Positions 1 to 64,000 of a stretch of 64,000 nt of DNA are shown here, piece after piece. The notes beneath the pieces are model-generated. The model searched no databases, was not told the DNA's origin, and was given only the letters and a program-made list of their open reading frames with translations. Numbering within the stretch: the stretch's first letter is position 1; the number at the start of each line of letters is the position of its first letter. The position numbers and the translations under genes were made by a program. The stretch is taken from positions 8,370,001-8,434,000 of the forward strand of contig OZ004609.1 of NCBI GenBank assembly GCA_963924565.1, written 5' to 3'. Origin of the DNA: Ascidiella aspersa. Lineage: Eukaryota.

Positions 1-1654
1 TATTTAATGGTGTAACCAGAAAATTTAATCATAACCAAACAATTCGAACATTCTTGTTGTTTGTTGTTCACTTATATTTCTTTGATTAAACCTCTAATGA
101 TACGCATTGCAATAATTCAACAGTACTTTGCGGGCCACGAAAAATTATGTCGCGGGCCTGGGTTTGGACCACCCTGGGCTATACATCGCTTGAAAAGGGA
201 AAATTAGATTACCCGAACGGCCGCTTTTTGGCGCTACGTTGGGATTTGTTTCCCTTATTGACAATAGTGTTTCCCAATATGACAATGAAAGCATCAATAA
301 AGGGCTTTTTAGTATAGGCTTACGTTTTTATTATTGTCGTATGTGGTAATTATTAGGATAACTGTAGGTTAAAATCGCACTTCAGCGGGCAGCATTAAGC
401 AACTGAGGAAGATGAGCACATTTAGCTCTCGTATTAAATATTTAAGTGTTGCTATATTCTATTGAACGTATAAGTTGTATTCTTGTGATGTCACAAAGCA
501 TTCGAGGTAAATGGACAAGAAAACACAAGTAGGCTTTCCAATTAGGTTCTGGAATCACTATTTATTTTACCATATTTTACGACTTCATGGTTTGGTTTTG
601 TGTCAGCCCTGGTAATTCACATCTGGTAAAATTTAGGAGGAAATCCCACATGGTAAGTCCTAGGCGGGCCCATATAGTTTGGCCCCGCTGGTAAAATTAA
701 AGGGAAATTCCCAACAGGTAATAGCGTTGAAGGTGAGCGTACGTCCTCTGCAAAGGGCATATATCGCAAAACAGACTCTGTTTCTTATTATTAACTGTAC
801 GGTTTACGCGACAGAGTTGACTTTTTATTGTTACTAAAGAAACGTTAATATGTATTTTTTATAGAATTATTTGTTCAGCATTTTATAAAAACTTTTAGAT
901 GTTTCAGGCCAGCTTTACTTGCATCTCTAGCTCAGCAAATAATATGCAGAATTCAACTTATTGTTCATTTTATATAGCAATGCCAGGCCTGGGAAGGGAA
1001 GGGCTTTTTAGTATAGAATAAGAATTTGATAAATATGAATTTGGATAAATTAAAGCTTGGGTCATAGGCTTGAGCAAAAGGCTTGAACATTACAGTATAG
1101 GCACAATAACATTTATGTGTAGTGCTCTCTGTCCATTTCACCAGGACTTCAAGTTAGACTTTAGAAAAGTCATGCACCGCTTAAACGAACACTACGGAAG
1201 ACTGAGGGAATCTATGTGAAATTCAAGACAGAACCTTACGATTCGAAATGTAAAGCGCTGTGCAGTCAAAAACAAAGCTGTATCTTCCTTGCCATGTAAT
1301 GACAATTAAGACTGTTCCTGTTACTGATTTAGCGTATGCCCGATGGCCAGTTCTACTTGTTTTTAATTTACATCTCAGTTATTTGTGACTGATTTATTGT
1401 TTCCCTATACGTGAACTATTCTATAAATAACCACAGATGCCACGCTATAACTAGAGCCAGCATAATCATCTATATGTATAACTGATAACCTTGGTACGGT
1501 AACTTTTTATTGGCAACGAACGAAAACTTCTTGAGGTACGATCACAGTCGTAACACGAGGGAAAGTAATTTATAGCTATCAAGTTCGTATAATCGACAAC
1601 CTACTGTACATAAAACGCTGTACATTGCGTAACTATAACCACATGTATATGAGA

Positions 1655-3415
1655 CGGGGATGCGAACATTTTTTGCACAATGTGCGCAAAAATGTGAACG
1701 CCAAAAAGTGCGCACATTTTAAACTGCCTTCAAGAATGTGCGCACTTTTTTAACAATATGCGCACATTTTAAACTGCATTCAAAAATTTGCGCACTTTTC
1801 TTTATATATTGTGCGCATTTTTTTTTCAGAATGTGCGCACTTTTTCAACTAAAAGTTGAAACATTATACAGATAACTCAAACCTTTTTAATCTTATTTTC
1901 TGTTAATTTTTTTAGTAACTGACATGATCTCTGTATTTTTGTGAAAACAAACTAGATACAATTCTATCCTAGTTAAAATACAACTATTGCCTTTTAAAAT
2001 CCTGTTTATACGTTCATTGTCGATAAAAACGATACAACAAAAGCTTGAAAAGAGAGGAGTCGAAGTTAGCTTGAGCTCTACATACCAGCATCAAAACTGC
2101 GCCATAATACCAATATCACGCTGATAACAGTGTGACGGAAACACATTTTGTTTAATACTAACAACATGAGGACGGCACCCAGTTTACAAAAGCTTACAAA
2201 AAACTCCAAAATGTGTCAGTCTTGCAGAAAAGGGTTAGACAAGCTATAATAGACTAAATAATAAAAGTAAAAATCATACATCAACCAGACGAAAAGTCTT
2301 GACTTGGCAAATCCTGTCACCAATTCTGAAATACAAAATTTCAAATGTGAAGTTAGGTGATAACATTTAAATATACAATTATAAAAATAGATGCAAAAAT
2401 ACCTAAATGTTGACATTTTCATCATGTCTCAAATGACACAAACTGGACACTTCCAATCTTCTTCATAGACGGGGGAGGATTTTTGCTCCCAAATTTCCAT
2501 GCAGTGAAAATGGTAAAATCTTTTACACTTACCACAGAGGACCTGTTAGTAATTGTGAAAAACAATAATTTTGTTAAACTACAATATTAAATTATTGGCA
2601 ATTACCGAATGTCTAAATGAGACTGTCCCGTCACAAGCTGTACGTATGTCGTCCAGATTGTCTACAAATAAAAAAGCAAGAATGCCATAATGAAAATAAC
2701 TATTTACATGTAAGAAAAGGAAGTAAATATATATAAACAATACAGGGCTACTTGCATACACAAGCTATAGCAGAATAGCATAAAATGCGATGTGCAAAAA
2801 TTTGCCTTATTTCCTTTATGTTAGAGCTTGATGTATCAAATTCCACCTTTTGTTCAAAGTTTTTTAAAAGACACTTTGCAATCCATTAAGATGAAAATAA
2901 TTTAACCATGTCAAATATGAATTTTCTGCAACAATATTAACCTGTAAAACAGAAATTCCACAACTGTGACTATCTGTTTGTTTGGGGTGGCAAATTTGTC
3001 CTTGTTTTTCATATTTTTTTTTTTATTTTTTTTTTTTTTAAGTTCCAAATTGTCACTAAAATATCGTCTCAAAATGCACATTTCTACCAAAGGGAAGCCA
3101 GCAGCCCGAAATTTCATCGTGTAATATCTTCGGAAGTAACCAAGATTGCGAATCTAACTTTTTAGCCCACAATCAGACTTTTATTAGAAAAAGAAAAAAT
3201 ATTAATATGCGCATTAATTTTCCATGCTTTTAAATATGTACCCTTTTGCGTTTTGAGCAAAAATTGCGCACATTTTTAAAAGCACTTTAAAATGTGCGCA
3301 CATTCTGAAAAAAAGTGCACACATTCTAAAAAGAGTGTGCACATTTTCAAAAGAGTGCGCACATTTCCTCGTGCACATTTTTGCGCACATTGTGCAAAAA
3401 ACCTCCACGTCACTT
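1655..3415. mobile_element. Non-autonomous, internally deleted DNA transposon with long subterminal inverted repeats
   Basis: Perfect 28-bp inverted pair TTTTTTGCACAATGTGCGCAAAAATGTG (1669-1696) / CACATTTTTGCGCACATTGTGCAAAAAA (3374-3401). Each end is backed by an array of palindromic (A)ATGTGCGCACATT-like motifs (~1700-1845 and ~3255-3400). Outer termini are degenerate and no TSD was found, so boundaries are approximate. Confidence 0.75.
2429..3004 (-). pseudogene. Decayed spliced remnant encoding a Ulp1/C48 peptidase C-terminus plus PHD finger (transposon cargo)
   Basis: Minus-strand exons: ~3004-2942 QGQICHPKQTDSHSCGISVLQ (Ulp1-type Q-x5-CG catalytic motif); 2882-~2771 IAKCLLKNFEQKVEFDTSSSNIKEIRQIFAHRILCYS; 2661-2606 NLDDIRTACDGTVSFRHS; 2542-2429 VLCGKCKRFYHFHCMEIWEQKSSPVYEEDWKCPVCVI* (PHD C-x2-C-x4-H-x2-C...W-x-C-x2-C). 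One acceptor reads TGG rather than TAG and the first PHD Cys position is CGT (Arg), indicating decay. Confidence 0.7.
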
Positions 3416-5731
3416 GTTGGGTAACTGGCACTCTTAATAAAAGGTATTCTCAATTGCACTTAGCGATGCGTAAATCTGTCTTTCTACTTTGACGTGGTGC
3501 GCAACACGGTTAGCCTTCTGCAGGATGCAATGATACTATTAAACGATGCATTTCTACTAATCAACTGTATTAGAAAATGTATGAGTGATTGAGCAAAACT
3601 AAGACCATTAGTAAAATGTACACCTTCTTTCCACACGTGGATACAAAAGTTCACTTCATGATAATTACAGACTGGATTTTGGTGGAGTCAATTTTTTATT
3701 TTTAAGGGTCAATTTTGTTTCAGATTTAACGACACTAGTAACGTCACAGCATATTGTTCTCGAACAAAAACGTTACCCCAAAATTGCATTTATTTAGTTA
3801 CTAGGGAACTTGTCAAGCAAAAAAAGCACCATTAATTCCACAACTGAATGACTGAACCTAAATTACGTAAAAAGTTCGCGCAAAGCGCTAAATAGCGTAC
3901 ATTGGGTGTTGCTTCAAAACTTGGGTGAACATTCATCTCGATACAATTTCAACGTTGAAAAGACGTTACAGATTAGCCCACACAGCAAAAAAGACTAGAT
4001 AATTCGGCAGAAGTTACAGTTTGTAGAAAGTTTGTATATACACAGGCCTACACTGTAGTAGTGTATATAAATTAAAACAATAAGAGTCTTTAAGATGACA
4101 GATTCCCTTCAAATGTTCTAAAATTTGTGCAAAATCGAGAAGAATATTCGCATAAATCGTTTTTATAGCATATACTTGCATGTATCAAAGAAATTATCTA
4201 TCTATAAATACAATTGTTTTCAGTCCTACACTACATTAACTGCAACATATATTCCATGTAAAATAATTACATAGAAGCAATGATATCATTTAGACGAGAG
4301 CAACTTACGTGTGACGCTACGGCAATTCAACCTCCTAGTAAGTATTGATTGTAGGCCTAACTTATGGTAATATTCTTTAGCGGATGTGTCCATTTTCGTT
4401 AATTTCGCGAATATGTATTTTTAAACGTGCCACCTGAAGGTTTGTTTACTGTTAGCTGGGTATATAAAATAAAGGTGGAAAGCAAAAACGAAGTTAAACA
4501 TTTTTTGGGACGTTGTTTATCTATTGTCCTTATTTTATCTTTAAAAACACCCCTGAAACCACACCTAACGACAGTCCATCTAAAAAAATAAAAACAATTG
4601 TTAAAAAAAGAGACTTATTTAACACGTTTATCCTATTTGAGCTTGTATTGGAGAAATATGAAAACATTGAAAGTCGTGTTGAAAGATTTACTGAGGTTGT
4701 AGCAGGGATCCTTCTTAACATTTTTCCGCGCAGGAGATTCACTACATTCGAAGGGTTTTAAGTTACCTTTACGAGTTTGTTTTACGATTATTACTAGCAT
4801 TAGTTATATGTTTTTTTGGCTTAAATAGGGTCCAACCAACACGTTTTATAATATATTCTTTGTTTGTACGGCTAACCGAATATACTATATAGTAACTCTA
4901 TTTAGGCACTAATATGTTTAAATAACAATTAGAAAACAGTCTATTTTCTATCGCCTAGGGCCCTATAGTTGTTTGCGTGGGCTCTAAGTAAAACAATGAC
5001 AATCAAGTGACAAGTATAAATAAAACACCTTTTGTTATTTCAAGAGTCAAATATAACTATAGCTTAAAATATTTAATTCCTTATGATTCGTGCTTAATAG
5101 TACTTTAAATAATGGTGGGACAAATATCTCTTCAAATCGTATATTCGACAATAAGAAAAAATAAATAGCCGGATTTGCAGGCGTGGAATTAAATTGCACT
5201 TTATCGGCAATTTAGGTGCTTTTTAAAACGGCTTTTTTAATAAACACCCGTATTCAGTCATGTATTACAAAGCAATAATGGACACTGAATTACGGATATC
5301 GCAGATCGCGTACGATGTTGATGTAAAAAATTCTTACTAAGTACATTGCGCGCACTTTTTCAGTCACCAATATTAATAATTAGCGTATATCAGCAAATGA
5401 TATATAGATCAGTAACAAATTCATGATTGAATGATATTTTAAACACGATTATAATAGATACGTTCGACCTCAAAATATTGGGCGATAAGGTGAAAAAATC
5501 AAGAGTCTTTAATATTGTTTACGTTGATGTAAGCCACAACAACCAATAAGAAAAAATTTTTCAAAAACATGGCACTAAAAGTTATGTATCGAATAGAATA
5601 GAGAAAAGTCATGTGTTGCTCTTCTAAGGTTTTAAACTTGGTCAGTTCAATTTTGTGTGCGAAGAAAAAAAAAGTTAAGGTGCATATTAAATTAAATCAA
5701 ATTAAAGCCCTGAATTTAATGTGTTACGCAG

Positions 5732-8700
5732 AATGCAAGGACAACGGAACTTCCAAAGTCGTCCGATTTGTTCGACCAATTGACTCGGGTTTGGACCAAA
5801 TCCTCCTAATGGAACTTGAGCAGGTGTTTGGTCAGGTCGCTAACGATCCGGTTGCCGTGTATTCGTTGGCTGGTGCGGTCGGCAAAGAGAAATCCTTCAT
5901 GCTCAACTTGTTTCTTCGCTACTTATGGTCGCAGAAGCAAGGAAAGGTAAGTTGGCTTCCAGAGATTGATCATGATAATGTATTATTTTGATTGATCATA
6001 ACTATTCCTTATTTACACCTTTTAATTAATATAGAAACAAAAAATAGACATGGGTACGAACAAAAACAAATCATTTGTGCCCGTAATAGTTCCCATTCTG
6101 TATACACCTAGAAATGTGGGTTTTAAACGTTGTAAAGAGGCGTGTTTACTATTCATAGGTGTATGTAGGAGTTAACCAGGCCCTAACAATCAACGATCCA
6201 ATCTGTATTGCGCTAATTTGAAGCTGTAAATGTAGCAAAAAATAGGTTTTAATCGCGAAGAATAATGCATGTATTTAGATCAGTGTTTCACATTCGCTTT
6301 TTGTTTGCGACTTTGCTGAATGAATTGGCTTCCAACCTTATCAGGGTTAAACTTGACCTTTTTTACACAGTTCAAAAATATATTTTAGCCTAATACGTGG
6401 CTTCACAACAAGGAAGAGCAGCTGGCAAGGTAACATTGTTAGTATATCAGTCCTGCAAATATCCATAATATGACAACACAGCATACCTGAAAAGTGGTTC
6501 ACGAATCGCATGGTAAAGTAGTCTGCAGACAATCGTGCCGCTAAATGTAATATGCCAGTTTACCAATTGCCAATTACCTTATCATATAATCCCTTCTCCA
6601 GGTCGCCTTGTTTCTCATGGATACGCAGGAAGCCTTCGACAGCTCCACTTCAGTAAAAGGCTGTTCCGTCATATTCGCTTTAAGCACGATGATAAGTTCC
6701 GTGCAAATCTACAATGTCATGGAGCAGATACAAGACGCCCTCGAGTATTTAGGGGTATAAGAATAATTAGGCCTAAAATTATTACAATAGATGTATTTTA
6801 GCCAGAAACTAATTCGCAATTGTTTGCCAGATATTCACGGACTACGGCAAAGCGGCCCACAAATGCAGCAGCCTGATCGCAAAACCTTTTCAGGTATGTT
6901 GTCAAAGCATTTTTCGCTCACAAAAATTGATCTAATTGACCGTTTTCTAAGAATTAGGTCATACCATTGATAAGACACAATGTGTTGAAACAAATATAAC
7001 CCTTCTGATCGTTGAAATAGATCAAATGCTATTTGCTTTTACCTACCTAGTGCTGTTTCCACAGGGTATTTTGCGACCTTAACAAGCAACTCTTAGTTTA
7101 CGACGTTACATCCAAAAGCTATATAGTGCAATGTTTAACAAATGGAAACATTTTAGAATCTACTGTTTCTGGTGCGAGATTGGCAGGACCCTGATTACGA
7201 CGTGAAATTGGACTGTCTCGACCCGTCGCACATTATTGGTTTGTTTTCGCCTCACAATGCCGCCATCCAGAGTGTTAACGGCAACATTGTAACGGGAAAA
7301 GCTCCCATCATTTTGAAGCTGGCTGACTTCAACGGCGTTGGAACTGGGAAAATGCCAGACGTCAGGACAATTTTGCAGGTTTTTTTCAATTGTTTCTTTT
7401 GACGAGAAAATGGCCACACAACATTTTTCGAACAACCGGGATGAAAAGCTGTATTCTAAATCGTCGGTCGGTTGATATGATTTCACTCTAGTGTAAAAAG
7501 TTTCGTTATTGACACTTAATTATCGCGAATGTTTGTCAAATGCAAAATTAGTCTAAATTTGAATTGAACTTCACAAAGCGACAACGTCACAAAGCCTAGT
7601 ATACATTTTGATAAAGGTTTGTTTATAATAACTAGGTTAAATAAGGCAAATGTAAACGATCTTCAATTCGTTTCATTCGGGGCAGTCCTTGGCCCTTTAT
7701 ATGAAATGCTTGTTGACCCCCTCGTCAAAAAATGTAAATTTTATGAAGGTTAACCACTTGAGGTAACTAAACTTGTTACATTTAAAGCCAAATATGGCCT
7801 AACAACCATAAAATATCACGTGTCGGACATCAATCAAGATAACCCTATGTGTACTTTGGCTTTTGCAAACGGTATGCAACGCAGAGGGAAAAAACTCCCA
7901 TGTTCCTTATCGCGTTTTTTTACTTTTTATTTTTTTTTTTTGCATTACTGTTAAGTTGGGTTTCAGTATATTTATACACCGCACGGTTTGCGGTATAAAC
8001 CTCCTAAAATAGAACATTAGAAAAAACAGACGTGTTGCCAATGTGTTTATACCAACGAAAACGACATCAACAGAATAAGTGATACTAATTACACCGCTTG
8101 AGTATTTCGTAAGGACTCCAGAATGAGACCTAAAAACGAACAATATCAACGTCAGAATAAAACACAGTTCGGAATAAGACAAAAATATGACTAATACCTG
8201 ATTTTGACTGAGACAAGAAAGTCTATACTGTTTTAATACCTAAGGGTCGTAATACCATATAAATCGGAATTAGTCGTAAATCCATGGAAATAAGAACCGT
8301 GGTTAGAATCAGGCTTGCAACCTTCTACAACCTTCCAAACCCCAAACCCACCTCTAAGAACATAACTAACTCCTCTAACAATTTTAACCATAACTGAATT
8401 TTCTAACCCCTACCATTATCCTCATTAAACCCAAAAAGGGAAAAAATTAAAAAAAGTAGAATCCTAACGGCGCCGTTCAAACTAAGCCGTCAAAATGTCC
8501 ACATCAAAACGTCCGGTGCCATACCGACTTTATTTTTTCGTATATTGTTTTGACGAAAATCCTTAAATAAATAAGAGTTTCTAAATTCTAATTAAAAAAT
8601 TAAAAAAATATTTTTAGGAACAACTTTATTACTACTTACAACGTACAAGCAATCATTATCTATTGTGCTTACTTTTGATGGTCAATTTTAAAAGAAATAA

Positions 8701-10739
8701 AACCTTACAAAGAAATCCTTTAATGTGATAAACAAACAATATATTTTCCAGAAACTAGCGGAAACCACTAAGATCTGGAATCAAGAACAGGCTCTCCGCG
8801 CATTATTGATGGATAAGGTAAATTAAAATTTTGTTTTATAGCTAACTGTTGTTTTTATGCCGTACCACCCGTCGTCTAGCAGATTGTTTTGCACTCTATG
8901 AAAAAAAATACGAGGTTATAGTAAACTATTGCGGACAAAATAATTACTGAAACTCTCATCGAAGATACACTTTTCCTGAGGTGTCGCGAGGAAAAGCGTT
9001 CGAGAACCACTTTTAAGAAAGTAGATTTAGCAATTTCGATAACAGGGTGTCCAATAAATGGTCCTCAAAAGATTGTGATTGCTACCTTCTACAACAGGAG
9101 CAAGCAATTTTTATAGGGGGTACATGAGTAATCGAAAATATGTTTAAGGGCAGACTCAAACAGGGAAATGACATGCACATTGACGATGATTACGTTTAAA
9201 TGAAAGGTGTACATGTTCTGATTGACAAAGTGGAAAACTAGGAATAGATTAGAATACCTTACAGGTGTAATTTTTGTATCAAATATTCCAAGTCTAATGA
9301 ATTTTGTGGAACATGAGCCGCAGGATTAAATTGATTTGCATGCCGGATTCAGCCGGCTCGACGTATTATTCTCAGGGCTTATGTGTATTCTTATTTGTGA
9401 TGTCGTTTACCAGTGGTCGGCAACCTTTTGCTGGTCGTGGGGCAAACCAACCTAAGCAAGTTCTCGGTGGGTCGTAATAAATTTCCACAAAAATTTTATT
9501 ATAAAAAAATTGTGGTTTCTAAGCACTCTGAATCGGGGTCAGACCTAAATGTTTTATGCAATTGAATACAAATATCTATATTGTACTAAAAAATTAAGAA
9601 CGCGTACAATGGTTGATTTTCCACTTGCTTCCGCTGAGGTTGTTTAGATCAGTTGGTAAAGAGCGACGATCCCGGTATGATCGAAGATCGTGAGTTCGAA
9701 CCTCACTGCAGATTATAGTTGTGTTCTAGCCTGGCCCTGCTTGTACTACAATTCTGATCTGGCTAACTGATTTCAGTAAGCTTTTTCGGAAGAATGTTTG
9801 TGCCTTTCTGTCTACAATGTTCGTGTTTTTTTAGTTTTACTTTTAACTCGCATAGTCTTAGCGTTGACCGGCGATTATAATATAGCATCCGTCTGTCAGT
9901 CACCATAAATAATCCATACGAGTATAATCGTTCCTCTCGATTCAAATATAGCGTTTGTAGCCATACCCAAACACCTCTTTAAGCTTTCGTAATAGAGTGA
10001 GGATCTTGCCCTTACAACCTTTGCACATTTGGTTTTTAAACTTCTTCAACACTACGAGACAAGTTGCACCACAGCCATGTTGGACAAACACAACATTCCT
10101 ATATGAACATACATTTCTATTTAAAAGTTTGCTTAATAATAATATACATATGTTTTAACGATATTTGTAAACGTTTTCGAAACGATGTCACGACGAAAGT
10201 CCTCAACCTTGTTTAAAAAGGTCTCAAAGGTGACAGAAATGGGCCGCGAACTTGGCCGAATTGAGGAATACACAATCGGTATCTCGATTTCCAAGAAAAG
10301 AATGTTCTATGAAATATGTGTGACCGGTCAGTCTCAGGACCAGCCGATTCCAAATGAAATCTTTGTAACAAGTGAAAGATTGGGGTACGTTTCAACTACA
10401 CTGTTACTGTTGTATGTAACGAAGTTATTATGTTTTATCAATAGCCTGCATTACATATTAACGGTTTTACATGTTTCATTGTTGATGCTTGTGTTTGCAA
10501 AGTAATGCAATCTCGACAATTCACAAACTTATATATCGGCTATTCTAAAATTTAGACGTGGGAAACAGCAATCTTTGGATATTGATCTTTGGAGCGATGA
10601 GGTTGATCTTTGCATCTTGGAAAACGGAAACGCGGTTGCCCGGGCAAAGCGCGGTAGCACCACTCTTCATAAGCGAATATGGATGGACTTGCGTGTAAAT
10701 GGGAAGCAGGCCAACAAGCGGGCATTCTATCTACAGTAA
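5732..10739 (+). CDS. Atlastin/GBP-family GTPase-like protein with degenerate G motifs and an unknown C-terminal domain (5' exon not found; may be a pseudogene)
   Basis: Phase-consistent exons: 5732-5946 ([26 protein letters not shown]), 6389-6429, possibly 6482-6512, 6602-6754 ([14 protein letters not shown]...[15 protein letters not shown]), 6831-6893 (IFTDYGK...KPFQ), 7157-7378 (LLFLVRDW...VNGNIVTG...MPDVRTILQ), 8752-8817, 10221-10384, 10556-10739 (TAA). These blocks match atlastin motifs from memory. Linkage of the last three exons is inferred from phase only. Confidence 0.65.
9645..9711 (+). mobile_element. tRNA-derived SINE-like head (5'-degenerate copy)
   Basis: TAGATCAGTTGGTAAAGAGC...GTGAGTTCGAACCTCACTGCAG contains A and B boxes. 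Highly similar to 41710-41784, including the downstream AGTTGT(G/T)TT..CTAG tail. Confidence 0.7.
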
Positions 10740-11631
10740 CAAAATTTAATCTAAAAAAGGAAATTGAGTTTTTTGTATGACATACAGTAACGATTTTTCA
10801 TTCTCAAATTTTCGTTTTGTCGTATTGTTTCAGCACATACATATATGTATAGTAGCCTACACACTAAGAAAGAAAGGCTTGATTTAAACTGTCGAAACTA
10901 TCAAGGATTTAAAAATTGTTTAGAAATAATATCCTATGCCTGTAATGATCGCTACTAAAAAAACTGTGAAGCCCTTGGCTGGAAGCGAAATACGACATAA
11001 ATGTATATATAATATCAACATATGTTTATTCAACTGTTGAATGGCCTGTATACACTTATATACTCATAAAATCTCAATGAGACGAACGAATAACAAAGTA
11101 ATTCCAAGGTTGTACACACGTCATGCCTACCAGGATTATAATTACTATCATTACCGTGTTCTGTAAAAATATGCATATCTGTTCATACTGTTACATTTGC
11201 ATGTATTTTAAATGCTTGTTTTTTCCTAACCTTTAATTGATTACATCGTTATTCGATGGATTCTGTTAGTCCATCGGGCCTTCCGTTTTACATGGTGTAA
11301 GATATCGTTATTATAATTTTCTGTGTACCATACGTCATGTATATTCAGTACATTTCAGCAAAGCATTTTATTAAACGTATATTTCCTTTTAAAATGTATT
11401 TCACAAAAAAAATCTTAATAATTTCTTTGCAATAGTTTTACCGCGGGTTTAAAATTTACTTAGTGATATTTACACGTTTTAACTAAAATCGAATATTTTA
11501 AAAGTGTGTTCCAACCTGTTATAATATTAAAGTTTATCATTCTGTTAAATTGTGACCTAATTATTGTTTTCACTTGTACAGGGTTAAACGTAGGGATTTC
11601 TGCGATTAATCTGACTGTTGTGAATGGTAAA

Positions 11632-13737
11632 ATGTCAGAAGAAAGGTAAAAATGAATTACGTGGTTTACATTAAAATTTAAATGCCGTTACACAACAAAA
11701 AAAATCAATCCTCTTTTCGTGGTAAATACATTTCTGATTGATCTCGTTGTTCTTGGTACATACATGTAGAAATTGTTTAGGTATTGACTGCAATCATTGG
11801 CTTTTATGTAAGTATTACCTTTATTTTTAGGAAGACCGATATCAGTATACTGGTCGCACCGGTGAAAGACGACGTCGCCACAATAAGATGCATATTTTCG
11901 CCTCGAAAGTGCAAAAATAGTAACAGCGAGGTCTACTGCCGAACTTTAGGATATAGGTTTGTAATAGCTTATCAGTAGCGCGATTATTTTTTGACTTGTC
12001 AAAAAAAGTTTAGAATTTTGTCAAAAATTGCTCGTTAGATCAAAATTTTTCAAAATCCGGGTAAAATCGATTAAAAATACATATAATGGCATACAAAATT
12101 AAAAAAATAAACTATATTCAGCTTTTTGAAATTGTCTTTTATTCAAAAAATAGTTTTGAATTAAATTCAATGACATATTAAGCGTATTAAATCTTTATTA
12201 AAATAATATACGATATACGCGAGACTGCAGTATTAAACACACCTGCCTGGTTTATAGCAATAAGTTCAGCTCGAACTTCGATTTTGCTTTATACAGTTGT
12301 GTAACTCTAATTTTGACCAATGTATGGAAAAATATTTGCTGTATTTTTTTGCTTGTGATATGCAAGTAACCCATTTTCTATTTCAAAAGTATACTATAGG
12401 TCTTTGTTAATATTTATTTTTACGTTGTAATTCAACTATTTACAAAGCGTTTTTTTAAACAGCCAGCGTCCTGTTTTTTTTAGTTGTTTGTCTTTTTAAG
12501 ATGACAAAAATATTAACCAACATTCTTATCAGGTTTTATTTAACCCGAAGTATAAATGATTTGTGTTCGACCAGTAGCCAGCAAAGCATCAAAACAATGT
12601 GGATAATACGCCAAGACACTAATACAGTACTTCAAACAGCAGTATGTTGTTTAAATCAATGTATACCTAATATATGTCAAAATCTAAAAAAAAAAAAAAA
12701 TTTCCGGTCAAATTTTGTCGAAAATTCCAATTTTTTAAGGTCAAAATTTCTCATTTTTTAGGTCAAAAAATAATCGCCCTACTTATCTTTACTTTCTAGT
12801 CTTTTTTCCATAGAAACGTTGGTTAGCGTACCTCTTTGTGCAGAGAAAACGACACCATTAAAATAAGGCTTGAAAGTAAGGAAGGCATTATAGATGAACC
12901 CAGCGAACAAACACTGCTGGGAAGAGAATTAGCGGGAAACCAAGAGGTCCAGTTCCGCATATCTCTTTCCGACGCATCTTCAGCACATCAGATGCGAATC
13001 TCTATTAATATGGTCAAAAACCCGTGTCATTCTCGGAGCGCTATTTTTTATCTGCCTCCTGCACAAGGTGAATTGTTATTTTCCGACTATATCTAGCAAA
13101 TGTTTAAGTAAATCAACGGTCATTGAATACAAATGTGGACCACGAAAACATTTGCAACTACACAGCAGCGCAGTGGTTCTCAAACTATTTTGGGTCGCGG
13201 AACACTAAAAAATCGTAGATATTTCGCGGCACACTTTTAACAGCACAACAATATAGAGTAATTTCACAATCGCCCGTTAACACACGACAAATTACATTTA
13301 AATCTGTCAATATTATTGATTTGTAATAAATAGTGCGTATTTAAGTATATGAAATGCTTGTGTGTATGTCTTTTTGTAATACAAATACTTTATTTTCCAA
13401 ATTACAAAGTTTTACGGTACACTTGACAATCTCACTAGGCACACTAGTATTTTGGGGAATCACTGCAGTGGCGTAACTACATAAGTCCAGAAAATTTAAG
13501 AAATCGCATGTTATTTTTGAAACGACGCATATCGGCATACTCACACTTGAGATATTAGCTGCTTTACGCAAATAATTTAGTTTTAGTAAAACAAAATTGT
13601 TGTGTTTTATTTTGTGTTTTTTTATTATATATGGAGAAGCAGACGTCGCTAACAAATTCGTCATCAATGCACAGACTTGTTCGTTTTATGTGGATTCTGA
13701 TGGACCTGGTCCTCAACCAGTTGGCACTCCGGATTAA
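11632..13737 (+). CDS. Small uncharacterised spliced gene (~150 aa)
   Basis: Phase-consistent GT-AG exons: 11632-11645 (MSEER; the frame is also open back to the acceptor at 11581), 11831-11956, 12844-13067, 13637 or 13643-13737 (TAA). Product MSEERKTDISILVAPVKDDVATIRCIFSP...RSAIFYLPPAQ...KFVINAQTCSFYVDSDGPGPQPVGTPD*. No family recognised. Confidence 0.55.
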
Positions 13738-13764
13738 ATAGCCAAAACGCAAAAAGAAAAAAAA

Positions 13765-13830
13765 TGGGAACATACATATGTACCCAACATACATATGTAC
13801 CCCCACCAGGGACATACATATGTACCCAAC
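13765..13830. repeat. Short tandem repeat ACATACATATGTACCC x3, probably MITE-internal
   Basis: Three near-identical units directly visible just after the stop of the small gene. Confidence 0.7.
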
Positions 13831-14392
13831 TGCCCCTCCTTAGATACGCCTCTGCTATAACTCTAACCGGACAAACCGTCCGGTGCCCAAATAGCAAACG
13901 TCTACACTTAATCGTTACCTACCCAACCATACGGTTTCGAAGTTAGATATTAATTAGGAGATTTTGAATACATTCCCACACGTATAAGTCTTAGGCCTAT
14001 TCCGTTGTAAACATTTTTGTGCATATCGTTTTATTTCGTCACTATAATCTGTACAAAACATCCGCATAAGTGTGTATTTTTGCTTTATAGATGTGTTTGA
14101 GCGAGTTTATCGTTATTTGTTTATAATTTACGCCGTGTTTGTTTATTGTGGTTTACCAAATGTTTTTCGAGATATGCTTGATTTCTAATTGTGCAAAGAT
14201 TTTTTTACTTTCACAATGTTGCAAACTTGGTTGTTCGCTGCGAAGCCACCTACTGTCCTCTGTTAAACACTTCTGGAGTTGTAAATATATGAAATTTGCC
14301 TTTTCAAGTTATAGTTTTGGCAGTTTCAATAACTTTTACTTCATAAATAGAATGCAACAATCAAGTGAGCAAGGTTGAAAAGCTTATGACGC

Positions 14393-14649
14393 AAAGGGTC
14401 GCCGTTTAACCTTGTTTAGCAATAACGCTTGCGCGTCGTCTAGCGGTGCGCATTTTTTCTCCCTTTTTGCCCCCTTTTTCCTTTTGCCCCTTTTTTGCCC
14501 CCTTTTCGCCCCTTGGACGAGAAGATCGTTCCCCAGCAGCGTTCTTCTCGTCCGATGGGTAAAAGTGTAGCGAAAGAAAGGAAAAACAAAGAAAGAGGGA
14601 AAATGTCGTCTTGTGTTCTTCGCTAAACTGAGTCGAACGGTGGCCCTTT
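14393..14649. mobile_element. Palindromic (foldback) MITE
   Basis: Imperfect ~28-bp TIRs AAAGGGTCGCCGTTTAACCTTGTTTAGC / GCTAAACTGAGTCGAACGGTGGCCCTTT. Pyrimidine-rich left arm, purine-rich right arm, and a central 11-bp stem GGACGAGAAGA (14515) / TCTTCTCGTCC (ending 14553). Confidence 0.6.
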
Positions 14650-17600
14650 AGCACCCAAGCTATTCAACATTGACCTATTTGCTGTTATGCTTTGCATATA
14701 TGGCAACCAAATGTTATTTTAATTTTAAAAAACATTTGCTTGTGCTTTAAAGTTGATCGTTTGTTTGTATATATTTCCCGATATCGGATTTGCAGTATGT
14801 CTCAGTACTGTATTTTGTCTTCATACTTCGTCTTGAGAATAACTGTAGTTCAAAATACAGATGTCAGCTGGGCAATGCTTTTGCCCTTATGATGACGTCT
14901 ATGTCATTTGCAATGTACTGGCGTTGTGGCAGATTTGTTTATACGCTTTACGAGTCGAAGCGATGCTAATCGCACCTCAGTGCACATCTTATTTGGCATT
15001 TCGTATTGACTTCATAAGTCATCGGGATTGGACTTAGAGTCAGTTCTTTTTGGGACTCACAAGAGTTACTTACGGGCTCAAATTTGTGTGTCTTAACTTG
15101 GCCTACATAGACCTTCTTAGTTATCGACTTGTACTGTAAACTGCGTTGATATTTGCAAGTGACATCTTCTGTATGTTAACTTTCGTCGCCGATCTATAGT
15201 TTGAAACTGGTTATTCGTTCATCGACTAATACAATTCTTATCACCAGAACGTCTTGTGGTTGGCACGCGAGTAAGATATGCCACCTGAAATTGGAGTCAA
15301 AACAAAAACGTCAATTAGACTGCTCTTTAACTGAATAAACAATTATAAGTTTAACAACTTAACTTAAGCCCCACAGATTCATCTACAAAGTCAAGATTTT
15401 GCATTAGAAGAAATACGGGACCAGATGCACAGAATACGGACAAATTCTAGGGCGTTTGTTGTTATCGCGGCGACAAACAGCGATTCCTTATGATTTGCAT
15501 ATAGTTATACGATTTTCAGACTTGCTTGTTTCTATTGTTTTCCTTGATTAAAATTCGTTTCCTGTCAAAATGTTCTAATCGCATTCGATTCGATTGATTT
15601 CACACGCCTGCAGTGCTCAAGTTAAGATAATTCGGGACTTTGTGGCGTCCGTCTTAGAACATGTATTAACGATTGTACGCTTCAAGCGATGTAAACAGCG
15701 AATGCGCAGACTTATCATGCATAACCAAACGTTGCCAGGCGATGCAGACTACAACTTTTAGATCTTACAGTTTTGGATATTATAAATGCGGATGCAATGT
15801 GTATAATTTTACCTAGTTAATTGCAGGTTAAAGACTCTTAAAGCATTGGTAATTCAACATAAGTAAAATTACGTAGGGAATGGCCTTGTTTCTCGGTTAA
15901 GTAAATGTATTTAAATATACAGGTTTGCTATACTATGTTGAATATTGCTGTTACTGGCTATAATCCTTCATACCAGAGTTCTATTAGTTAAGTCCCGTTT
16001 TTTTGTCATCCAGAGTTGCCACACTGGCCTTTTTAAACCAGGATGACGTCGGAATTTATTGACTTTTTAATTTTTCCCGCTGTTTTACAGGCTTGTTGGA
16101 GTAAACAAATTCCATGCATTTTTTAGGCTTTAACGTGTGAAACATTTTATTATAAACTTTATTTTTAATATTGCACTAAAATGTTTCAATTGCACAGCGA
16201 GTTGAACTTTTAAATATCAGTTTTAAATATCAGCTTGACAAAAATAGCATAAAATTCTTGCCCAAATAATCCCTAATAAACTGCTGAGCCTTCAAAAAGG
16301 ACAAAAAATGCATTCTAGACCAAGTCTAGGTTGTTCGAAGCGTGTTTTGTGACCTATTCACGACCCTCAGTTTACCTTAATTGTAACTTATTCATACAAA
16401 TCAACTGCATTTTTTATTTTATAGGTTATGCATATAAAATGCATTTCATTTATTTTTTGTACGGTTTGGTTGCTCATCAACATTTCAATATGGAAACCCT
16501 GCTTTTTCCCAGTTAAAACGCAGTCCCGCGAGTTTGTCCGCGGTGACAACATGTAGTAACGCAAGATATTAAAACTATAAACACGATCGTATCCTATCGT
16601 TACTATAGTGCTTAAACGGTACACCTTGGCACCATTTAAGCCACGGTTGATAGGAATAAGACTGCAATACGCAATAAGACCTCAAAAGCAAAAATACATC
16701 AAGCAGAAAAATCTATAATACTATAGCACCATTAAGATCAACGACAAAATAAAACCAAATATGCGGCGTGATTCTTGCCAATTAGGTCTTATTTCGATAA
16801 AATTAGGACTCCGATTTATACGTTATTACAACTATTATAGGTACCAGCCCCATTATTGTCTCATACCAAACTGTGTTTTATTCCGACGTCAATGTCTTAC
16901 TGCTGGGGTCCAATCTTATACTATGGAGTCATAGGGGCAAATATATTTCTAATCAATCGACATCACGTCAAACCACTACACATATCCGTGCTCAAATCAC
17001 GTATTTGATTTACTGCGTTGTGCGGTGGTTATATTGCTTGATTTTAAATTTTCAAACTTAAAACAAGGGGCGACCCAACTAGGACATTATTTAAATGTAC
17101 TAATTAATAAAATTTATTTGAATAGACCTTCCGGCCTCTGTCTAAGGACGAAACGCAGAACGTGTAAAAATCAACCAAAAAAAACTACTGTTATTTGCAA
17201 GTAGCCTAACTTTTTGTAGTCTACCAACGCTGGAACACTTAACTGTTGTTTTTAATTTTATTAAACTCACAGTAAGCATCTTAGATAATAACAATAAATC
17301 CTGAAACCGTAATCAGAGCGCTTTAGCGCAAGAAACTAATTTTTGCAAACCAAAATTGACACAATGTGGTGAGCAATAAATGTAACATACGTATTGCCCA
17401 TAAAATCTTTTAGTGAACTATTTCATTCCGGATATTTTAGACGGCCTGTTAGGAACTATAGAACTAAATCATGAGCGTCATTTTGGATATGATTTTCCAA
17501 AATCTGTTTTTATACACGACCCACTATTTGCAGTATACATTTTAAGGCTGATCTTGGGTTAAACCTTAGCTTAATAGTACTATCCGGCGTTTCTTGAAAA

Positions 17601-17739
17601 GTCTTTAAAGTGAATATGCGATCTACTACAAAAGTAGATCACCAATATAAGTGCTTTTGCCCTGTCATTTGTTTCAAGTTCACGACGCAATTATTTTCTT
17701 TGAGGTGCGTCAAATATAAAATTGGATCTCCCTGAACAT

Positions 17740-19060
17740 AAAATTGGATCTCCCTGATGTTATTTTTGACTAATAAAATGATATTATGCTGCAATTAGCA
17801 CTTCTTAGAAATTTTAAATTTTGTCGGCGTTTTTCCTAAAACATTACGGTAATGGGATAGGAGGCGATGTGTTTGGGGCCTATATTTTATGATCTCCTTG
17901 TCATTTATCTTAGTTATTACGGTGCTTTCAACTATTTTGTATAAATAATACTCATGAGTCATGACTAATAGTAATGAGTTGAGGCGAAATATTGAAAGAT
18001 AAAAATTGAAACACTCCGAATTATAGCCTACAGCAACTATGTCACCAGCAGAAAGTGTTGTTATGACTTAAGTCAATGACTTACTCTAAGTGCACTTAAG
18101 TCATTGTTTTCAAATTATTGGAAACTTAAGTCATTTGATAAAATGACTTGACTCAACTTAAGTCTTTTGAGCAAATGACTTGACTTAAGTCTTTCGGACA
18201 AGTTGGTAAAACTTTTCTTTAGAAAAGCACAGTCCAATTAAAGGCGGACCAGCCAAATGTGACCCGCGGAATCTTTTTATGGGCCTGCAATATATTGAGG
18301 TGTGAATAATCTTGCAACCCAAATTTGAGTCGCGCGACCCACTATTTGCGGAACTCTGTTCTAGTGTTAAACGTTAGCTTGATTGTAAAAAGAAGTAAAA
18401 AATCCGGAGTTCCTTGAATAGTCTCACCCGTTCTCTTGGTATAAATTCGGGGTTATTTTTGCAACATTTCTTCGTATTTCATTTTTGCGTCAAAAGCTCC
18501 GGAACTCATTCCTTAACAAAAACAGCAAGAAAGTAAACCTTGGGGAACTGGCGGCATCGGGATTCCCAGGTCGGGTAGATTTCGCGCACCTGAAGCAATA
18601 CACATGTTAGGAACCAAAGCAGCGTTTTTCAGCCGTGACATTCGCCCCTTGTGAAGCCACAAAAAATCTTCGGGGTTGTTATTGTTGATAAAATGCTGTT
18701 CTTACAGTTTCTGATGCGTCTGCTAAGCCGGCCAATGTGCATAAAGCGCGGGATTGTAAATGACTTTTACTGGATGTCAACGGCGATTGTGAATTCGACT
18801 TTCTTATTGCAGTTAGAATGTTACGACATTATGTCAATTTCTATATTTTATGATCTCCTTGTCATTTTTATAGGTTATTATGTTGCTTTCAACTATTTTG
18901 TATCTATGTTATTTTTGACTAATAATAATGCGTTAAGGCGGAAATTGAAAAATAAATATTAATACAGTTTAAACGAGTTAAACTTATAACCTAACTAGGA
19001 AATATTTTACCAGCAGACATTTTTGTATCAATGAAAATGACTTAAGTCAATGACTTGACA
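17740..19060. repeat. Local duplication plus GACTTAAGTC motif array
   Basis: TATATTTTATGATCTCCTTGTCATT...CAACTATTTTGTAT occurs at ~17881 and ~18842. Both copies lead into GACTTAAGTCA repeats (18065-18190, ~19040). Related motifs recur near 48240-48340, 59900 and 63100. Confidence 0.6.
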
Positions 19061-19408
19061 TTTTTATAAGTTGTGGTTTTATCGTTTCCCTGGAAAAAGT
19101 ATTCTACTTTACCCTGTAATATTTTTATTTTACCCCTGAAAGTCGCAGGTTGAATGCTGGGCATAAGTGCAGAATATCAAAGGTAACGCTTGAATAATTT
19201 CTTATATCGGTCGCTTTAGCCGCTTGCTGTAATATTTTGCTTTATTTACGTCTACTTTGCAAGAAGGTAAAAAAACAAAAGATGATACAGCATTTAGTAA
19301 TTCGATAACACGTTTTTTTAGGTTGTTTGAAGCGATAATGTACCCTTTTCAGCTAAATGGATACGTATTTCAAATTATTCTCTTAGTGATATAGGTTTTG
19401 AGAATGTA

Positions 19409-22400
19409 ATGGATAAATGTGTGCGCGGTGAAGGGAAAACAATAATTTTTTTGGTCGCAATATTTGTGCTGTTTTCGTCTGCTTTATCAAGCAATATCAC
19501 CGAAAGCAACTCCACGACCGCTTCTGTTGTAGTCAATCCATACTCGCCGCTGATTCAGTGTAATTTGCTGTAAGTTGTAACTTTAAACATAATTTAGTTG
19601 CTTTTTTTATATTTTGCAACATACTAACTAGGGTTCCTCTTTTTTCCGGATTTTTTTACTCTAGGGGAAACGGGGTTGAAAAATGTAAATACCCCGGGAA
19701 TCTTGACGAAAAAATTATACTCAATTGCGTCATTATAATGTTTAAAGTTATTTTAAATTAGGTCAAAACGTTTGATTAAGCTTATTTATGATCTGTGGTA
19801 TTGCTTCTGCAATCTTACAAGACCTTCTCGTATTAAAAGCTTCACCCTTATTTGTTTTTATTTAAATTTTTATTTGTAGAATAAATTTAATTAAGTTTTT
19901 CCACTGGTAAGCACAAATAAAGCAAGTCAGGCAACAACTTTAATAGGTTAGTTAAATTTTTTTTTACTTTATGTCAGTCAAAAACGACTAGTTTTTTTTC
20001 AAGTTTGGTATGTTGCCGAATAACTGTAATTATAGAAACATTTTGGAAAATTTTCCAATGAAACATTACCAGAGAGGAACCATAATACTAACAGACCACA
20101 AACAACTTAATGAAAATAATATTCTACCAAAACTTATATTATAATTGAGTTCTATTGTAAGGATTACGGTTTGGGTTTAGGTAGGTCAAATAGTACTATA
20201 ATCAAAATAATAATACTTGACCACCGAAACCTAAACTCTATTAATCTGCACCCTAACACAAATACTGGGCGTTGTTTAATTTGAACCATACACTCTGGTA
20301 GGATCCTAGAGGTACGCCCAATATACATTTTATAGATAATTTGTAATAATGTTTCCCATAAAAGCCAAAAATTTATTATTGTGTTATTATTTGTTTAGCC
20401 CTTCCGAGTTTGTAGTCTGCGATCAGCCACAATTTGCAGTGAACGAAACCGAAGTGGACGATCAATTCTTGTGCACACCAGTGGTATGACTGCGATTCAT
20501 AAGTCTAGAAAAATATGACAGGTCTTGAAAACATCTCCTGGGTGCTATAAAAAAGTTAACCGAGTTACAAAGTGCCTGATAGTTTGGGGTAAAATACTGA
20601 CTGTATGTTATAACCCATGGATCTCCTGACTGCATTGAACCATAATTTGTGGCCACCAAAGATTTACGCCAAAATTTTTTCGGCTAAAATCTTTTGCCAA
20701 AATTGGACGATATAAATGCCAAAATTTTTTGGGGGTAAATTTACCAGGCTGGAATTATTCCATGCCAAATGACATCACTTGCATGATTTTGGGCAAGCAT
20801 TCCACGCCAAAGATTTCTGGCGGGAAGGCAGTGGAATGCAATCAGTGTGGATCTGAAATGTTTCGGGAGAAAGGCGAACTGCTAAAGAAAATTAAGAGTG
20901 GCCCAATCAACCTAAGTTTAAAAGTGTAATGCTAATACAAGGGTACACAACATGCAGCTGTATGGGCCCTGAGTTACTGGCTGCTGTATGATAAATATAG
21001 ACTGTTTATGTGTTTGTCAAGTTCAACGGTTGCGCACCATTGCGCTAGTGTAATGTGTTTAAAAATCAGGGTAGAAATTGCATTTTTGGGGTGCTGGTTT
21101 GGTCTGTGCAGTTCTCACTTAGTACAGTTGTCTGATCTTAAATTATGTCTTACTACATCAGTGGTTCTCAAAGTATGGGTCGCAGGGTCAAAAAATGGGT
21201 CGCTCTATGGTGATTCAATCCTGCGCAAACAAACTTTTTTATTTCATTTTCCAAATATTTTCAATTCAATCATAACTGAATTATGGCATCATAGGCTTTT
21301 CACGTGGCTTCAAATCTGTAACCTGGATTATTGCATCATAAGTGGTTTTATGAACGTTTTGATGGCAGCCAACTACAGTAGCTGCTAAGACTGGCTTTAA
21401 GTCACCAAACAAGCCACAATGATGTTATAAAGGAAAAAAATCATTTTCACCAACCACACTAAAATAAATCAATAATTTGTTTGTAATCAATTATTGTTTC
21501 ATAGCACTGTGTACTACATCTAGTTGTCTGTGTCTCTTTCTATTTCATGCAAATCAGAAAAAGTAGGCCTATATTTTTTGATGTTTGAGGCTTGGGTCGT
21601 GAGATGCTCATATAACTCAGATTCGGGTCACGCTCAAAAAAGTTTGAGAACCACTGTACTGCATGATCAAACAAAATAAAAATTATCTTATTGAAACATA
21701 CACACATATTGCTTTTCAGGTTGTTAACCCAAAATATGTTAGCAACCTTTATTATTAAACTATTTTGCGGAAAATAATAAATATATATATCGTTCAATAA
21801 GTGAACACTCAGTTAGATTACAAACTATAGCATTAAAGTTAAAAGTTAAATGGCATCATAGCGTAGCGTTACCCACCCAAGTATTGTCTCATACTGTTAC
21901 CCCCACCACCCCTACCCCTAGTATTGTCTCTGTGACACATTTTACATACCAACTATTTTTTCATGATCAGACACGGTCAATGATGCTACTTTAATTTAAT
22001 GTTCATTATTTTTCCAGTCAATTTATTAGTTTCTAACAACTTTGTAAATTTATTTGTATATCCTACTTTAACTTGCAGAAATCCAAGAAATATAAACACA
22101 GTGAGGTGGAAAGCACTTCAGTCTATTGTCACGTTGTCGATAAAACAATTGAGTGTGCAGGAAATCGCACATTCGTGAAACAAGGAATTCCCTGCTTAAA
22201 GTTAGTTGACAAAGTTTTTTTTTAAATGTGCATTTGTATTTTTTTGATAAACATTAGTTATCACAGCTAGACACTTAAATAATACCGATATATATGTGTA
22301 TAATTAACTGTCTAAAATTCCAATTTTTTCACAATTTACTAAAGGTTGGTAATTAAATTACCTACTATAAAAATATATTTATATATTTGCATAGTGGATG

Positions 22401-22828
22401 AAAATATCACAACAACCCTAAAACTAGATATCTGACATTTAATTAAATTAAAAATTATGTAAAAATAACAATTATTGTTGGTATATAACAGCCATGTTAT
22501 ATTGCAATTTGTAAAATAGTAAAATTTAAACACTTTTAGCCTACCTTGTGACATAAACTTTAATAAACCAACTTTCTTAAAAGCTAAGCCTGTTTTTTCA
22601 CCATTGTGTTACAGGTACGCTGGATACAGCTTTATCTCCGTTCTTCTTCAATCTGTTTTTATCGGCTGCTTGGGTGCAGACCGCTTCACTCTCGGCTACA
22701 CAGGCCGTGGTATCGGAAAGCTCATATCACTAGGTGGTGTGGGTGTTTGGTGGTTCATAGACATCATACTCCTGCTGACCGGAGAGCTTGTACCAGCAGA
22801 TAACAGCGATTGGAACATTTATTACTGA
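19409..22828 (+). CDS. TM2D2: TM2 domain-containing protein 2
   Basis: Exons 19409-19569, 20399-20483, 22079-22200, 22615-22828. Signal peptide, then NPYSPLIQCNLLPSEFVVCD, TSVYCHVVDKTIECAGNRTF...PCLKY, and TM2 domain FIGCLGADRFTLGYTGRGIGKLISLGGVGVWWFIDIILLLTG. Confidence 0.93.
21159..21656. mobile_element. hAT (Charlie/Buster-type) MITE in TM2D2 intron 2
   Basis: TIRs CAGTGGTTCTCAAA / TTTGAGAACCACTG; 8-bp TSD TACTACAT / TACTGCAT. Confidence 0.8.
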
Positions 22829-22849
22829 ACTGTTAGCAGCTCAGGAAAT

Positions 22850-23842
22850 ATGTCGCTGCTAGAAGATAAGAAACTGGTCGATGTGTTTAACGACGTTTGG
22901 GAAATGCACCACCAAATAATCAACAACACAGAGGGTTCTGCTTCAGATAAGATTCAGCAAATCGTAAACGATGCACTTGGCCTGCTGCGGCTTCTGTCTG
23001 ACAGCGTTGAGCAGCTTGGTCTGTTCAGCAGAAACGAAGACCTGGAAGAAATGGTGACCTCCGACCTTCGCTATTTTCTACTTCCGGCCATAACTGCCGA
23101 TGTAACGTCTCACAAAAAGTGTGACATCCAGCAACGCCTTGCACTTCTCACCGACTGCCGCAAACACTTTACCAAGTTTTTGAAATCGTGCCAGAGCTAC
23201 GGATTTGAGCCTCTCGATGCGATAGAGCGTGCCCTCGGTCCACCAACAACAAACCCTGAAAGCAAGGTTATAGTCGGAGGGTCGTCGAAACCTGACGTCC
23301 AAGCGATGTCGACTGCCCGCGACGCAAAAATTAAGAACTACCAGTTGGAAAGGTCAAGGATTAAGAAGCTAAAAGATCTAGAAGCCAGACTGGAGGACGA
23401 AGGAGCCTGCCGGGAATACTGGATGCTGCAGATCCAACAGTGGATCACAACCGCCCTTAAAGAGATGTCAAGCATGCAAGGTGAGCTCAGCATGCTCGAA
23501 CAAATGCGCAACGTGCCGCGAGCCGACTTCGAGCAGGAAAGACAAGAGGCGAGAAAGGGTTCTGGCGTTAAGCCCTTCATGTTGACCAAAGACAAAATGC
23601 AAGCGGCCGTTTTCGGCGCCGGTTATCCGAGCGTGCCCACCGTCACTTTGGAAGAATTCTTTGAGCGCGAGGCCGCGGCTTGCCTCACTCAACAGGCAGC
23701 CAAGGCGCCCCAACCGAACTTAAACGGCGAGAAAGACAGCAGCGACGATGAAACGGAAGAAAAGCTGATGAAACAAAGAGCGATGGACGATTGGAAAGAC
23801 GACCATCGAAGGGGAGCCGGGAATCGCAAAAACATGGGATAA
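22850..23842 (+). CDS. IGBP1: Immunoglobulin-binding protein 1 / alpha4 (TAP42 family PP2A regulator), intronless
   Basis: 330-aa ORF with LGLFSRNEDLEEMVTSDLRYFLLPA, ARDAKI, VFGAGYPSVPTVTLEEF and C-terminal RAMDDWKDDHRRGAGNRKNMG, all characteristic of the TAP42 family. Confidence 0.96.
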   Translation: MSLLEDKKLVDVFNDVWEMHHQIINNTEGSASDKIQQIVNDALGLLRLLSDSVEQLGLFSRNEDLEEMVTSDLRYFLLPAITADVTSHKKCDIQQRLALLTDCRKHFTKFLKSCQSYGFEPLDAIERALGPPTTNPESKVIVGGSSKPDVQAMSTARDAKIKNYQLERSRIKKLKDLEARLEDEGACREYWMLQIQQWITTALKEMSSMQGELSMLEQMRNVPRADFEQERQEARKGSGVKPFMLTKDKMQAAVFGAGYPSVPTVTLEEFFEREAAACLTQQAAKAPQPNLNGEKDSSDDETEEKLMKQRAMDDWKDDHRRGAGNRKNMG

Positions 23843-24292
23843 AATTTGACCATTTTGAAAAAAAACACAAGTAGTCCACCAGAGTACCTATAGCGCTGTT
23901 GACACTTGGCAGCCATCATCTGTCATTTCTTTTTGATGTTAACTTTATTTAATGGTAGCTATAAATACTTTTAACAACTAAGTTTAGTTTATACACATGT
24001 TCAAGAATTTTTAGTCTGGTTGGTAATATGTGTTGACATTCCAAACATCATTTCAATTTTTATGTGGTTAAATAGTTGTATTGTCATATAAAATATACCC
24101 AAATGTAAGAGAATTATTTTGTCCTTTGGAAATATTTTGTATGCATTTCGCCTTAATTTTGTGTCTGTTTTTGCTTGTCTGGTTTCATCTGTGATTTATA
24201 GCTAAATTCAACCTGCTTCTTGTATTTTTGGTATTATAGATCTTTAGGCTTGGGTTTTTTGTGTTGTGAATTGTAATTCTTCATTCATCAAA

Positions 24293-39200: not shown

Positions 39201-39527
39201 ATGCTGGCCTAAATAAAGAAAAGAAAAAGAGAGAAACGTTCATAAACGGTACTCTTGCTAGCCTTATAAATTTTTTTTTATTTTACAATTCGACTAGAAG
39301 AGCCACAAAAAACATGCCGGCGAGCCGCAGTTTGCCCACCCCTGATGTAGACTGTTCGTAAATAATCGCCATTTGACCATGTTTTTTTTTAACAGCACGG
39401 AATAGACTCGAAGCAGCCCCTAAAGTACACCCATCTGGACATCGCTGGGTCAGAAGGGAATTTCCCCGGTATCCCCTCAGGGTGCCCCGTTCCAGCTCTT
39501 TGCTTTAGGCACTTGAAGGAGAAGTGA
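24293..39527 (+). CDS. M17 (cytosol/leucyl) aminopeptidase, W07G4.4/dip-B-like
   Basis: 14 phase-consistent exons: 24293-24297, 24505-24640, 25334-25396, 26472-26608, 27171-27267, 27783-27859, 29488-29587, 31285-31360, 33784-33974, 34539-34661, 34964-35119, 35938-36064, 37797-37909, 39396-39527. Motifs TGPVNRDYDDVRRF, GSDPERMAPP, VGKGVTYDTGG...MHRDKGGAA, NTDAEGR, IATLTG, HLDIAG. Confidence 0.92.
24798..25093. mobile_element. Degenerate hAT-like MITE with ACCGAT/ATCGGC subterminal repeats
   Basis: Begins TAGATCGACCGAT and ends ACCGATATCTCTA, with repeated CCGAT/ATCGG motifs. Confidence 0.45.
26235..26401. repeat. Near-perfect ~167-bp palindrome (hairpin element) in aminopeptidase intron 3
   Basis: ~70-bp arms TTCAATAAAAGCGACATTTCGCAATTT...CATCAGTGTAAAAAT and their reverse complement. 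The centre contains AAAATCAAGTCCTT twice. Confidence 0.9.
28560..28843. mobile_element. hAT/Buster-type MITE, shorter relative of 38897-39344
   Basis: Starts CAGGGGTGGGCAAC and shares long internal blocks (TCAATGGAAGA.CCATTTG, AATCTCTAAAACCTTAGCAAT, GAAAAGAAAAAGAGAGAAACGTTCATAA) with the 38.9-kb copy. Confidence 0.8.
28862..29430 (+). repeat. Diverged tandem duplication (~320-bp period) in aminopeptidase intron 6
   Basis: CAGTATGGGGAATTA...AATTGACAATG...ACGAACC...AAAACAGCAGTCG starts at ~28862 and again at ~29180. Confidence 0.7.
30473..30920. mobile_element. hAT/Charlie-type MITE
   Basis: Ends CACTGGTCGGCAACC / GGTTGCCGACACTA with subterminal CCGGTCCGCG repeats. A related end is at 9411. 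Confidence 0.6.
31409..31726 (-). mobile_element. hAT/Buster-type MITE, inverted shorter copy of 31903-32346
   Basis: TIRs CAGTGCTTCATAAAC / TTAAGAAACACTG. The internal sequence is the reverse complement of the adjacent copy. Confidence 0.85.
31903..32346 (+). mobile_element. hAT/Buster-type MITE
   Basis: TIRs CAGTGTTTCTTAA / TAATAAGCACTG; perfect 8-bp TSD CGTTAGAC (31895-31902, 32347-32354) with central TA. Confidence 0.9.
33320..33820 (+). repeat. Triplication of the intron 8/exon 9 junction of the aminopeptidase
   Basis: CCAAGA.TTAAC.TATCTT...TTTCT then a GGT.CC.CG.CACAA...AGG.TTAT-like block occurs three times with a ~200-220-bp period. Only the last copy has a CAG acceptor. Confidence 0.85.
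36442..36620 (+). repeat. ~90-bp tandem duplication
   Basis: AGGACGAAACAAGCCTGGC...CATTTGAACAGCTTTTGTGTCAGATTATAAG occurs twice. Confidence 0.85.
36780..37094. mobile_element. hAT/Buster-type MITE
   Basis: TIRs CAGTGCTTTCAACCC / GGGTGAAAAGCACTG; TSD GTATAGTA / GTATAGTG; internal GTGCGGATG repeats. Confidence 0.8.
38897..39344. mobile_element. hAT/Buster-type MITE
   Basis: TIRs CAGGGTTGGCCAAA / TTTGCCCACCCCTG; TSD ATATAGAC / ATGTAGAC. Confidence 0.85.
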
Positions 39528-41709
39528 TCACACAAAGCCAAGTCGGAACGCTGTAGATATTTCAGCAGTGGGAGGTCGTAATTTCATTTCAATTCATTTG
39601 TATTTTCGCCCTGGTTTATAATGCGTAATAATGTGTGCGATTAAGGCGGAGATAGTGTTTTATTAATATGAGTCAAAAGCTGCTAAACAAAGTATTTTTT
39701 CGGCCGTCTTTTGTTTGCAATAAGGCTGTGTACAGTTGGATATACATTTACTGTAGAAACGAAATCCTTTTTTAAATCACTTATAATAATATACAAAATG
39801 CCAATTTATTGTCAGGATTTAGATTCTGCTCTCCGCTATGCGTTTTCAAGTTTAATTCATAAAATATATATATTGCGTTTATAATTGTACGATTTATTCT
39901 CGACTTTTTTGCGAATATGCAACTGGCGAAATTTTTGAAGCTACCTTTAGCAATATAATTTCTTGTAAATTGTGCGTTTCTTTGATCACACAGTGCAATT
40001 CGACTTATGTATATTCCGCCGACCATCTCATTGTGCCACGTCATTTTTTCAAGCAAGTGATTGCGATTGATTTTTTTTCACAAGTTCCAATAAACAACAT
40101 CAATCATTCCACAAGATTGCGTTTTGTTTCTACGTTATTATTTCCCAGCAACCAGAGCCATTCGATATTTTTTTTAGTTGAAAGTTTTGACATCTGTTAA
40201 ATAACCAGAGGAGCTGTTTTTTATTTGTATTTATTACTATGCCTGGTAGCAACAGTTTATATATTGACATCAATTTTCTTGAAATAACCACTTAAGGTAG
40301 GAAGCGTTACGTTTTATCATTATAACTGCATCCAGTGCTCGTACAATTTTTTTAGTGAAAAATATGCTGTAAACCTGCTGGTGTATTCCACAAAATGTTT
40401 GTATGGTTCACCTTGGGGTAAGCCTAAAAAATCGGTTAAACACGTTAAGCGTAATGCCACTAAAAACTGCTGGTGTACTGGCCCATGACCATGCTTTTCG
40501 GTGACGCGCCCTTCCAACAAATGCATCGATCGAAACAATTATTGTGCGTTCTTGCGACAATCAACAAAAGGTTAAAATGTAAGCTGCAAATTCGTGCAAA
40601 ATGATCACTCTATTTTGCTTTAAGAGTTAACGTTTGCAGCTTTATGATCTGTCTCCGCTGTCGGCAGCCCTGCATATTACCTAACGATCATATTCCTTAA
40701 GTAAATGTTGATTGGAGGTTAAAGCATGATCAACATATCCAAAGCAAATCTCACAGAAATGGGATCAACGTGGTGTATGTCTAGATCTAGGGGGAACACA
40801 CAATAAGACCTACAAAGCAACAATATGTAAAATAACAGCTAATTTGAAATAAGTCCTAAACCTGTCGGAATAAGATTTAAATGGCCAAAAAGCCAAAACG
40901 CCTTAAAATGTGGGAAGACGGCGGGACGAACGGAGGATATCAGTCTGGCATCGTCCGTTTTGCTGTCAATGGTTTGGCGCCCTAGTTTTAGCGGCGCTGG
41001 TATACCAGTAGGCTAGGGCGCTGCTTTTTGGCACTGGATTTGTTTTCTCCGTTTTGGGTTAGTGGTGGGTAATGGGTGAAGTTGGAAATTGTTTTAGGGT
41101 CAAAATTATCGGGCAGTTAGTCATCTACTTAGGGCACGGCTTCTTAAACTTTTCTTACCGCAAAACCTAAAAATATCATAAATAAATTGACGTATATAAA
41201 TTGACGTCACAATACAAATAAACTTCATAAATCTAAAGTAAAATGGAGTCTATATGCAGTCAGTGGAAAACCGTTTTGTTTTTAATTAAACTGCTTTCTT
41301 TGAAAAAAATGATTACTTTTTAAATATAAACAAAAAAATTCAATTAGGCCTTCATGGACCCCCAACTAATTTACGGACCCCAAGGATACCATAGGCCGCA
41401 GTTAAAGAACCTCTAACTTATGGGGATTAGGGTTTAGGTCAGTGCTTCTTAACCTTTTTTCGCGGCGACCCAAATATTAAGCGTAAGTATGACAACTAAG
41501 CTTTGGCGACCCAACAGTTTTTTCTTGTAAGCAAAATATAAAACTGTAGCTTCTTGTAAGCGAACAAAAAATATTCATTAGCATAAAGAACTTTCACACA
41601 TTTGTGTGAATGTTTCATTGAATAAATTATATGGTGCTGTGGATCCCCTTCTGTGAGGTTGCTTGTGCTAACAGATTGAGCAAGCAGTGGCGCATGGTTG
41701 CCCTTCTGG

Positions 41710-41784
41710 GCCTGCATAGCTCAGTTGGTAGAGCGACGGTCCCGGCTTGACCGGAGGTCGTGAGTTCGAACCTCACTGCAGGCT
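41710..41784 (+). mobile_element. tRNA-like element with full cloverleaf (SINE head or atypical tRNA gene)
   Basis: Acceptor stem GCCTGCA/TGCAGGC, D arm GCTC-AGTTGGTA-GAGC, stem CGGTC/GACCG around loop CCGGCTT, T arm GTGAG-TTCGAAC-CTCAC. No U33 and 2 nt longer than canonical around the anticodon arm. Second copy at 9645. Confidence 0.7.
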
Positions 41785-44700
41785 AGTTGTTTTTCTAGTC
41801 TCCTCTGCTTGCATCAGAGATCAACAGATTCGGTGCGTAAGCCGTAGTCGTTGGTTAGAAAGCAGCTTCGAATCTCAGTTATTAACACACATATGTATGA
41901 ATGTTTCATTAGCATAAAGAATTTCGAATTTTAAAAAATATTATAAGAAATTATTTGTATTGCTTCCTTGATTTCCAAATTGAAAAATCTTTCTCAGAAC
42001 CAATCTTAATTGATATAAACATGTGAGCTACTTCGGTCGGCGACCCAACCAAATCAAACAGCGACCCAATTTTGGGTAAATGCTGCCTGATGGTTTGAAA
42101 ATGGACTTAGTCGGTACAAAGTAAATTGAATAATAGAAGATAAAACAACATTTGTTGAACGCAGTTCAAAGAATTGATGCACTAATTGCCTTATATCTGT
42201 TCCTTGAAAGATGTGCTATTCGCAGCACCGAAATAATACGACAAAATGATATTTGTGTCCTTTAAGCATTGGCCAGCAGCAGAAAGAAGATCTCCTTTTA
42301 AGCAAGGATGTAAGGTTAGTTAGAACCAAAGCAATCTGACATTACATAAAAATATTTAAAAAAATGTTTTGCAAAGGATGTAATAAAATTTAATCTATTA
42401 TAATAATTATTTATAAAAAAGATATTATTCCTTTTTACATTATCTTCATGTTTTATTATTCAATCCGGTTTAGGTAAAATGTTGTATACCTGATTCTCAC
42501 AATATAGGTCTTATTCCGACAGGTTTAAGACTTATTCCAAGTTAGTGGTTATTACGACTATTATTTATTAATCCTATTTTGATCTCATTCCGTCTTGTGG
42601 CGCAGTAGAAAAAAAAATGGATAGTTAACACCTATCCGGCAAAGGTAGGGTTATCTAACTTCAACCACGGACCTTCATAAAAACAGTTCTACAGACTTCT
42701 TGAAAATAAATGTTTTCCTAGGTTGGTTGCGAAATATCACACCACCATTCGGCAAATAGCCTGTACGTTATTTTATTTACATATCACACCGGCCGACAAT
42801 CGTATGATGTACACGAGCAGTATCACCTGACGTGATTTGCCTGTCATTTATTAACAGGATTGGGCCTAAATAGAGGTGGCGTGAGACAACGATCATTTTA
42901 TGTCGACAACCGTTTTTACTTCGCTGGCGAATGACGCAATTATATTTTACAGCAGAAGGCTGCGTGAAGGACAAGGTGATTTATTGGACCAGATTTAGAA
43001 CGCATTGTCCTATATACACATCATTACCGCACCTGAAAAATAGTAAACATGTCATATATCGCAAGGGTATATACCCCGATCAATTTATACCAAAAATACA
43101 ATTTTTCTCAAGTATAGAGGTTTCTGATTGTGATGTAGCCTAATGCTTTTTGTCATAAGCGGGATTCTATAGCTGGTAACTGAAAATTAAAATTCGTTGT
43201 AGGTCTACTGGTTTACGTAAAATAAAACGCTGTTAATATCGTTAAAATAGATCTAACTTTTAATCGCGCACGAGCACTTTTGGTCTTCCGTGTTTTATAT
43301 TTATACACATCGTTATTAAAGATCTTCGTAAAAGAACATAATCATAGCCTAAATACCACCGATTTCACAGATGGCCTTACCCCCCTAAAACTGTATTTTA
43401 CCCTGTTGTAAAAGAAAGTAATTGCAAAAAAATTTGCGATTCGCACAAGTCCCTTTAGGCTTTCATTGTTTCATGGCAGAATTTCATAGTGTCGTTTTGC
43501 CCAAAAGGTGCGTGCGTCTTATTGCGCCTTCGAAAATGGATGTTTTGTCCCCTAAACGAAGGTGTTTGCAAGGTTTTTCATTATGAAGTCACGTTATGTC
43601 GTAAAATTGTTGCGTCATATCTATAATGTTTTAATGTCCCCCAAAAAATCCTTGGTCCGACCCTGGGCGCCACTTACTAAAGAGTTTGCCCCGGAGCCAA
43701 AACCAACAAGTTAAAAATAACAATATTTCTAAAGAACTTTCGACGAGCCATTGCTCGTAAGTCTGGGAGGGTTGCCTATACTGTGGAATTCGGCCAATAG
43801 GGTAGTAACTTTATTACCAATGACAGTTTGCGGAATCATTGTTTGGTAGAAATTGTTCGCTGAAAAGAACTTCGAAGGCTTCCAAATGGAAATCAAACAT
43901 AAATTGGAACCAAAATGTGCTTCTTTTAGGCGCGACACACAGAAAAAAACGTCCATAACTCTATACGTGAGTTTAATTGGTTTTGTAAAATCGATGTGCC
44001 TTATTGCGCAGGTGCTCGAGTATCGCGCAAGATAGTTGCTGAAAGAACCCATCAGTTAATAACTTCTCTTCACCACTTTCAACCTTTACTCCACATACAA
44101 CTCAAGCGCCGGTAGGTTAGTGCAGGGTACGCACCTGTCCCGAATGTGTGCAATTACCAACATGAGCACGCTAGTTGGTTATTAAGGTAAACAATTTGCT
44201 TGCTGCTGGTTTAAAAATTGCACCGCGCTTTGCAACTGAAAGTAATAAAACCCCGGTGTTGAAGTTTGGCTTTTACGCTAACAGTAAATAAGCTGAAACT
44301 ACAAGCGATTTACGGCAAAGTGTATCACACTCCGAATCACTGTAAAGCGCATAACAGTGTTCTCACACTAATACAGAACGCATAGGTTTTCTCAGAACTC
44401 CAATCAAAATTTCAAAAAAGCATTGATATGCGACAACATACCTAGTTGTGCTGATGGGGCTAATTGCATTAACTCGCATATAATTGTTTGCAAAGTTTAT
44501 CCTTGAAACAAGCGGTTTTGAATTCATTCGAAACAGGATGTACTGACGATTCCTTAACTGGCTATTAGCCTAAATAGGCTATACATACATACTATATATA
44601 TTAACATCAAAAGAAAGTTTCTGTCATTGATTACTAGCTCTTCCGGCATATCCTGCAGTTACTGATCAAGAATTGAGGTAGACAATTATCTTACAAGGGT

Positions 44701-45054
44701 CAAGGTGATTTGCAATATCTTATATTTAGTGTAACACACATTTTGGGGAGAAATTTACAACTCTAGCCTCGTAAATAAGTCTTCCCAAAGGTCAATAAGT
44801 CTACTAGCTGCAGTTGTGTTGACGATTGTAACGCAAGTTGAACTGTTTTATTTTTAAGTCATCATTTTAACAGTATATTATTATTTAAAGTCACGATTAT
44901 ATGGAAATTGTTCAAAAGAAAAAAATCTGTAATCGCTACGAGATTAGCGTATTTTATAAAGCAAGCGAGGCCACTACGAACGATTTTAGTTTTGAAAAAT
45001 TGTCCTTATTGCCAGTAATTAACAGAATAAATAGTCTTTCAGCACTCTATTTAC

Positions 45055-45519
45055 TCAGTGGAAGCCGTTGACGATTGCCACCGGAGTTTCGAGACAGGCG
45101 ATCATGTTGCCGCCCTCCTTCTTATCCTTTAGCATCCATTGGACGACCAAATCAATGTCGGGATAGCTTTTAAGAACCGAGATAGAGGTCGTGTAGCTGT
45201 ACATGGCGCCGTTCTTGAGGGGGCAAGTCAGTCCGCTGTCCATGCAGGCGTTGGGCTGATCTATCGGAAAAGGCACGGAAACGCCGCTAATGATACCGTT
45301 AATTGCAGAGTGCGCCTCGTCGGAATCTTCCAGCATCTTGAACGTGGCTTTAATGGTGTACTTCTGGCCCTTCATTAGTTTACAGGGGCTCATAGTGCAA
45401 GGAGCTAGCGTGACATTGGTCAGCTTGCCCACCTTGGAGCCGCAGTCCTTGTATGTAATGTCGGCGCGCGCCGTCGCTAGCACGAAGGCGGCCGCCAGGA
45501 GAGTACAAAGCAACTTCAT
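45055..45519 (-). CDS. NPC2: NPC intracellular cholesterol transporter 2 (ML-domain protein), intronless CDS
   Basis: 154 aa: signal peptide, YKDCGS, PC...PC.L.KG, GVSVPFP...NAC..SGLTCPL..G..YSY, V.KSYP...LVVQW.LKD, six conserved Cys. Confidence 0.93.
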   Translation of the reverse strand: MKLLCTLLAAAFVLATARADITYKDCGSKVGKLTNVTLAPCTMSPCKLMKGQKYTIKATFKMLEDSDEAHSAINGIISGVSVPFPIDQPNACMDSGLTCPLKNGAMYSYTTSISVLKSYPDIDLVVQWMLKDKKEGGNMIACLETPVAIVNGFH

Positions 45520-46405
45520 TTTTGCTATTGATGTTGATGCTTTTTAGCGCTACTGGAAACCTGAAATAGTTAGATACAAACGAACGATCATCAGCGAGAG
45601 ACTCAAACCACACAACCGGGTTATTATCAATGAATACGGGAAAACAAAAGCAGTATAACTACATTTAAACTGACAACAAATTTGTTTTTATTTACTAAGC
45701 GTTTGGCCCACAAGTAATTGCTTTCCTGTTATATCTGGATTTTGTCACCATACAAAGTAGGCTACATTAAATCACTTTGCATCAGTTTTGAAATGCTAAT
45801 TGCAATAACTGAACTTTTTTGTGCCCCATGCAACAGTCATTGCTCCAATGTCTTGCCTAGGTTGACTAACGACCTGCGACTAAAGTGATAGCACCCACCA
45901 GGTACGACGCAGTATTTCCGTGTGTGCATAGCGAACACCCTTTACTGCCACCAGCGTACGCTTGTTCTAAACAACAACACGGAAAAATCATAGTCGTCCC
46001 GCAATTATTAAAAACTAATAAAATCAGTGTAATTATTGAATGCTATAAACAATGGTTAAAACAGATTACTTAACTTATAAATAAACTAACTGTAAAATTG
46101 TGGTTGTAAATTCCATTTATTTCTATAAAAACAAAATGTTTTAAAACTTTAGCGCATGTATGGAAAGGAGACGAAGGATTTTATCGTTAATAGTTTGAAT
46201 CAAGCTTCTGCCTTTCTGCCTTGTAAAGAAAAAGAATTATAAAAAAGATCCAAAATGGCAACCTATTTTCTCAACAATGCAAAATAGGGAAAGCCCCTGT
46301 TATAGTGTTATTAACACGTCACTCATAAATTCAAAGTATTTTGTTTTGGCGTATATAATTAAATGTTTAGGCGTACATTGAAACTTTCCTAGGAAACACA
46401 ATACG
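45520..46405. promoter_or_regulatory. Probable bidirectional promoter/outron region between divergent NPC2 and STX18
   Basis: Start codons are 886 bp apart, head-to-head. Splice-acceptor-like TTTCAG on the minus strand (45566-45561) and CCTAG on the plus strand (ending 46392) lie just upstream of each ATG. Inferred from geometry only. Confidence 0.5.
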
Positions 46406-51397
<4,992 letters not shown>

Positions 51398-51441
51398 ACT
51401 ACTGTGTCCTTTTATTTACCTGTGCAATGCGTTTTTTTTTC

Positions 51442-51447
51442 AATAAA
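51442..51447 (+). terminator. Polyadenylation signal of STX18
   Basis: AATAAA 45 nt after the stop, followed by GT/T-rich sequence. Confidence 0.6.
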
Positions 51448-52034
51448 TACTCTGTATTGTATTTGTAGCATTGTTACGACCTTAAAGCGCTAATCTAAAT
51501 ATTCCAGATATACCTAACAACACTTGTTCGAAGTTAGTTTTCACATATCATGCATGTTTTTAGTAATTTACTAAATTTCATGGGAACAAAACTTAACATT
51601 TCTTAGTTGCTAATAATTCAAGTTCAACAATTCTCAGCACTTATTCATGGCATTTTCGTTTGCCGGAATGAAGGATACAACTTGTACGTTCATTTTTAGT
51701 CGGTTATAGTTGAGCAATTAGGGTTGCTAATTTTAGCACGGCACCTTTAGTCCTTAAGCTTAAGTCGAAGATTAATGGCGGCTTAAGCATCTTACGCAGT
51801 CTTATATAGATCTCTCAAAGTGAACGATCCCCTTTTTTCCAACAGTTTTGAGCCCGGAACACTACGGTATATTGTTGAAAATCATCTTGCGGAACACCAA
51901 ACGAAAATTTATCATAATGCATTGAAATGAGCCATTCGATAATACCAATTTATTTACGTTCAGTTTCCTGAGTGGGATATTTGGGCCTGTTAGGATAATA
52001 ATAAAATACATTTGCGCTTTATATTGTACCCAAC

Positions 52035-52554
52035 CAGTGGTGGGATTCAATTTTTTTGTCAGCTGGTGCTATCACAAAAGTCATACATTTCAGCCGGTGC
52101 TGTTACAAAAAGTCATATTTTCCGGGAAATAATTAAAGTAGTTGCAAGAAGAAAATGAAACCAGGTTCCAGCGAATGTTGCGAACTACGAACAGGCTGAA
52201 TCCCATCACTACTGGAGCGCAAACGCTACACTACTAACAGCCACACTAAAAAGCTGCAGTCGTCTTATGGCTACTTATGACGCAACAATAAGACTTTCAG
52301 ATAAACAATCACAAAGGAAAAATTACTACAATTATAAAAATTAACACAATGTATAACTGTTACGTGCGACCTTGACCATTACACATTTTGAAAAAATAAA
52401 ACATGAGCTACTTGAATCTGAAAATATCAATTTATGGAATAAAATGCAAAAGTCTATTGACAGTAACTAGTAATGCTAACCGGTTCGCTGATCAAATAAA
52501 ATTGTGTGAGACGGTTCTATAGAACCGGTGCGAACCGGCACAATCCCACCACTG
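52035..52554. mobile_element. hAT-type MITE
   Basis: TIRs CAGTGGTGGGATT / AATCCCACCACTG; subterminal AACCGG repeats; degenerate TSD TACCCAAC / TAGCTAAC. Confidence 0.8.
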
Positions 52555-54697
52555 TAGCTAACCAACAAATACAACACGTTCAATAAATTAAGCCAGTAAT
52601 TTGGTGGCTTTAAATTATTTTAGTAAACATATTATTTATGTCCTCGTACCGCTACGAGCCGCTGTCAGTTATTCAGCCTAACACGTTGTCGAGGGTTGGC
52701 AAGGATTATTACGTTAGTTAGGTAGTGAAGGAGTTGTATTAATGTTTCTTCAAGAAAAACAGCTTCTTGGGTATCATAAGACTCGGTAGTTTTACGTGGT
52801 CTTAATCGAGTCCGACTCCGCAGCCCTGCTGACAAGTGCATCTCCGAAAGGTATTCAGTTTTTATTAACTGCTGTGTTCATTTTCGTTTTTTAATTGATA
52901 TTTTTCTATAATTTATGTGATGGTCCAAAAATATGGACACAATTCAATGTTGCTTCTTGCTTCATCTGGCTTTTTCTAATTATAATTTTTTCGTTTTGAC
53001 TGTCCGTTTTTAAGTTTGATTCTAAAGTCGCTGGTTTTAGTGTTTTATATTTGTCAGATCGCTGCCTCTGTGCTCGTCATCTGCAGAGCTATAGCCGTAT
53101 GATCGTTTTTTTGGTCTGCCTGACTCGCCGCGTTTTCTGCCACGACATGTTCTTTCTTCGTCATGTTATTTCGGTAGAAGGTAGTATAATCGAAGGATCT
53201 TCAACCATCCTGCTGTGCTTTGTAAATTAACCTGGTCCCCTTTGCCAATTGCAGCTGCTTTTTGCAACGGCCTATTCTGTTTATTTTAATGAGAGTCTTG
53301 TTTTAAAACCGCCTTGAGTTGCTTCATTTTAAACTCTCCTCAATAGTGCATTAATGCTTACTGTTTGTACATTAGGGAAAATCCCCTATTTATAAAATTG
53401 TCATAGAATTCGTAAAAAAGACCGCGAAACGTAAATTGAAATGTGACTTTTCTAAATAGGCTTAATGTAATTAAAGGTGTAAGCGTTGAAAGTTTATTAG
53501 CGTTTAATAGTATTTTTCGCGTCGTGAAAATGAAAACGCCCTTCCAAAGTCACTTTGTCTAAATATCAATATAATTATGGAAATCTAGTGAATTGTATTA
53601 ATTAATGTAGCAAATAAATTTTGGGATATTAGCAAAGGACTTTTGGAAATAATAGAACCTTTATTGTATTTTACCTTTTGAATAAAACTTTGTTTAGTTA
53701 TATATTCTATGATTCTAACAGCACGATTTAAAAATTAAGAGATTAATTTCCAGTTTTGAAATTCTTGTTTTGTTCAACATTACACAACAACCTACATAAC
53801 CCATTTATAAACTTTGGATATTGTACAGAGGAGATGTTTATGTAACCTAAAATTTAGGGTTGATATCAAGTGAACACCCAGGTTGGAAAGTTAGGCCAGT
53901 TGCACTGTTAGACGCAGTCATAGCTGCACTTTTATCTAAAATCACCATTAAACGCCATTCATGGCTTAATATATTTTACAAAGATTTTACATGAAATGCC
54001 TGGCAACGATCACATAGGTTTTTTTTTAACCATTTTTGATGTTCTTGTTTAATTCTGTACTTGCGCAAATATGCATTGATGGCAATTCAGCCAAATATTG
54101 GCTTTCAGTCTGTGACATTTTCCACAATTTGTCGTAAATTTAAACCATTTGATCAAATTGCACATGCATTGGTGAGTGCCAGATTGGAAACTTTGGATTT
54201 TGTGCGGAGGACACGATTTTGCAGCTTGAAATCGCAGGGCTGAAATTACATTTCCGTCCAAATTTGCGCGGTTGTAATAACGTTATTTGTAAAATTTGCA
54301 TGGATGAAAATGGATTACTATACTGAAAATTGTTAGCGTGACGTAAGTTTTGTGCGTTTGAGTGATTTTTTGCTGCTGACCGCATTTTACGTTGAATTTA
54401 TATGAATAGCCTCCTATGACCGTGGCCGAGTGGGAAACAGGCCTTACCTTCTAACCTGGGGTGAGTGCAAATCTCAAATCCTGGCTTAATCTTGTCCCTG
54501 AAACCATAACATTTTAACCGCAATTGCATTGTTATTATCTGTGTTTCTATGTTTTTAGCCTACAAAATACCAATTTTTATAATAGATACTAATGAACTTT
54601 TGCTGTTTTTACTTTTCAGTTGTCATGTAGAATCATTTTGTGTTTTGTTCTTTTTTTCTTTCCCAATGAATTTTTTGTGTTTCACTCTTTTTGCGCT

Positions 54698-63936
<9,239 letters not shown>

Positions 63937-64000
63937 GTACGTTAGTACAAGGCCGCTTCAAATGCACTCGGCTCCAAAAATGAATGAAATAATTTGGAAA

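What the first reader, a model, noticed from the sequence alone, without database searches (positions are those of the whole stretch)
1655..3415. DNA transposon remnant carrying spliced Ulp1 SUMO-protease and PHD-finger exons
Seen: between 28-bp perfect inverted repeats lie four minus-strand exons that the ORF track does not reveal. They encode HPKQTDSHSCGISVLQ...IKEIRQIFAHRIL and (R)TACDG...CGKCKRFYHFHC...WKCPVC. Known: Q-x5-CG is the catalytic signature of C48/Ulp1 peptidases, and Ulp1 and/or PHD domains occur as accessory domains in Ginger1, Mutator (KAONASHI) and Zisupton elements. Inference: this is a deletion derivative of a transposon family coupling deSUMOylation to histone-tail reading, a possible anti-silencing module. 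The transposase itself is absent here and the superfamily cannot be assigned from these termini.
Basis: partly seen in the sequence, partly recalled or inferred. Interest (0 to 1): 0.7.

Follow-up and report, generated by a model that had tools for sequence, protein, structure and literature searches.

The report
Dead Zisupton-like transposon with protease tail
This is a broken, cut-down copy of a sea-squirt jumping gene that kept only the last four exons of its transposase gene (part of a SUMO-protease-like domain and a PHD zinc finger); the copy is most likely ordinary debris, although a related full-length family in the same genome is transcribed and spliced.

Summary
The element runs 1651-3419; the 28-bp perfect repeat lies 18 bp inside asymmetric ends. 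It belongs to a family with at least 59 left ends in this genome and 8-bp target duplications (15 of 29 paired copies exact, 6 with one mismatch; this copy has none). The four exons match the last four exons of sister elements: 41 of 111 residues identical without gaps, same exon sizes. Those sisters carry a C2H2-SWIM-CxC4-SAP DDE transposase gene ending in Ulp1 and PHD, so this is a Zisupton-like (CxC4-type KDZ) element, not Ginger, Mutator or hAT. One sister family is transcribed and spliced at the equivalent junctions. This copy is dead: no transposase, no catalytic His/Asp exons, both splice sites of one exon lost, first PHD cysteine lost, neutral divergence from a second copy. No autonomous parent with these ends was found. 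Ulp1/PHD tails on transposases are published for Ginger1 and Mutator, and this scan noted similar elements in two other genomes. The anti-silencing role is plausible for the intact sisters but untested. Ordinary; interest 0.25.

The parts
1651..3419 (.). Whole non-autonomous element, 1769 bp; flanks carry no target-site duplication
   Evidence: End pairing against 50 fetched loci and the window
1651..1668 (+). Terminus A (begins GAGACGGGG), at the 3' end of the gene remnant
   Evidence: 59 exact matches of the 26-mer pattern in the genome, control 0; read ends pile up at 1650-1651
1669..1696 (+). Left arm of the 28-bp perfect sub-terminal inverted repeat
   Evidence: 51 exact genomic matches, control 0
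1697..1850 (.). Left array of TGTGCGCAC-type sub-terminal repeats, likely transposase binding sites (inferred)
1860..2428 (-). 3' untranslated part of the gene remnant, shared with the C2 and C4 copies
2429..2542 (-). Exon D (114 nt with stop): second half of the PHD finger
   Evidence: Pfam PHD 27.2 bits; AG acceptor intact
2606..2661 (-). Exon C (56 nt): first half of the PHD finger; first zinc-binding Cys replaced by Arg (Cys in the C2 copy)
2771..2882 (-). Exon B (112 nt): C-terminal helices of the C48 domain; acceptor and donor both mutated in this copy
   Evidence: same length in sister families 2 and 3
2942..3001 (-). Remnant of exon A: oxyanion Gln and catalytic Cys motif of the C48 domain; 5' part eroded into an A-rich tract
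3085..3165 (.). Fragment of a different dispersed repeat lying where the rest of the transposase gene was deleted
   Evidence: about 40 other places match only this stretch; 0 of 8 inspected have the family's sub-terminal repeat nearby
3248..3373 (.). Right array of sub-terminal repeats
3374..3401 (-). Right arm of the 28-bp perfect inverted repeat
3402..3419 (-). Terminus B (begins CAACA), a variant shared with the other two exon-bearing copies

Best explanation
The locus is an internally deleted copy of a multi-exon DNA transposon, most likely of the Zisupton-like (CxC4-type KDZ) kind, that keeps both ends and the last four exons of its transposase-Ulp1-PHD gene and is now most likely non-functional. 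Shown: family ends, 8-bp target duplications in other copies, homology and matching exon sizes with sister elements whose gene begins with the transposase, and damage to this copy. Inferred: an autonomous parent lost most of its reading frame by internal deletion; the shortened element was copied in trans at least to three sites by a transposase binding the sub-terminal repeats, as were many shorter MITE-like derivatives; it then decayed. In the intact sisters the Ulp1 domain probably removes SUMO-type modifiers around the transposase's site of action and the PHD probably binds chromatin; neither activity was tested.
For: TSD: 15 of 29 A/B pairs exact 8 bp, 6 more with one mismatch, none exact at 9. 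The exon-bearing C4 copy has an 8-bp TSD with one mismatch. Sister family 2 (C6:3.535-3.543 Mb) has the same end types, an 8-bp TSD, CxC4 (E 5.5e-8), and a C-terminal stretch 41 of 111 identical without gaps to the window peptide (score 219; best of 1000 shuffles 63). Exon sizes 112/56/114 are the same in window and family 2. Family 3 (C5:6.71 Mb, C7:14.65 Mb) shares the GAGACGGG end, the TGTGCGCAC motif and 8-bp TSDs and is spliced in RNA at the equivalent junctions, 10-19 reads each, none in DNA reads. Its closest named relative (Ciona, 48% identity over the core) folds as a DDE transposase (ISCth4 Z 9.7, rmsd 3.7, 209 aligned). Decay: splice sites and PHD Cys lost; pN/pS about 1.3 against the C2 copy (13.5 replacement, 2.5 silent changes); no RNA reads on the exons in run X7.
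Against: This copy has no TSD. No autonomous element with exactly these ends was found, so the link to the transposase is through sister families. The Pfam KDZ model PF18758 does not hit the sister families or their relatives, and the original Zisupton sequence could not be compared. The gene points towards the GAG end here and in family 4 but away from it in families 2 and 3. The pN/pS count is small.
Confidence: 0.88

Rival explanations
1. A MITE-like element captured (transduplicated) the tail of another transposon's or a host gene's Ulp1-PHD gene; the ends and the exons come from different parents.
For: Most paired copies with these ends are short (160-2008 bp) and only 3 places plus one fragment hold the exons; gene orientation relative to the ends differs from families 2 and 3; a foreign repeat fragment lies inside; no parent with both ends and transposase was found.
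Against: The closest homologues of the exons are the tails of elements with the same end types and TSD length, not host SENP genes; family 4 has the same orientation as the window, so the orientation occurs among transposase-bearing relatives; the exons are only about 34-37% identical to families 2 and 3, so they were not taken recently from those.
Confidence: 0.07
2. The remnant is a selected anti-silencing or regulatory module that makes a small Ulp1-PHD protein.
For: The four exons still join in frame without a stop; SUMOylation is needed for piRNA-guided silencing in Drosophila (bioRxiv 2021.07.27.453956, abstract); run X1 holds the stretch.
Against: Catalytic His and Asp exons absent in all three copies; exon B splice sites lost; PHD Cys1 lost; exons diverge about as fast as introns and UTR (16 of 282 versus 60 of 769 aligned bases) with pN/pS about 1.3; zero RNA depth over 2391-3246 in a run that gave 517 reads on family 3.
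Confidence: 0.02
3. The parent belongs to another superfamily with Ulp1/PHD tails (Mutator, Ginger1) or 8-bp TSDs (hAT).
For: Ulp1 and PHD are documented in Ginger1 and Mutator transposases (PMC2836005); long ends with sub-repeats recall Mutator/Foldback (recalled); the best structural match of the relative's core is a Mutator-related IS256 transposase (family label recalled).
Against: TSD is 8 bp, not 4 (CCGG) and not 9; ends are not TGT; the sister proteins carry CxC4 and no hAT, MULE or rve Pfam domain.
Confidence: 0.03

Closest known systems
Zisupton / KDZ DNA transposons (Bohne et al. 2012; Iyer et al. 2014; neither held; features from passages of PMC12730594 and PMC9297572, rest recalled)
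   Same: 8-bp TSD, terminal inverted repeats, multi-exon gene, KDZ-associated cysteine cluster (CxC4) in sister elements, SAP-like and SWIM-like parts, C-terminal SUMO-protease-like domain (last three recalled as Zisupton traits).
   Different: This copy has no transposase; the sisters are CxC4-type and do not hit PF18758; ends are asymmetric in their outer 18 bp; a PHD follows the Ulp1 domain; no F-box or CxC7 seen.
Unnamed CxC4-transposase proteins of other ascidians and fish: Ciona XP_026690518 (P0043), Clavelina XP_076799422 (P0183), Styela XP_077967989 (P0191), loach XP_055075144 (P0198)
   Same: Form one clade with family 3 (ascidian group 100/99, with the loach pair 100/100); P0198 has C2H2, CxC4, SAP, C48, PHD in the same order; the window peptide hits the Clavelina Ulp1-PHD tail.
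   Different: Annotated only as uncharacterised host proteins; their ends and TSDs were not examined here.
Ginger1 transposons with Ulp1 and PHD (PMC2836005, passages)
   Same: Transposase with a C-terminal Ulp1 domain, in one family followed by PHD; introns present.
   Different: Gypsy-like integrase, 4-bp CCGG TSD, TGT ends; none of these here.
Plant Mutator elements with Ulp1 (KAONASHI / VANC-KIU; PMC13317346, passages)
   Same: Ulp1 domain carried by a DNA transposon; the carrier gene is tied to escape from silencing.
   Different: Separate accessory gene in non-TIR MULEs, not a transposase tail; the review says the function of the Ulp1 domain is unknown.

Membership tests
Zisupton / KDZ transposons | 8-bp target-site duplication | tested here: met
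   Family: 15 of 29 pairs exact, 6 with one mismatch; sisters: 3 of 3 complete elements. This copy itself has none.
Zisupton / KDZ transposons | Terminal inverted repeats | tested here: met
   Imperfect outer 18 bp, perfect 28-bp inner repeat, sub-terminal arrays
Zisupton / KDZ transposons | Multi-exon gene | tested here: met
   Four exons here; 14 listed splice-type joints in family 3 RNA, 12 with GT-AG ends
Zisupton / KDZ transposons | KDZ-associated cysteine cluster upstream of the catalytic core | tested here: met
   CxC4 over the cut-off in sister family 2 and in the Ciona, Styela and loach relatives; absent from the window by deletion
Zisupton / KDZ transposons | Pfam KDZ transposase domain PF18758 | tested here: not met
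   14 genomic matches, none at families 2-4; no hit in 13 sister segments or 33 related proteins. Atlas clusters mixing PF18758 and CxC4 are a lead only. Hence filed as Zisupton-like, not Zisupton in the strict sense.
Zisupton / KDZ transposons | RNase H-fold DDE-type catalytic core | tested here: met
   For the Ciona relative only: model pLDDT 81, top VIA matches all transposases or integrases; conserved D, D, D-x-x-H, E columns shared with family 3. Foldseek gave no match at E 0.001.
Zisupton / KDZ transposons | SWIM and SAP domains (recalled) | tested here: inconclusive
   CxC...CxH motif seen; SAP E 0.02, under cut-off; structural matches Z 4.2-4.5
Zisupton in the strict sense | Clusters with platyfish Zisupton in a transposase tree | not testable with these tools
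   Reference sequence and paper not available
C48 / Ulp1 peptidase | Oxyanion Gln and catalytic Cys with the following helix | tested here: met
   21.7 bits on own C48 profile, 0 of 500 shuffles; Clavelina homologue 41.6 bits on Pfam C48
C48 / Ulp1 peptidase | Catalytic His and Asp | tested here: not met
   Exons absent from the window, C2 and C4 copies; present in families 2 and 3
C48 / Ulp1 peptidase | Cleaves SUMO (rather than NEDD8 or ubiquitin) | not testable with these tools
   Needs an enzyme assay
PHD finger | C4-H-C3 zinc ligands | tested here: not met
   Seven of eight present; Cys1 is Arg here, Cys in the C2 copy and the sisters. Pfam PHD over cut-off on the last exon.
PHD finger, H3K4me3-reading type | Aromatic cage residues (recalled) | tested here: inconclusive
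   Family 2 keeps two Trp positions and its best PDB matches are CXXC1, PPS, BPTF, Alfin; the window has Ser and Phe there; binding untested
Ginger1 | 4-bp CCGG/CCGT TSD and TGT ends | tested here: not met
Mutator | About 9-bp TSD (recalled) and MULE transposase | tested here: not met
   At 9 bp every one of 29 pairs has 3 or more mismatches; no MULE domain in sisters
hAT | hAT transposase | tested here: not met
   No hAT Pfam domain in 17 sister-element segments; 8-bp TSD alone is shared

The most novel reading that the evidence does not exclude
Ascidians host living, fully spliced Zisupton-like transposons whose single protein joins a DDE transposase to an intact Ulp1 protease and an H3K4me3-type PHD finger, and this tail strips SUMO from silencing factors at the element's own chromatin. 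The expressed family-3 transcript, which lacks the three lesions of the assembled C7 copy, would be a ready test case, and the window remnant a fossil of a further family in which the gene is flipped relative to the asymmetric ends.
Probability: 0.2. Interest if true: 0.6.

Novelty: new member of a known kind. Interest (0 to 1): 0.25.

Why it matters
The locus itself is transposon debris and matters little. It leads to something more useful: several Zisupton-like families in an ascidian genome, with defined ends, an 8-bp TSD with a target preference, and one family that is transcribed and spliced from transposase to PHD. Why unrelated transposases keep gaining Ulp1, OTU and PHD tails is still open (PMC2836005 suggests a repair role; PMC13317346 calls the function unknown). 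An expressed intact animal example makes that testable, but the idea is not new and nothing here shows the function.

Tried and rejected
Pfam on single exons: C48 not hit by exon A or B. Search for an autonomous parent: KDZ-core exon query gave 10 places, Cys-exon query 5, CxC4 3, PF18758 14; none of the 20-kb regions inspected around them holds a long element with the window's ends. One 50-bp MITE of the family lies near C3:5.04 Mb by coincidence. The family-3 model found no further coding remains in the loci around the 51 exact repeats (one exon of that model was in the wrong frame, corrected). Family-2 exon 2 was in the wrong frame; the conclusions use only its last four exons. Homologue search with a 200-aa family-3 exon found nothing. 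Foldseek against PDB: no match at E 0.001. PDB sequence search with the Clavelina tail hit only a PHD, no SENP. No RNA holder was listed for the window stretch; this is no evidence either way. Depths from Logan contigs were not used as copy numbers. The genome-wide look-up of earlier notes gave three unrelated findings. Papers not held: Bohne 2012, Iyer 2014. Passages of PMC3424704, PMC7599744, PMC9446614 and PMC5751038 added no defining features. No supplements were opened; those of PMC12730594 may list Zisupton termini that bear on the classification.

Full report
Observation. The 28-bp perfect inverted repeat is at 1669-1696 and 3374-3401 and stops there. They lie in four exons, 3001-2942, 2882-2771, 2661-2606 and 2542-2429, which join in frame. 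The last exon scores 27.2 bits on Pfam PHD, over the cut-off of 24; the other three exons have no Pfam hit of note. A C48 profile built here from 35 domains (9 database proteins, 26 of 30 fetched genomic PF02902 loci; none from this family or families 2-4) scores the first 57 residues at 21.7 bits, with 0 of 500 shuffles reaching it.

The ends. The window lies in a 309-Mb, 75-contig genome; nearest named relatives of its proteins are ascidian. The 28-mer has 51 exact matches and a 26-nt pattern of the left end 59, controls 0. Reading 50 fetched loci showed that the repeat is sub-terminal: copies begin GAGACGGGG at one end (A) and CAACAGGGG at the other (B). The element is therefore 1651-3419. 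Of 29 A/B pairs, 15 have an exact 8-bp target duplication, 6 one mismatch, 2 two mismatches and 6 none, the window copy among the last; two of the exact pairs share their TSD and nearly their flanks and may be one duplicated insertion. At 9 bp every pair has at least 3 mismatches. Among 21 TSD-bearing copies (160-2008 bp) the target is biased: read on both strands, the base before the TSD is C or T in 39 of 42 and the first TSD base is C in 28 of 42.

Other copies of the interior. The interior occurs at C2:20.919 Mb (90%, all four exons), C4:21.005 Mb (3' part and an exon-A-like piece, between both ends, TSD with one mismatch) and as a 171-bp fragment on C6. These three copies share a variant B end found at only one further place. 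So the exons travelled with the ends; chance bracketing is excluded.

Sister families give the transposase. The PHD exon found an element at C6:3.535-3.543 Mb (family 2) with ends GAGGAGGGG and CAACAGGGG, an 8-bp TSD, and a gene with C2H2, a SWIM-like motif, CxC4 (33.2 bits, cut-off 26.9), Ulp1 and PHD. Its last exons are 112, 56 and 114 nt, as in the window, and align without gaps at 41 of 111 identities (score 219, best of 1000 shuffles 63). Family 3 (C5:6.708-6.716 Mb, C7:14.646-14.655 Mb) starts GAGACGGG, has TGTGCGCAC repeats and 8-bp TSDs, and holds the whole core. Family 4 (C5:7.79 and 7.29 Mb) is a degraded relative. In families 2 and 3 the gene runs away from the GAG end; in family 4 and the window it runs towards it. 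Inversion by recombination between the inner repeats is a possible cause (inference).

Family 3 is expressed. About 6% of RNA run X7 put 517 reads on the C7 copy, nearly all on one strand over the gene, which in the usual stranded library is the sense transcript. Fourteen listed splice-type joints have 5-21 reads each and none in DNA run X6; four of them flank the exons equivalent to the window's. The reads have Trp where the assembly has a stop (17 of 17), Gly after the catalytic Cys where it has Val (17 of 17), and lack a frameshifting base (17 of 22), so an intact copy or allele exists outside this assembly. This is one run, from an individual not matched to the assembly.

Classification. 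The family-3 core is 48% identical to a Ciona protein and groups with Ciona, Clavelina and Styela proteins (100/99), next to a loach protein with CxC4, SAP, C48 and PHD (24 rows, midpoint root for drawing only). The Ciona model (pLDDT 81) matches DDE transposases and integrases (ISCth4 Z 9.7, rmsd 3.7, 209 aligned; Tn5 Z 8.2), though Foldseek found nothing significant. Zisupton is described as multi-exonic (PMC9297572, passages) with TIRs and 8-bp TSDs (PMC12730594, passages). Against strict membership: PF18758 does not hit these families; its 14 genomic matches belong to another lineage without the window's ends or exons in 8 of 8 regions inspected. I file the element as Zisupton-like, CxC4-type. 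Ginger1 (4-bp TSD, TGT ends; PMC2836005, passages), Mutator and hAT fail their tests.

This copy is dead. It lacks the transposase and the exons with the protease's His and Asp. Exon B has lost acceptor and donor, and the first PHD cysteine is Arg; the C2 copy keeps these but has a 4-base insertion in exon A. Between the two copies exons B-D differ at 16 of 282 bases, introns and UTR at 60 of 769, and pN/pS is about 1.3 on 16 changes. Run X7 gave no depth over 2391-3246 and no splice joint. Contigs of run X2 span both junctions of the element, so it is no assembly artefact. No autonomous parent with these ends was found; searches score only the best candidates.

Mechanism. Shown: ends, TSD length, homology, splicing in the sister, decay here. 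Inferred: internal deletion of an autonomous parent, then cut-and-paste mobilisation in trans through the sub-terminal repeats. For the tail in intact elements, the likeliest role is local removal of a SUMO-type modifier by a chromatin-tethered transposase. Family 2's PHD best matches CXXC1, PPS, BPTF and Alfin PHDs, known H3K4me3 readers (recalled), and SUMOylation is required for piRNA-guided heterochromatin in flies (bioRxiv 2021.07.27.453956, abstract). A role in transposition or repair is the published alternative (PMC2836005). I put anti-silencing at about 0.2.

Novelty. Ulp1 with PHD on a transposase is in print for Ginger1 and Mutator, and the pair recurs among CxC4 relatives: C48 in 7 and PHD in 9 of 25 long proteins at E 0.01. 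The scan noted the same kind of element in two other genomes (not checked by me, seen after I had formed this reading). I found no paper on such elements in tunicates: 'Zisupton' with 'tunicate' gave one unrelated listing, with 'HMGXB3' none, with 'SUMO' and 'transposon' four; the two founding papers are not held. Verdict: new member of a known kind, interest 0.25.

Noticed in passing
L127:2897-10000 (G000:C7:14.646-14.655 Mb) and L123/L124 (C5:6.708-6.716 Mb): Family 3: near-complete multi-exon Zisupton-like element; RNA reads show an intact, spliced transcript lacking the lesions of the assembled copies.
   Followed up: partly
L125/L126 (C2:13.62 Mb) and L129/L130 (C7:17.86 Mb): Intronless CxC4-type elements whose frame ends in Ulp1, PHD and a SprT-like metalloprotease domain; the same triple tail occurs in a sea cucumber protein and three unnamed ones.
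   Followed up: partly
Families at window, C6:3.54 Mb, C5:6.71 Mb, C5:7.79 Mb: Ends are asymmetric (GAG type and CAAC type) and the gene's direction relative to them differs between families.
   Followed up: partly
L002:711-882 and 2996-3030 (C2 copy): The A end is preceded by an inverted duplicate of the element's own B-side region, as expected from an insertion into itself or a sister chromatid.
   Followed up: no
21 TSD-bearing copies among L021-L070: GC-rich palindromic target preference around the 8-bp TSD in a 35% GC genome.
   Followed up: partly
L165-L190 (C2:7.17, C5:15.33, C5:15.49, C9:14.0, C8:18.7, C1:1.73, C3:10.84 Mb): A second, PF18758-positive KDZ lineage, degraded and unrelated to the window's family.
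   Followed up: no
window 3085-3165: Fragment of another dispersed repeat with about 40 matches.
   Followed up: no
window 1000-1640 and 3460-4200: DNA run X6 has almost no depth on the flanks although it covers family 3 well; a missing or strongly diverged haplotype is possible.
   Followed up: no
L081, L083-L085 (C1:28.28-28.33 Mb): Four tandem PF02902 genes within 40 kb, two weakly matching the window's Ulp1-PHD peptide; more than 40 C48 matches genome-wide.
   Followed up: no
window 5602-5988 (+), 22829-23839 (+), 45058-45543 (-): Host genes: a first exon that looks atlastin-like (recalled; no Pfam hit), an intronless TAP42-like gene and an ML-domain gene.
   Followed up: no
L124 (C5:6.717-6.723 Mb): Beside family 3: a Harbinger-like two-gene element (label recalled) and a frame with two PHD fingers.
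   Followed up: no

Follow-up and report, generated by a model that had tools for sequence, protein, structure and literature searches.

Our analysis points to A and B, two small neighbouring genes in the window (the whole 64,000-nucleotide stretch of Ascidiella aspersa DNA that was analysed), as a conserved pair of orphan genes present at two loci, likely old tandem duplicates and likely co-transcribed. A young, internally deleted copy of a GBP/atlastin-like GTPase gene splices into A, for which it is likely a mere leader or passenger. We hold this combined reading to be reasonably probable. Most likely, the GTPase-A fusion arose recently, through capture by a gene copy in decay, and does not represent the immune sensor-adaptor system proposed in the initial annotation, since the same pair is found on another chromosome without the GTPase.

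The A-B pair in the window and on a second chromosome

The exons of A and B and the stretch between them are as follows.

10221..10384, + strand: gene/domain A exon 1, with an in-frame ATG of its own at 10239 and a phase-2 donor
10556..10738, + strand: gene/domain A exon 2, stop included; 64% identity to the paralogue exon on contig C5
10739..11581, + strand: stretch between A and B, likely a long 3′ UTR or a co-transcribed link, as suggested by X3 depth
11582..11645, + strand: probable exon 1 of gene B (predicted), with ATG 11632 and a phase-2 donor
11831..11956, + strand: gene B exon 2, with a phase-2 donor
12844..13067, + strand: gene B exon 3, with a phase-1 donor; 32% identity to the C5 paralogue exon
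13640..13737, + strand: last exon of gene B, stop included; the acceptor could be 13637, 13640 or 13643

All four peptides quoted in the initial annotation are present, those of A in 10221-10384 and 10556-10738 and those of B in 11831-11956 and 12844-13067. The internal introns of the two domains are both GT-AG and both phase 2, as had been claimed. Each domain is about 105-120 aa long and all-beta by prediction. The start codon of A at 10239 is in frame and is matched by A′, its paralogue on C5. An ATG at 11256 was rejected as the start of B; it is in the wrong phase, and X3 coverage is continuous through the region.

Contig C5, which represents another chromosome, carries A′ followed by B′ with the same strand arrangement and intron phases as the pair in the window, which lies on C3. 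A and A′ are identical at 54 of 103 positions (z 48), and B and B′ at 38 of 124 (z 18). A and A′ diverged under purifying selection (dN/dS 0.28, dS about 1.5); synonymous sites between B and B′ are saturated. A search of 70 kb around the C5 pair revealed neither a GBP-like GTPase exon nor a TM2, IGBP1 or ML-domain gene, so only the A-B pair is common to both loci. A first coding exon of B′ was also looked for on C5, and none could be fixed. Genome searches placed the A exon at two places only, and neither these searches nor the 314 kb and 90 kb of DNA examined yielded a third copy of A or B.

Run X3 is likely RNA, but it is not recorded as RNA. Its depth between A and B is about 110-240 versus about 12-18 in neighbouring introns, and based on this depth across the gap, A and B are likely co-transcribed. 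In run X4, of which about 6 parts in 100 were read, the bins of the A exons showed no depth. We predict that SL trans-splicing may occur at this locus. Tentatively, A and B might also be cytosolic partners in protein binding, perhaps as a heterodimer; such joint action would account for their duplication and retention as a unit.

Relationship and predicted fold of A and B

Sequence comparisons suggest that A and B probably share one lineage-restricted domain, and the two are likely old tandem duplicates of a single predicted beta-sandwich domain. The by-eye alignment in the initial annotation does not carry this conclusion. In its register the pairwise comparison is no better than chance, with 264 of 5000 shuffles scoring as well under global BLOSUM45 (z 1.9) and 459 of 5000 under global BLOSUM62 (z 1.46). 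The best local match (z 2.75; 106/5000 shuffles) lies in a different register and rests on residues absent from A′. Local profile-profile comparisons that included the C5 paralogues were likewise at chance (502/1000 and 402/1000 shuffles), their best segment being the one singled out by the initial annotation, and hhalign of the A and B profiles returned P 0.054 and a probability of 1%.

The claim of a shared domain fares better when all four sequences are compared end to end. None of 500 shuffles was as good as the global A-B profile alignment, and over 3 trimmings by 3 block sizes, with domain boundaries set by our own choice, the score lay z 2.0-3.8 above shuffles; with one trimming it fell below that of the reversed profile (-13.8 vs -10.8). 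Decoy profiles from unrelated, beta-rich bacterial repeat proteins equalled the global score in 7 of 174 cases (4%) and 23 of 178 (13%). Because beta-rich decoys sometimes score as highly, homology of A and B is likely rather than proven. The introns, which had been placed at about the same LG position, lie 2 codons apart when the sequences are aligned on 'LG'. They do coincide in 4/4 genes (A, A′, B and B′) when an upstream aromatic residue (F/F/Y/F) is taken as the reference, the phase-2 intron falling 7 codons past it. The rough chance probability of this shared offset is 0.01-0.02, and the A-B alignment needs a 2-residue gap just beyond the intron position.

Alternatively, A and B could be unrelated small beta-rich proteins that happen to be neighbours, with a likeness due to generic strand alternation. 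The chance-level pairwise and local profile scores and the success of the decoys would fit such a view, as would the 13-residue insertion needed to align B to A. However, intron phase and aromatic offset are identical in all four genes, the domains are similar in length, their end-to-end alignment beats block shuffles, and the genes stand in tandem on the same strand at two loci. We regard unrelated origins as unlikely and continue to treat A and B as likely relatives.

Searches for further relatives were run with single exons, which are half domains, and their blanks are accordingly weak. No Pfam family was found on any scanned exon of A, A′, B or B′. Searches for longer related proteins confirmed none of the 25 candidates for B exon 3, none of 12 for A exon 2 and none of 364 for the A′ and B′ exons, and of the pattern matches among metagenome contigs (136 and 578) not one was confirmed. 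Three HMMER matches of B exon 3 among 1.84 billion representatives were rejected as long repeat proteins that sum short stretches. The best ESM Atlas matches (0.85 and 0.82) were rejected for low recognition, and so were the best PDB sequence matches (E 0.063, 0.0082 and 0.25), the second of these being summed fragments of ankyrin repeats. The literature searches turned up nothing on the A/B domain or on a fusion of the GTPase-A type; in PMC10542563, 'GBP' denotes gigabase pairs and not the protein family. The lack of matches in Pfam, PDB sequences, two large protein collections, ESM Atlas and metagenome contigs suggests that A and B form a small undescribed domain family.

Two single-exon fold models are both mostly strand; their mean pLDDT is 49.7 and 48.9, and Foldseek with the B exon model gave nothing at E 0.001. 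One exon model, of low confidence, is similar to Ig-like sandwiches (best Z 5.6; 73 residues aligned at rmsd 2.7), where Z below 8 is non-specific according to the tool. Compatible with our preferred explanation is the idea that A and B descend from the UPA domain found in the ZU5-UPA proteins ankyrin, UNC5 and PIDD, as free-standing, helix-less forms that would serve as UPA-type adaptors. This identity was our presumption, prompted by a resemblance. Size and all-beta pattern are similar, B and B′ end in an aromatic-LPP motif, with which by eye the LPP end of the ankyrin UPA in this genome agrees, and comparison of global profiles with two local UPA models gives weak scores (z 1.9 and 1.55). 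On the other hand, Pfam UPA matches no exon in these half-domain queries, all 16 pairwise tests against the two local models, the second crudely assembled, gave z of 1.5 or less, and no UPA chain appears among the listed fold matches of the low-confidence model. The four ZU5 matches in the genome are on C2, C4 and C9 and none is at either A-B pair, so A and B do not follow ZU5. PF17217 gave no match to the genome, with its controls equally silent. Taken together, a UPA origin appears rather improbable.

The GTPase remnant and its splice into A

The remnant upstream of A consists of the following exons.

5719..5946, + strand: first recognisable coding exon of the GBP/atlastin-like remnant; weak PF02263 match, P-loop GAVGKEKS; true start uncertain
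6389..6429, + strand: 41 bases left of the 132-base exon for G2 (switch I), with its two splice sites retained
6602..6754, + strand: remnant exon with G3 DTQE; PF02263 E 7e-15; in-frame 3-base deletion
6831..6893, + strand: remnant exon; the joint 6891->7155 (GT..AG) is supported by X3 contigs and by 2 reads of X4, possibly paralogue-derived
7157..7378, + strand: merger of two ancestral exons after loss of about 600 bases, with the reading frame kept; G4 RDW retained
8752..8817, + strand: final remnant exon still present, derived from the tail of the paralogues, with 6 bases deleted in frame; its donor is the one spliced to A

An acceptor at 5731 suggests a further upstream exon. By descent the gene belongs with the GBP/atlastin-like GTPases, as indicated by its PF02263 match and its homology to intact members. 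The initial annotation called it a pseudo-GTPase, and it is indeed degenerate. The G1 P-loop (GxxxxGKS) reads GAVGKEKS versus GAFRKGKS in 6/6 compared paralogues and G3 (DxxG) reads DTQE versus DTQG, glutamate replacing a glycine in both; G2 has lost 91 of its 132 exon bases. RDW of G4 is intact at 7157-7195. Since the deletions remove core fold elements, a stable GTPase domain would be doubtful. At P-loop positions 5878, 5881 and 5888, runs X1-X3 show paralogue-type letters only; the altered letters may be unique to this assembly, or contigs that carry them may not have been placed, and the allele may vary.

The remnant shares 69-88% DNA identity with paralogues on C3, introns included, and the corresponding dS of 0.19-0.33 makes the GTPase copy much younger than the A-A′ split. 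Its branch carries 34 nonsynonymous and 11 synonymous changes over 140 codons (dN/dS 0.86), compared with dN/dS of 0.17-0.23 between paralogue pairs and 0.25-0.28 on paralogue branches. This branch does not differ from neutrality (Fisher p 0.70, with limited power at 140 codons), and purifying selection on the dead domain was not detected. The surviving exons have no stop codon (neutral chance 0.05-0.14) and three of the four coding indels preserve the reading frame, which hints at selection on the frame. Judged by its substitutions and deletions, the GTPase is a young, gutted GBP/atlastin-like copy, near-neutral on its branch.

Transcript support for the fusion comes from one X3 contig that joins the last GTPase exon to A (8813->10219, depth 64). 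The fused frame spans 359 aa and is open only when the frameshifted 41-base exon is skipped; its inclusion leads to a stop at codon 108. Rough X3 depth is 170-210 over the last GTPase exon and about 170 over A exon 1, and this similarity suggests that A may be transcribed mainly as the fused form in the X3 sample. We infer that the copy would derive from a GBP-like cluster 0.6-0.7 Mb away and would have lost its 3′ end, its last donor then taking the next acceptor, A's own. The sensor/adaptor interpretation is not supported by these results: the C5 pair occurs without a GTPase, domain A was sought at 14 GBP-like paralogue loci and found on none, the A exon has just its two genomic places, the GTPase part is young and near-neutral, and A has its own ATG.

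The fusion could instead be a young functional chimeric gene in which a dead GBP-like fold joined to A regulates active GBP paralogues or recruits B. The open 359-aa frame, the lack of stops, the in-frame indels, the splice into A and the comparable depth of both parts are consistent with this, and about 46 GBP-like first-exon matches elsewhere in the genome offer possible partners. A precedent is described in PMC10473214, where the Arabidopsis pseudo-GTPase GBPL1 sequesters GBPL3. Nevertheless, the near-neutral branch, the deleted core and a truncated G2 exon that keeps its splice sites and yields an early stop argue against function, as do the GTPase-free C5 pair and the failure of genome searches and the 14 paralogue loci to reveal a second such fusion. 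A functional chimera is thus improbable in our view. A bolder version, a newborn chimeric immune regulator in which the dead GBP-like fold and an undescribed beta-sandwich domain couple an expanded GBP-like family to an older, lineage-unique A-B adaptor pair, is a long shot. We retain recent capture as the preferred reading of the fusion.

Significance and comparison with known systems

With their linkage preserved at both loci, A and B would make up a small domain family not described before, one that merits structural study. The locus is also a probable example of how a degenerating duplicate can gain the first exon of the gene beside it. A functional fusion would amount to a very young pseudo-GTPase chimera, although the evidence leans against this.

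Similar to other GBP/atlastin-like GTPases, the remnant has a PF02263 match (E 7e-15 in one of its exons), and it is a near copy of the intact GAFRKGKS/DTQG/RDW paralogues. Unlike them, it has glutamate for the G1 and G3 glycines, has lost most of the G2 exon and most of the tail, and ends in domain A, which is absent from 14/14 paralogue loci examined. The GBPL1/GBPL3 circuit of PMC10473214 also places a dead GBP-like protein beside active relatives; in contrast, the dead copy in the window is gutted, young and near-neutral on its branch. As in the SL-resolved operons of Ciona, A and B lie next to each other on one strand, and transcription probably runs through the interval that separates them. 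Intercistronic DNA is mostly absent from Ciona operons (PMC1488885), which agrees with co-transcription of A and B. At the A-B locus X3 depth is continuous between the genes, and no spliced-leader or poly(A) junction was observed. In size (about 105-120 aa) and predicted all-beta content A and B are like UPA and Ig/FN3-like beta-sandwiches, but they have no significant sequence or fold match. Young chimeric genes of the jingwei/Sdic type form when a duplicated copy takes in exons of an adjacent gene. Although the captured GTPase part here is without sign of amino-acid selection and the protein product is only predicted, the window shares with such chimeras a recent partial duplicate spliced to an older resident gene.

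Genes A and B and their copies on C5

The window covers C3:8370001-8434000, and the genome searched comprised 309 Mb on 75 contigs. Its size, its short, A+T-rich introns and its nearly abutting genes suggest an ascidian-like animal. The exons of A, the small gene 3′ of the GTPase remnant, and of B, the stand-alone gene adjoining it downstream, are:

10221-10384 and 10556-10738, + strand: A, 115 codons, own ATG at 10239
11632-11645, 11831-11956, 12844-13067 and 13640-13737, + strand: gene B (predicted), 153 aa

All four peptides on which the initial annotation was built are present in the window sequence, as are its two phase-2 introns, one in A and one in B. No signal peptide was evident by eye in either protein.

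When A exon 2 was used as a genome-search query, one other place was found, on contig C5, at 64% identity. There, A' forms an open frame of 106 aa whose ATG follows an acceptor by 12 bases, and its intron is the same as that of A. B' starts ~1.4 kb further downstream, in the same orientation, with exon phases matching those of B. A and A' are identical at 54/103 residues (z 48), with dN/dS 0.28 at dS ~1.5; B and B' share 38/124 residues (z 18), and their synonymous sites are saturated. A 70-kb stretch surrounding the C5 pair contained no GBP exon, nor any of three other window genes that were tested. Taken together, the divergence of both genes, the A-A' dN/dS and the sharing of nothing but the pair indicate that A and B are both old genes, that A is under constraint and that the pair was duplicated as a single unit. 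Non-exhaustive genome searches and fetched DNA yielded no third copy of A or B. Converging on the C5 pair is a mucin-like membrane gene with a possible SEA domain by eye (L025:8518-9951, - strand; Pfam matches weak), and one high-copy intron repeat of the window recurs inverted just upstream of A'.

Half-domain queries of Pfam, PDB sequences, protein collections, the ESM Atlas and metagenome contigs found no homologues or families of A or B, and the listings from literature searches contained no work on the domain. The A/B domain family looks undescribed.

Other genes were also seen in the window. A TM2-domain gene stops 21 bases ahead of the start codon of a TAP42/IGBP1 gene that lacks introns, an operon-like spacing (22523-23842, +); a gene resembling M17 leucine aminopeptidase has exons at 34470-35278 (+), and an ML-domain (NPC2-like) gene forms a single ORF at 45055-45543 (-; PF02221, E 3e-24).

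Relationship between A and B

The initial annotation had proposed, from an alignment by eye anchored on LG, that A and B share one domain. Pairwise shuffling statistics did not support this resemblance: 264/5000 shuffles equalled or exceeded the score in that register, and the best local match falls in another (106/5000 as high). Local profile-profile comparison with two sequences per side was also at chance level (502/1000 and 402/1000; hhalign P 0.054), although its top segment is the one originally aligned. An HMM of A and A' scored B at 1.8 bits (30/2000 shuffles), in the other register. Global profile alignment exceeded column shuffles (0/500, z 3.66), with z 2.0-3.8 across three trimmings and three block sizes (0 to 10 of 250). 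The reversed profile outscored the true one in one trimming, and decoy profiles made from segments of three repeat proteins of bacteria, all unrelated, scored as high in 7/174 and 23/178 cases. Independent evidence comes from the intron, which lies in phase 2, 7 codons past F/F/Y/F, in all four genes (A, A', B, B'); the rough chance of the shared offset is 0.01-0.02, and the A/B alignment requires a 2-residue gap just beyond it. A and B are probably homologous.

Structure models, covering single exons only, were mostly strands (pLDDT 49.7 and 48.9). For the B exon model, fold comparison listed generic Ig-like entries (best Z 5.6), and Foldseek had no match at E 0.001. A possible resemblance to UPA gave weak scores, z 1.9 and 1.55, for A/B against this genome's ankyrin UPA and a crude second UPA model. 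Outside the window, L061 (C4:6.38 Mb) holds an ankyrin-like gene of the ZU5-UPA type in which one exon is very long, L062 being a single open frame of ~10 kb; L063 (C9:9.91 Mb) holds another ZU5 gene that, by eye, likely has a death domain.

The GTPase remnant and its splicing to A

The first exon of the window GTPase copy has 47 genome matches, counting itself, a sizeable expansion of the GBP/atlastin-like family. The ~46 further matches are clustered on C1, C2, C3 and C6, with ~18 of them falling in the 0.4 Mb of C6:27.0-27.4 Mb. Domain A was absent from the 10-20 kb downstream of 14 paralogue first-exon matches examined; in six paralogues, where further exons were seen, the long tails are apparently helical repeats by eye. 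At the DNA level, with introns counted, the window copy shares 69-88% identity with paralogues at C3 7.67-7.79 Mb (dS 0.19-0.33), and the similarity stops at 9411. It reads GAVGKEKS in the P-loop and DTQE vs GAFRKGKS and DTQG in paralogues; as a caveat, runs X1-X3 showed paralogue-type letters only at the three changed P-loop positions. Its G2 exon has lost 91/132 bases, two exons are joined by deletion and most tail exons are missing. Over 140 codons, its own branch has accumulated 34 nonsynonymous changes and 11 that are synonymous (dN/dS 0.86; p 0.70 against neutrality), vs dN/dS of 0.17-0.28 among paralogues. A 41-base exon remnant retains both splice sites; its inclusion brings a stop at codon 108, and skipping it leaves 359 open codons running into A.

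Run X3 was inferred to be RNA-like because it contains spliced joints and its exon depth is ~10x its intron depth. One X3 contig splices 8813 to 10219 at depth 64. Rough exon depth stands at 170-210 in the last exon of the GTPase; within A it is 170 in exon 1 and 280 in exon 2. Depth is continuous (110-240) from the A stop to the B first exon. Raw reads of X4 (~6 in 100 of the run) gave zero depth in the bins of A exons. High-copy short intron repeats (~8060-8200, 9660-9710, 11968-12320, 12500-12790 and 13170-13450) are very deeply covered in X1 and X2.

Proposed history and function

We propose that A and B, probably transcribed together, most likely arose by an old tandem duplication, and that a later duplication of the pair left one copy each on C3 and C5. 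Long after that, an incomplete duplicate of a GBP-like gene would have come to rest upstream of the pair on C3 and decayed there, its last donor now splicing to the first acceptor of A. The remnant would contribute no more than a promoter and a leader that is in frame. A and B would probably be cytosolic binding modules; that they bind each other is a tentative suggestion.

Pure decay of the GTPase copy is countered by its surviving exons, which lack stops (chance 0.05-0.14), and by its indels, of which 3/4 are in frame. A role as promoter and leader would account for a frame that is kept while its amino acids are free to change. That the remnant is instead a functional pseudo-GTPase is, in our view, quite unlikely, despite a precedent in plants.

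Orphan pairs restricted to one lineage are already a known kind of thing, as is the capture of exons by a duplicate in decay. Operons of Ciona mostly have no intercistronic DNA (PMC1488885). The plant precedent for the functional pseudo-GTPase reading of the window copy is GBPL1 (PMC10473214).
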